A DNA stretch of 64,000 nt from Bacillota bacterium (GTDB taxonomy: Bacteria > Bacillota > Sulfobacillia > JAJYWN01 > JAJZPE01): NCBI GenBank assembly GCA_021811325.1, contig JAJZPE010000002.1, positions 10,157-74,156 on the forward strand. Direction: 5' to 3'. This document shows positions 1 to 64,000 of this stretch, in pieces. Within the stretch, counting starts at the first letter, position 1. Every line of letters begins with the position of its first letter. A model generated the notes under the pieces. That model was not told the origin of the DNA. It saw nothing but the letters and a program-made list of their open reading frames with translations, and did no database searches. The position numbers were made by a program, and so were the translations under genes.

Positions 1-1733
1 AACCGCCGGTGCAGTTCGTCCAGGGTGATCTTGATGACCGTCGGCCGGCCGTGCGGACACGTCAGGGGATTCGCCGTCGCCGCCAGGTCCCGCAGGAGGG
101 CGTCCATCTCCGACCGGAAGAGGGGGTTCCTGGCCTTGACCGCCGCCCGGCACGCGGCCACGGCCCGCCGCACCTGCTCGCGGGGGATTCCGGGAGCCCC
201 GTCCGCCGGCGCCTCACCGGTGATGGACTCGAGGACGTCGTGGACATCTTGGGGCCCGGACCCCTCTCCGAAAGCCATCGGGACGGCCCTGATCAACAGG
301 GACCGCGGTCCGAATGGTTCGGTCACGAAGCCGGCCGCCCGGAGGGCCTCCCGGTGCCGCTCGAAGGTCTCGCCCTCGGCCGGTGAGAGCTCGACGGTGA
401 TGGGGACGAGGAGTTCTTGGACGGGTCCCTCCCCCACCTCTCCCAGGTGGTCGTAGATTATCCGCTCATGGGCGGCGTGCTGATCGATGAGGTAGAGCCC
501 GTCCGGGCCCTCGGCCAGAAGGTAGAGCTGGTGCAACTGCCCCAAGGGCCGGAGGTCGGGCCAGTCGCGGGGGGCGACCGCCGGGCCCGCGGGGCTCTTC
601 ATCCCCACCTGGCCCTCTGTCCTCACGGAGCTCTCAGCGGGGACCACCGAGCCGGCTCCGGCGAAGCCAAGCCTGCCGGCCGCCTCGCGGACCAGCTGGG
701 GCGCGCCGGCGGCCGCTCCTCCGGCAGCGGCTTCCCGGATCATCGCCCCCCCGCGGAGGCGCTGCCCGACCACCGCCCGGACCAAGCTGTAGGCCTCGCG
801 CTCGCGGGCCAGCCGGACTTCGGTCTTGGCCGGGTGGACGTTGACATCCACCGCGTCGCCGGGGAGGTCAAGGAAGAGGACTCCGATCGGCCGGCGCCGC
901 ACCGGGAGTAGCCCCATGTAGGCGTCCTCGAAGGCCCGGCTGAGCACCGGTGACTGGACCGGACGACCGTTGATGAAGAACAGCTGCCTGGTCCGGTTGG
1001 CCCGATGGGCCTCCGGCCGACCGACGAACCCGCTCAGCCGCAGGTCGCCGTCCTCGAAGGAGAGCGGCTCCAGCCCGCCGGCGAGGTCGCGACCCCAGAC
1101 GGCCAGGAGAGCCGACAGGCGGTCCCCCCGCCCATCCGTCTGCAGGCTGACCCGCCCGCCGAGCTCGACGGCGAAGGCGATGTCCGGGTGGGCGATGGCC
1201 GCTCGAGTCACGACCTCCACCGCCGCCCCGGTCTCGGTGTCGTCCGTCCGCAGGAACTTCAGCCTGGCCGGAACGTTGTAGAAGAGGTTCCGCACCGTGA
1301 CCTGCGTCCCGGCCGGGCCGGCGGCGACCTCCGCACCCGCCAGCCGTCCGCCTTCGTAGCGGACCATCGTCGCGGCGCCCGCCCCGGCTTCCCGCGTGAC
1401 CATCTGCACCAGGGCCACCGAAGCCATGCTCGGCAGGGCTTCGCCGCGAAAGCCAAGGGTGCGGACCCCGGTCAGGTCGGCCAGCGAGCGGATCTTGCTT
1501 GTGGCGTGCCTGACGAAGGCCAGTTCGGCGTCGTCCGGAGACAGCCCGCAGCCGTCGTCGGTGACGCGAACCAGCGTCCGCCCACCGTCTTCCAGCTCCA
1601 CGCGGATGCGGTGGGCACCCGCGTCGATGGCGTTCTCGACGAGTTCCTTGACCACCGAGGCGGGGCGCTCGATGACCTCACCCGCCGCGATCTGGCTGAT
1701 CGTCTTCGGGTCCAGGAGCCGAATCCGGCCCAT
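1..1733 (-). CDS. mutL: DNA mismatch repair protein MutL (C-terminal codons run off the window start)
   Basis: Reverse-strand translation from the ATG at ~1733 gives MGRIRLLDPKTISQIAAGEVIERPASVVKELVENAIDAG..., the GHKL ATPase signature of MutL. Near the window start the same frame reads ...CPHGRPTVIKITLDELHRRF, the conserved MutL C-terminal motif. The gene starts 7 nt after the mutS stop. It is missing from the ORF track only because its stop lies beyond position 1. Confidence 0.9.
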   Translation of the reverse strand, partial: MGRIRLLDPKTISQIAAGEVIERPASVVKELVENAIDAGAHRIRVELEDGGRTLVRVTDDGCGLSPDDAELAFVRHATSKIRSLADLTGVRTLGFRGEALPSMASVALVQMVTREAGAGAATMVRYEGGRLAGAEVAAGPAGTQVTVRNLFYNVPARLKFLRTDDTETGAAVEVVTRAAIAHPDIAFAVELGGRVSLQTDGRGDRLSALLAVWGRDLAGGLEPLSFEDGDLRLSGFVGRPEAHRANRTRQLFFINGRPVQSPVLSRAFEDAYMGLLPVRRRPIGVLFLDLPGDAVDVNVHPAKTEVRLAREREAYSLVRAVVGQRLRGGAMIREAAAGGAAAGAPQLVREAAGRLGFAGAGSVVPAESSVRTEGQVGMKSPAGPAVAPRDWPDLRPLGQLHQLYLLAEGPDGLYLIDQHAAHERIIYDHLGEVGEGPVQELLVPITVELSPAEGETFERHREALRAAGFVTEPFGPRSLLIRAVPMAFGEGSGPQDVHDVLESITGEAPADGAPGIPREQVRRAVAACRAAVKARNPLFRSEMDALLRDLAATANPLTCPHGRPTVIKITLDELHRR

Positions 1734-1740
1734 GCCGCGT

Positions 1741-4386
1741 TCACCTGCCCTTCCGAGCTTTCTCTTGCAGCTCGTGGAGCTTGTTCAAGGCTTCCAGCGG
1801 CGACATCTCCATCAGCCGCAGCTGCCTGATCTCCTCCAAGAGCGGGTCGTCCCTGGTCTCGAACAGGGCGAGCTGGGTGATGTATCGGGGGCGGCGGGCG
1901 GCGGCCACCTCGCGCCGGCTCCGCCGGACCTCCTCGTCGGCCTCGATCGAGCTGAGGATGGCCTGCCCCCGCTCGACGACCTCCCGCGGCAGGCCGGCCA
2001 GACGGGCCACGTGCAAGCCGTAGCTGCGGTCGGTTCCCCCGGGGACGATCCGCCGCAGGAAGACGACCTCATCCCCCTTCTCGGCGACGGCCACCGACAG
2101 GTTGGTGACCCCGGGCACGAGACCCTCGAGTTCCGTGAGTTCGTGATAATGGGTCGCGAAGAGGGCCAACGACCCGACCCTGGCCGGGTCGGCCACGAAC
2201 TCGGCCACCGCCCAGGCGATCGACAGGCCGTCGAAGGTGCTCGTCCCGCGCCCGATCTCGTCCAGGATGACCAGGCTGTCCGGGGTGGCGTGGTGGAGGA
2301 TGTTGGCCGTCTCGACCATCTCCACCAGGAAGGTGGACTGCCCCATGGCCAGATCGTCGGTGGCCCCGACGCGGGTGAAGATCCGGTCGACCACGCCGAC
2401 CTCGGCCCGGTCCGCCGGCACGAAGCTGCCGGCCTGGGCCATCAGGACGATCAGGGCGACCTGCCGCATGTAGGTAGACTTCCCGGCCATGTTCGGGCCG
2501 GTGATGATCTGGAGGCGGCTCGCCTCCCGGTCGAGGAGGGTGTCGTTGGGGACGAAGGCCGTCTCGGTCAAGGACTGCTCGACCACCGGGTGACGCCCGG
2601 CGACGACCTCGATTCGCCCCGGCTCGCGCATCACCGGCTTGACGTAGCCATAGCGGGCGGCCGCTTCGGCCAGCGCCGAGAGGCCGTCGAGTTCGGCCAA
2701 GGCCCGGGCGTCGGCGAGGACCGCCGGGACACGCTCAGCGACCCGCGCCCGCACCTCCTGGAACAGGTCATACTCCAGCGCCGCCAGGCGCTCCTCGGCC
2801 CCCAGGACGAGAGCCTCCTTCTCCTTGAGCGCTGGGGTGACGAAACGCTCGGCGTTGACCAAGGTCTGCCGGCGCTCGTAGTCCGGCGGAACGCTGGTCA
2901 GGTTGGGCCGGGTGACCTCGATGTAATAGCCGAAGACCTTGTTGAACCCGACCTTCAGCGAGCGGATGCCGGTCCGCTCCCGCTCCCCCGCCTCGAGGGC
3001 GGCGATCCACGACTTGCCGTCCCGGCCCGCGTTGCGCAGTTCGTCCACCCTTCGGTCGTAGGCGCGACGGATGAGCCCACCGTCGCGAAGAGCCGCCGGG
3101 GCGTCGTCGTCGACGGCCCGGGCGATGAGCTCGGCCACGTCGGGCAGTGGGTCCAGGGCGGCGGCCAGCCGGGCCAGGCCGGGGCTGAGGGACTCCGCCC
3201 CACGGAGCGCCCCGATGAGCCGCGGCAGGGCCTCGAGCGACCAGCGGAGGGCCAGGAGGTCCCGGGCGTTGGCCGTGCCGTAAGCCACCCGGGCGGCCGG
3301 CCGCTCGAGGTCCCGCACCCCTTTCAGGTGCTCCCGCACATCGCTACGCAAGAAGGGCTGGTTGAGCAAGGCCTCCACGGCGTCATGGCGCTCGCGGATA
3401 GCGGTGACATCCCTCAGGGGGCGCTCGAGCCAGTCGCGGATCAGCCGCGCCCCCATGGCCGTGACCGTCAGGTCGAGGAGTTCGAGGAGCGTGCCGCGGC
3501 GGTTGCCATGGCGCAGGCTCCGGGTCAGCTCCAGGTTGCGCCGGGTGGTCGCGTCGAGGACCATGAACTGCGAGCGGTGATAGGTTGACAGGTGGGTCAG
3601 GTGGCTCAGGTCACTCCGCTGGGTCTCCCGAAGATAGGCCAGGGCTGCGCCGGCCGCGCCGACGGCCGCCGGGAGGCCGCCGCACCCGTAACCGTCGAGG
3701 GTGGCCACCCGGAAATGGCGGCGCAAGGCCTCGGCGGCGGTCGCCGGGTCGAACTCCGAGTCGGGCCGCGCGGTGACGGAAAGGCCGAGGCGCCCGCGGA
3801 CCTCGGCGGCCACCCGCGACGAGCCGGCCAGGGCTGCCGGCAGGAGGCACTCAGCCGGAGCGACCCGCCCCATCTCGTCAAGGAGGTCCTGCTCGGCGGA
3901 GGGGCCGGAGACTTGAGTGACGGAGAAGTCCCCGGTCGAGGAGTCGACGACGGCCAGCCCGTAGGCTGGCTCGCTGCCGCCTCCGGTCCGCCCCACGGCG
4001 GCGAGGAAATTGTGGCGCCGCTCGTCCAACAGCCCGGCTTCGGTCACCGTCCCCGGCGTGATGACCCGGGTCACCTCGCGCTTGACCAGGCCCTTGGCCG
4101 CCTTCGGGTCTTCCACCTGGTCGCAGAGGGCGACCTTGTAACCTTTTTCGAGGAGGCGGGCAATATAGCCCTCGGCCGAGTGGTAGGGGATGCCGGCCAT
4201 CGGTGCCCGCTGGCCGTTACCGGCGTCACGCCCGGTCAGGACGATGTCCAACTCGCGGGAGACCAACTGGGCGTCCTCGTAAAAGGTCTCGTAGAAGTCG
4301 CCCAGGCGAAAGAAGAGGACCTTGTCCCCGTGCTCGTCCTTGACCCGCCTGTACTGCTTCATCATCGGAGTGACCGGCTCGGTCAA
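1741..4386 (-). CDS. mutS: DNA mismatch repair protein MutS
   Basis: The 881-aa ORF begins MTEPVTPMMKQYRRVKDEHGDKVLFFRLGDFYETFYEDA, the canonical MutS N-terminus. A Walker A region (GPNMAGKSTYMRQ) is present. The start codon is TTG. The gene overlaps the miaB stop by 4 nt. Confidence 0.95.
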   Translation of the reverse strand: MTEPVTPMMKQYRRVKDEHGDKVLFFRLGDFYETFYEDAQLVSRELDIVLTGRDAGNGQRAPMAGIPYHSAEGYIARLLEKGYKVALCDQVEDPKAAKGLVKREVTRVITPGTVTEAGLLDERRHNFLAAVGRTGGGSEPAYGLAVVDSSTGDFSVTQVSGPSAEQDLLDEMGRVAPAECLLPAALAGSSRVAAEVRGRLGLSVTARPDSEFDPATAAEALRRHFRVATLDGYGCGGLPAAVGAAGAALAYLRETQRSDLSHLTHLSTYHRSQFMVLDATTRRNLELTRSLRHGNRRGTLLELLDLTVTAMGARLIRDWLERPLRDVTAIRERHDAVEALLNQPFLRSDVREHLKGVRDLERPAARVAYGTANARDLLALRWSLEALPRLIGALRGAESLSPGLARLAAALDPLPDVAELIARAVDDDAPAALRDGGLIRRAYDRRVDELRNAGRDGKSWIAALEAGERERTGIRSLKVGFNKVFGYYIEVTRPNLTSVPPDYERRQTLVNAERFVTPALKEKEALVLGAEERLAALEYDLFQEVRARVAERVPAVLADARALAELDGLSALAEAAARYGYVKPVMREPGRIEVVAGRHPVVEQSLTETAFVPNDTLLDREASRLQIITGPNMAGKSTYMRQVALIVLMAQAGSFVPADRAEVGVVDRIFTRVGATDDLAMGQSTFLVEMVETANILHHATPDSLVILDEIGRGTSTFDGLSIAWAVAEFVADPARVGSLALFATHYHELTELEGLVPGVTNLSVAVAEKGDEVVFLRRIVPGGTDRSYGLHVARLAGLPREVVERGQAILSSIEADEEVRRSRREVAAARRPRYITQLALFETRDDPLLEEIRQLRLMEMSPLEALNKLHELQEKARKGR

Positions 4387-5708
4387 GGAATCACCTCCCC
4401 GTGCAGGGCCCAGGTGCCGGCCCGGACGACCCGCACATTGACCAGCTTCCCGCGGTCCCCTTGGCTACCAGCGAAGAGGACGAGCTTGTTCGTCCGCGTC
4501 CGACCCTCGGCCTTCCCGGGGTTCTTCGGACTGGCCCCCTCGACCAGCACCTCGACGGAGCGGCCGAGTTCCTTCTGGTTCTCCTCGCGGGTGATGCCGT
4601 TCTGCAGGGCGATCAGCCGGGCGATGCGTTCCTTCTTGACCTCCTCAGCCACCTGCTCCGGGAAGGCGGCCGCGGGGGTGCCCGCGCGAGGCGAGTAGAC
4701 GAAGGTGAAGGCGGCGTCGAAGCGAACATCAGATACAAGGTCAAGGGTCTGCCGGAAGTCGGCCTCCGTCTCTCCGGGGAACCCGACGATGATGTCGGTC
4801 GTCACGGCGACGCCCGGCACGGCCTGGCGGACCCGGGCGACCACGTCGCGGTAGCGGGCGGCGGTGTAGCCCCGGTTCATCAACTCGAGGATGGCGTCGC
4901 TGCCCGACTGGACCGGCAGGTGGACATGCTCGCAGACCTTGCCGCAGGAGGCGATGGCTTCGATGACCTCCAGGCCGAAGTCCCTGGGGTGCGAGGTCAT
5001 GTAACGGACGCGCCAGAGCCCGTCGATGTCGTTGACCCGCCTCAGGAGCCGGGCGAAGCCGGCGCCGCCCGCGGCCTCATCGAAGTCCCGCCCGTAAGAG
5101 TTGACGTTCTGGCCGAGGAGGGTGACCTCGCGGCAGCCCGCGGCGACGAGGCTCTCGACCTCGCCCACGACCGCCTCGGGCCGGCGACTTCTCTCCCGCC
5201 CCCGGACGTAAGGCACGATGCAGTACGAGCAGTAGTTGTCACAGCCGTGAGTGATGGTCACCCAGGCCTTCAGGTCGTCGCCGGGCCTACGCGGGAGTCC
5301 CTCGACGATCTCCCCCTCTTCCCCGCTGACGGCGACCACCGGGCGCCGTTCCTCGATCACCTCGCGGAGAAGGGTGGGAAACTCGTCCAGGTTGTGGGTG
5401 CCGAAGACCAGGTCGACGTGGGGGGCGCGGCGCCGGACCTCGTTGGCCGCCCCTTCCCTCTGGGGCATGCAGCCGCAGACCCCGATGACCATCCCCGGGC
5501 GGCCCGCCTTCAACCGCTTGAGCTCGCCGAGGCGCCCGTAGACCCGGGTCTCTGCGGTCTCCCTGACGGTGCAGGTGTTCAGGACGACGACGTCGGCGTC
5601 CTGGGGGTCGCCGGACGGCTCATAGCCCATCTCCTCGAGCATGCCGGCCAGCCGCTCGGAGTCGTGCTCGTTCATCTGGCAACCGAAGGTCATCACGTGG
5701 TACCTCAA
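4383..5708 (-). CDS. miaB: tRNA-i6A37 methylthiotransferase MiaB
   Basis: MRYHVMTFGCQMNEHDSERLAGML... matches the MiaB N-terminus. A radical-SAM CxxxCxxC motif (CDNYCSYC) and a C-terminal TRAM domain are present. The start codon is TTG. Gene order matches the Firmicutes ymcB(miaB)-mutS-mutL arrangement. Confidence 0.92.
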   Translation of the reverse strand: MRYHVMTFGCQMNEHDSERLAGMLEEMGYEPSGDPQDADVVVLNTCTVRETAETRVYGRLGELKRLKAGRPGMVIGVCGCMPQREGAANEVRRRAPHVDLVFGTHNLDEFPTLLREVIEERRPVVAVSGEEGEIVEGLPRRPGDDLKAWVTITHGCDNYCSYCIVPYVRGRERSRRPEAVVGEVESLVAAGCREVTLLGQNVNSYGRDFDEAAGGAGFARLLRRVNDIDGLWRVRYMTSHPRDFGLEVIEAIASCGKVCEHVHLPVQSGSDAILELMNRGYTAARYRDVVARVRQAVPGVAVTTDIIVGFPGETEADFRQTLDLVSDVRFDAAFTFVYSPRAGTPAAAFPEQVAEEVKKERIARLIALQNGITREENQKELGRSVEVLVEGASPKNPGKAEGRTRTNKLVLFAGSQGDRGKLVNVRVVRAGTWALHGEVIP

Positions 5709-5756
5709 CGGTCATCCACCGGTCCTTCCAGGCCGGACCCCAAGGAGGTCACGACT

Positions 5757-6401
5757 TTGTCCCCCAGCGACGTCCCGACCGGGCCAGCCCCGGTCAACCC
5801 GGTCCTCGAGGTCATCCGCCGGCGCCGGAGCATCCGGGCCTACCTGGACCGTCAGGTCCCCGAGGAGGCTCTGGAGGCCGTGCTCGAGGCCGCCCGCTGG
5901 GCCCCCAGCGCTGTCAACTCCCAGCCCTGGCAGTTCGTCGTGGTGACCGACCCGGACCGCCGGCGACTCCTCGGGGAAATCGCCCGTTTCTACTTCCTGC
6001 GCTATCGCCACGTGGGCAGCGCCCCGGCGATCATCGCGGTCCTCGGACGCCCGACGGCCAACCGCTGGTACCAGATCGACTGTGCCCTCGCGGCCGCCAA
6101 CATCATGCTCGCCGCCGAGAGCCTGGGTCTGGGCACCTGCTATGTGGGCGGGTTCTCAGTGCCCGCCGCCCGCCGTATCCTGGGGGTGCCGCCGGCGCTC
6201 GACGTCGTCGGGCTGATCACCCTGGGCTACCCGGCCGAGCGGCCGGAACCGCCGCCGCGGCTCGGGCTGGATGAGTTCGTCCACCGCGAGGTCTACAACC
6301 CGCGACGGGCGCCGACGCTGTCCAGACGCCTCGGCCGTAGCGGCCTCTTCTCCTTGCGGAAGAGGCTCCGGGCCTGGCTCAGCCCGCGGCGCCGGTCCTG
6401 A
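5757..6401 (+). CDS. Nitroreductase family protein (FMN-dependent)
   Basis: The C-terminal 214 aa of the long track ORF 4401..6401 carry the nitroreductase fold motifs: RRSIRAYLDRQVPEEALEAVLEAARWAPSAVNSQPWQFVVV...CALAAANIMLAAESLGLGTCYVGGF. An in-frame TTG at 5757 lies 8 nt after AGGAGG (5743-5748). The upstream part of the track ORF is antisense to miaB and is spurious. Confidence 0.75.
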   Translation: MSPSDVPTGPAPVNPVLEVIRRRRSIRAYLDRQVPEEALEAVLEAARWAPSAVNSQPWQFVVVTDPDRRRLLGEIARFYFLRYRHVGSAPAIIAVLGRPTANRWYQIDCALAAANIMLAAESLGLGTCYVGGFSVPAARRILGVPPALDVVGLITLGYPAERPEPPPRLGLDEFVHREVYNPRRAPTLSRRLGRSGLFSLRKRLRAWLSPRRRS

Positions 6402-6732
6402 CCCGGCGCGGTCGATGCCCCCCCCCGTAGAACACGCTGGCCTTGCCGGCCGCCGCAGCCACGGCCCCGAGGACCGCGGGGTTCCCGTAGGCCCCGCGGG
6501 GACGAAGAAACAACACGGCCCGAGGACGACTGCCTCGGGCGCGGTCACCTCGAGGACCGCGGGGGCGGGGCCCATGCAGGCTGCGGCGCTCGGACTTAGT
6601 TTTTCGACCGCCCCGCGGCTTTATCCTGCGCCTCCGCCCCCCCACGAGGAGGATTTCCCCGCCTGCAGGGCTAATCTAGTCGTAAGGCCCTCAGGCAGCG
6701 GCGACGCACCCGATACAAGGGAGGAACTTGAG

Positions 6733-7356
6733 ATGTTCGTACGCGACGAAATGACCGCCCACAGCGTCTCGGTCAAACCGAACGACCCGCTCCGTAAGGC
6801 CCTTGACCTGATGCAGGCCGACAACTTCGAGGGCCTTCCGGTGCAGGAAGCCGAGCACGTGGTCGGGGTCATCACGATGTGGGACCTATTGATGCGCTCG
6901 GTCGGCAAGGAACCCACGTACATCGACCAGACCAAGGTTGGCGAGGTGATGAGCACAAAGGTCTTCACCGTCAACCGGGATGAGATCATCGAAGAGGCCG
7001 CCTACCTGATGCACAAGCACGACCTGGACATCCTGCCGGTGGTTGACGAGCAAGAGCGCGCAGTCGGCGTCATCACCGAGTCCGACCTCTTCCGGGTCTT
7101 CGTCAAGATGCTTGGGCTGAAGGAGCGCGGGAGCCGCGTTACCCTGGTGATCGAGGACCGGGTCGGCCAGATCGCCGAGATCACCCGGATCGTCAAAGAC
7201 AACGGGGTCAGCATCGCCAGCATCGCCACCATGGAGCCCCGCCACCACTTCATGAACGTCGTCCTCCGCCTGCGCACGACCGAGGCCAAGAAGGTCGTCG
7301 ACGACCTCCGGAAGGCCGGGTTCAAGGTCCTCCACGTCTCGCAAGTGTGGGAGTAG
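6733..7356 (+). CDS. CBS-pair plus ACT domain protein (AcuB-like)
   Basis: An ATG at 6733 follows AAGGGAGGAA. The 207-aa product has two CBS motifs (VVGVITMWDLL; AVGVITESDLFRVF) and a C-terminal ACT-like region (VTLVIEDRVGQIAEITRIV). The remaining 5' part of the track ORF 6271..7356 is GC-rich non-coding-looking sequence. Confidence 0.7.
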   Translation: MFVRDEMTAHSVSVKPNDPLRKALDLMQADNFEGLPVQEAEHVVGVITMWDLLMRSVGKEPTYIDQTKVGEVMSTKVFTVNRDEIIEEAAYLMHKHDLDILPVVDEQERAVGVITESDLFRVFVKMLGLKERGSRVTLVIEDRVGQIAEITRIVKDNGVSIASIATMEPRHHFMNVVLRLRTTEAKKVVDDLRKAGFKVLHVSQVWE

Positions 7357-7455
7357 AGGCCCGGACGGCGACCGCGGCCCGCGGCCGGCTAAGAAACCCA
7401 GGGGACCGGGCAAGGGGAACGGCCAACAAGAGAACGCCTTGGTGAACGTAATAGA

Positions 7456-7486
7456 AGGGAGCCCTCACGGGCTCCCTTGGCTTTTG
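7456..7486 (+). terminator. Rho-independent terminator after the CBS/ACT gene
   Basis: Hairpin AAGGGAGCCC-tcac-GGGCTCCCTT followed by GGCTTTTGC. Confidence 0.5.
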
Positions 7487-7542
7487 CACGGCTGTCGCGA
7501 CAACGGCCCGAGCGACCCGGGCCGGGCCCGCCCGGCCGCCCT

Positions 7543-8100
7543 TCAAAACTCCCACAGTCTGGCCCAGAACGACTTCTTGCGGTCCCGCCGGCTCCTCTGC
7601 GTCGTCAACTCGTAGCGGAGCGACTGAACCTCCTGCTGCGTCCGCAAGAGGGTGTTGAGCAGGCGCTCACGCTCCTCCCGCTGCCTTTCTTCCATCGTCT
7701 CGAAGTGCCGCACGAGCTCGGAGATCTTCCCCATCAGCCCGGTCATGTCGCTGAGGTCTGCGTCGTAGACGGCGGGCACCTCGGGCACCGGGGTGGGCGT
7801 GCTGAAGGCGATCACCGCGGACCGCGAACCGGCCGCCGCCTCGGCCGTGGCGAGCTGGGCCGAGTCGAGAGCGGCCTTGACCTCCTCGTCGCCCTTGCCA
7901 CTGTTGCGCAACTCCAGGATCTGCTGGAGCCGCTCGTAGGCGGCCACCGTCAGGTGTCTGGCCGGGACGTCCATACCCGCCTGCGCCGCCGCCAGTTGCT
8001 CTTCGAAGTCGGCCAGCAACGTTCGGAACACCCGCGGCGTCAGGTTCAGCAGCACGCAGGCTTCTTCAAAAGAGACGAACTCCTTGAGCCCACCGACCAT
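7543..8100 (-). CDS. Hypothetical protein with N-terminal HTH-like segment and C-terminal coiled coil
   Basis: The 185-aa ORF has GC3-rich codon usage. Its N-terminus (FVSFEEACVLLNLTPRVFRTLL) resembles excisionase/MerR-type helix-turn-helix. Its C-terminus (EERQREERERLLNTLLRTQQEVQSLRYELT) is a predicted coiled coil. It is divergent from spoIIP. Confidence 0.45.
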   Translation of the reverse strand: MVGGLKEFVSFEEACVLLNLTPRVFRTLLADFEEQLAAAQAGMDVPARHLTVAAYERLQQILELRNSGKGDEEVKAALDSAQLATAEAAAGSRSAVIAFSTPTPVPEVPAVYDADLSDMTGLMGKISELVRHFETMEERQREERERLLNTLLRTQQEVQSLRYELTTQRSRRDRKKSFWARLWEF

Positions 8101-8307
8101 CTTCAGGCCCCCCTGCCGGTCTTCCCCGTCGCCACTGCCCCCGGCGGCCCCGGTTAGAGCAGGATTTTCTACATCTGCAACGTCGTTTCCTGCTCGCCGA
8201 ATAGCCCCGCCGAGCGCCCGGGAAACTACCGTTGCGGCCTCATTCGAGGCCCCCCTCCCACTTCAGGCTCCGGCCGGCCAATCCATCCATCGCATTGGAG
8301 GCCTTCC

Positions 8308-9210
8308 ATGAAAGCGCGTCCACGTCTGGTCCTCCTCAGTCTGGCGGCGGCCGTAAGCGTGGCCACGGCGATCTACTGCGGCGTCACCTACGGGCCATGG
8401 TCCTCCGGGCCGGGCGTGGAAGGCGAGAGGACGCGAGGCTTCACCACCATCCTCAGTGAGGACCGTCAGGTGCTGCTTCGGACCGGTCTGGCCGTCTCCG
8501 CCGGGGACGAACTCATCCATGGCGCCGAGAACGCCCACTACATCATATTCAGGGTCCTCGGCCGGACGGCCGTAGCCCGCCTGGCGGCGCCGGTGCAGGC
8601 CACGACCAATGACCCACCGGCCACGGGGTCCAAGGCTATCGTCATCTATCACACCCATTCAGACGAGTCATACACCCCTGAGGATGGCACGCCGGTGATC
8701 CCCGGCAACGGGAGCATCTTCGAGGTCGGGATGACCTTCTCCGAAGCCCTGCGCGGCGAGGGCTTCGTCGTCGTCGTCGACCCGACCAGGCACGACCCCC
8801 ATGACAACCAGGCCTATATCCGTTCTCGGCGGACCGTCTTTCAGGACATCCAGATGTACAGCCCGTTCGCCGTCTTCGACCTCCACCGCGACTCCGCCCC
8901 GGCCTCCGACTACCTCATCAACATCGGCGGCCAGCAGGTCCAGGAGATCATGATCGTCGTCGGCCGGCAGAACCCGACCATGGCCGCCAACCTCTTCGTG
9001 GCCAAGCAACTCAAGGCGACCGCCGACACGCTCTACCCGGGGCTGGTCAAGGCCATCTTCATGGGCCACGGCAACTACAACCAGGACCTGATGGCCGCGG
9101 CCCTGCTGATCGAGTTCGGGACCGAGACCGCCCCCCGGGCCGCCGCCAACCAGTCGGCCAAGTTGATGGCCGACGTCGTCGCCCAGACCTTCAACCCCAC
9201 GGCGCCATGA
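8308..9210 (+). CDS. spoIIP: Stage II sporulation protein P (SpoIIP)-like
   Basis: It has a signal/TM N-terminus (MKARPRLVLLSLAAAVSVATAIY). It carries the SpoIIP hallmark motif IVIYHTHSDESYTP and a downstream amidase-like region (VVVVDPTRHD...FDLHRD). Its length is 300 aa. Confidence 0.72.
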   Translation: MKARPRLVLLSLAAAVSVATAIYCGVTYGPWSSGPGVEGERTRGFTTILSEDRQVLLRTGLAVSAGDELIHGAENAHYIIFRVLGRTAVARLAAPVQATTNDPPATGSKAIVIYHTHSDESYTPEDGTPVIPGNGSIFEVGMTFSEALRGEGFVVVVDPTRHDPHDNQAYIRSRRTVFQDIQMYSPFAVFDLHRDSAPASDYLINIGGQQVQEIMIVVGRQNPTMAANLFVAKQLKATADTLYPGLVKAIFMGHGNYNQDLMAAALLIEFGTETAPRAAANQSAKLMADVVAQTFNPTAP

Positions 9211-9315
9211 ACCCTCAGCGGCCGGTCACGCCCTTCGAGACGCACCCGCGACAGGCGTCGACACGGCGCAAGAAAGCGACACCCGGTCGTCGCCGGAAGC
9301 CGTTGAAGATTGTTC

Positions 9316-9348
9316 TAGCATTGGTTTTCTTCTCTCGGCCATAATATA
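9316..9348 (+). promoter_or_regulatory. Putative forespore (sigmaG/sigmaF-type) promoter for the SASP gene
   Basis: A -35-like GCATT (9318-9322) is followed by a 17-nt spacer and a -10-like CATAATA (9340-9346). This fits the sigmaG consensus GHATR-N17/18-CATxxTA. It lies ~35 nt upstream of the SASP start. Confidence 0.35.
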
Positions 9349-9379
9349 TCGTGACGTCACAGGCCCGGAGGTGAAAACC

Positions 9380-9718
9380 ATGCCGAATGAAAACCGCGAC
9401 CTGCTCGTCCCGCAATCCGGCCAGGCCCTCGAGAACCTGAAGCTCGAGGTGGCCAACGAGGTGGGAGTCGCCCAGAAGGCCGGGGTGACCGGTGGTCTTA
9501 CCGGCCAGAGCTATGAACAGGTCCTTGACCGCTACAAATGGGAAGTGGCCTCGGAACTGGGCATCCAGAACGAGATCAACCGCCGCGGATGGGCGGACAT
9601 GCCGAGCAAGCTGTGTGGCCAAGTCGGCGGCCGCGTCGGAGGGGCCATCGGCGGCCAAATGGTCAAGCGGATGATCACCCTTGCCGAGCAGCAACTCGGC
9701 CGGGACAGGCCAGGCTGA
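9380..9718 (+). CDS. ssp: Small acid-soluble spore protein, alpha/beta type (atypically long, internal helix duplication)
   Basis: MPNENRDLLVPQSGQALENLKLEVANEVGV ... GGQMVKRMITLAEQQLG matches alpha/beta-SASP conserved blocks (LLVPGAxxALDQMKYEIAxEFGV ... GGEITKRLVxLAEQQL). A ~35-aa insert (YEQVLDRYKWEVASELGI) repeats helix 1. The ATG at 9380 is preferred over the track GTG at 9371 because of spacing from GGAGGTG. Confidence 0.8.
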   Translation: MPNENRDLLVPQSGQALENLKLEVANEVGVAQKAGVTGGLTGQSYEQVLDRYKWEVASELGIQNEINRRGWADMPSKLCGQVGGRVGGAIGGQMVKRMITLAEQQLGRDRPG

Positions 9719-9756
9719 CCGGGACGGCCCGGACGGCAAGACCCAGTAAAGGCAAC

Positions 9757-9791
9757 AACGGCGGTCGCCGGGGGCGGCCGCCGTTCTCTTT
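9757..9791 (+). terminator. Putative terminator after the SASP gene
   Basis: GC hairpin ACGGCGGTCGCC-ggg-GGCGGCCGCCGT followed by TCTCTTTAC. Confidence 0.4.
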
Positions 9792-9828
9792 ACCGGCGTG
9801 ACCTCGGTCAAAACGCCTGCGGGCGCCT

Positions 9829-10863
9829 TCACTCGGCCAGGCAGACCGGGCCGTTCCTGACCCGGAAGAGGCGGGTCGCGCGCCCGCCCAACCGCCAGGC
9901 CTCCCATGCCCGCACGGCATGGAGATAAGCCGCAGCCTCCGCATCGAGGTCGTCCTGGGCGGCGCCGAAGAAGGCCACCCTGGCCAGCGGGGCTCGTTGT
10001 GCCAGCACGCGCAGGTGGGCCAGGCCGGCCACGGCGATCTTCGGATAGCCGCCGGTCGTCTGGTGGCCCGCCAGAAGGCACAGCGGCTGGCCGCTCTCGG
10101 GGACCTGGACGGCCCCGGCCACCAGCCCATCGGAGACGATGTCCGGTCGCAGCGGCCTGATTGCCGGGCCTTCCAACCTGAGGCCCATCCGGTCTGACGC
10201 CGTTGCCACGGTGAAGGCCGAGCTGTGGAAGAGGCTGACCGTGGCCGGGTCAAAGTGGTCCTCCTGCGGACCGGCCGTCGCCGCCACCGCCTCGCGGTCG
10301 AGGTAGCCGCCTGGTGACTCGTCCCCGGCGGGCAGCAGCCGTTCGAAGGCCAGGGCCAAGGCATCAAGGCGGGACGCCGGCACGATGCCTCCCCCGACCG
10401 GGAGACGATCCCCGGCCGCCAGGGGCCGGCCGGCGCCCCAACCGAGACCCGCCTTGAGGTCGGTGGAGCGGCTCCCCATGGCCGGCGGGATGTCGACCCC
10501 GCCATGGACGGCGAGGTAAGCACGGCAACCACGAACAGGCCGCCCAAAGGTCAGGACTTGCCCCGCCGAAACCATGTAACCCCGCCAGTTCTCCAGCGGC
10601 CGCCCGTCGAGGGCCGGCCCCAGGTCCGCCCCGGCGATGGCCAAGGAAGTCCCGGCGGAGAAGCGGATGGCCGGCCCCGCCAGGGTGACCTCGAGCCCCG
10701 CCGCGCCGGGCGGGTTGTCGGCCAGGAAGTTGGCCGCCCGCAGGGCGAAGTCGTCAGCCGCCCCGCCCGGGCCCAACCCATACCGGGCATAACCCGGCCG
10801 GCCCAGGTCCTGGACGGTCGTCAAGAGGCCGGGCGAGATGACTTCAATGACGGACGCGCTCAC
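9829..10863 (-). CDS. pxpC: 5-oxoprolinase subunit C (PxpC / KipA, allophanate hydrolase subunit 2 family)
   Basis: The 344-aa product is homologous to the CT_A_B domain: VISPGLLTTVQDLGRPGYARYG...QTTGGYPKIAV. It overlaps the pxpB stop by 4 nt. Confidence 0.88.
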   Translation of the reverse strand: MSASVIEVISPGLLTTVQDLGRPGYARYGLGPGGAADDFALRAANFLADNPPGAAGLEVTLAGPAIRFSAGTSLAIAGADLGPALDGRPLENWRGYMVSAGQVLTFGRPVRGCRAYLAVHGGVDIPPAMGSRSTDLKAGLGWGAGRPLAAGDRLPVGGGIVPASRLDALALAFERLLPAGDESPGGYLDREAVAATAGPQEDHFDPATVSLFHSSAFTVATASDRMGLRLEGPAIRPLRPDIVSDGLVAGAVQVPESGQPLCLLAGHQTTGGYPKIAVAGLAHLRVLAQRAPLARVAFFGAAQDDLDAEAAAYLHAVRAWEAWRLGGRATRLFRVRNGPVCLAE

Positions 10864-11588
10864 TCTGGTTCACCCCCGCGGGACGGCCCGCCGGACGGGG
10901 ACCCGGGGGCGCCTCCGCTCCGGGCGAACTCCTCGGGAGTGACGGCCTGGAAGCGAACGCGGTCACCCGGTTCGAGCAATGACGGCCGTTCCCGGGCCGG
11001 GTCCCACAGCTGCACGGACGCGCGTCCGATCAGACGCCAGCCGCCCGGACTCGTCCTCGGGTAGATGCCGGTCTGCTCGCCGGCGATGCCCACCGCTCCA
11101 GCGGGGACGCTCGTCCGCGGAGTCTTCAGACGAGGGGTGGATAGTTCCGGCGGGAGTCCCGTCAGATACGGAAAGCCGGCCAGGAAGCCGATCATCGATA
11201 CGGTATAGACCGCCGCGGAGTGGCGGCGGACCACCTCCTCCGGGGCGAGGCCGGCATGGGCGGCCACATCACCAAGGTCGGGACCGTACTCGCCGCCGTA
11301 GACCACCGGGATGACCGCCGCCGGCCGCTGCTCGTCGGCCGGCGCGGGGCTGAAGTCGCGCCCCGCAAACCAGGTCGCGAGGGCGTTGCGGGAAGTGACC
11401 GTCGGGTCGAACCTGACGGTCACCGACCGATAGGTCGGGACCACCTCGATGACGCCTGCCGGCGCCTCCGCCCGCAGAGCCCGGTCGCAGGCCCGGACGG
11501 CGGCCTGAGCGGCCCGCTCGATGGCCGCCCCGAACTCGATGGTCAGAGCCGCCTCACCGAGCGGGAGCAGGCGGGGACGCGGGTACAT
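10860..11588 (-). CDS. pxpB: 5-oxoprolinase subunit B (PxpB / KipI, allophanate hydrolase subunit 1 family)
   Basis: The 242-aa product has the KipI-type pattern LPLGEAALTIEFG...VIEVVPTYRSVTVRFDP...IPVVYGGEYGPDL. It overlaps pxpA by 1 nt. Confidence 0.86.
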   Translation of the reverse strand: MYPRPRLLPLGEAALTIEFGAAIERAAQAAVRACDRALRAEAPAGVIEVVPTYRSVTVRFDPTVTSRNALATWFAGRDFSPAPADEQRPAAVIPVVYGGEYGPDLGDVAAHAGLAPEEVVRRHSAAVYTVSMIGFLAGFPYLTGLPPELSTPRLKTPRTSVPAGAVGIAGEQTGIYPRTSPGGWRLIGRASVQLWDPARERPSLLEPGDRVRFQAVTPEEFARSGGAPGSPSGGPSRGGEPE

Positions 11589-12373
11589 CAGCCGCCACCC
11601 CCGGCCGGGCGCTCCGGCGCCGGCAACCGCTGCACGCGGATGCCGGCCCCCTCGAGGGCCGCGCGGAGGGCGGTCGCGACGCCGGCGGCGCCCGGCGAAT
11701 CCCCATGGACGCAGATGGTGTCGACATCGACCGGAACGTCCTCTCCGGTGACCGCCGTGACTCTCCCCTCACGGACCATCCGCAGGGCCCTTTCGGCGAC
11801 CCGAGCAGGGTCGGTGACCAGAGCGCCCGGCTGCCCCCTCGGGGAGAGCCGGCCGTCGGCCAGGTAGCCGCGGTCGGCAAAGACCTCCCCGGCTACCGCC
11901 AGCCCAGCCTCCCGGCCCGCCCGGAGAAGCGCCGAGCCGGACAGGGCGACAAGGACTAGATGCCGGTCGACGGCGGCGACCGCCCTGGCCAGCGCGGCCG
12001 CCAGGGCGGGGTCGCGGGCCGCCTGGTTGTACAGGGCTCCGTGGGCCTTGACGTGAGACAGCTTCAGCCCTTCGGCGCGGGCCATCGCCTCGAGGGCCCC
12101 CACCTGATAGATGATAAAGTCCTCGACTTCGCGGAAGTCGGCCTTCATCTCGCGGCGACCGAAGCCGACCAGGTCGGGGTAACCGGGATGAGCCCCTACG
12201 GCCACGCCCAACTCGCGGGCCAAGGCCACGGTCCGGCGCATGGTCGAGGGGTCGCCGGCGTGGAAGCCGCAGGCGATGTTGGCCGAGGTGACCACCCGCA
12301 GCAATTCCTCGTCGGGTCCCAGGGTGTACCGGCCAAAGCCCTCCCCCAGGTCACAGTTGATGTCGACGCGCAA
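11588..12373 (-). CDS. pxpA: 5-oxoprolinase subunit A (PxpA, LamB/YcsF family)
   Basis: MRVDINCDLGEGFG...NIACGFHAGDP...VKAHGALYN is a textbook LamB/YcsF N-terminus. It is the first gene of the pxpABC operon. Confidence 0.92.
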   Translation of the reverse strand: MRVDINCDLGEGFGRYTLGPDEELLRVVTSANIACGFHAGDPSTMRRTVALARELGVAVGAHPGYPDLVGFGRREMKADFREVEDFIIYQVGALEAMARAEGLKLSHVKAHGALYNQAARDPALAAALARAVAAVDRHLVLVALSGSALLRAGREAGLAVAGEVFADRGYLADGRLSPRGQPGALVTDPARVAERALRMVREGRVTAVTGEDVPVDVDTICVHGDSPGAAGVATALRAALEGAGIRVQRLPAPERPAGGGG

Positions 12374-12513
12374 AGGTCCCCCCCCTTGAGTGGCCTGCCC
12401 GGCCGAACGTCACGCCCGGGCGGCGCCATGAGCCGCAGATGATTTTGAACACGTATCAAGGCGCCCTTCGGTGCCAGACTAAACCCTGACGGAAGCGAAC
12501 GAGGTGATGAAAG

Positions 12514-12747
12514 ATGACCGGAAAGCGCCGCCGGCCGGCCGAAGGCAAACGGCCGCCGAAGCCCGTCGCCCAGGAAAAGGTCGTGGCCGAGCGGGAGCTG
12601 AGTGAGAAGGAGAAGCGCTTCCTGAGCGAGATGCGGCGCAACAACATCCAGGACGAGGAGTTAGCCCTCTTCGAGGAGCCCGTCTCGGGATGGTGGTCCA
12701 ACGACTGGATCATCGACCAGGAAGACACGCGGTCGGACAACCCTTGA
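12514..12747 (+). CDS. Small hypothetical protein (77 aa, Lys/Arg/Glu-rich)
   Basis: An ATG at 12514 lies 6 nt after GAGGTGA. The ORF is followed by a good intrinsic terminator at 12782-12817, which supports a real + strand transcript. No family was recognised. Confidence 0.4.
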   Translation: MTGKRRRPAEGKRPPKPVAQEKVVAERELSEKEKRFLSEMRRNNIQDEELALFEEPVSGWWSNDWIIDQEDTRSDNP

Positions 12748-12781
12748 CGGGCTGTCCTGATCACCCTCGAACGACCCGAAG

Positions 12782-12817
12782 AAAGGCCGGCGCCGCCGCG
12801 CCGCCCTTTCTTTTTGC
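12782..12817 (+). terminator. Rho-independent terminator after the small ORF
   Basis: Hairpin AAAGGCCGGCG-ccgccg-CGCCGCCCTTT followed by CTTTTTGCG. Confidence 0.5.
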
Positions 12818-12851
12818 GATGACGATGACGGTCCGGGACGGCCGCTCCGGT

Positions 12852-13190
12852 TCAGGGGTCGGTCAGACCGTCGCCGCCGCCTGACCCGCCTCCGCCCGAC
12901 CCGCCCCCGCGGACCTGGAGCAGGCGAGCCATCCGCCGGTTGTCCTGGCGGAGGCGCTGGTTCTCGGCCTCGAGGCGGGACCCGCTGGCCCGGCGTTCCC
13001 GGTCCATGGCGACGAGCAAGTCCATCAGCACTCGACGGCTGAACCTCAGGCTCTGGACCTGGTCTTCGAGCGTCCGCAGGCGCAGCAGCAGGCGCTCGAT
13101 GGGTTCCCCCGCCGCCTCCTGCCCCACGCCGCCTGACCTCGAGCCCGGCCGTCCGGCCGTCCGCTCGGGCAAACCGCTCACCCCTCCCAA
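12852..13190 (-). CDS. Hypothetical coiled-coil protein with Gly/Ser-rich tail (uncertain)
   Basis: The 112-aa ORF starts at TTG. Its central region (LRLRTLEDQVQSLRFSRRVLMDLLVAMDRERR...ENQRLRQDNRRMARLL) is a predicted coiled coil. Its tail is GGGSGGGGSGGGDGLTDP. A perfect TATAAT lies ~20 nt upstream. Coding status is uncertain in a GC-rich region. Confidence 0.25.
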   Translation of the reverse strand: MGGVSGLPERTAGRPGSRSGGVGQEAAGEPIERLLLRLRTLEDQVQSLRFSRRVLMDLLVAMDRERRASGSRLEAENQRLRQDNRRMARLLQVRGGGSGGGGSGGGDGLTDP

Positions 13191-13300
13191 GGACCTTGCC
13201 GGTTCTATTATAGCTGCGGGAGGCGTAGCCTATGCGGCTCGGGCGGGAGGGCGGCACGGGGCCCATCGGGGGGACCCCTCCGCGGAGGAGGCCGGGGACT

Positions 13301-14641
13301 TCAGAACTCGGTCACCCCGGTGAAGTTGAAGGCCTTGACCTTGAGGGCCGGCACGACGGCCCCGCCGAAGAACCCTGACTGGAACCGGCGCTCGCGGCCG
13401 ATCAGGTCGACGTTGGCCAGGGCCCGGGTGATGGCTTCGGTGAACCTCAGGTTCTTCACCGCCGCCGTGACCCGCCCATCCTCGACCAAGAAGGTGCCGT
13501 CCCGGGTCATCCCGGTAAAGATGGTCTTCGTCGGATGGATCGGGTTCGTGTAATGGAACCTGGTCACCAGGATGCCCCGTCTGGTCGAAGCCAGGAGGTC
13601 TTCGGCCGAAGCTCTGCCGGCCCCGAGGAACAGGTTGATCGGCAAGGGCCCATAGACGTTCGGCGCCGGCAGGGCGTGCCCCGTCGAATGCTTACCGGGC
13701 TCGCGGTTGGCGGTGTGGGAATCCCAGACCACCCCTTTAGCGACGCCGCCGGTGATGAAGTCCACCCGGCGCTTGGGGACGCCCTCGAAGTCGAAGGGAA
13801 TCGGCATCCCCGCCGGGTCGAGGCCGTCGTCCCACAGGTCGATGTTGTCCCCGGCGACCTTTTCGCCGAACCGCCCGTTCATGAAGCTCCGGCCCTCTTG
13901 CACGGCCAGGGCGGACAGCCCCAGGTAGCCCAGGGTCGAGAGGATATCGGCGACGGCCGGCGCCTCGAGGATGACCTCATACTCGCCCGGCTCGATGGCC
14001 CGGGGAGCCCGGCTGTCGAGACACTTCTTCACCGCCACCTGGCCGAGCGCCTCGACGTCCAGCTCGGACAGGTCGCGGCCGCCCCAGTCGGCGTAACCCG
14101 AGCTGGTCTCGGACATGACCACGGTGGTGAAGTTGATGGACGTGGTCGAGGTGTAGCCCTCGATACCCAGCGAGTTGACCACGGCGAGACCGAGCCCCCC
14201 CGTGGAGAGGGAACCGGCCGCCCGCACCCCGGCTTTCTTCGCCGCCGCGATGACCTTGGCCACCCGTTCGGCCCGTTCCTCCGGTTCATATTCGCGGACC
14301 GTCGTGATTTCCTTCGGCAGGTTCGGGATGGGCTCCGGCCCCGGCAGCGAGACAAACGCCGGGTCCTCGCGCTGCAGGCGGGCGATGGCCACCGCCCGCT
14401 CGGCCGTCCGCCGCAGGGCTTTATCCGAGAGGTCGTTGGTCGAGGACACCCCGATCTTCTTCCCCAGTACGGCCCGGACGTTGACGGTAGCGTTGCTCTC
14501 CCCGACGTTCTGGTGGATGCAGTTCTCGGCGAAGCGTGTCAAGTAAGCGTCGTTGACCATGACGACCACCTCGGCCTGGTCGGCCCGGCAGGCCGCCAGG
14601 GCCGTCTTGGCGGCCCGCAGTACCTCTTCCCGTCCTACCAT
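13301..14641 (-). CDS. pmbA: Metalloprotease PmbA/TldE (TldD/PmbA family, no HExxxH)
   Basis: The 446-aa product is TldD/PmbA family throughout (....GVVWDSHTANREPGKHSTGHA...). It lacks the HExxxH motif and so is the PmbA/TldE partner. It overlaps the tldD stop. Confidence 0.88.
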   Translation of the reverse strand: MVGREEVLRAAKTALAACRADQAEVVVMVNDAYLTRFAENCIHQNVGESNATVNVRAVLGKKIGVSSTNDLSDKALRRTAERAVAIARLQREDPAFVSLPGPEPIPNLPKEITTVREYEPEERAERVAKVIAAAKKAGVRAAGSLSTGGLGLAVVNSLGIEGYTSTTSINFTTVVMSETSSGYADWGGRDLSELDVEALGQVAVKKCLDSRAPRAIEPGEYEVILEAPAVADILSTLGYLGLSALAVQEGRSFMNGRFGEKVAGDNIDLWDDGLDPAGMPIPFDFEGVPKRRVDFITGGVAKGVVWDSHTANREPGKHSTGHALPAPNVYGPLPINLFLGAGRASAEDLLASTRRGILVTRFHYTNPIHPTKTIFTGMTRDGTFLVEDGRVTAAVKNLRFTEAITRALANVDLIGRERRFQSGFFGGAVVPALKVKAFNFTGVTEF

Positions 14642-16080
14642 CGGCCAACACCTACCCTCACGTTGCGGAATCGCGCGGGGGCTGCCCCGTGGCCCACCCG
14701 GGCCACCTGACCGGGCTCGCCCTTACCGCAGTTCGGCGTGCCCCAAAGGTTCCAGGACCGGCCGTCGGCCACGGCATCGCAGGAGTTCCAGAACTCCGGC
14801 GTGATCCCCGTGTAGGTCGGGTTCTTGACCATCGCCCCGAGCGCGCCGTCCTTGATCTCCCAACCAACCTCCGTCCCGAACTGGAAGTTCAACCGTTTGT
14901 CGTCGATCGACCAGCTTCGGTTGATCTCCAGGTAAAGGCCTTCCTTGGTGTCGCGGATGAGCTCGTCCAGGTCCCAGTCCCCCGGCAGGAGGTTGATGTT
15001 GGTCATCCTGATGATGGGCTGGCGGCTCCAGCCGTCCGCCCGCATCGTCCCGTTGGACTCCTGGCCGAACTTCGCCGCCGTCTCCCGGGATGTCAGGTAG
15101 CTCACGAAGCGCCCGTGGTCGATGACCATCGTCCGCCGGGCCGGCACCCCTTCGTCGTCGTAACCGAAGGTCCCCAGGCCGCCCTCGATGGTCGCGTCGG
15201 CGACGATGTTGACCTCCGGCGAGCCATATTGGAAGGCCCCGAGCTTGTCCGGGGTCAAGAAGCTCGTCCCGGCGAGGCTGGCCTCCGTCCCGAGGGCCCG
15301 GTCGAGCTCGACCGGGTGCCCGCACGATTCGTGGATCTGCAGGGCCAACTGGCGCCCGTCGAGGATGATATCGCTCCGCCCGGACGGGCACTGTCTGGCC
15401 GAGAGGAGTTCGAACGCCTCTCGCCCCACCCGCTCGGCGTGGCCGGCGAGGTCCATCTCTTCGATGAATTCCCAGCCGCGGCTGGCAAAATGGCCACGGT
15501 GCGCGTTCGGGTAGCCGCGGCGCTGCATCTCGCCGTTACCGATGGCCGTCGCCGACATGCCCCCACCGGCCTGGGTGATCTCCTGGTCGATGGCGCTACC
15601 TTCGGTCGAGTAGAACCGCTTGCGCTCCCGCCTGACGGAGACCTCGGCCTCCCCGACGCGGATCGGCCCGCCGGCGTGGAGGAGCCTCTCCGCCTCGACC
15701 AGGTGGGCGATGCGGTCCTCGAGCTTGACCTGGAAGGGGTCCTTCCGAACGGGCGTCCGGTAGGTGTCCCGCACCGGCTTGACCGGCGCCAGTTCGGCCG
15801 CTTCCTGGCGCTTCCCGGCGCTGGCCCGGGCGATGGCCACGGCCTCCTCGGCCACCCGCACGGCCTCTTCCTCAGTGGCTTTCGAACTCGCGCAGAACCC
15901 CCAGGCCCCATCGAAGAGGACACGCACGCCGAACCCGGCGCTCTCCATGGCCGTCACGGCCTCGACCGACCCGTTCTTGACCCTGACCGTCTCGTCCTTT
16001 CGTTCGGTGAAGCGGACGTCGCCGTACGAGGCGCCGCGCCGCCGGACCGCGTCCAGGACCAACTCCTGCAGTTCGGGCAA
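14635..16080 (-). CDS. tldD: Metalloprotease TldD
   Basis: The 481-aa product is TldD/PmbA family. It carries the HESCGH metal-binding motif (LQIHESCGHPVELD). Confidence 0.9.
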   Translation of the reverse strand: MPELQELVLDAVRRRGASYGDVRFTERKDETVRVKNGSVEAVTAMESAGFGVRVLFDGAWGFCASSKATEEEAVRVAEEAVAIARASAGKRQEAAELAPVKPVRDTYRTPVRKDPFQVKLEDRIAHLVEAERLLHAGGPIRVGEAEVSVRRERKRFYSTEGSAIDQEITQAGGGMSATAIGNGEMQRRGYPNAHRGHFASRGWEFIEEMDLAGHAERVGREAFELLSARQCPSGRSDIILDGRQLALQIHESCGHPVELDRALGTEASLAGTSFLTPDKLGAFQYGSPEVNIVADATIEGGLGTFGYDDEGVPARRTMVIDHGRFVSYLTSRETAAKFGQESNGTMRADGWSRQPIIRMTNINLLPGDWDLDELIRDTKEGLYLEINRSWSIDDKRLNFQFGTEVGWEIKDGALGAMVKNPTYTGITPEFWNSCDAVADGRSWNLWGTPNCGKGEPGQVARVGHGAAPARFRNVRVGVGRW

Positions 16081-16113
16081 AAGGCCTCCCCCTCTCCTCT
16101 CGACTCCTTCACG

Positions 16114-16962
16114 TCACGTCCGGACCGCCGCCTCCGCCGGACGCCGGACGGCGAGTTCCTCGATGACCTTGTCCGGCACGCGCACCGCCCCGATCGTCGC
16201 CCGCCCGGGGAACCCCGGTCCGTGGGCGTCCGAGCCGCCGGTGACCACCAACCCATGGCGCCGCGCCAGGGCCGCGTAGCGCTTGGCTTCCCGCCGCCCG
16301 TGCTCGGGGTAACGGGCCTCGAGGCCATCTAGCCCGACCGCCACCAGCGGGGCGATGATCGCGTCATCGCCGATGAGCCCCGGATGGGCCAGCACGGCCA
16401 CCCCGCCGGCGGCGTGGATGAGACGGACCGCGTCCTCCGGGGAGAGCTTGTAGCGCTCGACGTAGGCCGGCTTGCCCAACCCCAGATACAGCTGGAAGGC
16501 CTGGAGCACCGAGCCGGCCAGGCCGGCCTCGACCATCGCCTGGGCGATGTGCGGGCGGCCGAGGGGACCGCCCCCGGCGATCTCCCTCACGCGCGCGAAA
16601 GAGACCGCCAGGTTCAGCGTCGCCAGCTTGTCGACGATCCGCCGGGCCCGCTCCAAGCGGGCCACACGCAGGCGTTGCAGCTCATCCTGGAGGGCCGGAG
16701 AGGCCACGTCGACCAGGTAACCGAGGACGTGGACCTCCCGCCATTCCTCGTCGACCTGAGCCTCGGTGTTGATCTCCACCCCAGGCACGACCCGGATCCG
16801 GCCGGCCGCGCTCGCCTTGGCCTCGGCCACCCCGGCCACGGTGTCGTGGTCGGTGATGCCGATGCCCGTAAGACCGGCGCGGATGGCCGCCTCGACCGTC
16901 TCCGCCGGCGACAGGGTCCCGTCGGAGGCCGTCGTGTGCAGGTGCAAGTCGACCGCCATCAC
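16114..16962 (-). CDS. PHP domain phosphoesterase (TrpH/YciV-like)
   Basis: MMAVDLHLHTTASDGTLSPAETVEAAIRAGLTGIGITDHDT is the PHP (polymerase/histidinol-phosphatase) N-terminal motif. It overlaps pepA by 4 nt. Confidence 0.85.
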   Translation of the reverse strand: MMAVDLHLHTTASDGTLSPAETVEAAIRAGLTGIGITDHDTVAGVAEAKASAAGRIRVVPGVEINTEAQVDEEWREVHVLGYLVDVASPALQDELQRLRVARLERARRIVDKLATLNLAVSFARVREIAGGGPLGRPHIAQAMVEAGLAGSVLQAFQLYLGLGKPAYVERYKLSPEDAVRLIHAAGGVAVLAHPGLIGDDAIIAPLVAVGLDGLEARYPEHGRREAKRYAALARRHGLVVTGGSDAHGPGFPGRATIGAVRVPDKVIEELAVRRPAEAAVRT

Positions 16963-18464
16963 TTCATCGACTCGGCCAGATGGGCCAGGGTCCGGACGCC
17001 GAACCCGGTGGCTCCCTTTGGCGTGTAGGGGAGGTCCCGCGAGTTCATGGCCATCCCGGCGATGTCCAGGTGGACCCAGGGCGTGTCGCCGACGAACTCC
17101 CGGATGAAGAGGGCGCCCGTGATGGCGCCGCCCGGCCGCCCGCCGGTGTTCTTGATGTCGGCGACCTCACTCTTGATCTGCTCGCCGTATTCGCTGTCGA
17201 CGGGCATCCGCCAGACCTTCTCGCCGGCCTGAGCGGCCGCCTTCTCGACGGCGGCGGCGAGGCCCTCGTCGTTGCTGAACAGCCCGGCCCGGACGTTGCC
17301 CAGGGCGACCACGCAGGCCCCGGTGAGGGTGGCCAGGTCGACGAGCCGGGCGGCGCCGAGATTCTTGGCGTAGGCGATGGCGTCGGCCAGGATCATCCGA
17401 CCCTCGGCGTCGGTGCTGATGATCTCGATGGTCTTCCCGTTCATCGCCCGGACCACGTCGCCGGGGCGTGAAGCGTGACCAGACGGCATGTTTTCAGTCG
17501 CCGGGACCACCCCGATGACCTCGACCGGTGGCTTCAGGGTGCCGACGGCCTCCATGGCCCCGAGGACCGCGGCCCCGCCGGCCATGTCCGACTTCATCCC
17601 CTCCATGCCCTCGCCCGCCTTCAGCGAGATGCCACCGCTGTCGAAGGTCAGGCCCTTGCCGACGAAGGCCAGCGGGCCCTGAGCGCCGGCCCGCCCGTCC
17701 TTCGGCCGGTAACGGAGGACGATCAGCTTGGCCGGCTCGTCGCTGCCCTTGGCCACCGACAGGAAGGCCCCCATCCCCAGACGCTCGCAATCGGCCCGCT
17801 CCAGGACTTCAAGGGAAAGGCCCCCGCGGCGGGCGATGTCCGCCGCCACCTCGGCCAGGGCCGTCGGCGTCACCAGGTTGGCCGGCCGGTTGACCAGGTC
17901 GCGCGCCAGGGCCGTCGCCCGGGCCAGGGCCTCACCCCGGCGTACCCCGTCCTCGATGGCCGCCAGCTTGCCCTCCTCGCGCTCAACCACGATGAGCTCC
18001 TCGACCCCGCCGCCGTCGCCCTCAGCCACCTTCAATTCCTTGAACGAGTACGCCGCCAGGAGGCTGCCCTCGACGGCGGCCGCCGCGGCCGTGCCAGGCT
18101 CGAGCCCGGCGATGCCGGCGCCATGGACGATGGTGGCCACGGTCCGTGCCCGACCCTTGGCCGCGGCCCGCATGGCCCAGCCGGCCGCCGCCCGCACGCC
18201 GTCGTAGTCGAAGCCGGCCGACGGGCCGAGGCCGGCGACGACGACCTTGGTCGCCGGGAGCCGCCCGAGAGTGTAGACCACCGCCGCTTCCCTGGCCTTG
18301 CCGGTGATCTCTCCAGCTTCGATCAGCCGGGCGATGGCCCCGCCCAGGGCCTGGTCGATGGCCCCGGTGGCCCCTCTCGGCGGGGTGACCTTCTCGAAGA
18401 GGTTGACGATGACCGCATCGGCCTTGACTTCGGCGATGGAGCCCCGCCAGACGCTGACCTTCAT
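16959..18464 (-). CDS. pepA: Leucyl aminopeptidase (M17 family, PepA)
   Basis: The 501-aa product has M17 catalytic motifs: VGKGLTFDSGGISLK and the NTDAEGR-type STDAEGRMILADAIAYA. Confidence 0.92.
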   Translation of the reverse strand: MKVSVWRGSIAEVKADAVIVNLFEKVTPPRGATGAIDQALGGAIARLIEAGEITGKAREAAVVYTLGRLPATKVVVAGLGPSAGFDYDGVRAAAGWAMRAAAKGRARTVATIVHGAGIAGLEPGTAAAAAVEGSLLAAYSFKELKVAEGDGGGVEELIVVEREEGKLAAIEDGVRRGEALARATALARDLVNRPANLVTPTALAEVAADIARRGGLSLEVLERADCERLGMGAFLSVAKGSDEPAKLIVLRYRPKDGRAGAQGPLAFVGKGLTFDSGGISLKAGEGMEGMKSDMAGGAAVLGAMEAVGTLKPPVEVIGVVPATENMPSGHASRPGDVVRAMNGKTIEIISTDAEGRMILADAIAYAKNLGAARLVDLATLTGACVVALGNVRAGLFSNDEGLAAAVEKAAAQAGEKVWRMPVDSEYGEQIKSEVADIKNTGGRPGGAITGALFIREFVGDTPWVHLDIAGMAMNSRDLPYTPKGATGFGVRTLAHLAESMK

Positions 18465-18524
18465 TCGTTCCCCAGCTCCTTCTCGATGTTGGGTTGAAAA
18501 GCTGCTGCGTGCTCCATGCCCCGG

Positions 18525-19571
18525 CTAGCCGACAACCTCGCGGAAGACGCGGAGGAAGTTGCGCCCGAGGATCTTCTCGATGACCTCCTCGTCGTACCCC
18601 CGGGCCAGAAGGGCCTCGGAGAGGGCCGGCAGACGGGAGACGTCCTCCAAGCCGTCCGGCGTCGCGCCACTGCCGTCGAAGTCCGAGCCGAGCCCAACAT
18701 GGTCAGGCCCGACCAGTTCCATCAGGTGGTCGATGTGCCTGACCACCGAATCGACGGACGTCTTCCCCTTGACCATCCGTCGGTAATCCTGCTCGCTCTT
18801 CGCCTCGAAACCCGGCGTGTCCAAGTTCACCAGGAAGCTCGGGGCGAAGTTCATCCCCATCACCCCGCCGTTCTTGGCCAGTGCCCGGACCTGGTCGTCG
18901 GTGAGGTTCCGCCGGTGCTCGCAGACAGCCCGCGAGTTGGAGTGGGTGGCGACGATCGGCTTCGTGCTGACCCCGAGGACGTCCCAGAAGCCCTCGTCGG
19001 AGAGGTGCGAGACGTCGACAAGGATGCCGAGGCGGTTGCACTCCTTGACCACCTCGACCCCGAAGTTCGTCAGACCCCCGTGAGTCCGGACCTCGCCGAC
19101 GCCGTCGGCGATCAGGTTGCGCTGGTTCCAGACCAACCCGAGGCTGCGCAGCCCGAGGCGGTGCAGGTTGCGCAGGGCCGCCAGGTCGTCGCCGAGGGCT
19201 TCGCCGCCCTCGATGGCCAGGACCGCCCCGACCTTCCCCGCCCCTTTGGCCGCCTCGAAATCCGCGGCCTTCAGGACGGGCACCATCCGGTCCTGGTTGG
19301 CCGCGAGTTCCCGGTGGAAGACGTCGATCAGCTGCATCGCCCGACGCAGGCCCCGGTCCGGCTTGTGCTGGGGCTCGATGTAGCAAGCGAAGAACTGGAC
19401 GTCCACCCCGCCCTCGGCCAGGCGTGGCAGGTCGACATGTCCCTTGGTTGACCGTTCGGCCAGGGTCCGCTCCCCTGACGCGATGCTGAGGAGGGTGTCG
19501 ACGTGGCCGTCGACGACCAGCGCCCGTCGGTGCAACTCGCGGGCTTTTGCGGTGTCCACGTTGGCGCTCAT
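18525..19571 (-). CDS. Membrane dipeptidase (M19 family)
   Basis: [27 protein letters not shown]...VWNQRNL...[18 protein letters not shown]...LGSDFDG are M19 renal-dipeptidase family signatures. The start was moved to the ATG at residue 48 of the track ORF, where GGGAG lies 5 nt upstream. The upstream 47 codons overlap an acyl-CoA dehydrogenase relic in another frame. Confidence 0.88.
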
Positions 19572-19584
19572 CGTCCGTCTCCCA

Positions 19585-19683
19585 CGTCCCTTCGTAGATG
19601 TTGGCCCCCTTGGCGTTGCGAAGGTAGCGTTCCACCGGGTATTCGTCGGAATAGCCATAAGCCCCGTGGATCTGCACGGCGGC
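19585..19683 (-). pseudogene. Relic of an acyl-CoA dehydrogenase C-terminus
   Basis: Track ORF 18703..19764 (minus strand, frame different from the dipeptidase) reads [33 protein letters not shown]. This is the conserved ACAD C-terminal block (QIHGGYGY..EYPVER..RDAK...IYEGT). Homology stops abruptly on both sides. Only ~100 nt are preserved. Confidence 0.35.
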
Positions 19684-19805
19684 ACATGTTCCGGGCCCAG
19701 GGTGAAATCCACGAAGCCCTCCTCCCCATGACCGGCCCCAAACCCGCCGGCCTAGACTTTCCACGCCCTTCCTTCATTCCCTTTCACACTCGAAACTTCT
19801 GGCCG

Positions 19806-19832
19806 GAAAAAAACGCCCCCATCCGGGGGCGG
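19806..19832 (-). terminator. Rho-independent terminator downstream of spoVS
   Basis: On the minus strand: CGCCCCCGGATGGGGGCG hairpin followed by TTTTTTT (plus-strand AAAAAAA 19807-19813). Confidence 0.6.
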
Positions 19833-19866
19833 GTGGTTCTCTTCTCTTTGAGGGTCCCCTGGCGAG

Positions 19867-20130
19867 TTACCTGGGTGAGACGATGAGCTTGATGGCCGTC
19901 CGCTCCTGGCCATCTATTTCGATGTCTGTGAAGGCCGGGACGCAGACCAGGTCCATCCCACTAGGAGCGACGAAACCTCGGGCGATGGCGACGGCCTTGA
20001 CCGCTTGATTCAGGGCTCCCGCGCCGACCGCCTGGATCTCGGCGTTCCCCCGTTCGCGCAGGACCCCCGCCAAAGCCCCGGCGACCGAGTTGGGATTGGA
20101 CTTCGACGACACCTTGAGGATGTCGACCAA
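19867..20130 (-). CDS. spoVS: Stage V sporulation protein S
   Basis: The 87-aa product MVDILKVSSKSNPNSVAGALAGVLRERGNAEIQAVGAGALNQAVKAVAIARGFVAPSGMDLVCVPAFTDIEIDGQERTAIKLIVSPR is near-identical in pattern to B. subtilis SpoVS. The start codon is TTG, preceded by GGAGGAGG. Confidence 0.95.
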   Translation of the reverse strand: MVDILKVSSKSNPNSVAGALAGVLRERGNAEIQAVGAGALNQAVKAVAIARGFVAPSGMDLVCVPAFTDIEIDGQERTAIKLIVSPR

Positions 20131-20239
20131 CTTGGGAAAAACCTCCTCCGCTTGGAATTTCTGCTCGGCAGAGGATGAGTTCTCTCTCGGTCCACAAAAA
20201 CCTCCTGGCAGAGGAGCGAAAATCTTCCGATTACGGGAG

Positions 20240-20755
20240 TCACCCGAGTCCCAACAGCCCAGGTAGGTCCCCCGCTCCGAAGGACAGGGGGGCGAAGACC
20301 TCGCCCTCCAGCGCCAGCACCTTGGGCCAGCAGAGGTCGAAGGTCGCGGTGGTCTGTGGATACCGGCGCTTCAGGTCCCTGAAGCGCCCCTGCAGTCCGA
20401 CGTAGTCCCGGGCGACGAGCTTGTCGGCGTAGTAGACGAGCTTCTCTTCCAGCGTCTGCGGGGCCGCCACCGGGTCGAGGACGGAGTGGACGATGTGCCG
20501 GCGGATTGGCTCGACCAGTTCCGCGTAACCGCGTTCGGCGGCGATGTGCGCCGAGGTCGCCGCGTGGTCGGCGTCGCGCGGCGCCCCCGGAGCCTTGCCG
20601 ATGTCGTGGAGGAGCGCGGCGGCCCGGACCACATCCACCCGCACCGGCCGGCCACGCCGCTTCAACTCCTCCGCCAGGAAGACGGCTACCGCTGCCACCG
20701 TGGTCACGTGCGACCAAGCCCCTTCCGGGAACCGGTATTCCGCCAGCAGCTTCAA
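20240..20755 (-). CDS. HD-domain phosphohydrolase (HDIG-type)
   Basis: The 171-aa product has the HD motif AALLHDIGK...DHAATSAHIA. It lies between ymdB and spoVS. Confidence 0.7.
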   Translation of the reverse strand: MKLLAEYRFPEGAWSHVTTVAAVAVFLAEELKRRGRPVRVDVVRAAALLHDIGKAPGAPRDADHAATSAHIAAERGYAELVEPIRRHIVHSVLDPVAAPQTLEEKLVYYADKLVARDYVGLQGRFRDLKRRYPQTTATFDLCWPKVLALEGEVFAPLSFGAGDLPGLLGLG

Positions 20756-20825
20756 GCATTCAGCTTCTGAGGGGACGATGGTTGCCGCCTCCTTCCCGAG
20801 CCTTCAGGGCGTGTTCGGCGCCGGT

Positions 20826-21620
20826 TCAGACGTCGGCTTCCCGCAGCCGGCGGACCCCGCCTGCGAGCCCCGACCGGTCATCGAGGTCGATGACCACCGC
20901 CTCGAGCCGGGCCGGCGGCGGAGCCACCTCCAGGCGCGTCGGCAGTTGGGTCAGGAACCGCTGCAGGGCCTGGTCCCGATCGACGCCGATAACCGAGTTC
21001 ACTGGCCCGGTCATGCCCACATCGGTGATGAAGGCCGTGCCCCGCGGAAGCACTCCCTCGTCCGCCGTCTGGACGTGGGTGTGGGTGCCCACCACGGCGG
21101 ACACCCGGCCATCCAGGTAGTGACCGAAGGCTGCCTTCTCCGAGGTCGCCTCGGCGTGGAAGTCGACCACGATGAAAGGGGTCCGCCCGCCCAGTTCGTC
21201 GAGGGCCCTGGCGGCCGCCCGGAACGGACAGTCCACATAGACGTCGAGGAAGACGCGGCCGCACAGGTTGAGCACCGCCACCTCCCGGCCGTCCGCGGTG
21301 GCGACCACCGTGACGCCCTTCCCCGGCGGCCGGCCCGGGTAGTTCAGCGGCCGCACCACCCTGGGCTCGAGGTCCAGCCAATCATAGCCCTCGCGCTTGG
21401 CCCAAGCGTGGTTCCCCAGGGTCAGCAGGTCGACCCCCGACTCCAGGAGTTCCTCCCCGGTCTCCCGGGTGATCCCCTTGCCGCCGGCCACGTTCTCCCC
21501 GTTGGCCAGGACGAGGTCGGGCCGCTCACGTTGGCGCAGCTTCGGCAGGAGACGGGCGAGGGTCTCGCGGCCCGGCCGCCCGACCACGTCCCCGATGAAC
21601 AGGATCCTCAGGTCTTCCAC
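20826..21620 (-). CDS. ymdB: YmdB-family metallophosphoesterase (2',3'-cyclic-nucleotide phosphodiesterase, TIGR00282)
   Basis: The RILFIGDVVGRPGRE...LANGENVAGGKGIT...VVDFHAEATSEK...GTHTHVQTAD pattern is YmdB. The probable GTG start (MEDLRILFIGD) lies 13 codons into the track ORF. Confidence 0.85.
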   Translation of the reverse strand: MEDLRILFIGDVVGRPGRETLARLLPKLRQRERPDLVLANGENVAGGKGITRETGEELLESGVDLLTLGNHAWAKREGYDWLDLEPRVVRPLNYPGRPPGKGVTVVATADGREVAVLNLCGRVFLDVYVDCPFRAAARALDELGGRTPFIVVDFHAEATSEKAAFGHYLDGRVSAVVGTHTHVQTADEGVLPRGTAFITDVGMTGPVNSVIGVDRDQALQRFLTQLPTRLEVAPPPARLEAVVIDLDDRSGLAGGVRRLREADV

Positions 21621-21707
21621 CCCCAGCCAGGGTAGTATTCCCAGGGGCCGGCGGCACAAAAACGCCCCGCCCCAGGCGGGGCAGGGCCCTCGTTCACCGG
21701 CCCGGAG

Positions 21708-22166
21708 TCACTTGTTGAACACCAGGACCCGGCCTTCCTCGCGGAAGGCGATGAGGTTCTTGTCCGACCGCGATTCGCGGAGGTCCTCGAGCATCTGCTC
21801 GATCAGTTCCTCCTGGGCGGCCAGCTCTTCTTCCTGGACTGACTCGCCCCGGTCGACGACCAGGGCCGACGTGAACAACCCGCGGATGACGTCGATGGTC
21901 AGGGAGACCTCGCCCTGGCTGAGCGACCGCACGTCGCGAGTGACCTCGACCACGCTGACCTCACCGTATCTGGTCAGGCCGACCTCGGTGGTGGCCGCCT
22001 CGAGCCCTTCCAGCCAGGCGTAGGCAGCCAGACTGTCCAGGAGCCGGCCTTGGAACGCCCGGAACTCCTCTTCCGAGAGGACGCGGGTCAGGAGGAAGGT
22101 GAGCTTGAGCGTTTGCCGGCGGGGGTCGAAGTTGATCGTCGCCAGTTCGGGGTAGCGGACGAGCAT
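21708..22166 (-). CDS. Hypothetical protein (inserted between rny and ymdB)
   Basis: The track ORF 21708..22337 has GC3-rich codon usage. The likely start is the internal ATG giving MLVRYPELATINFDPRRQTLKLTFLL...; the N-terminal 57 codons look non-coding. The C-terminus is acidic (EEELAAQEELIEQMLEDLRE). No family was recognised. Confidence 0.4.
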   Translation of the reverse strand: MLVRYPELATINFDPRRQTLKLTFLLTRVLSEEEFRAFQGRLLDSLAAYAWLEGLEAATTEVGLTRYGEVSVVEVTRDVRSLSQGEVSLTIDVIRGLFTSALVVDRGESVQEEELAAQEELIEQMLEDLRESRSDKNLIAFREEGRVLVFNK

Positions 22167-22374
22167 CGAGATCAGCAGGCTCACGCTGTTGCTGGCACGC
22201 TCACCATCGCGGTTAAGACCCTGCACACCCTCGCCCCCTCGGTGGGCGGCCGAACCCAAGTCCGGCGCTCCGCCCCAGTCCGCTTTCCAGCCATGAATTC
22301 GGCGGTGAGCGGCCAAATCCTGCCCTTGGCGCGGCAAAATTGGCCCTTTCTAGCTGGCTTATCATTGTCGGTCC

Positions 22375-22412
22375 GGAAAAAGGTGAAGCCCCGGGACAGC
22401 TCTCCCGGGGCT
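22375..22412 (-). terminator. Putative terminator downstream of rny
   Basis: On the minus strand: AGCCCCGGGAGAGCTGTCCCGGGGCT hairpin, then TCACCTTTTTCC. Confidence 0.45.
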
Positions 22413-22443
22413 TGCTTGGCGATGGGCTCGGCCGCTTGCCGGG

Positions 22444-23943
22444 TCACTTGGCGTATTCGACGGCCCTCGTCTCGCGGATGACCGTGACCTTGATCTGACC
22501 GGGGTACTCCAGTTCGCTCTCGACCTTTTTAGTGATCTCCCGCGCCAACCTGATGGCGGCCAGGTCGTCGATCTTCTCCGGCTTGACCATGATCCGGACT
22601 TCACGACCGGCCTGGATGGCATAGGCTTTCTCGACCCCGTCAAACGAGTCGGCGATCTCTTCGAGTTTCTCGAGGCGCTTGATGTAGGCCTCGAGGGTCT
22701 CCCGCCGGGCCCCCGGCCGGGCCGCCGAAACGGCGTCGGCCGCCTGGACCAGGACAGCTTCGACAGACTTCGGTTCGACGTCGCCGTGGTGGGCGGCGAT
22801 GGCATGGACGACCTCGTTCGACTCGCGGAACTTCTTGGCCAGGTCCACGCCGATGGCCACGTGGGTCCCTTCGACCTCGTGGTCCACCGCCTTGCCCAGG
22901 TCGTGGATGAGCCCGGCCCGTTTGGCCACTTGGACGTCGGCTCCCAGCTCGGAAGCCATCGCTCCGGCCAGGTAGGCGACTTCAAGCGAGTGCTTCAGGA
23001 CGTTTTGGCCATAGCTCGTCCGGAACTTGAGGCGGCCGAGGAGCCTGACGATCTCCGGGTGCAAGCCGTGCACACCGGCCTCGAAGGTCGCCGCCTCACC
23101 TTCCTCGCGGATCTTGACGTCGACTTCCTTCTGGGCCTTCTCGACCATCTCTTCGATCCGCGCCGGGTGGATGCGCCCGTCGGCGATGAGCTTCTCCAGC
23201 GCGATCCGGGCGACCTCGCGGCGGACCGGGTCAAAACCGGACAGGATGACGGCTTCCGGCGTGTCGTCAATGATCAGGTCGATGCCGGTCATGGTCTCGA
23301 GGGTCCTGATGTTACGGCCCTCACGGCCGATGATCCGGCCCTTCATCTCGTCGTTCGGCAAGGCGACCACCGACACGGTGCTCTCGGCGACGTGGTCGGC
23401 GGCGCACCTCTGAATGGCCAGAGAGATGATGTCTCTGGCCCGCTTGTCGGCCTCTTCCTTGGCCCTGGCCTCGATGTCCTTGATCATCACCGCCGCGTCG
23501 TGCCGTATCTCCTCCTCCACGCTGGCCAGCAGCAACTGCTTGGCCTCCTGGGAGGTGAGGTTGGAGACCCGTTCGAGCTCGGCGATCTGCTTCTGGTGGA
23601 GTTCGGCGATGGACTCGCGGAGCCGGTCCAGCTCGCCTTCCTTGCGGTGAAGGTTCTCCTCTTTCTTCTCGAGGGACTCGACCTTCCGGTCGAGGACCTC
23701 CTCCTTCTGTACCAACCGGCGCTCGGAACGCTGTATCTCCGCACGCCGCTCGCGGACTTCCCGTTCGAACTCCGTACGCAGGCGATGGACGTCTTCTTTG
23801 GCTTCCAAAACCGCTTCGCGCCGCTTGCCCTCAGCGTCCTTGCGGGCTTCATCGACGATCTTGCGGGCGGCTTCTTCGGCGGAAGCGATGCGGGCTTCAG
23901 CGATCATCTTCCGGATCAGGAACCCGAGCCCAAACCCAACCAT
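22444..23943 (-). CDS. rny: Ribonuclease Y
   Basis: The 499-aa product has a KH domain ([38 protein letters not shown]) and an HD domain ([18 protein letters not shown]...HDLGKA). The C-terminus [21 protein letters not shown]...[12 protein letters not shown] matches B. subtilis RNase Y. The N-terminal membrane helix appears to extend upstream of the first ATG (see findings). Confidence 0.95.
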
Positions 23944-24077
23944 GGTGGCGATTAGGGCGACGATTATGGTTACGGATGGAGCGATTTCAGGTACACCTCC
24001 TCCTCTTGGTGATACAGTCGTTCCCCCGTCCGGGGGATGAGGCTCTTTCAGCTTTCAGCATCATCCGGGAAAGCAAA

Positions 24078-24106
24078 AAAGCCGATGGGAATCGGCTTTT
24101 CAGGAC
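24078..24106 (-). terminator. Rho-independent terminator (bidirectional) downstream of recX / upstream of rny
   Basis: Hairpin AAAGCCGAT-GGGA-ATCGGCTTT is flanked by A6 on one side and T4 on the other. On the minus strand the stem is followed by TTTTTT. Confidence 0.55.
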
Positions 24107-24350
24107 GCGCGCACCACCACATGGTCATGTCCAGATCGGTCCGGTAATTCGTGAACCCGTGTTTTTGCCCGCCAATGTGACTGACAAAACATCAAGAACC
24201 GCCCCGGTTCCGAACATCGTTAACGGATCTATATAAAAGTGGTGCTTACGCGTAAGCCTTGTCCCACCTGATTTTAAACTTTTTCCAAGTCTATGTCAAG
24301 TTAAAAGTTTTCCGTCAATTAGTCTCAAGCCCCTTTAGCAGCCCAAACGG

Positions 24351-25037
24351 TCATGAGGACCCTCCCTCGCCCTCGTCCGGGTCGAAACCCCGTGGACGCA
24401 GGGACTCAAGGGCGACGCGCTCGGCCGTTTCGTAACCGAACCCCCGGCGAAGGAGGAAGTCGACCATCAGACGATGTTCCCGCTTGAGGATGGCCGGCTC
24501 GGTCGTCGGCGAACGCCGCCGGAGGCGCTCCGCGGCAGCCCGCCGGGCCAGCTCGAGTTCATCGGCCGAACCGCTGCTCGGGGCATCGACCAGGGCGCTC
24601 TCGACGGCCTTCCGGTCAACCCCACGCCGGGCCAGTTCCACTCGGAGGAGCCGGCGCCCGGCCGGCCGGGTGTTAAGACGCGCGTCGACGTAATCCCGGG
24701 CCAAACGTCCGTCGTCGAGGAGGCCGGCCGACACCAGCCTGGCGGCCTCGGCTTCAGCTGCCTCCAACGTGAAGCCCCGGGCGGCGAGACGTCGCTTCAT
24801 CTCGGCAACGCTGTAGGCCTGCCGGGCGAGGAGGTCAAGGGCGACGGCGTGGGCCGCCTCCCTCTCGGCCTCGGTGAGCCGGCCGAGGATGGCCGCCCGG
24901 TCGATGTCCTCACCTTCCCGCAGCCCGAGGAGCTTCAACGCGCGGCGCTGCACGGAGGCCAGAGGCCCAGCGTCGGTCATGATCAACACCCGCCCGCGAC
25001 GCTGGCGGTCGGCTTCGAAAGCGGTGACGATTGGCAT
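24351..25037 (-). CDS. recX: Recombination regulator RecX
   Basis: The 228-aa product has RecX-type three-helix repeats (ALDLLARQAYSVAEMKRRLAARGF...YVDARLNTRPAGRRLLRVELARRGV...). It lies immediately downstream of recA. Confidence 0.85.
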   Translation of the reverse strand: MPIVTAFEADRQRRGRVLIMTDAGPLASVQRRALKLLGLREGEDIDRAAILGRLTEAEREAAHAVALDLLARQAYSVAEMKRRLAARGFTLEAAEAEAARLVSAGLLDDGRLARDYVDARLNTRPAGRRLLRVELARRGVDRKAVESALVDAPSSGSADELELARRAAAERLRRRSPTTEPAILKREHRLMVDFLLRRGFGYETAERVALESLRPRGFDPDEGEGGSS

Positions 25038-25052
25038 GGGACGGCCGAGGGC

Positions 25053-26078
25053 CTACTCGGCGTCGTCGTCGGAGGCCCCGACGGCTTTCACGGAGCCCCT
25101 GGTGAGACCCTCGCGGACCTTGCCCTCGATCTCCCCGCAGACGGCCGGGTTTTGCTTCAGGAAGTCGCGCGTGTTCTCACGGCCCTGGCCGAGCCGGGTG
25201 TCGCCGTAGGAGTACCAGGCCCCGCTCTTGACGATGATGCCGAGCTCGGCGGCCATGTCGACGATGCTCCCCTCGCGGGAAATGCCCTGGCCGTACATGA
25301 GGTCGAACTCGGCCTGCTTGAACGGGGGCGCGACCTTGTTCTTGACCACCTTGACCCGGACGCGCATGCCGACGACGTCGTTGCCTTGCTTGAGCGTCTC
25401 GGCTTTGCGCACCTCGAGCCTCACCGAGGCGTAGAACTTGAGGGCCCGTCCGCCGGGGGTGACCTCGGGATTGCCGAACATCACCCCGACCTTCTCGCGG
25501 ATCTGGTTGATGAAGACGGCCGTCGTCCGGGACTTCGAGATCGCCCCGGTCAGCTTGCGCAGGGCCTGCGACATGAGCCGGGCCTGGAGGCCGACGTGGG
25601 CGTCGCCCATCTCGCCCTCAATCTCGGCCCGCGGCACCAGGGCGGCCACCGAGTCAACGACGACGACGTCGACCGCCCCCGAACGGACCAGGGCTTCGGC
25701 AATCTCCAGGGCCTGCTCGCCCGTGTCCGGTTGGGAGATGAGCAGGTTGTCCACGTCGACGCCGAGGTTCTTCGCGTACAGTGGGTCGAGAGCGTGCTCG
25801 GCGTCGATGAAGGCGGCCACGCCGCCGGTCTTCTGGGCCTCGGCCACCAGGTGGAGGGCCACCGTCGTCTTGCCGGAGGCCTCCGGGCCGTAGATCTCGA
25901 CCACGCGCCCCCGGGGGATCCCGCCGACGCCGAGGGCCACGTCGAGGGACAGGGCCCCGGTCGGAATGACCTCGACGGTCATCTTCAGCGAGGATTCGCC
26001 GAGCTTCATGATGGAACCCTTGCCGAACTGCTTCTCGATCTGCGCCAAGGCCGCGTCGAGGGCCTTTTGTTTATCCAT
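25053..26078 (-). CDS. recA: Recombinase RecA
   Basis: [28 protein letters not shown]...[16 protein letters not shown]...[37 protein letters not shown]. The start was moved to residue 26 of the track ORF (ATG preceded by GGAGGAGGAACC). Confidence 0.97.
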
Positions 26079-26140
26079 GCGCCTGGTTCCTCCTCCGGCG
26101 TGGGACCGGCCGCCGGGCCGGGTGGGAATTTTTTCCTTCT

Positions 26141-26175
26141 CTGAGTATACCATGTCGACCCTTGGGAGGCAAGGG
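26141..26175 (-). promoter_or_regulatory. Putative sigmaA promoter of recA
   Basis: On the minus strand: TTGCCT, a 17-nt spacer, then TGgTATACT (extended -10). This lies ~60 nt upstream of the recA ATG. No Cheo-box-like GAAC-N4-GTTC was recognised nearby. Confidence 0.3.
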
Positions 26176-26199
26176 AGGCTCGCGCGGCCGCGCGCTCTC

Positions 26200-26766
26200 T
26201 CAGGTCGACCGGTGTCGAAGCGGGAAGCTCGCCAGGACCATGTAAACCGGCCCGCCAGCGGTCAGCACGCTGTGGTAAAGGCGCGTCTCGCCGCACTCGA
26301 AGGCGCCGAGGTCGGCCGGCCCGACCTCCTCCATCGCCGGTCGCAAAGCCTCGCGGTTCAACGGGCCGCGAACGCGTCCGATGGTCAGGTGAGGCGAGGC
26401 CGGGCGCATCTCGGGGGCAAACCCGGCGGAAGCCAGAGCCCGGTCGACGTCGCCGGCCAGACGCACGAACTGCGACGCCCCTTCGGTCAGACCGACCCAG
26501 ACCACGCGAGGGCTCCCCGGTCCCGGAAAGGCTCCCACTCCCCGCAGGACCACCCGGAACGGCGCGATTCCGGAGGCCCCCGCGAGAGCCCGGCGGACGC
26601 TCTCGACGCTGCCCTCCGGCACCTCTCCGAGAAACTTCAGGGTCAGGTGGAGGTTATCGGCCTCGACCCACTTGACGTCGGCCCGCGCCCGGCGGAGGCG
26701 CTCCTGGACCCGGACGATTCCGGCGACCAGCTCCGACGGCAGGGGGACGGCGACGAAGAGGCGCAT
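26200..26766 (-). CDS. thpR: RNA 2',3'-cyclic phosphodiesterase ThpR (2H phosphoesterase, LigT-like)
   Basis: The 188-aa product carries two HxT/Sx motifs (HLTLKFLG and HLTIGRV) typical of the 2H family. Confidence 0.8.
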
Positions 26767-26806
26767 CCCCGAAAAACCCCTTTCTGCCTGCTTCGACGAC
26801 CCGTGT

Positions 26807-28108
26807 TCAAACTCCTGCGCTGGGCCCTCGACCGGCGCCGCCGGTCGTCGGACCGGTCCGCCGCACGCCCTTCAGGTGGCTCCAGAGCATCGTCAGAGCG
26901 GCGAAAGCAGCCCGTTCCCTGATGTGCCGCCGCCCGCCGATGAACTCCCAGCGCCGGATGTCCTCGCCGCCCGGCCAGAGCAGGGCGCCGTAGACCAGCC
27001 CCACGGGCTTCTCCGGGGTGCCCCCGCCGGGGCCGGCGATGCCCGTAGTCGCCACCGCCAGGTCCGTCCCCGCCACGCGGCGGACCCCCTGGGCCATGGC
27101 CAGAGCCGTCTCCTCGCTGACCGCGCCGTGGTGCTCGAGAGTCTGTCGGGGGACGCCGAGCACCACTGCCTTGGCCTCGTTGGCATAGGCCGTGACGCCG
27201 AGGCGGAAATAACCCGAACTCCCCGGCCGCTGCGTGAGCTGGTGACCAATGAGCCCGCCGGTGCACGACTCGGCCAGGGCGATGGTCAGGCCGGCCCGGG
27301 TCATCTGGTCGCCGACCACGTCGCTGAGGCTCTGGTCGTCGAGGCCGTAGATGAAGTCCCCGAGGCGTCGCCGCATCTCCGCCTCGGCCCCGGCCAGCAG
27401 GGTCTCGGCCTCGCCGGGCGAAGGCGCCTTGGCCGTCAGCCGGAAGGTGACTTCGCCACCCGAGGCCAGCGGGGCGATGGTCGGGTTGTCCTGCCGGGCG
27501 AGAATGTCCTTGACCCGGGTCTCGGCGTCGGATTCGCCGATGCCGCACAACCGGAGCACCCGCGAGACGATGACCGAGCGGCCCCCGCCCCACCTCTCTG
27601 CAAGGTAGGGGCGGACGTGCTCGGTGAACATCGGGACCAGCTCAGCGGGCGGCCCGGGGAGGATGACGGCGGCCTTGCCGCCGGTTTCCAGGAGGACCCC
27701 CGGGGCCGTGCCGTTGGGGTTCGGCAGGGGCTTCGCCCCCCTCGGCATGAGGGCCTGTTTGAGGTTGTTCGGGGTCATCTGACGCCCGCGGTGGGTGAAG
27801 AACTCCTCGATGGAGCGCCGAGAAGCCGCGTCCTCGACCAGGTCGAGGCCGAAGAACCCGGCGACGGCCTCCTTGGTCAGATCGTCGTCGGTCGGTCCGA
27901 CACCGCCGGTCAGGATGACCACGTCCGAACGCTCCCAGGCCCTGGCGAAAGCCTGGATGATCCGCGCGCGGTTATCGCCGACCGAGGTCTGGTAATAGAG
28001 GTCGAGCCCGAGCGAGGCCAGCTCGCGGCCGAGGTACTGGCCGTGAGTGTTGAGGATCTGTCCGAGGAGAAGCTCCGTTCCGACCGAGATGACTTCAACC
28101 GTTGGCAA
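26807..28108 (-). CDS. cinA: Competence/damage-inducible protein CinA (MoCF-biosynthesis + CinA C-terminal domains)
   Basis: VEVISVGTELLLGQILNTHGQYLGRELASLGL... matches the CinA N-terminus. The C-terminus is LTIALAESCTGGLIGHQLT...GVTAYANEAK. The likely TTG start (MPTVEVISVGTELL) sits after AAGGAAGG. The 27 upstream codons of the track ORF are unlikely to be translated. Confidence 0.88.
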   Translation of the reverse strand: MPTVEVISVGTELLLGQILNTHGQYLGRELASLGLDLYYQTSVGDNRARIIQAFARAWERSDVVILTGGVGPTDDDLTKEAVAGFFGLDLVEDAASRRSIEEFFTHRGRQMTPNNLKQALMPRGAKPLPNPNGTAPGVLLETGGKAAVILPGPPAELVPMFTEHVRPYLAERWGGGRSVIVSRVLRLCGIGESDAETRVKDILARQDNPTIAPLASGGEVTFRLTAKAPSPGEAETLLAGAEAEMRRRLGDFIYGLDDQSLSDVVGDQMTRAGLTIALAESCTGGLIGHQLTQRPGSSGYFRLGVTAYANEAKAVVLGVPRQTLEHHGAVSEETALAMAQGVRRVAGTDLAVATTGIAGPGGGTPEKPVGLVYGALLWPGGEDIRRWEFIGGRRHIRERAAFAALTMLWSHLKGVRRTGPTTGGAGRGPSAGV

Positions 28109-28227
28109 CGAGGTCGCCTTCCTTTCGCGGCCGAGGCCTGTCGGCCGGGCCGATGGGGTCATCCGCCTACTTCGGCGGTGGGGCGTCAAAACCTCCCCCG
28201 TTCAGTCTGCCCGAGCGTCGACGGGAA

Positions 28228-28256
28228 AAGCCCCCGGGCGGGGTCGCCCGGGGGCC
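28228..28256 (-). terminator. Terminator downstream of the ftsH-like gene
   Basis: On the minus strand: perfect hairpin GCCCCCGGGCG-ACCC-CGCCCGGGGGC followed by TTTTCCC. Confidence 0.5.
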
Positions 28257-28294
28257 TGTGCCGGCTCATTGATGACGATGGCGTCGCGCGGGGC

Positions 28295-29824
28295 TCACTC
28301 CGCGGCCGGCGCACCGGCCGCCGCCTCTTGCCCGGAGCCGGCCTGGGCGAGTCCCGCCTGGCCGAGGATCCGCCGCAGCTGGTCACCGTCGAGGGTCTCG
28401 CGCTCCAGGACGATCGACGAGGCCTCTTCGAGGACGCCGCGTCGCGCCAGAAAGAACTCGCGGACCCGGTCTTCCTGGGCCCGGAGGATGGCGTTCACCG
28501 CCCGGTGCTCAGTCCTCTCGGGCAGCGTCTCCGCCGAGATGATCCCCAGGTCCGAGAGGCCGGCGTGGATGATCCTCCGGGCGTTCTCGACGGCCTGCTC
28601 GAAGTCGTTGACCGAGCCCGTGCTCCGACTGCCGAAGACAGTCTCCTCGGCCACCGCGCCGGCCAGGGCCACCCGGATCTGCCCTTCCAGGTAGTCGCGG
28701 GTCGACAGATAGAAGTCGTCCTCCGGCGTGTGTCTCACGTGCCCGAGGCTCCCGCCCCGAGAGGTGACGCTGATCGTCGAGACCGAACCCGGGCGGACGT
28801 CTTCGGCCATCAGGGCGTGCCCTGTCTCGTGGCAGGCGACCCGCCGGCGTTCCTCGTCGGTCGGCCGACGCTCAAGCTTCTCGCCCATGATCACCTTGTC
28901 GATGGCCTCTTCCAGGTGACGCTGGAGGATCTTCTCCGCATTCTCACGGAGGGCCAAGATGGCCGCCTCGTTGGTCAGGCTCTCGAGGTGGGCGCCGGAG
29001 AAACCGAAGGTTTCGTGGGCCACCTTGTCGAGGTCGACGGCGGCGTCGAGGGGCTTGTTCCGGATGTGCAGCCGCAGGATCTGGAGGCGTCCCTCGCGGT
29101 CCGGCAGGTCGACGTTGACGATCCGGTCGATGCGGCCCGGGCGAAGCAGAGCCGGGTCGAGGAGGTCGAAGCGGTTGGTCGCCCCGATGAGGAGGATCCG
29201 CGTCGAGCCGTCCGCGGTCAGGCCGTCCATCTCCACAAGGAGCTGGTTGAGGGTCTGGTCGTACTCCAGATGGCTGGTGTGCTGGCCACGTTTCCCGCCG
29301 AGGACCTCGATCTCATCGATGAAGATGATCGCCGTCCCCTTCCCTTCCTTGGCCGCGGCCTCCCGGGCCTGGACGAAAAGCTGGCGGATGCGCTGGGCGC
29401 CGACGCCCGCGTAGACCTCGATGAACTCCGACCCCGACGTGGACAGGAAGGCCGACTCGGTGTAGTTGGCGGCCGCCTTGGCCAGAAGCGTCTTCCCGGT
29501 GCCGGGCGGTCCCGTGAGGAGGATGCCCTTCAGCGGGCGGATGCCCATCTTGCCGATGAGCTCGCGGTGAACGATAAAGTCGAGGGCCTCGAGGAGTTCC
29601 TTCTTCGCCGTCGGCTGGCCGCCGATGTCGTTGAAGGTCACCGCCACCGAGGTAACCGGCCCACCCACGGCGACGAAGCGCCGCTGGACCCCGCGGAGCC
29701 CGCCGCCCTGGACCAGAACGTAAGCGAGGGCGGCCAGGAACAGCACGGGCAGCACATTATACCCGAGGAAGAGCAAGAACACGAGGACCGCGGCGGCGGC
29801 CCCCAGGGCGATCTCCCTTCTCAC
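28295..29824 (-). CDS. FtsH-family AAA+ zinc metalloprotease with minimal N-terminus (no periplasmic domain)
   Basis: Walker A (GPPGTGKT), the second region of homology, and the M41 HETGHAL zinc site are all present. The two N-terminal TM helices lie back to back, leaving only ~60 aa before the AAA domain. The product is 509 aa. Confidence 0.85.
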   Translation of the reverse strand: MRREIALGAAAAVLVFLLFLGYNVLPVLFLAALAYVLVQGGGLRGVQRRFVAVGGPVTSVAVTFNDIGGQPTAKKELLEALDFIVHRELIGKMGIRPLKGILLTGPPGTGKTLLAKAAANYTESAFLSTSGSEFIEVYAGVGAQRIRQLFVQAREAAAKEGKGTAIIFIDEIEVLGGKRGQHTSHLEYDQTLNQLLVEMDGLTADGSTRILLIGATNRFDLLDPALLRPGRIDRIVNVDLPDREGRLQILRLHIRNKPLDAAVDLDKVAHETFGFSGAHLESLTNEAAILALRENAEKILQRHLEEAIDKVIMGEKLERRPTDEERRRVACHETGHALMAEDVRPGSVSTISVTSRGGSLGHVRHTPEDDFYLSTRDYLEGQIRVALAGAVAEETVFGSRSTGSVNDFEQAVENARRIIHAGLSDLGIISAETLPERTEHRAVNAILRAQEDRVREFFLARRGVLEEASSIVLERETLDGDQLRRILGQAGLAQAGSGQEAAAGAPAAE

Positions 29825-30375
29825 CGGCGAACACCTCCCGCGGTCGCCGACGCCGTCATCGACCCGTCGCGCGGGACGACGGCGTACAGGTAGTCAGAGC
29901 CCTTCCCCAGTTGCAGGAAGACGTAGCGGCCGCTGACGTAGACCTTGAACGTGTCCAGCCCGCGCTGGGCCGCCTGCCGCTGCAGCCCGTCATACATCTC
30001 CTCGAAGTTGCCGCGGGTCAGGGCCTCCTCGACCAGGAACTGCATCCGGTAGTAGGCCTCCTGGAGCATGGCGTCGCGCTGGTCAGTCACCTTGAGCTCA
30101 TAACGGCCGCCCTTCATGAAGCGGCCGACGGTCTGATCGAGGCGCGCGTATGTCTCCTGCAGGTTGTCCACGGGCTTCAGGGCCACCTCGATGTGGCGAC
30201 CCTGGTTGTCGTCGGTGACGCGGACGGACTGCACGGCCGGGTCGGTTTTCAGGGCCCGGACCATCGGGCGGTCGAGTCCGATCTGGTGGTAGATGTAGTA
30301 TCCGCCAAAGAGCACGGCAAGCCCGGCGAGGAGCGATACCACGGCCACTTGCCAGCGCATCCCTTTGAAGTCCAC
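29821..30375 (-). CDS. Hypothetical single-pass membrane protein, translationally coupled to the ftsH-like gene
   Basis: The 184-aa product has an N-terminal TM (WQVAVVSLLAGLAVLFGGYYIY) followed by a soluble domain. Its stop overlaps the ftsH-like start by 4 nt. RBS-like GGAGGGGAGG lies upstream. No family was recognised. Confidence 0.45.
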   Translation of the reverse strand: MDFKGMRWQVAVVSLLAGLAVLFGGYYIYHQIGLDRPMVRALKTDPAVQSVRVTDDNQGRHIEVALKPVDNLQETYARLDQTVGRFMKGGRYELKVTDQRDAMLQEAYYRMQFLVEEALTRGNFEEMYDGLQRQAAQRGLDTFKVYVSGRYVFLQLGKGSDYLYAVVPRDGSMTASATAGGVRR

Positions 30376-30526
30376 TCTCCCCTGCCTCCCCTCCGGTCTT
30401 GTCAGGACAAACCGCGACCGCTTCGCACCGCGCCGGCGATGTCGACCGCGGCCCGGTCGCGAGTCGGCTTTACATCCGAGTATAGCACAATAAGCCCAGC
30501 TAAACGAGGGCTATAATTGACCAAAC

Positions 30527-30550
30527 AGCCCGGCTCCTGCCAGAGCCGGG
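30527..30550 (-). terminator. Putative terminator after rimO
   Basis: Hairpin GCCCGGCTC-tggcag-GAGCCGGGC, followed on the minus strand by TGTTTGGTC. The run of T is modest. Confidence 0.4.
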
Positions 30551-30595
30551 CCGACGTCTCACGATGATGAAAGGGCCTGCCGTCGCGGAGTGAGG

Positions 30596-31975
30596 TCATC
30601 GACCGCCGGCGTTGGCGTCGTCTTGGTCGATGATCTCGGCGTAAAGGTCAAACGTCCGCGAGCCGACCACCCGCGCTCGGACGAAATCGCCTGGCTGCGG
30701 CTGGTCCGCGCCGGTCGAGCCCGCCGCGGGGCGCATGAAGACCAGCCCGTCGATGTCCGGGGCGTCCTTCTCAGCTCGGCCCACCAGCGGGTACTCCCCG
30801 CGCCGGCGGCGCTCGACAAGGACCTCGACGATCGAACCCGCGCGCGCCCGGTTGGCCTCGCGGGCCAGCGAACGCTGGAGGGCGGCGACCCGCCGCAGCC
30901 GCGCGGCCTTGACCTCCTCGGGCACCTGGCCGGGCAACGCCGCCGCGCGGGTACCTTCCTCCCGCGAGTAGGCGAAGAAACCGGCGTGGTCGAGGCGGGC
31001 GAACTTCAGGAAGGCGAGGAGTTCGCGAAAATCCCGCTCCTCCTCGCCCGGGTGACCGATGATGAACGACCCGCGAAGGAAGGCCCCCGGCAGACGCCGC
31101 CGGATGAGCTCCACGAGGCCCCTCAGGCGGGCGTCCGTCTCGCCGCGGCCCATCGCTCTCAGGACGCGGTCCGAGGCGTGCTGCATCGGGAGGTCGAAGT
31201 AGCGGCAGACATGCTCGCTCCGAGCGATGGCTTCGACCAGCGCCTCGTCCACCCGCGACGGGTGGAGGTAGAGCGGGCGGATCCAGACCACGCCCGGGAT
31301 GTGGTCGAGTTCGGTCAGGAGCCGCGCCAGGTCTTCCCCGGGCCCGAGGTCGCCTCCGTAGGCCGTCGCGTCCTGGGCCACGAGGACGAGCTCCTTCGCC
31401 CCCATGGCCACGAGTTGCCCAGCCTCTCCGACGACGGCCTCCCGCGGGCGGCTGCGGAACGGCCCACGGATGGCCGGGATGGCGCAGAAGGCGCAACGGT
31501 GATCGCAACCTTCGGCGATCTTGAGGTAGGCCGTGTGCGGCCCGGTGGTCAGGAGCCGTGGGCGGTTCGGGTCATAGGCGGACCGAACACCGCGGACGCC
31601 GGTCTCGGTGGGCCGCTCCCCGGCGTCGACCCGGCCGAGGAGCCCGACGATGGCCTCGTCCGCTTCCGTGCCGGCCAACCCGTCGATCTCCGGGACCTCG
31701 CGCCGAAGCTCTTCCGCGTACCTCTGGGCCAGGCAGCCGATGACGACCAGCCGCTTCGCCGGGTCGCCCTTCTTCAGCTCGGCCAGGTCGAGGATGGTGC
31801 GGACCGATTCCTCCTTGGCCGCCTCAATGAAACCGCACGTGTTGACGATGATGAAGTCGGCCGCGGCGGGCTCGTCGGTGATGGCATAACCGGCCTCGCC
31901 CAGGGCGCCGAGGACGTACTCGCTGTCGATGCGGTTCTTCGGGCAGCCCAGGGAGACGAGGGCCACTGTCTTCAT
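30596..31975 (-). CDS. rimO: Ribosomal protein S12 methylthiotransferase RimO
   Basis: MKTVALVSLGCPKNRIDSEYVLGAL... matches RimO. A radical SAM motif (CDHRCAFC) and a C-terminal TRAM domain are present. The product is 459 aa. Confidence 0.92.
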   Translation of the reverse strand: MKTVALVSLGCPKNRIDSEYVLGALGEAGYAITDEPAAADFIIVNTCGFIEAAKEESVRTILDLAELKKGDPAKRLVVIGCLAQRYAEELRREVPEIDGLAGTEADEAIVGLLGRVDAGERPTETGVRGVRSAYDPNRPRLLTTGPHTAYLKIAEGCDHRCAFCAIPAIRGPFRSRPREAVVGEAGQLVAMGAKELVLVAQDATAYGGDLGPGEDLARLLTELDHIPGVVWIRPLYLHPSRVDEALVEAIARSEHVCRYFDLPMQHASDRVLRAMGRGETDARLRGLVELIRRRLPGAFLRGSFIIGHPGEEERDFRELLAFLKFARLDHAGFFAYSREEGTRAAALPGQVPEEVKAARLRRVAALQRSLAREANRARAGSIVEVLVERRRRGEYPLVGRAEKDAPDIDGLVFMRPAAGSTGADQPQPGDFVRARVVGSRTFDLYAEIIDQDDANAGGR

Positions 31976-32163
31976 GCGCGGTCACCCACTCATCGGCGGA
32001 TCAAGCTTTGGTCGCCGGCGTGCGTTCGGCGGCGAGGCCACGACAAGTCATTATAACGCAACCCCGCGCCGGCCGCCAGCGCCGCATGGCGGTCCGCGGC
32101 GGCCGAAAAAAACAAGCGCCGGCAAAGCTTGCCGGCGGCCGAGGTCCAGATGATCCGCCGGGC

Positions 32164-33315
32164 TCACATCTCCGATGGGCGCGCGAGCACGTGGCGATAG
32201 AAGTCTTCGTATTGCGGGACGATCCGGCTCGCGCTGAATTGCCCGATGGCCCGGCGCCTGGCGGCCACCGCCGCCTTGCGGCGCTTGGCGTCGTCGCTCA
32301 GCAGCTGGATGGCCTTCCTGGCCATGCGGTCGAGGCGCTCCGGCGGGTACAGGAAGCCCGCCTCCTTGCCGCCGACCACCTCCGGCAGGCCGCCGACGCG
32401 CGAGGCGATCACCGGGACACCGCAGGCCATCGCCTCCAGGGCGACCAGGCCAAAGCTCTCTTTGGCCGAAGGCAGGAGGAGCAGGTCGGCCACGGAGAAG
32501 AGGCTGGCCACTTCTTCCTGCTGGCCGAGGAAGGTCACCCGGTCGGTCACTCCGAGCCGCTCCGCCTCCCGCCGGGCCAGCGGCTGGTCCGGTCCGTCGC
32601 CGATCATCAGAAGCCGCGCCCGGACCTCGGAGGCCACGCGGGCAAAGATCTGGACCACGGCGTCCACGCGCTTCACCGGGCGAAAGTTCGAGACGTGGAG
32701 GACGATCTTCTCGTCGTCCGCCGCCAGGGCCCGCCGGTCATCGGGTGAGGCCTCCCGCCGGTACTCGTCGGGGTCGATGAAGTTGGGGATGGTAGCGATC
32801 TCCCGGGTGAGATTGAAAGTCTCCATGGTCTCCGTCCGCAGTGACTCGGAGACGGCCGTCACCCCATCGGACTGGTTGATGGTGAAGGCGACCATGTCGG
32901 CGAACGAAGGCTCCGAGCCGACCAGGGTGATGTCCGTGCCGTGGAGGGTGGTCACGAAACGGAGGCGCCGCGCCCGCCCCCTGTTCCGGGCGGCCAGCAT
33001 CTGCCGGGCCAGGTAGGCGCTGGCGGCATGGGGGATGGCGTAGTGCACGTGGAGGATGTCGAGCTGCTCGTACAGGGCCACCTCAGCCATCTTGTTGGCC
33101 AGGGCCAGGAGGTAAGGCGGGTACTTGAACAACGGGTAGGTCGGCACCTCAACCTGATGGTAGGCCACGTTGCGGGTGAAGTCGTGGAGCCGGAAGGGCT
33201 GATCGTAGCTGATGAAGTGGATGACGTGGCCGCGCCTGGCCAGTTGTCGGCCGAGCTCCGTGGCGACCACGCCGCTCCCGCCGGCCGATGGGTAGCAGGT
33301 AATGCCGATGCGCAT
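32164..33315 (-). CDS. bshA: N-acetyl-alpha-D-glucosaminyl L-malate synthase BshA (GT4)
   Basis: MRIGITCYPSAGGSGVVATELGRQLARRGHVIHFISY is near-identical in pattern to the BshA N-terminus. The GT4 EAMACGVPVIAS motif is present. Confidence 0.85.
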   Translation of the reverse strand: MRIGITCYPSAGGSGVVATELGRQLARRGHVIHFISYDQPFRLHDFTRNVAYHQVEVPTYPLFKYPPYLLALANKMAEVALYEQLDILHVHYAIPHAASAYLARQMLAARNRGRARRLRFVTTLHGTDITLVGSEPSFADMVAFTINQSDGVTAVSESLRTETMETFNLTREIATIPNFIDPDEYRREASPDDRRALAADDEKIVLHVSNFRPVKRVDAVVQIFARVASEVRARLLMIGDGPDQPLARREAERLGVTDRVTFLGQQEEVASLFSVADLLLLPSAKESFGLVALEAMACGVPVIASRVGGLPEVVGGKEAGFLYPPERLDRMARKAIQLLSDDAKRRKAAVAARRRAIGQFSASRIVPQYEDFYRHVLARPSEM

Positions 33316-33331
33316 GGCGTTCCCTCCCCGC

Positions 33332-34045
33332 TCACTCTGACCCGGCCGGTCCGGTCAGGTCGGTGAGACTGGCGATTCGCTGCAACCCGCGACAGACGAA
33401 CCCTTCGGCGAAGGTGACCCCGGTCTTGGCCCCGAAGAGCCTGTCCCGGCTCTGAACGAAGCTCAGGAAGTTCGGGTCGTTCAAGGGCGTCCCCCTGGAG
33501 TGCCCAGGCGAGCGATCGAACTGCGTCCGGTGGGCCGCCAGAGCGGCCAGTTTCCGCTCGTAGTGGGCGCTGACGTCGATGACGAAAGAAGGAACGGCCT
33601 CTGTGTTGATGAAGTAATACGCCGTCAGTGGCGGCCGGTGCGCGGCGCGGCCCGGCGCGAACTTGGCGACCCCGGCGGCGAAGGCGGCCTCGGTCACCAG
33701 CCGGCTGCACCGCACGTGGTCCGGATGCCGGTCCTCCCAGTAGGGCCCGAGGACGATGGCCGGCCGCAGGCGCCTGATCACGTCGACGAGAGCCCGGACG
33801 GACTCCCCGTCGACGGCGAAGCCCAGGTCGGGTAGGCCGAGGTCCTCCCGCGCGGCCCCGAGGATGGCGGCCGCCTCCAAGGCTTCGGCGGCGCGCTCGC
33901 GGGCCGTCCCGTTGGTCGACAACTCACCCCGGGTCAGGTCGAGGATGGTCACCTCGTGGCCGGCCGCGGTGTGCGCCGCGACCGTGCCTCCCATGCCGAT
34001 CTCGACGTCGTCGGGATGAGCCCCGACAGCAAGGATCGTAGCCAC
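33332..34045 (-). CDS. bshB1: LmbE-like deacetylase, probable BshB1
   Basis: ILAVGAHPDDVEIGMGGTVAAHTAAGHEVTILDLTRGE...HPDH are PIG-L/LmbE motifs. It lies immediately upstream of bshA. The start was set at the GTG after AGGGAGAGG. The 5' 255 codons of the track ORF 33332..34810 are spurious. Confidence 0.78.
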   Translation of the reverse strand: MATILAVGAHPDDVEIGMGGTVAAHTAAGHEVTILDLTRGELSTNGTARERAAEALEAAAILGAAREDLGLPDLGFAVDGESVRALVDVIRRLRPAIVLGPYWEDRHPDHVRCSRLVTEAAFAAGVAKFAPGRAAHRPPLTAYYFINTEAVPSFVIDVSAHYERKLAALAAHRTQFDRSPGHSRGTPLNDPNFLSFVQSRDRLFGAKTGVTFAEGFVCRGLQRIASLTDLTGPAGSE

Positions 34046-34216
34046 TTCATCCCTCTCCCTAGCGGCGGAACGCCGTCCGCCGCCCGCTTGAAGCCACCGC
34101 CCGCGTAAGACACCACCATTGTACACTATTTGCCCTTGGCGGGCCAGCGGCTGGGGCCTTTGACCAAGAACGTACGTTCGTGTTACAATCATGGCCGAGG
34201 AGGCCTTAACCCACCG

Positions 34217-36496
34217 ATGAAGCTCGACCAGGTGCTCGAGGAACTGCGGCAATCCGAGCGTTTTCAGGCGTGCGTCACGGGCTGGCGCCACCTCCCGCCG
34301 CGGCCGGCCCGCCACGTCGACTTCCCCCCGTGGCTCGAGCTCCGCTTGGCCCAGGTGCTGCGGGCCCGCGGCATCGAGCGGCTTTATACCCATCAGGGCG
34401 CGGCCCTCGACGCCATCCACTCCGGAAAGAGCGCCGTCGTCGTGACCCCGACGGCCTCGGGCAAGACGATGTGCTACAACCTGCCGGTGCTGGACGCCAT
34501 CCTCAAGGACGGCAACGCCCGGGCCCTCTACCTCTTTCCCACCAAGGCCCTCTCTCAGGACCAGATGAACGAGCTCCACGGGCTCATCACCGACCTCGGC
34601 GCAGACATCAAGACATATACCTACGACGGCGACACCCCGACCACCGCCCGCAAGGCCATCCGCGCCGCCGGCCATGTCGTCGTCACCAACCCGGACATGC
34701 TCCACACGGGCATCCTGCCGCACCACACGCGCTGGGTCAAGCTCTTCGAGAACCTGCGCTACGTGGTCATCGACGAGGTCCACCATTACCGAGGGGTCTT
34801 CGGCAGCCACGTGGCCAACGTCATCCGTCGTCTGCGCCGGGTCTGCCGTTTCTACGGCTCCGACCCCCAGTTCATCTGCGCCTCAGCGACCATCGCCAAC
34901 CCCCTCGACCTCGCCGAGCGGCTGGTCGGCGGGCCGCTCGAGCTGGTCGACGACAACGGCGCGCCGAGCGGGGCCAAGGAGTTCATCCTCTACAACCCCC
35001 CGGTGGTCAACCGCGAGCTGGGCATCAGACGCAGCTCGGCCCTGGAGGCCCAGGGCCTGGCGGCCGACTTCCTCCGGAACGACATCCAGACCATCGTCTT
35101 CGCCCGGAGCCGGGTGACCACCGAACTCCTCCTGACCTACCTCCGCGAAGGGCTGGCCCGCCACCCCGGGCTGGCCGAGAAGGTCCACGGTTACCGCGGC
35201 GGCTACCTGCCGCTGCAGCGCCGGGCCATCGAGCGCGGCCTGCGCGACGGCAGCGTCCTCGGGGTGGTCGCCACCAGCGCCCTCGAGCTCGGGATCGACA
35301 TCGGCCGGCTGGACGCCTGCGTCATCGTCGGCTACCCGGGGAGCGTCTCCAGCACCTGGCAGCAGGCGGGCCGGGTCGGGCGGCGCTCCGGGACCTCGGT
35401 GGCCATCCTGGTCGGCAGCTCGAACCCCCTCGACCAATACCTCATGGCCAACCCCGAGTACTTCTTCGGTCAGCCCCCGGAGAGCGGGCTGGTCAACCCG
35501 GACAACCTGCTCATCCTCCTCTCGCACGTCAAGTGCGCCGCCTTCGAGCTGCCCTTCGAGGCCGGCGAGAAGTTCGGCGTCGAGTCCACCGACCAGATCC
35601 TCGACTTCCTGGCCGAGCAGAAGCTCCTCCGCCGCGTCGACGGGCGTTACCACTGGATGGCCGAGGACTTCCCGGCCGAGGAGATCAGCCTCCGTTCAGT
35701 CTCGGCCGAGAACTTCGTGATCATCGACATCACCGGCGGGCAGACGCGGGTCATCGGCGAGGTTGACCGGGTCTCCGCCCCCACCCTCATCCACGAAGAA
35801 GCCATCTACATCCACGGGGGGCAGCAGTATCACGTCGACCGGCTCGACTACGACGAGAAGAAAGCCTACGTCCGCAAGGTCGACGTCGATTACTACACCG
35901 ACGCCAACCTGGCCGTCCGGATCCAGGTCTTGGACGTCTTTAAGAGCCGCACCGACGACGCCTTCCCGGCGGGTTACGGCGAGGTCCTCGTGGCCGCCAT
36001 GGCCACCATGTTCAAGAAGATCAAGCTCTTCACCCACGAGAACATCGGCTCAGGCCGCATCCACCTGCCCGAGGAGCAGATGCACACGACGGCCTACTGG
36101 CTGAACGTTCCGGAGACGGTCGCCGCCGGCCTGGCCACCGACGACCTCCAGGGCGGGCTCGTCGGCCTGGCCAACGTCCTGGTCAACGTGGCCCCGCTCT
36201 TCCTCCTCTGCGACCCGCGCGACGTGCAGGTGGTGGCCGAGGTCAAGTCGCCCTTCACCGGACTCCCCACGATTTACCTCTACGACCGTTACCCAGGCGG
36301 CGTCGGCCTGGCCGAGAAGCTCTACGACATCAACCCGCTCTTCCTCCGGACGGCCCTCGACCTCATCACCGGCTGCTCCTGCGAGGGCGGCTGCCCGGCC
36401 TGCGTCGGCCCGGTCGACGAGGTCGGCCCCCGGGGCAAGCGGGCCGCCGTCCGGCTCCTCAGGGAGGCCTTGCGCGACCGTGCAGCTCAAGGATAA
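34217..36496 (+). CDS. mrfA: DEAD/DEAH-box helicase with C-terminal DUF1998 zinc domain (MrfA/YprA-like)
   Basis: Helicase motifs are present: TPTASGKT, DEVHHY and SATIANP. The C-terminal Cys cluster is GCSCEGGCPACVGP. The ATG at 34217 gives MKLDQVLEELRQSERF. Confidence 0.88.
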   Translation: MKLDQVLEELRQSERFQACVTGWRHLPPRPARHVDFPPWLELRLAQVLRARGIERLYTHQGAALDAIHSGKSAVVVTPTASGKTMCYNLPVLDAILKDGNARALYLFPTKALSQDQMNELHGLITDLGADIKTYTYDGDTPTTARKAIRAAGHVVVTNPDMLHTGILPHHTRWVKLFENLRYVVIDEVHHYRGVFGSHVANVIRRLRRVCRFYGSDPQFICASATIANPLDLAERLVGGPLELVDDNGAPSGAKEFILYNPPVVNRELGIRRSSALEAQGLAADFLRNDIQTIVFARSRVTTELLLTYLREGLARHPGLAEKVHGYRGGYLPLQRRAIERGLRDGSVLGVVATSALELGIDIGRLDACVIVGYPGSVSSTWQQAGRVGRRSGTSVAILVGSSNPLDQYLMANPEYFFGQPPESGLVNPDNLLILLSHVKCAAFELPFEAGEKFGVESTDQILDFLAEQKLLRRVDGRYHWMAEDFPAEEISLRSVSAENFVIIDITGGQTRVIGEVDRVSAPTLIHEEAIYIHGGQQYHVDRLDYDEKKAYVRKVDVDYYTDANLAVRIQVLDVFKSRTDDAFPAGYGEVLVAAMATMFKKIKLFTHENIGSGRIHLPEEQMHTTAYWLNVPETVAAGLATDDLQGGLVGLANVLVNVAPLFLLCDPRDVQVVAEVKSPFTGLPTIYLYDRYPGGVGLAEKLYDINPLFLRTALDLITGCSCEGGCPACVGPVDEVGPRGKRAAVRLLREALRDRAAQG

Positions 36497-37766
36497 ACTC
36501 AGCGAACTCGTTCAGTCCGGCCTGGTCAAGGTCGGACCGGCCGGCCTCAATGGAGCTCCGCGGCACGCCGCCCACGGCGTCGAGTCGGTCGTTTCCGGCC
36601 GCGTCGTAAACACCGCCCGCGGCCCGGCCTTCGTCGTCGAGCACCGCCATCCGGCGGGCGCGGATCACGGCGGGGTCCGCCTCACCGCGGCCCGCTCCCT
36701 CGAAGGCCGGCACCTGGGTGCTATGGCCCTCGACGATGGCCTCTCGAGCCTCGACCTCTCGCGGGCGGTCTTCCTCGACACCGAGACGACCGGCCTCGGC
36801 CTGGGCACGGGAACCTACGTCTTCCTGGTCGGTTGCGGCTTCTTCGAAGGTGACGACTTCATCACCCGCCAGTACTTCCTCCGCGACCTCGACGAGGAGC
36901 CGGCCTTCCTGGCCGCCCTCCAGGCCGACCTGGAGCGGTTCGAGGCCGTCGTCACCTTCAACGGCAAGGCCTTCGACCTCCCGCTCCTGGAGAACCGTTT
37001 CGTCCTCGCCCGCCGCCGCCCGCGCCTCCCCGCCGACCGCCACCTCGACCTCCGCCACGCGGCCGCCCGCCTCTGGCGGGAGCGGTTGGCCAGTTGCAGC
37101 CTGTCCAGCCTTGAAGCCGGCGTCCTCGGCTTCGCTCGCTACGGCGACGTCCCCGGGGAACTCATCCCGCTCCTCTACTTCGACTACCTCCGGAGCGGCG
37201 ACGCCCGTATCGTCGAACCGGTCTTCGTCCACAACCGCCACGACATCCTCTCCCTGACCGCCCTGACAGTCAAGGCCGCCGCCCTGGTGGCCGACCCGCT
37301 GGGGGACGTGGCCAGCGACCCCGCCGACCGCTTCTCCCTGGCCCGCCTCCTCGAGCGGCTCGGCCGCCTGGAGGACAGCCTGGCCTGTTACGAGCTGGCC
37401 ATGGCCGCCTGCCCGCCGCCCCTGACCCGCGAGCGGGCGGCCCGCCACCTGGCCCGACTGTACAAGCGGATCGGCCGGCTGGAGCAAGCCGTCGGGATCT
37501 GGCAGCGCCTGGTAGCCGAGCCCGGCTGGACCATCCACCCCTACGTCGAGTTGGCCAAGTACTACGAGCACCGGGTCCGCGACTACGACCGGGCCATCGC
37601 CGTGGTGCGGGCGGCCCTTGGGCGCCTAGCGGCGCGGGCATCGGCCGCCCCCGCGCGGGCCCCGGGGCCGCTCCGGAACCCGGGTCCAACCGCGGACGAC
37701 CCCGAATACCGAGAACTGCGCCGGCGGTTGGACCGCCTCGAAGCGAAGAAAGGGCGCCGCGCCTGA
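36480..37766 (+). CDS. mrfB: RNase H-like 3'-5' exonuclease with TPR tail (MrfB/YprB-like)
   Basis: FLDTETTGLGLGTGTYVFLVGCGFF is the DnaQ-like exonuclease motif I. A TPR-like C-terminus is present. It overlaps the mrfA end by 17 nt. Confidence 0.75.
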   Translation: MQLKDKLSELVQSGLVKVGPAGLNGAPRHAAHGVESVVSGRVVNTARGPAFVVEHRHPAGADHGGVRLTAARSLEGRHLGAMALDDGLSSLDLSRAVFLDTETTGLGLGTGTYVFLVGCGFFEGDDFITRQYFLRDLDEEPAFLAALQADLERFEAVVTFNGKAFDLPLLENRFVLARRRPRLPADRHLDLRHAAARLWRERLASCSLSSLEAGVLGFARYGDVPGELIPLLYFDYLRSGDARIVEPVFVHNRHDILSLTALTVKAAALVADPLGDVASDPADRFSLARLLERLGRLEDSLACYELAMAACPPPLTRERAARHLARLYKRIGRLEQAVGIWQRLVAEPGWTIHPYVELAKYYEHRVRDYDRAIAVVRAALGRLAARASAAPARAPGPLRNPGPTADDPEYRELRRRLDRLEAKKGRRA

Positions 37767-37792
37767 AGCTCGACGGCCCGTCCCCCCGCATA

Positions 37793-37820
37793 TCCCGCCC
37801 CGGCGGGAATATCTTTTCTT
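37793..37820 (+). terminator. Putative terminator after mrfB
   Basis: Hairpin TCCCGCC-ccg-GCGGGA followed by ATATCTTTTCTT. Confidence 0.35.
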
Positions 37821-37842
37821 GACGATGAAGGGGGGACGAGAT

Positions 37843-38625
37843 GTGCTTTTCGTCACCATCAAGCGACCCCTGCCGACGCGCTTCGTCCTGCTCCTCGCGG
37901 TCTTCTTGATCTTGCTGGCCGGGGCCCTGGGCATCGCCCTCTTCGGGGACCGCCTCGTCCTCGGCGGGAACCTCAGTTCGACGGAGAACGAGCGCGACAT
38001 CCCGGTGGCCGGCCGTCTTCAGCCGATGCGCAAGGTCGAGACCGCGCAGAAGGCGGTGGCCCTGACCTTCGACATCAGCTGGGGCGACAAGACGCCGCCC
38101 CTGATCCTCGATGTCCTTCGCGGGTATAACGTCAAGGGAACCTTCTTCCTCTCCGGGCCCTGGGTCAGCCGCCAGCCGGCCTTCGTCCAGGCGATCAAGG
38201 CCGACGGCCACCAGATCGAAAGCCACGGCCACGCCCATATCAACCTGAGCCAGTACCCCGCGGAGCGGATCGCCGACGAGATCCGCAAGGCCGACGCCGC
38301 CATCTCCCAGGTGTCCGGGGTCAAGGCCAAGTACATCCGGCCGCCCAACGGCGATTACAACGACACGGTCATCGAGACGGCCTCCGCCGCCGGCTATACC
38401 GTGATCACCTGGGGCACCGACTCCCTCGACTGGAAGAACCCGGGCGTCGAGGTCATCACCAAGCGGGTCCTCGACCGGGCCCACAACGGCGATGTCATCC
38501 TCCTCCACGCCAGCGACACCTGCAAGCAGACCCACCTCGCCCTGCCGGCCATCATCCAAGGGCTGCGCGACCGCGGCTTCACCCTCCTGACCCTCGACGA
38601 GTTGGTGGAGACGTCCAAGAAGTGA
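37843..38625 (+). CDS. pdaB: Polysaccharide deacetylase family sporulation protein (PdaB-like)
   Basis: It has an N-terminal membrane anchor. The NodB domain motifs are ALTFDISWGDK and HGHAHINLSQ...RPPNGDYN. The GTG at 37843 follows AAGGGGGGA; the track's TTG start at 37819 is an alternative. Confidence 0.72.
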   Translation: MLFVTIKRPLPTRFVLLLAVFLILLAGALGIALFGDRLVLGGNLSSTENERDIPVAGRLQPMRKVETAQKAVALTFDISWGDKTPPLILDVLRGYNVKGTFFLSGPWVSRQPAFVQAIKADGHQIESHGHAHINLSQYPAERIADEIRKADAAISQVSGVKAKYIRPPNGDYNDTVIETASAAGYTVITWGTDSLDWKNPGVEVITKRVLDRAHNGDVILLHASDTCKQTHLALPAIIQGLRDRGFTLLTLDELVETSKK

Positions 38626-38677
38626 GTCCGGCCGGGGAGCCGGCCACGAGCGGAGCTACCGACGGCGGAATCGGCAG

Positions 38678-38707
38678 AACGCCGGGAAAACCCGGCGTTC
38701 TTTTCTT
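38678..38707 (+). terminator. Rho-independent terminator after pdaB
   Basis: Hairpin GAACGCCGGG-aaaa-CCCGGCGTTC followed by TTTTCTT. Confidence 0.5.
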
Positions 38708-38763
38708 GCCTTTCGCCCGCTCTTCCCCTTCTCGGGCGTTCAGTTCGAGGTCCAGTCCACGCT

Positions 38764-41481
38764 TCAGCGGACATCCAGGTTCAGCAAGGCGTCGAGGGCA
38801 GCCCGGGCGGCCTCGATGGTCGACGCGTCGCCGGGGGGCAGGCCTCCGAGGGCATACAGGGCCCGCGCCACCGCGGCCGTGGGGTCGCGACCGGCGCCGG
38901 GCAGGCCGTAGGCGGCGATGAAGACGGCCAACGCACGCAGGTCCCCGGTCACCCGTTCGAGGCGGTCGCCGGCGACCGCCTCGGCGGCCGTGACCAGCCG
39001 GCCCCGCAAGACCTGTGAGTCCTCGCCCGGCAGGGCCGCCACCACCGCGGTGAGCCTGGCCTCCCCGTCGCGGGTCAGCCGTGCCCGGCCCCGTTCCAGG
39101 GTGTCCAGGGCGGCCGGGAGGAAGAGATGACGCTTGAGAGCGCCGATGATCCTCGCCTTCACGTCCATCTCCACCGCCTTCAGCCAGAGGAACGGCCGCA
39201 GGCCGGGGTCACCGGCCGTGCCCTCGGTCGACGCCACGGCCTCGGCCGTCCGCAGGGCCCTCCGGGCCTCGTCCGACAGCCGCCGGTAGCCGGGCAGGCT
39301 CTGGGCGAGCCGGCGCTCTTCCTCGCTGACGACGAAGCCGACGGTGACCTCCGTTCCCAGCCCGATCGCCGTCGCCAGGGTCCCGCCGTGTCCGGCCGCC
39401 ACCTGCTTCGCCAACCCGATGGCCAGCCCGCTGAAGGACGTCGGCATGGGACTCTCGAGCCTCAGTTCGGCCACGGCTTCGTCGGCCTTGTAGGCCAGGC
39501 CCACCCGGACCTCTCCGCCCCGCCCGCCCGCCCGGACGGCCTCTTCGGCCAGGGCGGCCACGGCCGCGACGACCCGCCCGCGCTCCAGGTTCAGCCGAGG
39601 GAGACCGGTCGCGGGTAGGAACACGAGGCCGGCTCCGGTCCCGCGGGCCACCGCCTCGACCTCCGCCACCGCCGTCGAGACGGCCTCGTTCAGGTCGCCG
39701 TAAGCGAAGGTGGGCGCCCCGTTGCGGCCGAGATAGGTGAGCATCGCCAGGAGCCTCCTCCGGGCTGAACCGGCTGCCCTGGCCGCGTCTTCCGGCCCGC
39801 CGCGGCCGCCGGCCGGGGCTTGCCGGAGACCGGCGACCACCGTTCCCACGGCCTCCTCGAACCCAGGGGTCTCGGCCAGCACCAGCCCGACCAGGTCGCC
39901 GGCGACGCGGGCGGTCAGCGTCTCCTCCGCCGCCCGCATGGCCGCGGCGAAGGCCCGCCCCGGCCGCGGCGATGACAGGACTGCCGCTACCTCACTGGCC
40001 AGCCCATCAAGGTCGGCGGCCCCGGCCCGGGGTATCCCGTCGCCGGTGGCTGCGGCCGCCCGATGAGACGAGGACTCCGGCCTGGCGGTCGGCAGGACCA
40101 TCCTCACCACCCATCGTTCGGCGGCCCCGCCGCCGTCGGCCACCTCGTCCTTCCCCCCAGGCGCCCAGAAGACGTCCCCGCCCAGAGCCCGAAGGAGCCT
40201 GCGCGGCGCCCTGAAAGAGCGGGCCGGACCGACCGGGATTCCCGCGCCCGGCCCGGACAGGGCCGGATGGAAGGCGGCCGTCTCGCTTTCGGCTTCCGGG
40301 CCGATGGTCAGGGCGGCCCACTGGCCGACGGCCTCCGGCCTGATCACGAGCCGGCTCTCACCGGCCACCCCGGATGCTTCAGCCAGAAGCCACCGGAGAG
40401 CGGTGGCGGCCGCCCACGGGTCGGTCCAGACGGGCACCGGCTCCCCCGGCTCCACGGCGACGCCGGCACCGACCGCCGCAGCCGCCTCCGAAGCCACCGC
40501 CCGGAGGTCGGCCGGCGCGCCACCCGGCGGGGCGTGCGGCCGCACCGTCTCGGCCAGGCGCCTCACGGCGCCCCGCAGGGCCGTGCCCAGCCCGGCCTGG
40601 GCCGCCAGGTCGACCCAGTTGACCGACCCTTGGCGGGCGGCTTCTTCCACGCGCAGGCAGGCGTCGCCGAGGGCCCGCAGGGCCCCTTCGACGGCGCCCG
40701 CGCCCTCGACGGCCTCTTCGTGGGCCAGCCTCAACCGCTGGGCAGCGGCCCCGCGGGCCAAGTCGACCAGACCCTCCGGGACGGCCGCGGCAGACGGCCC
40801 GCCGGCCCCGGCAAGCCGGTCGATGGTCGCCGCCACGACGCCGTCCGGGTCCTCGGCGGGGACAACTTCCAGGAGGGCCGCCAGGATCTCGCCGGCCGCG
40901 CCGGGCGAACCCCATCCCAGTGCCCGCTCGAGCGCTTCAGTCGCCTCCTCGAACCGCCTTCCCTGGACCAGCAGCAGGGCGACGGCGGCCGGACCGGCCT
41001 CCCGATCACCCTCGAGGGTCAGGGCGACGGCCTCCTCCAGGTGCCCGGCCCGCAGGGCGCAGGCCGTCTCCAACCCCCTCGCCGCGCCGCGGAAACCTTC
41101 CGTGGCCGCCAGGACCGCGGCGAACTGCCGGGCCACCGGCTCCGCCCCGCGCCCGAGGAGTTCATGGCCCTTGCTCTCCAGGACCTCCGGGCGCAGCAGG
41201 CCGAGAAGCATGCCACCTTCGCCCTGGCGGGCCTTGGCCGGCAACGCCGCGAAGGCCTCGGCCACCCGGGCCGAAGCCGTGGCGACGGCCCGCTTGACCG
41301 GCTTCTCACAGGCCGGGTCGGAGCACGCCCGGAGCACCGTCTGCAGGCCGGAGGGCCCGCGCTGCAACAGCCGGACGACGGTTTCTTCGAGGGCTTGTCC
41401 ATCCTTGGTCGTCAAATCGAAGGCCAGTTCCGAAAGGGTGACTGGCAAGCCTTCCCCCACCTTCCCCGAGCGCTTCGTCAC
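38764..41481 (-). CDS. Large (905 aa) Ala/Gly/Arg-rich cytoplasmic protein with two degenerate histidine-kinase-like ATPase domains
   Basis: The ORF is continuous with GC3-rich codon usage. No TM segment is present. There are two HATPase_c-like blocks. The first is ...ALRWLLAEASGVAGESRLVIRPEAVGQWAALTIGPE...GAGIPVGP...LGGDVFW. The second is ...AALAEEAVRAGGRGGEVRVGLAYKADEAVAELRLESP...SGLAIGLAKQVAAGHGGTLATAIGLGTEVTVGFVV. No HisKA/H-box was recognised. Confidence 0.6.
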   Translation of the reverse strand: MTKRSGKVGEGLPVTLSELAFDLTTKDGQALEETVVRLLQRGPSGLQTVLRACSDPACEKPVKRAVATASARVAEAFAALPAKARQGEGGMLLGLLRPEVLESKGHELLGRGAEPVARQFAAVLAATEGFRGAARGLETACALRAGHLEEAVALTLEGDREAGPAAVALLLVQGRRFEEATEALERALGWGSPGAAGEILAALLEVVPAEDPDGVVAATIDRLAGAGGPSAAAVPEGLVDLARGAAAQRLRLAHEEAVEGAGAVEGALRALGDACLRVEEAARQGSVNWVDLAAQAGLGTALRGAVRRLAETVRPHAPPGGAPADLRAVASEAAAAVGAGVAVEPGEPVPVWTDPWAAATALRWLLAEASGVAGESRLVIRPEAVGQWAALTIGPEAESETAAFHPALSGPGAGIPVGPARSFRAPRRLLRALGGDVFWAPGGKDEVADGGGAAERWVVRMVLPTARPESSSHRAAAATGDGIPRAGAADLDGLASEVAAVLSSPRPGRAFAAAMRAAEETLTARVAGDLVGLVLAETPGFEEAVGTVVAGLRQAPAGGRGGPEDAARAAGSARRRLLAMLTYLGRNGAPTFAYGDLNEAVSTAVAEVEAVARGTGAGLVFLPATGLPRLNLERGRVVAAVAALAEEAVRAGGRGGEVRVGLAYKADEAVAELRLESPMPTSFSGLAIGLAKQVAAGHGGTLATAIGLGTEVTVGFVVSEEERRLAQSLPGYRRLSDEARRALRTAEAVASTEGTAGDPGLRPFLWLKAVEMDVKARIIGALKRHLFLPAALDTLERGRARLTRDGEARLTAVVAALPGEDSQVLRGRLVTAAEAVAGDRLERVTGDLRALAVFIAAYGLPGAGRDPTAAVARALYALGGLPPGDASTIEAARAALDALLNLDVR

Positions 41482-41525
41482 CCGGCTCTATTCCCTGGCC
41501 GGTCCTGGAAACCCTGCCGGCGGTT

Positions 41526-42728
41526 TCACCCGAGGCCGAGTCCCGCCAGCCACCTCAGGAGCGGCAGGAAGCCTCGCAGGAAAAGGCGTAGAGGCGTACG
41601 GCGCGGGTTCTCGTCCCGGGCCACCAGCGGATAGGCCTCGCGGATCTCCTGGTCGACATAGACCCTGACCTCGCCGACAGGCTCGCCGGCATCCACCGGC
41701 GCCCGCAACGTCTCCGGCAGGTCCCACTCCACGCGGGACCGCGCCATCTCCTCGTCGTTCAGCGCCGCGGCGTAGTTCCCGGCCGCGACCACCACCGTGC
41801 GCGGGCTCAGCCCGCCCAGGACCCGAACGGTCCGCACGACCTCCCCCGCCGCGGCCAGTCGCACCAGGCGGTGGTGGTCGAAGCCATAGCTCAGCAGCCT
41901 GGCGGCGTCGCCCCACCGGTCGGAGCTATGCAGGACGACGGCGATGAGCTTCTCGTCACCCCGTGTGGCCGAGGCCACCAGGCACTTCCCGGCCGCCGAA
42001 GTGGTCCCGGTCTTGACCCCGTCGGCCCCCTCGAAGCTCCACAGGAGGCGGTTCGTGTTCCGCAGGGTGACCTGTCTCTCCTCCTCCGGCGTGACGAAGA
42101 GCTTCTCCCGGGTGGCCACGATGTCGGCGAAGACCGGGTTGCTGAGGGCCGCCCGGGCGATCAGGGCCAGGTCGTAAGCGGTCGAGTAGTGCCCGAGGGC
42201 GGTCAACCCGTGCGGGTTGCGGAACTGCGTGTTGTAGGCGCCCAGGGCCCGCGCCCGGGCGTTCATGGCGGCCACGAAGGCCGCCTCGCTCCCGGCGATA
42301 TGCTCGGCGGCGGCCACGGAGGCGTCGTTCCCCGACCGCATGAGGATGCCGTAGAGGATGCGCTCGAGGCTCAGCCGCTCACCGGCCCGGAGGGGCATGG
42401 ACGAGCCTGGCGTGGCGGCCGCCCGCCGGGACACGCTGACCACGTCGGAGAGGTTCCCCCGTTCCAGGATCAAGAGGCCGGTCATGATCTTGGTCGTGCT
42501 GGCCATCGGTCGCGGGCGCCCGGCTTCCTTGGCGTACAGCATGCGTCCGGTGTTCCAGTCAATGAGCACCGCCGAATCGGCGCTGATGTAAAGCTTGCGG
42601 TCGACCGACCCGCCCGAGGCACCCCAGGCGAGGGCGCTCGACCCGCCCAGCAGAAAGGTCAGGAGAGCGGCCGCGACCAACCAGGCCATCCGCCGGCGCC
42701 GGGTCCGCGGCCCCCGTGGACGGGCCAT
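41526..42728 (-). CDS. dac: D-alanyl-D-alanine carboxypeptidase (low-MW PBP, DacB/DacF-like)
   Basis: It has a signal/TM N-terminus. The active-site motifs are SMASTTKIMT (SxxK), SGND (SxN) and KTGTT (KTG). GGGGGAGGG lies upstream of the ATG. Confidence 0.85.
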   Translation of the reverse strand: MARPRGPRTRRRRMAWLVAAALLTFLLGGSSALAWGASGGSVDRKLYISADSAVLIDWNTGRMLYAKEAGRPRPMASTTKIMTGLLILERGNLSDVVSVSRRAAATPGSSMPLRAGERLSLERILYGILMRSGNDASVAAAEHIAGSEAAFVAAMNARARALGAYNTQFRNPHGLTALGHYSTAYDLALIARAALSNPVFADIVATREKLFVTPEEERQVTLRNTNRLLWSFEGADGVKTGTTSAAGKCLVASATRGDEKLIAVVLHSSDRWGDAARLLSYGFDHHRLVRLAAAGEVVRTVRVLGGLSPRTVVVAAGNYAAALNDEEMARSRVEWDLPETLRAPVDAGEPVGEVRVYVDQEIREAYPLVARDENPRRTPLRLFLRGFLPLLRWLAGLGLG

Positions 42729-42949
42729 ACCATGCCCTCCCCCGTCCGAGTCCTTGGCAAGATTCTATGGCCCCGCCGCGAGCTTTAGTCGACGGGGCGC
42801 GCCCGCGCCGCGGGTCCACCGGCGTGGCCTCGGTCCTTGTCCGCGCGGCCCTTGGCCCACCACCCGCAAAGATAAGAAGGGCCCGCCGGTAGCGCCGGCG
42901 GACCCATTCCTGGCCGCTTTCCTTTCCCTCTCCGGCTCAGGCCGGCGGT

Positions 42950-43921
42950 TCAGCCCTTGACGTGGAACTCCAGGGTCTTTGGCGGCTGCTCGACGGGGCC
43001 GGTGTCGACCGGCGCCGAGTTGACCTTCAGCCGCACCCCGCCGGGGTTGCCGAAGCGGATCACGAACTTGCCCTTGGCCGTCCACTTCATCTGCTTCCCG
43101 GCCTCGAGGACTTCTTCATAGACGACGGTGCCGTCGGCCACGGCCCGGACCCAGCAACGTTCGACGATATCGAGGTCGACCGTCAGGTCCTTGGCGTTCA
43201 GGACGTAGCGTGTGGTCTCCTTGTCGACCACGGTGGTCTGGACGACCATCTTGGCGAAGTCAGGCGTTGTCGTCGGGCCGGACGAGCCGGATGTCCCGGA
43301 CCTCCCCGACGTACCGGTCCCCGTCCCCGGGCCGGTCTGCGTCGAACCGCCGGTCGTCCCGCCCGGCGTAGTCGACGATGGACCGCCGGTACCGCCCTGG
43401 CCGCCGGCGGTCTGGCCGGCCTCTCCGGAGCCGGGCCCGACCGGCGCTTTGTGGCCGCGGGCGTAGGCCAGGCCAAGGAGGCCGACGGCGACGATCAGGA
43501 AGGCCGCGACGACGAGGAACGGGAAGCGGCGGCCGGCCCGTCGGTTGACCTGCCCGGCTTCTTTACGACTGACCGCCTCGCCGGCCTCGCGCAACAGAGG
43601 CCGCGGCCGCTCCGGAGGCGCCTTGCCCGGCTCCCCGGCCGGTGCGTTGGCAGTCGGCGCCGGCGTGACCGCCTTCAGCTCCTTGTACCTCGCCACCAGA
43701 GCCGGGCCGTCCAGCCCGAGGTAGTTGGCGTAGAAGCGGAGGAAGCCCTTGAAATAGGCCACACCCGGAGTGCCGGCGTCATCGCCTCTCTCCAGGGCCT
43801 CAAGGTACTTCGTCCTGATCTTCGTGTCCATCTGGGCCTGGGCCATAGCCACGCCCTTGGCCTCGCGGGTCCCGCGGAGCAGTTCGCCGATGGCCCTCAG
43901 GCTGGACGGGCCCTCTCCCAT
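42950..43921 (-). CDS. rodZ: RodZ-like cytoskeleton protein (HTH-XRE + TM + DUF4115)
   Basis: It has an HTH (LGELLRGTREAKGVAMAQAQMDTKIRTKYLEALERGD) and a TM (FPFLVVAAFLIVAVGLLGLAY). A G/T/S-rich low-complexity linker follows. The C-terminal DUF4115-like block is CWVRAVADGTVVYEEVLEAG...GNPGGVRLKVNSAPV. The start was chosen at the internal ATG (MGEGPSSL). Confidence 0.68.
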   Translation of the reverse strand: MGEGPSSLRAIGELLRGTREAKGVAMAQAQMDTKIRTKYLEALERGDDAGTPGVAYFKGFLRFYANYLGLDGPALVARYKELKAVTPAPTANAPAGEPGKAPPERPRPLLREAGEAVSRKEAGQVNRRAGRRFPFLVVAAFLIVAVGLLGLAYARGHKAPVGPGSGEAGQTAGGQGGTGGPSSTTPGGTTGGSTQTGPGTGTGTSGRSGTSGSSGPTTTPDFAKMVVQTTVVDKETTRYVLNAKDLTVDLDIVERCWVRAVADGTVVYEEVLEAGKQMKWTAKGKFVIRFGNPGGVRLKVNSAPVDTGPVEQPPKTLEFHVKG

Positions 43922-44029
43922 ACCCCGTTGTCCCTTATCCTCGGCCTCTTCCACGGCCATCCTTCCCTCCCAGTCCCTGGAACCGTTCGACATCCGTGCC
44001 CTGAAGTCCTCCGCGCAACGCCCCGCCTT

Positions 44030-45322
44030 TCACGGCGTCAGCCGGTTCAGCAGGCGGGCAAAGGGGATAGTCTCTCTGACGTGTTCGAGGCCGCAGATCC
44101 AGGCCACCGTGCGCTCGATGCCGATGCCGAAGCCGGAGTGCGGCACGCTCCCATACCGCCGCAAATCGAGGTACCACTGGTAGGCCTCGGCGGGCAGGTT
44201 CTCCTCGCGCAGCCGCCGTTCGAGGAGGGCCGGGTCGTCGATGCGCTGCGAACCCCCGATGATCTCGCCGTAGCCCTCCGAAGCCAACAGGTCGGCCGCC
44301 AGGACGACCTCCGGTCGCTGCGGGTCGGGCTGCATGTAGAAGGCCTTCATCTTGGCCGGGAAGTGGGTGACGAAAACCGGCCGGTCGAACTGCTGCGAGA
44401 CGATGGTCTCATCGGGCGCGCCAAAGTCCTCGCCCCAGGGGATGTCACGGCCGGCGGCCCGGAGCCGATCGAGGGCCTCGTCGTAGGTTATCCGCGGGAA
44501 AGGCGCCTGGACCTTGGCCAGCGGGGCGGGGTCGCGGCCGATGACCTCGAGCTCGTGGCGGTTCCGCTCGAGGACCCTGGCGACCACGTCGCTGACCATG
44601 TCCTCCTGCAGGCGGACGTTGTCCTCGTAGGTGAAGAAGGCGGCCTCCGGTTCGAGCATCCAGAACTCGATCAGGTGGCGACGCGTCTTCGATTTCTCGG
44701 CCCGGAAGGTCGGGCCGTAGCAATAGACCCGGCCGAAGGCGGCGGCCGTGGCCTCGTTGTACAGCTGGCCGCTCTGGCTCAGGTAGGCCTTGGTCTCGAA
44801 GTAAGTCGTCTCGAACAGGGTCGTCGTGCCCTCGCAGGCGTTGGGGGTCAGGATGGGGGCGTCGACACGGATGAACCCGCGCTCGTTCAGGAAGTCCTCC
44901 ATGGCCCGGATGACCTCGGCGCGGACACGGAGGATGGCGTTCTGGCGCGGGGTCCTGATCCACAGGTGACGCTTGTCCATCAGGAACTCGACGCCATGCT
45001 CCTTGTGGGTGATCGGGTAGTCCTGGGCCACCTGGACGACGTCGAGCCCCTTGACCGTGAGCTCGAAACCGCTCGGGGCGCGCCGTTCCTCGCGCACCAG
45101 GCCCCGGACGACGAGGGAGGACTCCTGGGTCAGCCGGTCGCAGGTGGAGAAGGCCTCCGGGCCCACCTCGCCCTCGGAGACCACGGCCTGCACGAAGCCC
45201 GTGCCGTCGCGGAGGATGAGGAACTGTATCTTGCCGCTCGACCGGCGGTTGTAGACCCAACCGTGGATCTCGACCTCCTGCCCGGCATGGCGCGACAGGT
45301 CGCTGATGGTCGTCACCGTCAA
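44030..45322 (-). CDS. asnS: Asparagine--tRNA ligase
   Basis: ...[33 protein letters not shown]... Class II motifs are present ([21 protein letters not shown]; GGSQRIDD). The likely TTG start (MTVTTISDL) lies 9 nt after AGGAGG. The 19 upstream codons of the track ORF are probably leader. Confidence 0.93.
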
Positions 45323-45504
45323 CCCACAAGACCTCCTGCTCTGCCTAGTATGCTCCGAGGCGGCGCCGCCTTGTCTCAAGGGTTTCCCGCGGGCCTCGCG
45401 ACCGCCACACGCTCTCTGTTATGCCCAACAGCCCGGTTTTCCTTCTTTTTTCCGCGCCCGGCGGCCCGGAATGTGAGGGATGATGGGGGGTCCCGATGAA
45501 AAGA

Positions 45505-45533
45505 CCCCGGGGGCCGTCCGCCCCCGGGGTCCG
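45505..45533 (-). terminator. Rho-independent terminator downstream of the UPF0182 gene
   Basis: On the minus strand: perfect 12-bp stem GACCCCGGGGGC-ggacg-GCCCCCGGGGTC followed by TTTTCATC. Confidence 0.6.
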
Positions 45534-45584
45534 ACTTTGATCGCGCGGATGGCTGCGGGACGCGCCGTCGCGCCCCGCGAACGC

Positions 45585-48326
45585 TCACCGGGAGGCGTCC
45601 TGAAGCCGGCGCAGCACGTCGCCGAGGTCCTGGACGGCCTTACCGTAGGTGGCCCAGTCCCCGCGGCTAATGGCCTCCTGGGCCTGCCGGTACAGGTCGT
45701 TCGCCTGATTGATCAGGCTCTGCACGGCGCCCGAGGTCTGGCCGGTCTGGGTCCCGCCGGTGGTCCCGGTCGCCGGCCCCGGCGGCCCGCCCGCCGCCGC
45801 CGGCGACCCGAAGATGCGGGCGAAGGCCTCGCCGAGCGTCGACTCCATGACCACCCGCTCGCCGTAGGAAACGATGACCCGCTTCAGCTCGGGGAGCTTG
45901 TTCGTCGCCGACTCGAGGTAGAGCGGGCGGACGTAGACGATGGAGTTCTCGATCGGGATGACCATCAGGTCGCCCTGGTTGGCGCTGGTCCACAGGGTCA
46001 ACTGGCGGACGATCTCCGGGTCCTGGTTGATCCGGGCCTTGATCTGCTCGGGCCCGTAGAGCAACTTCTGTTTCGGGAACTTGAACACCAGGAGTTGCCC
46101 GTAGTGAGGCCCGTCGGACCGGGCCGCGATCCAGGCGATCATGTTCTGCTTGGTCGTCGGGGTGTAGGGCATGATCAGGACGAACTCCTCGCTCGCCTGG
46201 CCGGGCAGCTTCATGATGATGTACTCAGGGTCGCTGACCTGCTTCTGGCCGCCCTGCCCGTCGCCGCCGCTCAGCCCGACGCCCTGCCACTTGTCCTCTT
46301 TATTGTACCAGACCATCGGGTCGAGCATGTGGTAGACCGCGTAGCGCTCGGCCTGGACCTTGAACAGTCCGAGGGGGTAGCGGATGTGGCGCCGGAGGTC
46401 GGAGCGCATCTGGTTGATATCGGTGAAGAGGGTCGGGAACATCTTCTGGTAGGTCTGGATGATCGGGTCCGCCGGGTCGACCACGTAGTAGGTCGTGTCC
46501 CCGTTGTAGGCGTCGACGACGACCTTGACCGAGTTGCGGATGTAGTTCATTCCGCCCGCCATCGGCTCGGAGTAGGGGAAGCGGTTGGTGGTCGTATAGG
46601 CGTCGATGATCCAGAACAGCCGGCCGTCGTCGCCGACGACGATGTACGGGTTGTCGTCATAGATCAGGAAGGGGGCGATCTTCGCCTGCCGGGTCAGGGG
46701 GGTGTCGACGGTCGTCTTGATGTTCTGGTAGAGGAGGACGCGACTGCCCCGCTGCACGACGTCGGACAGGAGCATCTGGTACGACTCCAGGCGCAGGGCG
46801 AAAGCCAACTTGATGATGGGCGACGAGAGTTTGACCCCGCCCGTCCCCTGATACTTGGTGTAGGCGTTGTCATCCCCCATGGGGTAATCGAACTCGTTCT
46901 GCTTCGTGTCGACGATGACGTAGTCGGTGGTCAGCTCACCGAAATAGATCTCCGGCCGAGTAACGGTGACGTTCACCGACGACTTCGGCGGGATGTCCTT
47001 GATCATCAGGAAGGGCAGACCTTCCGGGGTCACCTCGGTGGTCGGGCTCAGGACGACGCCGTAGCCGTGGGTGTAGTTGAGGTGACGGTTGACCCAGGTG
47101 TCCGAGTTCATGTCCCGCAGGCTACCCTTGTCGAGTTCGCGGGCGGACAGGGTGATCTGGCGATAGCGCCCGTTGACGGTATACCGGTCGACGTCGACGT
47201 CGGTGAACTTGTAGTACGGGCGGATCGCCTGGAGCTGTCCGTAGGTGCTGAGGAGCTGCGGCCGGTCCCAGATGCGGATGTTCTCGACGGTCCCCTGGTT
47301 GGCCGCCAGGCTCTTGGGGTTCAGGCCGTCCTGGACGGCGAACTCCTTCTCCTCGACCCGGTCGAGGCCGAAGCCCAGGCGGGTGAAGGCGATGGTGTGC
47401 CCGATGTAAGGCTTCTCCTTGGTGAACTCGTTCGGGGTGACCTCGAACTGCTGGACGAAGAACGGGTAGACGGTGCCGACGACGAAGGAGGCCGCCAGGA
47501 GGCCGCCGAACCCGACGACCACCAGGTTGACCCGGCGCAGGATGACCGCCACCAGGGTCAGGACGGCCAGGGCGATGGCCAGGACGGCCATCACCCTGAG
47601 CCCGGGCAACTCCGCGTGGACGTCGGCGTAGCTCGCCCCGAAGACCACGCCGCGGGCCGAGTAGACCAGGCTGTACATCCGCAACAGGTAGCCGACGGCT
47701 TTGACCAGGAAGGCCGCCGCCAAGAGCAGCGATAAGTGGATCCGGGCCTGCGGCATGACCTCCGGCATGGTCCCGGTGTAGACCACCTGGCGGTTGAAGA
47801 CGTAGATGACCGCCACGCCGACGAGGGCGATGACGATGGCCCCCATCACCGTGCCGTAGACGGCCTCGAGGAACGGGATCTGGAAGGCGAAGAAGGAGAC
47901 GTCGCGGTTGAAGATGGGGTCGGTCACGCCGAAAGGCACACGGTTCCGATACTGGAGGAAGACCTCCCAGAACCCGCTGAAGTTGAGTCCGGCGAGGACG
48001 CCCACGGCGAGGGCGGCTCCGGTCAGGATGACTTTGATCCAGCGCGGGGTGACCGCCCGGCCGAGGGTGGCTTCGAGCAGTTCGCCCTGGAACTGCCAGA
48101 GGCGCCCCTTGGCCCACCAGAAGTTGGCCCAGACGAAGAGGGCGAACAGCCCGCCGACCAGGAGTCCGAGCCAGATCTTGGTCCACAGGACCGACGTGAA
48201 GACGCTGGCGTAGCCCAGCGAGCCGAACCAGAGGTAGTCGGTGTAGAACTCGGAGAAGACGTAGAAGGCCACCAAGAGCAGGGCCAGCAAAATAAAGAAG
48301 ACCCGCAGGAACCAGGAATTACGCAA
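45585..48326 (-). CDS. UPF0182 family large integral membrane protein (COG1615)
   Basis: The 913-aa product begins MRNSWFLRVFFILLALLLVAFYVFSEFYTDYLWFGSLGY..., with multiple N-terminal TM helices and a large extracytoplasmic body, as in UPF0182. The start codon is TTG, 9 nt after AAAGGAGG. Confidence 0.85.
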   Translation of the reverse strand: MRNSWFLRVFFILLALLLVAFYVFSEFYTDYLWFGSLGYASVFTSVLWTKIWLGLLVGGLFALFVWANFWWAKGRLWQFQGELLEATLGRAVTPRWIKVILTGAALAVGVLAGLNFSGFWEVFLQYRNRVPFGVTDPIFNRDVSFFAFQIPFLEAVYGTVMGAIVIALVGVAVIYVFNRQVVYTGTMPEVMPQARIHLSLLLAAAFLVKAVGYLLRMYSLVYSARGVVFGASYADVHAELPGLRVMAVLAIALAVLTLVAVILRRVNLVVVGFGGLLAASFVVGTVYPFFVQQFEVTPNEFTKEKPYIGHTIAFTRLGFGLDRVEEKEFAVQDGLNPKSLAANQGTVENIRIWDRPQLLSTYGQLQAIRPYYKFTDVDVDRYTVNGRYRQITLSARELDKGSLRDMNSDTWVNRHLNYTHGYGVVLSPTTEVTPEGLPFLMIKDIPPKSSVNVTVTRPEIYFGELTTDYVIVDTKQNEFDYPMGDDNAYTKYQGTGGVKLSSPIIKLAFALRLESYQMLLSDVVQRGSRVLLYQNIKTTVDTPLTRQAKIAPFLIYDDNPYIVVGDDGRLFWIIDAYTTTNRFPYSEPMAGGMNYIRNSVKVVVDAYNGDTTYYVVDPADPIIQTYQKMFPTLFTDINQMRSDLRRHIRYPLGLFKVQAERYAVYHMLDPMVWYNKEDKWQGVGLSGGDGQGGQKQVSDPEYIIMKLPGQASEEFVLIMPYTPTTKQNMIAWIAARSDGPHYGQLLVFKFPKQKLLYGPEQIKARINQDPEIVRQLTLWTSANQGDLMVIPIENSIVYVRPLYLESATNKLPELKRVIVSYGERVVMESTLGEAFARIFGSPAAAGGPPGPATGTTGGTQTGQTSGAVQSLINQANDLYRQAQEAISRGDWATYGKAVQDLGDVLRRLQDASR

Positions 48327-48511
48327 AGACAGAGGCCTCCTTTCAGGAGTCCGTGACCGGCCCGGGCTCGGCGGGCGTGGCGTCGGGCGGTCCTGATTTA
48401 CTTACGTCATCCCAGGCAGGCTGGTTTCGCCTGACCGAAGGCCGGCCACGGCCACGACCGCTGCTCTCTTCCTATTCGTGCGCCTTCTCCCTTACTCCTG
48501 CCGGCGGGGCG

Positions 48512-49468
48512 TCATTTCCACAGGCGTTCGACGGCCGCGCCCTGGAAATAGTGGGCCAGGATGGCCTGGGTGCGCCAGCCCTCTGCGGCCAGGGCCTGTG
48601 CCCCATGCTGGCAAAGCCCGGACCCATGGCCCCAGCCCCGACCGGTGAAGATGACCGACCCGGCCGTCTGTTGGATCGAGGTGATCAGGGTCGAGCGGAA
48701 GCGGTCGGATCCCAGCGCCGCCCGGAGGTCGGCCGCCTTGATGGTCTTCTTGCCCAGCTTGAATTGGAGGACCCGGCCGGAGACGCCGTAACGGCTCACG
48801 GTCAGGTTCTGCGACGAGCCGAGGGGGGCGCCGGCGGCCCCTTCCAGCTCCCAACGGGGCACGGCCGCGCGCCAGACCTCCTCCGAGGGCGGGGTGACGG
48901 CCTCTCCCAGCGACGGAACGCTGGCCAAATACGGTGCCGGCGGCTCGAGGCCGGAAAAGGCCTCCCGGCCGGTGGCGGTCAGGCCCCCGGCCGAGTTCGA
49001 GTACATGGCGAAGATGAGGTCCCGGCCATAGGTCAGGACCTGACCGCGGGAGCTGGCCACGGCCGCCCGCACGGCCGCATTGGACCGGGCGGGCCCATAG
49101 GCTTGCAGGTGCGCCGGACTGGTGCAGGCGTCGGTTCCGTGGATCTTCCGCGGCCCCGAGCCAAGTTCCATGTACTTCAGGGTCAGCGTGCGGGAAACGA
49201 TGGCCTGCGCCGTGAGCGCCTCGACCGGCCAGTCCGGGTCCATCTCCGCGGCGACCACACCGGTCAGGTACTCTTCCATCGGCAGGTAGATGGCATAGCC
49301 CCGGTCGTCGAGGAAGATCGAGATGACGGGCTCCGTGGCCCACCGCCGGCGCCAGTCGGCCGGCGGACCCGCGGCGCCGCGGGCCTCGCCACGGCCCGCG
49401 GCGACGGGCATGGCGATGAACGCGGCGAGGATCAGGAGGCTCAGACGGAAAGCGGTATTGCGCCTCAA
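48512..49468 (-). CDS. spoIID: SpoIID/LytB-domain protein (stage II sporulation protein D-like lytic transglycosylase)
   Basis: It has a signal peptide. The SpoIID motifs are EEYLTGVVAAEMDPDWPVEALTAQAIVSRT, MYSNSAGG and FTGRGWGHGSGLCQHGAQALA. Confidence 0.8.
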   Translation of the reverse strand: MRRNTAFRLSLLILAAFIAMPVAAGRGEARGAAGPPADWRRRWATEPVISIFLDDRGYAIYLPMEEYLTGVVAAEMDPDWPVEALTAQAIVSRTLTLKYMELGSGPRKIHGTDACTSPAHLQAYGPARSNAAVRAAVASSRGQVLTYGRDLIFAMYSNSAGGLTATGREAFSGLEPPAPYLASVPSLGEAVTPPSEEVWRAAVPRWELEGAAGAPLGSSQNLTVSRYGVSGRVLQFKLGKKTIKAADLRAALGSDRFRSTLITSIQQTAGSVIFTGRGWGHGSGLCQHGAQALAAEGWRTQAILAHYFQGAAVERLWK

Positions 49469-49526
49469 AGCAAGTCACCCCGGGCTATTATGTCCGGGGT
49501 GAGGCGCATCATCGAGGCTGGAAGGC

Positions 49527-51062
49527 TCAGGGCGTCGGGTCCGGCAGGGTGACGTCGACGCGCAGGTTCTTCTGGTCCCACGCGAGCTTCCCGAGGGCCT
49601 CGGCGACGAACCGCAGAGGAACGAGGACTCGCTCGTTGATGACCGCCGGGGCCACCTCCAGGGGCACCGGTCGCCCATCGATGAGGGCCGTGGTCTGTCC
49701 CACGCTGAGCTGGATCAGACGGTCGCCGAGCTTGGCGCTGACCCGGCCGGCGCCCTGGTCCCAGCCGACCGTCGCCCCGACGGCGTCGAAAAGGGCCCGG
49801 AAGGGCACCAGCGAGCGGTTCGACCGGACCACCGGGGAGAGTTCGCCGAAGTCGACCGGCTTGCCCCCGATGAACACGCGGATGGGGGCGTAGGCGTAGA
49901 TTCGCCCGTCGTAGGCCCCGAAGTAGACGCTGCCACCGGCGTAGGCCAGCGGGGTGGCGATCTTGGCGGCCACCAAGGACGTCCAGAAGAGCCGCCCATC
50001 GGCCAGGTTGAAGGTATAGATGCGGCTCGGGGCGTCCACGGCGTAGTAGGCCCCGACGTAGACGTGGTCGCGGCCGGCCACGGGGGTCGTCATCGTCGGG
50101 TACTTGGTCCGCCCGCCGAACTTGATCGGCGTCATGCGGTTCTTCCAGACCACCACGCCGTTGTCGGCGTCGATGGCATAGAGCCAGCCGAGGTTGCCCG
50201 CCAGGACCAGGGTCCGGCCGTCGCCCGTGACGGCCACCGTCGGCGCGCTCCACAGGTTGTTGCCGCTGATGGAGCGGGTCCACACGACCGTCCCAGTGAG
50301 GGCGTCCAGGGCGTAGACCCCGCCATTCTCGAAGCCGCTCGAGGCGACGATGAGCTTCTGGCCATACAGCGCCGGCGACATCCGCAACTCGCCGCTGGTC
50401 TGATAGGTCCAGACCTGGCGGCCGTCGCGGGCGTCGAGGGCGTGGACCCCGCCGCTGTAGTCTTCGACGTACAGGTACCCGCTCCCGTAGGCCGGACTGG
50501 ACCAGACCGGCACCCCGGTGCCGGACCGCCACTTCACGGCGCCGCTGGCCGCGTCGAGGGCCTCAACGAGCCCCTCGGCGGTGGCCGCGTAGAGCGCGCC
50601 GTCGGCCAGGACGGGCGAGGCACCCACCCGGTCACCGAGGGCCGCCTGCCACAGGAGGAGCCCGTCCGATGTTCGCAGGGCGTAGACGTTCCCGTCGAAG
50701 TCAACGACGTAGACCGCCTCCGCCGAGACCGCCGGGGCCGACCGCAGAAGGCCGCGCGTGGTGAAGGTCCAGCGGACCTGACCGTCCTCGGCGTCCAGGG
50801 CGCGGAAGACCCGGTCATCGGCGCCCGCGAAGACCAGGTCACCCAGGACGGCCGGGATGCCCTGGGCCGGCGGCCCTGGGTCGGTCGCCCACCGCTGCAT
50901 GAGGACAGAACCGAGGGGCTCGTCGACGCTCCCCAGGCGGGCCGGGCCGCGGCCGTACCCAAGCCAATCGCCGGCCAGAGCCGGCCGCGAGCCGCTCCCA
51001 GCCAGCACGACGGCGAGCACGAGGGTCAAGACCAGGGTCAGGCGAAGCCGACGTCTCCTCAT
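49527..51062 (-). CDS. Secreted PQQ-like beta-propeller repeat protein with C-terminal copper-amine-oxidase N-terminal-like domain
   Basis: The start was set at the internal ATG (MRRRRLRLTLVLTLVLAVVLAGSGSRPALA signal peptide). There are 7-8 repeats of the form vYALDaxtGxxvW (VFRALDAEDGQVRW, NVYALRTSDGLLLW, GVHALDARDGRQVW ...). The C-terminal stalk is LVPFRALFDAVGATVGWD...VLVPLRFVAEALG. The upstream 174 codons of the track ORF are non-coding-looking. Confidence 0.65.
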   Translation of the reverse strand: MRRRRLRLTLVLTLVLAVVLAGSGSRPALAGDWLGYGRGPARLGSVDEPLGSVLMQRWATDPGPPAQGIPAVLGDLVFAGADDRVFRALDAEDGQVRWTFTTRGLLRSAPAVSAEAVYVVDFDGNVYALRTSDGLLLWQAALGDRVGASPVLADGALYAATAEGLVEALDAASGAVKWRSGTGVPVWSSPAYGSGYLYVEDYSGGVHALDARDGRQVWTYQTSGELRMSPALYGQKLIVASSGFENGGVYALDALTGTVVWTRSISGNNLWSAPTVAVTGDGRTLVLAGNLGWLYAIDADNGVVVWKNRMTPIKFGGRTKYPTMTTPVAGRDHVYVGAYYAVDAPSRIYTFNLADGRLFWTSLVAAKIATPLAYAGGSVYFGAYDGRIYAYAPIRVFIGGKPVDFGELSPVVRSNRSLVPFRALFDAVGATVGWDQGAGRVSAKLGDRLIQLSVGQTTALIDGRPVPLEVAPAVINERVLVPLRFVAEALGKLAWDQKNLRVDVTLPDPTP

Positions 51063-51165
51063 CCCTAGGACCAGCCTCCCGGACTGGACAACCTGAGGTC
51101 CTCTTGCTGGATGATTAGCCGTCACCCGGCCAAAGTCCTGCTCACCTGGCCCCTTCAGCCCCGCC

Positions 51166-51819
51166 TCACCCGGCGAGGAGGCGGGCCCCGGCGTAGACGA
51201 AGTAAGCCCCCAGACCGGCCAGGAAGAGACCGCAGAGGATGAGCACCGTCCGGAAGACGGCCGGCCCGAACAGCCGCCGCCCCCCGGCCACGGCCCCGGA
51301 CACCGCGCCGTACCACGACAGGTCGGAGAGGATGTGCCCGGCATAGAAGGCGGCCACGGCCAACGGACCTCCGGCCAGTGCCAGGGCGACGTAACCGGCC
51401 CCGACCGTGGCCCACCAGAGCACCCAGTACGGATTCCCGGCGCTGGCGGCCAGGCCAGCCCAAAGCGGTTCGGGCAGGCCTCGGACGGCGGCCGCCGTCT
51501 CCCCGTCGAGCTTGGCCAGCCCCTCGGCGACCTCGTCGGCGCTCCGCCCGGTCCGCCAAGCCAACCAGATGAGGACCAGCCCACCGGCCATACCGATGAC
51601 CCCGGTGACGGCCGGCTGGGCCAGGTGCCGCCCGAAACCGAAGGCCAGGGCGGTGACCACGACCGCCTCGAGGAGGCCGTGGCCGGCGACGGCCCGTGGC
51701 CCAGCCCAGAAACCGCGCCCGGCGACCTGGCCGATGACCACCGTCAGGAACGGTCCGGGCATGAGCGCCCCCGACAGGCCGACGATGAAGGCCGTCACGA
51801 ACAGGCTCCCGTTGTTCAC
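51166..51819 (-). CDS. LysE/RhtB family amino-acid exporter
   Basis: The 217-aa product has six predicted TM helices. MNNGSLFVTAFIVGLSGALMPGPFLTVVIGQ matches the LysE-family N-terminus. Confidence 0.8.
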   Translation of the reverse strand: MNNGSLFVTAFIVGLSGALMPGPFLTVVIGQVAGRGFWAGPRAVAGHGLLEAVVVTALAFGFGRHLAQPAVTGVIGMAGGLVLIWLAWRTGRSADEVAEGLAKLDGETAAAVRGLPEPLWAGLAASAGNPYWVLWWATVGAGYVALALAGGPLAVAAFYAGHILSDLSWYGAVSGAVAGGRRLFGPAVFRTVLILCGLFLAGLGAYFVYAGARLLAG

Positions 51820-51889
51820 TGCGACTTCCCTCCGGATTCTCTCCGAAGTCCCCGACTCGGGGTCGGAACGCTCGGTCGTCCGCGCTGCT

Positions 51890-53308
51890 TCAGTGCTCCA
51901 GCTGATGGAGGGGCGGCTTCGACCCGGGCGGGAGCGGCGTGACGTATGGGCTGCTCTTGGTCTTCTCGGCGAACTCTTCGCGGGCCTTGGCCAGGAGGTC
52001 GGGCTTGGTCAGGAGGTCGAGGGCGGCCAGGCCCATCACCTTGGCCGCGACGAGCATCCCCTTGAAGCCGATGGACATCCCGGAGGCCGCCGTGACCTGC
52101 CACGAGTGGCCCGGCGCGCCCAGGGGGGCGCAGGCCGTGGTCAGCTGGGCGGTCGGGGTCACGTAGCTGACGTCGCCGACGTCGGTCGAGCCGGCCGAGA
52201 CCTTGCCCTTGTCGAGCGGCGGCATGACCCCATCGTGCAGGACCTTGCCGTCCATGTCCTGGCCTCGGTCGCGATACCACTCGTAGGTGCTCTCCATCTG
52301 GCCCGCCGGGTAGCCGGCGACCACGGCCCGGGCGAAGGCCTCGTCCTCGGGGTCGAAGGGCGGCCCGCCGACCTGGCTCAGCCGTTCGAAGAGGATGTCA
52401 CCGACGACGTCGTTGTGGAGGGTGTTGTAGCATCCGGTCAGGAACTCGATGTCGTAGGCGGTCTCGGTCATCGTCGCCGCACCGTCGGCGACCTTCTTCA
52501 GCCGTTCGAAGATCTCGTCGACCTGTTTCCGCTTGGGGGCGCGGACATAGTACCAGACCTCGGCCAAGGGCGGGACGATGTTCGGCTCTCCCCCGCCCTT
52601 GGTGATCACGTAGTGCAGGCGGGCTTCCTGCACGACGTGCTCACGGAGGTAGTTGGCGCCGATGTTCATCAGCTCGACCGCGTCCAGGGCACTGCGGCCA
52701 GACTGCGGGTCGCCGGCCGCGTGCGACGACCGCCCATGGAAGGTGAACTTGGCTGAGTTCATCGCCAGGGCACTGCCGGCCCACAGGGAGTTGGTCGAGC
52801 CGGGGTGCCAGGTGATAGCCGCGTCGACCTCCTTGAACAGGCCGTCGCGGACCATGAAGACCTTGCCGACCAGAGTCTCTTCGGCCGGGCAGCCGTAGAA
52901 CCGGACCGTCCCGGGCAGCTTGTGGTGGGCCATGGCCTCCTTGAGGGCGATGGCCGCCCCCAGGGCCCCGGCCCCGAGGAGATTGTGTCCGCAGCCGTGC
53001 CCGGGCCGTCCCGGATCCAGCGGCTCCTTGACCGGCGCGGCCTTCTGGGACAAGCCCGGCAGGGCGTCATACTCGCCGAGCAACCCGATGACCGGGTGCC
53101 CGGACCCGTAGGCGGCGACGAAGGCCGTCGGCATCCCGGCCACCCCGGCCTCGACCGTAAAGCCGTGCTTCCGGCACAGCTCGATGAGGGCCTCGGCCGA
53201 CCGCGTCTCCTTCAATCCGACCTCGGCCAGGGCCCAGACCTCCCGGGCCACCGCGACGAGTTCGTCACTGGCCGCCTCGACCGCTCCGACGATGGTCTTG
53301 TCCGGCAT
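51890..53308 (-). CDS. M20 family amidohydrolase (aminoacylase/hippurate hydrolase-like)
   Basis: GHACGHNLLGAGALGAAIALKEA plus downstream metal-binding residues are typical of M20D. The start was chosen at the internal ATG (MPDKTIVGAVEAA). Confidence 0.82.
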   Translation of the reverse strand: MPDKTIVGAVEAASDELVAVAREVWALAEVGLKETRSAEALIELCRKHGFTVEAGVAGMPTAFVAAYGSGHPVIGLLGEYDALPGLSQKAAPVKEPLDPGRPGHGCGHNLLGAGALGAAIALKEAMAHHKLPGTVRFYGCPAEETLVGKVFMVRDGLFKEVDAAITWHPGSTNSLWAGSALAMNSAKFTFHGRSSHAAGDPQSGRSALDAVELMNIGANYLREHVVQEARLHYVITKGGGEPNIVPPLAEVWYYVRAPKRKQVDEIFERLKKVADGAATMTETAYDIEFLTGCYNTLHNDVVGDILFERLSQVGGPPFDPEDEAFARAVVAGYPAGQMESTYEWYRDRGQDMDGKVLHDGVMPPLDKGKVSAGSTDVGDVSYVTPTAQLTTACAPLGAPGHSWQVTAASGMSIGFKGMLVAAKVMGLAALDLLTKPDLLAKAREEFAEKTKSSPYVTPLPPGSKPPLHQLEH

Positions 53309-53575
53309 CGACACCATCCGCTCCTTTGTCGCGCAGCGCTTCAGGCCGCGCCGAATGACTTGCGGTAAATCCGGTAGGTCTTGTCTCGCCATGGGGCATG
53401 CCGCGCCTGACCGCCGCCTCGAAGGTGCGCAGGAAGATGCCGCCGGTGACGCCCTTCATCCGATACTCCGGGACGACGAAAAGGACGAAGAAGCGGAGTC
53501 CCCTGATGCGGCGGCGCCCCCGCAGAAGGCGCCGACTTGCGGCCAGCGCGCGCGGCCGCGTCGAGCCGGATGACC

Positions 53576-55090
53576 TCACGCCGGCGTCTCCGGTTTGAAA
53601 CTCCGCGTGGCCTGCACTGCCGCCCGCCACCCGCGGTGGAGGCGGTCAACCTCGGCCGGCGAGGCCGCCGGAGCGAACCGCCTTTCGACCCGCCGGAGCC
53701 CGGCCAGGTGGTCCAGGTCGCGGTAGAGCCCGACCCCGAGCCCGGCAAGGCAGGCGGCGCCGAAGGCGGTCGTCTCGGTGACCGCCGGCCGCTCCACGAC
53801 GACCCCCAGGAGGTCGGCCTGGAACTGCAGGAGAAAGTCGTTGCGGGCCGCGCCGCCGTCGACCCTGAGGGATGACGGGGCCACCCCGGAGTCGGCGGTC
53901 ATCGCCTCGAGGAGGTCGCGGGTCTGATAGGCGACGGCCTCCAGGGCCGCCCGGGTCAGGTGGGCCCGGGTCGTCCCACGGGTCAACCCGAAGACCGCCC
54001 CCCTGGCGTGCATGTCCCAGTATGGGGCGCCCAGCCCGACGAAGGCCGGGACGAAGTAGACCCCGCCCGTGTCCCGGACGGACCGCGCCAGAGCCTCGGT
54101 CTCGCCGGACGAGGCGATCACCCCGAGGCCATCGCGCAGCCACTGGATGGCCGCGCCGGCGATGAAGACGCTCCCCTCGAGGGCGTAGGTGACGCGGTCG
54201 GACAGACCCCAGGCGATGGTCGTGATCAGCCCCGACTTCGACGGCACGGCCTGCTCGCCGGTGTTCAGGAGGAGGAAGCAGCCCGTGCCGTAAGTGTTCT
54301 TGGCCAGACCCGGGGCGAAGCAACCCTGGCCGAATAAGGCGGCCTGCTGGTCGCCGGCCACGCCGGCCAGGCGGACGCGGCCCCCGAGGAACTCCTCGGC
54401 CGTCAGGCCGAAGTCGCCGGCCGATGGCCGCGCCTCGGGCAGCATCTGCCGCGGGATGCCGAGCCTCGCCAGGATGTCCTGGTCCCACTCCAACCGGTGG
54501 ATGTCGAAGAGCATCGTCCGCGAGGCGTTGGAGTAGTCGGTGAGGTGCAGCCCACCGCGCGGGCCGCCGGTCAGGTTCCAGATGAGCCAGGTGTCGATGG
54601 TCCCGAAGAGGGCCTCGCCGCGCTCGGCCCGCTCCCGCAGGCCCGGGACGTTCTCGAGGAGCCAGGCCAGCTTGGTCCCGGAGAAGTAGGCGTCGACGAC
54701 CAGCCCGGTACGCTGCCGCACGACGTCCTCGAAGCCCTCGCGGCGTAGCGCCTCGCACATCGCCGCCGTCCGGCGGCACTGCCAGACAATGGCCGGGGCC
54801 AGCGGTCGCCCGCTCAGGCGGTCCCAGACGACGGTCGTCTCACGCTGGTTGGCCAGGCCCACCGCGGCCACGTCGCGGGCCGTCAAGCCGGCCTCGGCGA
54901 GGGCGCGGCGAGCCACTTCGAGCTGCGTCCCCCAGATCTCGGCGGCGTCGTGCTCGACCCAACCGGGTTCCGGGTAGTGCTGGGTGAACTCACGCTGGGC
55001 AATGACCCGGACGGCGCCGTCCGGGTCGAAGATGATCGCCCGGCTGCTGGTCGTCCCCTGGTCCAGCGCCAGGAGGTGGGTCCCGGCCAA
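53576..55090 (-). CDS. glpK: Glycerol kinase
   Basis: [25 protein letters not shown]...[14 protein letters not shown] matches the FGGY kinase/GlpK N-terminus. Homology runs the full 504 aa. Confidence 0.95.
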
Positions 55091-55137
55091 GGTCGTCTCC
55101 CCTTCCCCGACTCGTTTCCGGCCTCACGCCGGCGACG

Positions 55138-56016
55138 TCAGCGCGGCAGGCGCGCGAGCCTCTCCTCGAGCCAGCGATCGACGTCGGCGAGGACCGTTTC
55201 CCGTTCGTCTTCGTTGTGCAACTCGTGGTAGAACCCATCGTAAGAGTGGTAAGTCTTGTCGGCCGAACCGGCCTGCTCGAAGAAGGCCCGCGAGGCCGCC
55301 GGGTCGACCAGCTTGTCGGCGGTGCCCTGGAGGATCAGGCAGGGCCGGACGAAACTTGCGGCCCCGGTGGAGACCTTCTGCATCGCCGCGTTGAAGGCCA
55401 GAAACCAACCGGCGCTGACCACCCGGCAGACCAGCGGGTCGGCGGCATAGGCCCGCCCGACCTCGGGGTTTCTGGCCAGGACCGACGGGTCGATCTCGTT
55501 CTCTTGCGAGAACGTCGGCATCAGCCGCCCGGCCACCCTGGCCAGGGCCAGCTTCGCCGGGGGCACCTTGACGCCGAGGGCCACGGCCGGCCCGGAGGCG
55601 ATGACCGCCCCGACGCCGGGGCGGCCCTCGACCCCGTGCAGGAGCACGATGAGCCCGCCCATGCTATGCCCATAGGCGACCACCGGCAGCCCCGGGTTCT
55701 CCCGGCGGGCCACCCCGAGGAGGGCGTCGTAGTCGTCGAGGAACTCGGAGAAGGACCCGACGTGACCCCGCCGGCCGCCGGACTGCCCGAGCCCGCGGAA
55801 GTCCAGGGCGTACACGGCGAAGCCCCGGTCGGCGTAGCGCCGGGCGAAGGCGACGTAACGGCCGGAGTGCTCGCCTGCCCCATGGGCGACGGCCAGCACC
55901 GCCCGCGGGCCGCCGGCCCCCGCCCCTCCGGACGGCACGAGACTGCGATAGTACAGGTCCACCCCACCCTTGCCCGTCAACCGGCCCTCGCTTTCGCGGA
56001 TCCCCTTCTCGCTCAT
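55138..56016 (-). CDS. Alpha/beta hydrolase, lysophospholipase / monoacylglycerol lipase-like
   Basis: The internal ATG (M271 of track ORF 55138..56826) follows AAGGAGG. The product has HGAGEHSGRY, a GHSMGG nucleophile elbow, and a C-terminal ...YDGFYHELHNE (His of the catalytic triad). It is 293 aa. Confidence 0.85.
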   Translation of the reverse strand: MSEKGIRESEGRLTGKGGVDLYYRSLVPSGGAGAGGPRAVLAVAHGAGEHSGRYVAFARRYADRGFAVYALDFRGLGQSGGRRGHVGSFSEFLDDYDALLGVARRENPGLPVVAYGHSMGGLIVLLHGVEGRPGVGAVIASGPAVALGVKVPPAKLALARVAGRLMPTFSQENEIDPSVLARNPEVGRAYAADPLVCRVVSAGWFLAFNAAMQKVSTGAASFVRPCLILQGTADKLVDPAASRAFFEQAGSADKTYHSYDGFYHELHNEDERETVLADVDRWLEERLARLPR

Positions 56017-56303
56017 CCCGAAGCCTCCTTCGTTCGTCCGGCGAAGAGCTCGCTGCCGGACCCGTTCTTGGTCACCCGGGTCGCGGGCACCCCCAGTTCC
56101 CGGGCCAGGATCTCGACCACCCGCGGGCCGCAGAAGGCGCCTTGGCAGCGCCCCATCCCGGCCCGAGTCCTTTGCTTGACGCCGTCGACCGTGTAGGCCC
56201 CGGTCAGGGCGCGGGCCGTCATGGCGCCGACGATGCCCGCCCCGATGATGGCTGCGTCGAATGAGCCGCTGGTGGTAAGCCGCGAAGACAGCGAGGGGTT
56301 CAA
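56013..56303 (-). pseudogene. glpA: Probable in-frame deletion remnant of an FAD-dependent glycerol-3-phosphate dehydrogenase (GlpA-like) with BFD [2Fe-2S] domain
   Basis: The 96-aa ORF begins with a dinucleotide-binding fold (FDAAIIGAGIVGAMTARAL). That fold is fused directly to the C-terminal half of a BFD-like domain (VDGVKQRTRAGMGRCQGAFCGPRVVEILAREL). The first Cys pair of the BFD domain and the ~400-aa catalytic body are absent. Its stop overlaps the lipase ATG (ATGA). Confidence 0.4.
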
Positions 56304-56451
56304 CGTCGTCTGCTCCTCCCGTCAACCGGTAGAATACGCCGCAGTCGGGCCGCCTTCCTGCAGTCGCGCCGGCCCGCCACGCACGCATACGGCCCCCACG
56401 GAGCGGGGAAGCTAGCCCGGAAACCCCATAAGAAAGGCGGGATTTGCCAAG

Positions 56452-56841
56452 ATGACCAACCCCGTTGTCAAGTGCTCCGTCGACACCTGCGTCCACTGGC
56501 TGCCCGATGATGCCTGCGGCGCGGCCAACATCGATGTCCTCGACAGCCAGTCCAAGAGCGCCGAGGAGACCAAGTGCAAGACGTTCGAGCTCAGGAGCAG
56601 CGCCGCCAACATGGTCGGGGCGATGGACAACGCCAACTGGGGCGGCATGGTCCGCGAGCCCTTCCGGGAGGGCCGCCAGATCACGCCCTCGGTGACGTGC
56701 ACCGTCAAGGACTGTGCTTACTGGGCTGCGGGCGATCGCTGTGAGGCGGACACCGTCGATATCACCGGGAGTTCCGCCCATACGTGCGAGGACACCGACT
56801 GCTCGACCTTCGAATCGGGAGGACATGGCGGCCGCTCCTGA
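56452..56841 (+). CDS. Cysteine-rich DUF1540 repeat protein
   Basis: There are three repeats of C-x-V/E-x-x-C-x-(Y/H/F)-(W/N)...C-x-A...I-x-(V/I): VKCSVDTCVHWLPDDACGAANIDV; VTCTVKDCAYWAAGDRCEADTVDI; HTCEDTDCSTF. The ATG follows a short intergenic leader. Confidence 0.65.
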   Translation: MTNPVVKCSVDTCVHWLPDDACGAANIDVLDSQSKSAEETKCKTFELRSSAANMVGAMDNANWGGMVREPFREGRQITPSVTCTVKDCAYWAAGDRCEADTVDITGSSAHTCEDTDCSTFESGGHGGRS

Positions 56842-56903
56842 CCCGGGCCCGATGACCGGCTTCCCCAGGACGTCCCCAGATCACCGCTGAAGGAGTTGAT
56901 CCG

Positions 56904-57263
56904 ATGCGCCACCTGACGGCGATGGTCATCAAGTTCCTGATGGTCGGTCTCGTCCTTCTGATCGCCCTGCCCCTCCTGGCCGTGGTCACCGCTACTCAAG
57001 CCATCTTTCTGGCGGTGGCCCTCACGGTCATCGCCTACGTCATCGCCGACCTCGGGGTCCTACCCAACTTCGGCCACTGGACGGCTGTGGTCGTCGACGC
57101 CATCCTGGCCTTCCTGACCATCTGGGCGGCCCAGTTCGTCGTGAGGGCGATGACCATCAGCTTCACGGCGGCAGCCGTCACCGCGGTCATCATCGGGGTC
57201 GGTGAGTACTTCTTCCACTCCTGGCTCCAACGGGCCAACGTCATCCAGACCAAACAGCCGTAA
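56904..57263 (+). CDS. Small integral membrane protein (4 TM; DUF2512/YndM-like, family assignment tentative)
   Basis: The 119-aa product is very hydrophobic (LMVGLVLLIALPLLAVV...AIFLAVALTVIAYVIADLGVL...). The ATG lies 8 nt after GAAGGAG. Confidence 0.5.
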   Translation: MRHLTAMVIKFLMVGLVLLIALPLLAVVTATQAIFLAVALTVIAYVIADLGVLPNFGHWTAVVVDAILAFLTIWAAQFVVRAMTISFTAAAVTAVIIGVGEYFFHSWLQRANVIQTKQP

Positions 57264-57391
57264 CCGGACGCAGCCAGAAGAGCGGCCACGGACCGGGGTT
57301 CAGGCGGCGGGCGAAGCCGCGCCCGGAGGACACAGAAGAGGCGGGTCACGTCGACCCACCTCTTTTCCGTGGCCTCGGCCACAGGTCACCT

Positions 57392-59686
57392 TCACTTTTC
57401 AGTGTTGAACAGCCGTCGCATCTGGTCCGGAGTGATCAGGACCTCCCGCGGCTTGGAACCCTCGAACCGCCCGACGATGCCACGTTGCTCCATCACGTCG
57501 ATGAGCCTGGCCGCGCGGCTGTACCCGACGCGGAACCGTCGCTGGACCATGGAGATGGAGGCGACCCCGCTGTCGACGATGAGCCGGACGGCGTCCTTGA
57601 AGAGGGGGTCGTCTTCGAAGACCGGTTCGGCCTCGGTCTCCGTCGGGATGGCCAGGACCCCTTCCTCGAAGTGCGGTTCGGCCTGGCTCTTGACGAAGGA
57701 GACGAGGGTCTCGACCTCCTTGTCCTCGATCAGCGCCCCCTGGGCCCGAACCGCCCGTCCCTGTCCGACCGGTAGATAAAGCATGTCGCCGCGGCCCAGC
57801 AGCTTCTCCGCGCCGGCCTCGTCGAGGATGGTCCTCGAGTCGACCTGCGAGGAAACGGCGAAGGCGATCCGCGACGGGATGTTCGCCTTGATCACGCCGG
57901 TGATGACGTCAACCGACGGCCGCTGGGTGGCGACGATCAGGTGAATGCCGGCGGCCCGGGCCATCTGGGCGAGGCGGAAGATGGACTCCTCGACCTCCGC
58001 CGGGGCCACGACCATCAGGTCGGACAGCTCATCGATGATCACCACGATGTACGGCAAGGGCGGTTGGCCCGGGTCCCCGTGGTCCTCCGCCAGCCTGTTG
58101 TAGCGGTTGATGTCTCGGACACTGCTCCCGGCGGCGGCGAACAGCTCGTACCGCCGCTCCATCTCCCGGACCACCCAGCGCAGCGCAGAGGCGGCCTTCT
58201 TGGGGTCGGTCACGACCGGGGCCAGGAGGTGCGGGATGCCCGAGAAGATCGACAGCTCGACCACTTTCGGGTCGATCATCAGGAACTTGACCTCATCCGG
58301 GCGGGCCTTGAAGAGCAGGCTGGCGATGATGGTGTTGATGCAGACGCTCTTGCCCGAACCGGTCGTCCCGGCGATGAGCAGGTGGACCATGCGTTCCAGG
58401 TTCCCGATGATGGGGCGCCCGGCGATGTCCTTGCCCAGGGCGATGGTCAGCTTCGAGGGGGAGTTGCGGAACTCGTCCGTCTCCAGGGCCTCGCGCAGGA
58501 AGACCTTGGCCACCTCGCGGTTGGGGACCTCGATGCCGACGGCCGCCTTGCCCGGGATGGGGGCCTGGATCCGCACGTAGTGAGCGGCCAGGGCGAGGGC
58601 CAAGTCATCCTCGAGGCTGGCGATCTGCCTGACCTTGACCCCCGGCGCCGGCTGGAGTTCGAAGCGGGTGATGGCCGGGCCCCGGCTGGTGGCGACGACC
58701 TTGGCCTTGACCCCGAAGCTCTCCAGGGTCTCCTCGATGACCCTGGCCTTGTCGGTCTGCTCGCGCTGGTTCAGGCGGATCCGGTGGGAGCCGCGGTCGA
58801 GGATGGACAACGCTGGGAGCTGATAGTTCAGGGGCAGCGGGATCTCCATCTGCTCGAAAGGCCCTTCGAGCAACTCCTCGGGCGCGGGGGACATCTTCAG
58901 CGAGACGCCCTCCGGGCGCGGTCGCGGTGGCGGGGCGACGAACGGGGCCGGTTTGAACCCGGCGGCCGCCTCGTCTGGGTCGTCCTTTTCGGGTTGGGCC
59001 GGCGTCTCCTCGGTGGGATCGACCTCGGCGGGGACGGCCGCCGCTAGGCCGGCGGGCCCCCGCTGGGCTCGTGGGGACCGGCGTCGCCCGACCTCCAGCC
59101 GCTCCTCTTCCTCGCCCGCCAGGAAGAGGAACTCGCGGACCTCTTCGACCAAACCACGGCCGAAGTCCACCGCCCACAGCTTGCCTCGAGCCAGCCCCCG
59201 GGCCAGCGAAGAGCCGGCGATGAGGATGAGCCCGAGGAGCCCCAGGGTGACCAGGAGGAGAACCCGCCCGACGGACCCGAAGCCCTTGACCAGGAGCAGG
59301 CTCAGGGAACCGCCGATGACTCCGCCGCCGAAGCCCCGGACGCCGTAGATGATCTCGCTCCCGGCCGGGTACCTCAGGTGCAGCCCGGCGAGGACGGCCA
59401 GGGCCAGGAAGATCGCCCCGATCCCCTGACGGCTGAAGAGGGTGTTGGCCTTCACGGCGAACAGGCTCACCCCGTAGACGCAGACGAGGAGCGGGAACAA
59501 ATAGGCCCCGTCGCCAAAGACGGTGTCCAGGGCCTTGGCGATGAGCCCGTTGACCGCCCCCGACGAGGGGCTGGCGAGAGCGAACAGAGAAAGAAGCCCC
59601 AGGGCGATCAGGGCCACCCCGAGAACCTCGTACCGGAGAGGGTGGGTGGAGCGGGATCCTGCCGCGGACGGCGTCGGCTCGGGCAT
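57392..59686 (-). CDS. ftsK: DNA translocase FtsK/SpoIIIE
   Basis: It has N-terminal TM helices and a Pro/Ala-rich linker. The motor domain has Walker [18 protein letters not shown] and an [11 protein letters not shown] Walker B. A C-terminal gamma (winged helix) domain is present. Confidence 0.93.
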
Positions 59687-59789
59687 CGGGAAGGCTCACC
59701 TCGGTGCAGACAATTCTGCGCCGAGAGCCTGATTCCCTTTCGCCGGGGGCGGGCCAAGGCCGGCCGCTGGAACCCACGCTACGCCGAGT

Positions 59790-60584
59790 TCAGCGGGCGA
59801 GCCCGTGCCACGCGACCACGGCCAGGCCGACGGCCCAGCAGTAGTAGGCGAAGAGGTCAAGGCGACCGCGCCGGACGACGGCGATCAGCCATTTGATGGC
59901 GATGTAACCGAAGACGAAGGACAGCCCCGTCCCCAGCACGAGGTTGCGGTAATCGAGGACCTCGCCGGCCCGCAGGGCCTCTCGCAAGTTCAGTAGTCCG
60001 GCCCCGAGGACGGCCGGCACCGACAGCAGGAAGGAGAAGTCCGCCGCCACCTTCGGTTTGAGCCCGCGCCAGAGGCCGGCGGCGATGGTTGAGCCGGAGC
60101 GGGAGATGCCCGGAAGGATGGCCACCGCCTGGAAGACGCCGACCCAGAGGGCGTCGCCGGCGGTCATCGCCTCTTCCCCGCGGCGCCCCCGCGGCAACCG
60201 ACCCGACCAGTAGAGGATGCTCCCGGTGACCAGGAGCATGACCCCGGACACGAGGACCGACGAGAAAGCCTTTTCGAACACCGGCTTGAGGGCGATGCCC
60301 AGGACGGCGGCCGGGACCGTCCCGAGGACGACGAACCAGCCGAGCCGCCCCCCTGGGCGGCCGGTGAACATCCCGGCGACCATCCGGACCAGTTCGCGGA
60401 AATAGACCACAAGGACCGCCAGGAGCGTCCCCAGGTGCAGGAAGATAGCCAGGCTCATGGTCGGTTGCCTGACCCCGAGCAGGTTATCCAGGATGACCAG
60501 GTGGGCTGAGCTGGAGACCGGAAGGAACTCGGTCAGGCCCTGGACCACCCCGAGGACGGCGACACCCCAATCAGCCACGAACAT
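59790..60584 (-). CDS. uppP: Undecaprenyl-diphosphatase UppP (BacA)
   Basis: VVQGLTEFLPVSSSAHLVIL and the GISRSGSTIAAGL motif are diagnostic of UppP. The product has 8 TM helices. Confidence 0.92.
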   Translation of the reverse strand: MFVADWGVAVLGVVQGLTEFLPVSSSAHLVILDNLLGVRQPTMSLAIFLHLGTLLAVLVVYFRELVRMVAGMFTGRPGGRLGWFVVLGTVPAAVLGIALKPVFEKAFSSVLVSGVMLLVTGSILYWSGRLPRGRRGEEAMTAGDALWVGVFQAVAILPGISRSGSTIAAGLWRGLKPKVAADFSFLLSVPAVLGAGLLNLREALRAGEVLDYRNLVLGTGLSFVFGYIAIKWLIAVVRRGRLDLFAYYCWAVGLAVVAWHGLAR

Positions 60585-60597
60585 ACCCCCCGCGCCC

Positions 60598-60810
60598 TCA
60601 GGGCAGCCGGACCGCCGACCCCGGCATCCACTCGGGCTTCAGGTAATCATACGGGTTCCCACTGATCAGCCGGACCATCCGCCCGTACCCGGCCCCCGTG
60701 TCCTCCACGAGGAGCAGGGCGTCGCCCCTTCTTACCTCGACCGTCCGCGGGGTCTGGAGGCCGAAACCGTCCAGGACCTCCTCTGGCGACAACGGCGTGT
60801 AAAGGATCAT
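60598..60810 (-). CDS. ylzJ: YlzJ-like small protein
   Basis: The 70-aa [19 protein letters not shown]... overlaps the tepA stop. Its position between tepA and ftsK/spoIIIE matches B. subtilis ylzJ. The sequence family was recognised only weakly. Confidence 0.55.
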
Positions 60811-61703
60811 CTTGAACCGCCTCCCGGTTTGGCGGGGGCTTCAGGCCTACCCGTCCCGGGCCCCCGGGGCCCCGGAACGGTCCGTCCACGGGCCGGCGTC
60901 CCGCCCTTCGGCCGCGGCCGCGTGGCGCGGCGGTGCCTGATCAGCTCCTGGATCTTGGCCACGGCTTCGGCGACGCCGCCCGCGTCGTCCATCAGTCCCA
61001 CCTTGACGGCGTCCTTCCCGACCAGCACGGTGCCGATGTCCCGGGCCAGTTCACCGGTCCGGAACATGAGCTCCCGGTATTTCGCCTCGCTGATCCGGGA
61101 ATTGGCCACAACGAATTTTACCACCCGGTCCTGCATCTTGTCGAGGTACTCGTAAGTCTGGGGAACCCCGATGACCAGCCCGGACAGGCGGATCGGGTGG
61201 ATCGTCATCGTTGCCGTGTGGGCGATGAACGAATGGTCCGCGGCCACGGCGATGGGCACGCCGATGCTGTGGCCGCCGCCCAGGACCAGTGACACCGTGG
61301 GTTTCGAGAGCGAGGCCATCATCTCGGCCAGGGCCAGCCCGGCCTCGACGTCGCCCCCGACCGTATTGAGGATGGTCAGGATGCCCTCGATCTCCGGGTT
61401 CAACTCGGCCGCCACTAGTTGCGGAATGATATGCTCGTAGCGGGTCGTCTTATTCTGTGGCGGCAGCGTCAGATGGCCCTCGATCTGGCCGATGATCGTC
61501 AGAACGTGGATGTTCGATTTGTTGACCGGGGCTTCGGTCGTCCCCAGCGCTTCGATGCTCTCAACCGTAGCCGAGGTGCGTGGCTTGTGCCGGCCGGGCT
61601 TTTCCCCGTCGCCGCGCGACCGGCGTCCTGCCGGTGGCCGGCCCGGAGGCTTGCCCGGGACATGCGGTTCAATGGTCGGTCCTGGCTGCTCCAACCGGAT
61701 CAT
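60807..61703 (-). CDS. tepA: ClpP-family serine peptidase TepA (translocation-enhancing protein)
   Basis: [13 protein letters not shown]...[63 protein letters not shown] is the S14/ClpP fold, as in TepA. The start was chosen at the internal ATG (MIRLEQ...), which gives an N-terminal Pro/Arg-rich extension. Confidence 0.8.
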
Positions 61704-61848
61704 CCTTTCTTCTGCTTCAACCTCTAGTATGGGGAAGGGTGAGGGAATTATGAGCAGCCCCTTTCCTGGGCCGTCGGCGCCCGTCGGAGACCGCCGACAT
61801 CGCCAGATAACGAAGACCGCCGGCCACACGGCCAGCGGTCGCTTGCGT

Positions 61849-63525
61849 TCAGACATCCATGACGATGGGAAGGATCATCGGGCGCCTCCGGGTCCGCTCG
61901 TAGAGGAGCTTCCCCAGGGCCTCGCGGACGGTGCCCTTGATCACCGACCACTCGGGGAGCGGCCCGCCGTCCGGGTTGGTCAGGACCTGCCGGACTTTCG
62001 CCTTGGCCTCCTCGAGAAGCGCTTCCGACTCGCGGACGTACACGAACCCGCGGGTGACGATGTCGGGGCCGGCGACCAGCAGGTTGTTCTGCCGGTCGAT
62101 GGTCAGGACGACGATGAGGATGCCATCTTGGGCCAGTTGCTTGCGGTCGCGCAGGACGATGTGGCCGACGTCGCCCACGCCGAGCCCGTCGACGAGGACC
62201 TGGCCGGCGGTGACCTTCCCAGCCACCCGCCCCCGCTCGCCGGAGAACTCGAAGACCGTCCCGTTCTCGGCGACAAAGACGTGGTCGGCCGGGATGCCGA
62301 CCTCGCGGGCCAGTTCGGCATGGCGGACCAGGTGCCGGTACTCGCCGTGGACGGGGATGAAGAACTTCGGCCGGACCAGGTTGAGCATCAGTTTCAGCTC
62401 TTCCCGGCTGGCGTGGCCGGAGACGTGGACCCCCGAGCCCGCCCCGTAGACGACATCCGCGCCTCGTCGCATGAGGTGGTCGACCGTCCGGCCGACCATC
62501 TTTTCGTTCCCCGGGATGGGGGTCGCGGCGATGACCACCGTGTCCCCGGGTTTGATCTCCACCTTGCGGTGGTCGTCGGTGGCGATGCGGGTCAGGGCCG
62601 AGAGCGGCTCGCCCTGGCTCCCGGTGGTCAGAATGACCACCCCCTCGGGCGGAAGCCGGTTGGCCTCCTCCACCGTCACCAGGAGACCCGGAGCGATATC
62701 CAGGTAGCCGAGTTCACTGGCGACGTCGATGACGTTCTCGATGCTCCGCCCGGTGACCGCGACCTTCCGGCCTTCCCTGGCGGCGGAGTAGATGACCTGC
62801 TGGATGCGATGGATGTTAGAGGCGAAGGAAGCCACGAGAACGCGTTGCCTGGCCACCCGGAAGATGTCGTCCAGGACCTTGCCGACGCCCCGTTCCGAGG
62901 GTGTGTAGCCCGGGCGTTCGGCGTTGGTGCTGTCGGACATCAGGACCAGGACCCCTTGGTCACCCAGTTCGGCCAGCTTGTGCAGGTCGGCCGGGCGCCC
63001 GTCCACGGGGGTCTGGTCGAACTTGAAGTCCCCGGTGTGGACGACCACCCCGGCCGGTGTGTGCAGGGCCAGCCCGACCGCGTCGGGGATGCTGTGATTG
63101 ACCAGGAAGAAATCGACCCGGATGGAGCCCACCCAGACGGTATCGCCCGGTTTCACGAAGCGCGAAGCCGGATGCAGCTTGAGACCGTGCTCCTCGAGTT
63201 TCCCGCCGACCAGGCCCATGGTCAGTTTCGTCCCGTAGACCGGCACCTGGAGCCGTGACAGCAGATATGGCAGGGCTCCGACGTGGTCCTCGTGGCCGTG
63301 GGTGAGGACGATCCCCTTGACCCGACTGGCGTTCTCCACGAGATACGTGAGGTCGGGGATGACAATGTCGATGCCCAGCATCTCCTCCTCGGGGAAGGTC
63401 AGGCCGGCATCGATGACGACGATCTCGTCCTCGCACTCGACGACCAGGAGGTTCTTGCCGATCTCGCCGAGCCCGCCGAGGGGGATCAGGTTGAGCTTCG
63501 CTGGTCGCGGTGTCTTGTCACGCAG
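61849..63525 (-). CDS. rnj: Ribonuclease J
   Basis: [36 protein letters not shown]...[17 protein letters not shown] are metallo-beta-lactamase/beta-CASP RNase J motifs. The track ORF (to 63747) reads through an upstream terminator hairpin, so the true start must lie after AAGGAGG at ~63537-63543. No in-frame ATG/GTG/TTG is found there, and CTG (LRDKTPRP...) is the nearest candidate. The start is uncertain. Confidence 0.88.
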
Positions 63526-63554
63526 AGAGATGTCACCTCCTTGAAAGGAAGAAT

Positions 63555-63579
63555 CAAAAAAACTGCCCTCCGGGGGCAG
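63555..63579 (-). terminator. Rho-independent terminator between dapA and rnj
   Basis: On the minus strand: CTGCCC-ccgga-GGGCAG hairpin followed by TTTTTTTG (plus-strand A-run 63555-63562). Confidence 0.55.
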
Positions 63580-63796
63580 ACGGTGCCTCCACAAGACGTA
63601 ACCTTGCGCTCCGGGGTTGGCCGGGGCTAGTCCGATACTCAATATATTATACCGGATTCCGCGGGCCGACTCAAGGGCTGCCGACCTGCGGGCGCGAAAA
63701 GGCCGGGCCGCGGCGACCCCGCGGTCCGGCCGACTGACTCGGCCCATGTCGTCACCACACCGGCCACGCGCGGCCGGCGCCGCCGAGCCGCCAGCC

Positions 63797-64000
63797 TCAG
63801 CCGGCGACGGGCAATCCCAGGTCGACCATGGCCTTGCGGAGCGCCTCGACTTCCCTGGGGGCCGCGTCGACCAAGGGCAACCGGCAACCGCCCGCGTCGA
63901 AACCCGACAGGCGGAGGGCCGCCTTGACCGGGATCGGGTTGGTCGTCACGAAACAGGCCTTGAAGAACGGCAACAGGTTCAAGTGCAGGTCCCTGGACTC
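63797..64000 (-). CDS. dapA: 4-hydroxy-tetrahydrodipicolinate synthase DapA (3' end only; gene continues beyond the window)
   Basis: The C-terminal peptide ...[49 protein letters not shown] matches the DapA C-terminus. The dapA-rnj adjacency matches B. subtilis dapA-rnjB. Confidence 0.8.

What the first reader, a model, noticed from the sequence alone, without database searches (positions are those of the whole stretch)
9316..9791. Atypically long alpha/beta-type SASP with an internal helix-1 duplication behind a forespore-type promoter
The product is 112 aa, against 60-75 aa for canonical alpha/beta SASPs. Both conserved SASP blocks are present, but a ~35-aa insert between them repeats the helix-1 consensus. 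Compare ALENLKLEVANEVGV with VLDRYKWEVASELGI. 

A -35 GCATT / 17 nt / -10 CATAATA arrangement upstream fits sigmaG/sigmaF forespore promoters. A terminator follows the gene. 

An internally duplicated DNA-binding SASP might bind DNA with altered stoichiometry or spacing. The gene lies between spoIIP and the pxp/kip operon.
Basis: partly seen in the sequence, partly recalled or inferred. Interest (0 to 1): 0.5.

Follow-up and report, generated by a model that had tools for sequence, protein, structure and literature searches.

The report
Spore DNA-binding protein with duplicated helix
This gene encodes an unusually long version of the small proteins that coat and protect DNA inside bacterial spores. 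Its first DNA-contacting helix is present twice and its glycine motif three times, and the same layout recurs in well over a hundred related database proteins without, as far as I could find, having been described.

Summary
ATG 9380 to stop 9718 (+) encodes a 112-aa protein that matches Pfam SASP (PF00269) at E=1e-27. A profile built from canonical SASPs matches it twice over helix 1, at residues 5-34 and again at 45-107. The self-match is significant (BLASTP E=9e-5; permutation p=2e-4).

Compared with 66-90-aa relatives there are two insertions. One is 32 aa and carries the extra helix-1 copy plus a variable Gly-rich linker.

This is a family, not a one-off. At least 120 database clusters, 18 species-representative genomes and 32 of the 150 best-scoring 50%-identity representatives share the layout. 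All named ones are annotated simply as alpha/beta-type SASP. Both helix copies are equally conserved.

AlphaFold2 with 120 family members gives a confident all-helical model (pLDDT 85) that contains an SspC-like helix-turn-helix.

The sigmaG-like motif GCATT-17-CATAATA is the only such site in the 64 kb and is conserved in close orthologues. A GC-rich hairpin follows the gene. spoIIP and pxpCBA flank it.

Verdict: an undescribed architectural variant of a well-known protein family. Function is inferred, not shown. Interest is moderate.

The parts
9303..9317 (+). Conserved block TTGAAGATTGTTCTA directly upstream of the -35 element. Its function is unknown; it could be an UP-like or regulator site.
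   Evidence: Conserved in the window, L001 and L085 while sequence further upstream diverges.
9318..9346 (+). Forespore-type (sigmaG/sigmaF-like) promoter motif: -35 GCATT (9318-9322), 17-nt spacer, -10 CATAATA (9340-9346).
   Evidence: Read directly. It is the only such motif in the 64 kb, with 0.04 expected. Both elements and the spacer length are conserved in orthologues L001 and L085, while the middle of the spacer varies. Motifs within 1 mismatch occur upstream of 4/20 long and 26/81 canonical SASP genes, against 1% of random windows. Local GC falls to 40-45% here, against 69% for the window.
9351..9360 (+). Perfect palindrome GTGACGTCAC at about the predicted transcription start and early 5' UTR.
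   Evidence: Read directly. The TGACGTCA core is conserved in L001 and L085. On its own it is not above chance: 2 matches in the window against 0.9 expected.
9367..9373 (+). Ribosome-binding site GGAGGTG, 6 nt before the ATG.
   Evidence: Read directly. GGAGGTG is invariant in all five aligned orthologous upstream regions.
9380..9718 (+). Coding sequence of the 112-aa long alpha/beta-type SASP (stop codon included).
   Evidence: The identical protein is found on 12 or more contigs.
9401..9469 (+). Helix-1 copy A with the N-terminal LVP cap (residues 8-30, DLLVPQSGQALENLKLEVANEVGV). It contains the GPR-type site E23|V24-A25-x-E27.
   Evidence: The canonical-SASP profile hits residues 5-34. SspC aligns to residues 8-36. 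AF2 predicts a helix at 13-28. Mean pairwise identity in the family is 0.49.
9470..9511 (+). Variable Gly-rich linker (residues 31-44).
   Evidence: Mean pairwise identity is 0.15 and 21% of cells are gaps. The length between the two copies mostly varies from 12 to 25 aa.
9512..9565 (+). Helix-1 copy B (residues 45-62, YEQVLDRYKWEVASELGI). It contains a second GPR-type site E55|V56-A57-x-E59.
   Evidence: The profile hits residues 45-107. The best Pfam stretch is 46-106. AF2 predicts a helix at 45-60. Mean pairwise identity is 0.50. DNA identity between copy A and copy B is only 28/48, so the duplication is old.
9566..9616 (+). Loop with a short helix, of the 'GW' type (residues 63-79, QNEINRRGWADMPSKLC).
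   Evidence: Aligns with canonical GW-type relatives. AF2 predicts a helix at 63-69.
9617..9655 (+). Triplicated xxGG tetrads (residues 80-92, GQVGG RVGG AIGG). This is an 8-aa insertion relative to canonical SASPs.
   Evidence: Seen in the alignment. It is the most conserved region of the family, at 0.72 pairwise identity. 142 of 148 proteins with two helix-1 copies carry three tetrads. AF2 predicts this stretch as helical, inside a helix spanning 76-108, at pLDDT above 90.
9656..9697 (+). Helix-2 core (residues 93-106, QMVKRMITLAEQQL).
   Evidence: SspC aligns to residues 80-108. Pairwise identity is 0.62.
9746..9793 (.). Hairpin between the convergent SASP and pxpC genes. A 13-bp GC stem (9757-9769/9773-9785) is flanked by GUAAAGG on one side and CUCUUUAC on the other. 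It is probably a bidirectional intrinsic terminator with weak U-tracts.
   Evidence: Fold of -43.6 kcal/mol, z=-3.1, with 0 of 200 shuffles folding as well. The consensus scan calls a terminator-like site on the minus strand only.

Best explanation

How the architecture arose. An old in-frame tandem duplication produced two copies of the helix-1 block, joined by a floppy linker. A slippage-type triplication of the xxGG tetrad lengthened helix 2 by about two turns.

Expression. The gene is most likely transcribed in the forespore from a sigmaG-type promoter (sigmaF is not excluded) as a monocistronic mRNA that ends at the downstream hairpin.

Action. The protein is predicted to form a compact assembly of three main helices. 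The long Gly-lined C-terminal helix (residues 76-108) packs against both helix-1 copies. One helix-1 copy together with helix 2 reproduces the helix-turn-helix that SspC uses to lie on the DNA. The protein would therefore coat spore DNA as canonical SASPs do, but with a larger protein surface per molecule, and probably a longer footprint or a built-in substitute for a neighbour's helix 1.

Turnover. At germination it would be cut by the germination protease GPR at two E|(V/I)-A-x-E sites (after E23 and after E55). This would give fragments of 23, 32 and 57 aa.

What is shown and what is inferred. Shown: family membership, the duplication, the second insertion, their conservation and coupling, the promoter-like motif and its conservation in close orthologues, and the predicted fold. 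Inferred: forespore expression, DNA binding, the packing role of the Gly tetrads, GPR cleavage, and any change in stoichiometry.
For: Family membership.
- Pfam SASP E=9.6e-28.
- SspC (2z3x) matches both the N- and the C-terminal blocks.

Duplication.
- A canonical-SASP profile matches helix 1 twice in the window protein and in all 10 long homologues first found.
- The self-match gives E=9e-5 and p=2e-4.
- The copies are only 28/48 identical at the DNA level, and no DNA repeat is detected between them. The duplication is therefore old and not an assembly artefact.

Selection.
- Copy A and copy B are equally conserved (0.49 and 0.50). The linker is not (0.15). The GG tetrads are the most conserved part (0.72).
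- 142 of 148 proteins with two copies have three tetrads.

Family size.
- The 120 best-scoring clusters at 90% identity are all full-length long forms.
- 32 of the 150 best-scoring 50%-identity representatives have two helix-1 copies, among 1586 SASP-like hits.
- 18 species-representative genomes carry it (17 intact genes plus one frameshifted copy), including a Symbiobacterium thermophilum MAG and Fermentithermobacillaceae. Protein searches add Thermaerobacter and Thermodesulfitimonas.
- It coexists with canonical SASPs in the same MAG (L001 and L004 are long, L017 is canonical).

Fold.
- AF2 with 120 long forms gives pLDDT 85 and pTM 0.68, with helices at 13-28, 45-60, 63-69 and 76-108.

Promoter.
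- The motif is unique in the window and conserved as a phylogenetic footprint.
- The motif class is enriched upstream of SASP genes: 20-32% within 1 mismatch, against 1% of random windows.
- SASP genes are sigmaG-dependent in studied species (PMC8999374, PMC3533761).

GPR and context.
- The conserved 'EIA' sequence of SASPs is what GPR cleaves (PMC8452069). E-[VILF]-A-x-E is kept at each of the two sites in 68% of family members.
- The sporulation gene spoIIP lies next door, and this synteny holds in L001, L002, L085 and L090.
Against: - There is no expression, DNA-binding or cleavage data for any member of this family.
- The AF2 model is a monomer without DNA, whereas canonical SASPs fold only on DNA.
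- The coevolution analysis is noisy (effective sequence number 109) and gives mixed contacts.
- The -35 element has one mismatch to the recalled consensus. The strict promoter motif is absent upstream of most long forms in other clades.
- The terminator U-tract is weak.
- About a third of family members lack the E-x-A-x-E pattern at one site or the other.
- The organism is a metagenome-assembled genome whose ability to sporulate is unknown.
Confidence: 0.65

Rival explanations
1. The protein is mainly an amino-acid store, as the gamma-type SASP is functionally. The duplicated block serves to provide two GPR sites, and the protein binds DNA weakly or not at all.
For: There are two GPR-type E|(V/I)A-x-E sites. 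From my own knowledge, gamma-type SASPs also carry repeated GPR sites. The composition is rich in Gly, Gln and Leu.
Against: All the blocks that define DNA-binding alpha/beta SASPs are kept under strong constraint. The GG tetrads and helix 2 are the most conserved parts. The model contains the SspC-like helix-turn-helix. Storage alone would not explain why the helix duplication and the tetrad triplication go together.
Confidence: 0.1
2. Copy A is an intramolecular mimic or pro-segment. It occupies the helix-2 surface and keeps the protein soluble or inactive until DNA or another protein displaces it. On DNA the working unit would be copy B plus helix 2.
Against: Copy A is as conserved as copy B and keeps the LVP cap typical of functional SASP N-termini. 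There is no precedent for this in SASPs. The inference rests on a model without DNA.
Confidence: 0.12
3. The protein has a regulatory or checkpoint role in sporulation rather than giving bulk DNA protection, as reported for C. difficile SspA and SspB.
For: [quoted passage not shown] The gene sits next to spoIIP in several lineages.
Against: Nothing in the sequence points to sequence-specific binding. Synteny with spoIIP is lost in Thermaerobacter. In C. difficile the regulatory role comes in addition to protection, not in place of it.
Confidence: 0.08
4. The long protein is an artefact: a mis-assembly, a fusion of two SASP genes, or a wrong gene call.
For: SASP genes often sit in tandem (for example L014, L019, L020, L027). 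One long form, L008, is frameshifted.
Against: The identical protein occurs on 12 or more independent contigs. The same uninterrupted architecture appears in more than 150 diverged sequences, including complete genomes of isolates. There is only one C-terminal block, so this is not a fusion of two genes. The two copies share no DNA-level repeat.
Confidence: 0.01

Closest known systems
Major alpha/beta-type SASPs (B. subtilis SspA, SspB, SspC; SspC-DNA complex, PDB 2z3x; Pfam PF00269)
   Same: - The same two conserved blocks are present: a helix 1 with the K-x-E-(I/V)-A-x-E-x-G motif that holds the GPR site, and GG followed by a helix 2 with the (I/M)-(T/V)-K-R motif.
- The model superposes on SspC at 2.4 A over 55 residues.
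- The promoter is of the sigmaG type, and the gene is monocistronic with its own terminator.
   Different: - It is 112 aa, against the 60-75 aa usually quoted (PMC8999374).
- The helix-1 block is present twice, with a variable linker between the copies.
- The xxGG tetrad is present three times.
- The loop is longer, of the 'GW' type, and holds a short extra helix.
- The model is a confident fold of three main helices even without DNA.
SspF/Ssp4-type alpha/beta SASPs (for example C. perfringens Ssp4)
   Same: These are longer than the major SASPs and have extra predicted helices. Ssp4 is modelled with five helices, of which alpha2-alpha4 form the DNA-binding unit (PMC12552601). The C-terminal module of the window protein has the longer loop with a short helix between helix 1 and helix 2. 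Galperin et al. place such forms in a COG separate from SspA-D (PMC3533761).
   Different: No duplication of the helix-1 block and no tripled GG tetrad is described for SspF or Ssp4. I did not compare the window protein directly with an authenticated SspF or Ssp4 sequence, so the subfamily assignment is a lead and not a test.
Gamma-type SASP (SspE of Bacilli)
   Same: It has internal repeats that each carry a GPR cleavage site (my own knowledge). It is also degraded at germination.
   Different: It is not homologous to alpha/beta SASPs, does not bind DNA, and is restricted to Bacilli (PMC3533761). The window protein is clearly PF00269.
Other multi-copy SASP architectures found here (P0082, P0123, P0139, P0057, P0058, P0070)
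   Same: All have repeated SASP elements within one polypeptide.
   Different: - P0082 has a helix-1 duplication that looks younger, with a single GG tetrad.
- P0123 and P0139 repeat further parts of the SASP domain. P0123 has two near-complete tandem domains. P0139 repeats the loop-to-helix-2 part.
- P0057, P0058 and P0070 carry three helix-1-like motifs.

The window protein belongs to the main group, with two helix-1 copies and three tetrads.

Membership tests
alpha/beta-type SASP (Pfam PF00269) | Significant match to the family profile | tested here: met
   96.4 bits against a gathering score of 22, E=9.6e-28. phmmer to SspC 2z3x gives E=1.8e-7.
alpha/beta-type SASP (Pfam PF00269) | N-terminal conserved block K-x-E-(I/V)-A-x-E-x-G, which contains the GPR cleavage site ('EIA') | tested here: met
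   The block is present twice: K21-L-E-V-A-N-E-V-G and K53-W-E-V-A-S-E-L-G. The statement that 'EIA' is the GPR site comes from PMC8452069. Here the residue is V instead of I, as in the canonical relatives of this clade.
alpha/beta-type SASP (Pfam PF00269) | C-terminal conserved block G-x-(V/I)-G-G-x-(I/M)-(T/V)-K-R-(L/M)-(V/I) | tested here: met
   G88-A-I-G-G-Q-M-V-K-R-M-I is present and is preceded by two extra xxGG tetrads. G91 corresponds to SspC G52, whose mutation abolishes DNA binding (my own knowledge).
alpha/beta-type SASP (Pfam PF00269) | Small size, 60-75 aa | tested here: not met
   The protein is 112 aa. Family members with this layout are 101-142 aa. The 60-75 aa range is from PMC8999374.
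alpha/beta-type SASP (Pfam PF00269) | Helix-turn-helix fold as in DNA-bound SspC | tested here: met
alpha/beta-type SASP (Pfam PF00269) | Forespore-specific, sigmaG-dependent transcription | tested here: inconclusive
   The motif GCATT-17-CATAATA is unique in the window and conserved in close orthologues. It has one mismatch in the -35 element. No expression data exist, and sigmaF and sigmaG recognise similar elements (PMC3174212).
alpha/beta-type SASP (Pfam PF00269) | Non-specific binding of double-stranded DNA, abundance in the spore core, acid solubility, and protection against UV and heat | not testable with these tools
   These need biochemistry or genetics.
alpha/beta-type SASP (Pfam PF00269) | Degradation by the germination protease GPR | not testable with these tools
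   Only the motif is present, and it occurs twice. No gpr gene was looked for outside the immediate neighbourhood.
SspF/Ssp4 subfamily | Closer to SspF/Ssp4 than to SspA-D (separate COG), with a longer loop between helix 1 and helix 2 | not tested
   The loop of the C-terminal module is longer and of the 'GW' type. No authenticated SspF or Ssp4 sequence was compared. NCBIfam gave no hit at all.

The most novel reading that the evidence does not exclude
The long forms could be a distinct structural class of SASP. In this reading they are pre-folded, single-chain units of three main helices. A Gly-lined, lengthened helix 2 serves as the spine for two helix-1 modules, so that one molecule covers roughly the DNA length, or supplies the protein-protein contacts, that canonical SASPs achieve only as dimers. 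This would change the binding stoichiometry and cooperativity. It would also make the protein stable without DNA, which might be an adaptation in the mostly thermophilic lineages where named members occur (Thermaerobacter, Symbiobacterium, Thermodesulfitimonas, Fermentithermobacillus).
Probability: 0.25. Interest if true: 0.55.

Novelty: new variant of a known kind. Interest (0 to 1): 0.38.

Why it matters
Alpha/beta-type SASPs are the main reason spore DNA survives UV, heat and desiccation. Nearly all mechanistic knowledge comes from the proteins of Bacillus and Clostridium, of about 70 aa, and from one crystal structure.

A conserved subfamily with an extra helix-1 module and a tripled copy of the glycine motif offers a natural experiment. 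That motif includes the glycine whose mutation abolishes DNA binding in SspC. The subfamily could show which parts of the protein set the footprint, the cooperativity and the folding-upon-binding.

It also matters for annotation. These proteins are currently labelled like ordinary SASPs, and NCBIfam has no model that hits them.

The practical importance is modest unless the altered DNA-binding mode is demonstrated.

Tried and rejected
- AF2 with a shallow alignment of 35 mixed sequences gave pLDDT 50 and was discarded. Only the alignment of 120 long forms gave a usable model.
- Foldseek against the PDB gave no significant hit.
- The afdb50 library was not available.
- NCBIfam gave no hit even at E=1.
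- Rfam and tRNA scans of the window found nothing.
- The sigma-70 promoter scan found nothing, and the simple terminator scan missed the + strand hairpin.
- The strict sigmaG pattern is absent upstream of most long forms in other clades. A mismatch-tolerant scan was needed to see enrichment.
- I tested whether the long form goes with high GC. It does not: loci range from 41% to 74% GC, with medians of 0.61 and 0.55 for long and canonical loci.
- Mean-field coevolution analysis on 158 sequences (effective number 109) was too noisy to fix the helix packing.
- I tried to decide between one origin and several by comparing C-terminal modules. The result is unresolved.
- Literature searches for a described duplicated or long SASP found nothing relevant. 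The SspC-DNA structure paper (PNAS 2008) is not in the library, so structural details of SspC are from memory.
- The palindrome TGACGTCA is not above chance on its own.
Full report
**1. What is at the coordinates**

The + strand carries an ORF from ATG 9380 to the stop at 9716-9718, giving 112 aa. The ORF lister starts it at GTG 9371.

The identical protein is in public databases on at least 12 contigs. NCBI names it 'MAG: small, acid-soluble spore protein, alpha/beta type [Bacillota bacterium]'. The window is 69% G+C.

**2. Family membership**

Pfam SASP (PF00269) matches at E=9.6e-28, scoring 96.4 bits against a cut-off of 22. The match comes in two stretches, the better one covering residues 46-106.

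The only solved relative is B. subtilis SspC bound to DNA (PDB 2z3x). It aligns to residues 8-36 (helix 1) and, separately, to residues 80-108 (GG motif plus helix 2). NCBIfam has no model that hits the protein.

**3. The duplication is real**

I built a profile from the 25 canonical homologues (66-91 aa) of the first search.
- It matches the window protein at residues 5-34 (profile positions 4-33) and again at residues 45-107 (profile positions 12-66).
- It shows the same double match in all ten long homologues.
- BLASTP of residues 1-40 against 41-112 aligns QALENLKLEVANEVGV with QVLDRYKWEVASELGI: 8/16 identical, 12/16 positive, E=9e-5.
- In 5000 shuffles of the rest of the protein, the copy A segment reached the observed score once, giving p=2e-4.

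At the DNA level the two copies are 28/48 identical, and no direct repeat is detected between them. The event is therefore old and is not an assembly artefact.

**4. Two insertions, not one**

Aligned with canonical relatives such as MARRRRRRSLVPQAEQVLDRYKYEVASELGLQNQIQTGGWNNLTTREVGQIGGQMVKRMIKDAEQQL, the long forms have two insertions.
- A 32-aa insertion after the LVP-x-A cap. It holds one helix-1 copy and a Gly/Pro-rich linker.
- An 8-aa insertion that turns a single G-x-(I/V)-G-G into G-Q-V-G-G-R-V-G-G-A-I-G-G, that is, three xxGG tetrads.

From my own knowledge, the first G of the GG directly before helix 2 corresponds to SspC G52, whose change to Ala abolishes DNA binding.

**5. It is a family**

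- The first protein search gave ten long forms of 105-134 aa, including a Thermaerobacter RefSeq protein.
- A scan of one genome per species, followed by ORF extraction and profile classification, found the architecture in 17 loci, plus one frameshifted copy (L008). They include a Symbiobacterium thermophilum MAG, Symbiobacteriaceae, Candidatus Fermentithermobacillus carboniphilus and many unnamed Bacillota MAGs.
- A profile search of 1.84 billion 50%-identity representatives found 1586 SASP-like proteins. Among the 150 best-scoring, 32 have two profile-detectable helix-1 copies.
- A profile search of the 90%-identity clusters returned 120 top clusters that are all full-length long forms: 101-142 aa, at least 82% query coverage. 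They include Thermodesulfitimonas autotrophica and Symbiobacteriia. Wherever a name exists, it is just 'alpha/beta-type SASP'.

The two insertions go together. Of 148 proteins with two helix-1 copies, 142 have three tetrads. Single-copy proteins mostly have one. This sample was drawn with a profile that contains both features, so the association is descriptive only.

Conservation was measured across 158 long forms as mean pairwise identity:

| Region | Identity |
|---|---|
| Copy A | 0.49 |
| Linker | 0.15 |
| Copy B | 0.50 |
| GG tetrads | 0.72 |
| Helix 2 | 0.62 |

The linker also varies in length. Both helix-1 copies are thus maintained by selection.

The closest relative MAG carries the orthologue (L001, 79% identity), a second long paralogue (L004) and a canonical SASP (L017). 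Long and short forms therefore coexist in one genome.

**6. Predicted structure**

With a shallow mixed alignment AF2 was uninformative, at pLDDT 50. With 120 long forms it gave mean pLDDT 85 and pTM 0.68. The predicted helices are 13-28 (copy A), 45-60 (copy B), a short helix at 63-69, and one long helix at 76-108. The long helix runs through the Gly tetrads at pLDDT above 90.

That identity can be reached only if SspC helix 1 is matched to copy A. The maximum is 24/55 (44%) for copy A, against 18/55 (33%) for copy B. In the DNA-free model, then, copy A and the C-terminal helix seem to form the SspC-like helix-turn-helix, with copy B and the short helix as an inserted module. By sequence, however, the canonical relatives align best to copy B. 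I had no access to coordinates, so this is an inference.

A mean-field coevolution analysis (effective sequence number 109) gave top pairs linking copy A to copy B, copy B to the tetrads, and both copies to helix 2. This is compatible with a compact bundle but too noisy to decide the packing.

A lengthened helix whose Gly residues recur with tetrad spacing would offer a flat face for close packing against another helix or against the DNA backbone. That would explain why the tetrad expansion and the extra helix travel together. This is my interpretation.

**7. Transcription signals**

The motif is GCATT (9318-9322), 17 nt, CATAATA (9340-9346). The -10 element fits the sigmaG consensus I recall (GHATR-17/18-CATXHTA) perfectly. 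The -35 element has one mismatch.

- The pattern G[ACT]ATN-N17-18-CATN[ACT]TA occurs once in the whole window on both strands, where 0.04 matches are expected. It sits in a local dip to 40-45% G+C.
- In the three close orthologous loci (window; L001, 79% identity; L085, 75% identity) the block TTGAAGAaTGTTCTA-GCATT-GGTTTT...GGC-CATA(A/C)TA...CTGACGTCAC is conserved. Meanwhile the middle of the spacer and the sequence further upstream diverge, which is a typical promoter footprint.
- More distant orthologues have looser versions, for example Thermaerobacter GCATC-17-CAAACTA.
- Motifs within one mismatch lie upstream of 4/20 long-form and 26/81 canonical SASP genes, against 1% of random windows from the same loci.

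SASP genes are sigmaG-dependent in the species studied (PMC8999374, PMC3533761). SigmaF and sigmaG recognise similar elements (PMC3174212), so the two cannot be told apart here.

Downstream, a 13-bp perfect GC-rich stem (9757-9769/9773-9785) is flanked by GUAAAGG and CUCUUUAC. The region folds at -43.6 kcal/mol, z=-3.1. It lies between convergent genes and is probably a bidirectional terminator. The U-tract is weak, and the consensus scan called only the minus-strand side.

**8. Neighbourhood**

Upstream on the same strand lies SpoIIP (8308-9210). Downstream and convergent lie CT_A_B, CT_C_D and LamB_YcsF, that is, pxpC, pxpB and pxpA. The arrangement spoIIP, then SASP, then convergent pxpCBA is kept in L001, L002 and L085. 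In L090 spoIIP-SASP is kept, but the convergent gene downstream runs off the contig and is unidentified. The pxp side alone is kept in the S. thermophilum MAG (L007) and in L008. In Thermaerobacter the gene sits elsewhere, between a PBP5-type carboxypeptidase and a QueG-like gene.

**9. Mechanism proposed**

See the best explanation for the full statement. In short:
- forespore expression;
- coating of spore DNA by a SASP of three main helices, in which a lengthened Gly-lined helix 2 is the spine for two helix-1 modules;
- removal at germination by GPR at two E|(V/I)-A-x-E sites, after E23 and after E55.

The conserved 'EIA' sequence is the GPR site of SASPs (PMC8452069). The pattern is kept at each of the two sites in 68% of family members.

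**10. Novelty**

The protein is a clear member of a very well-known family and is annotated as such. What appears to be undescribed is the architecture: a helix-1 duplication coupled to a tetrad triplication, conserved across many lineages.

My literature searches found no description of it. Comparative surveys of sporulation genes treat alpha/beta SASPs only at the COG level (PMC3533761; bioRxiv 10.1101/2022.02.25.481979). The library lacks most subscription-journal papers, so an earlier mention cannot be excluded.

I rate it a new variant of a known kind, of moderate interest.

**11. Open point**

Long forms occur with two loop types between copy B and the tetrads: 'GW' and 'YNG'. In the C-terminal module, most long forms are closer to a canonical SASP than to any long form of the other loop type. 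Three readings remain possible: the architecture arose more than once, paralogues exchange modules, or short forms arise by loss. The sequences are too short and the sampling too biased to decide.

Noticed in passing
window 9351-9360: The perfect 10-bp palindrome GTGACGTCAC sits at about the predicted transcription start of the SASP gene. Its TGACGTCA core is conserved in orthologues L001 and L085. It could be a regulator site, but the 8-mer alone is not above chance in the window (2 found, 0.9 expected).
   Followed up: partly
window 7543-8100 (minus strand): A 185-aa protein with no Pfam hit on record lies divergent from spoIIP. It is conserved in the same position in L001, L085 and L090, and more weakly in L002 and the Symbiobacterium thermophilum MAG L007. 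Its function is unknown.
   Followed up: no
L008 3793-4213: The long-form SASP in MAG JAXGPL01 is split over two overlapping frames. The N-terminal helix-1 copy is in one frame and the rest is in another. This is either a frameshift pseudogene or a sequencing error.
   Followed up: no
proteins P0082, P0123, P0139, P0057, P0058, P0070: Other multi-copy SASP architectures exist. P0082 has a helix-1 duplication that looks younger, with a single GG tetrad. P0123 and P0139 repeat further parts of the SASP domain (two near-complete domains in P0123; the loop-to-helix-2 part in P0139). P0057, P0058 and P0070 carry three helix-1-like motifs.
   Followed up: no
L013 ~3949-3980 and L018 ~3952-3970: In two Fermentithermobacillaceae genomes the long-form gene has no ATG, GTG or TTG where its relatives start with TTG. 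L013 reads TTA and L018 reads CTG at or near that place. This suggests an unusual start codon or a different start.
   Followed up: no
long-form family: Long forms come with two loop types, 'GW' and 'YNG'. Their C-terminal modules are often closer to canonical SASPs than to long forms of the other loop type. This hints at multiple origins or at module exchange between paralogues.
   Followed up: partly
window 1-64000: There are no tRNA genes and no Rfam family above its gathering score in the whole 64-kb window. NCBIfam has no model that hits the SASP, although NCBI names it as one.
   Followed up: yes
protein P0114: A 1624-aa protein scored E=1.4e-12 against the long-SASP profile with no reportable matched stretch. 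I did not inspect it. It may be a spurious composition-driven score.
   Followed up: no
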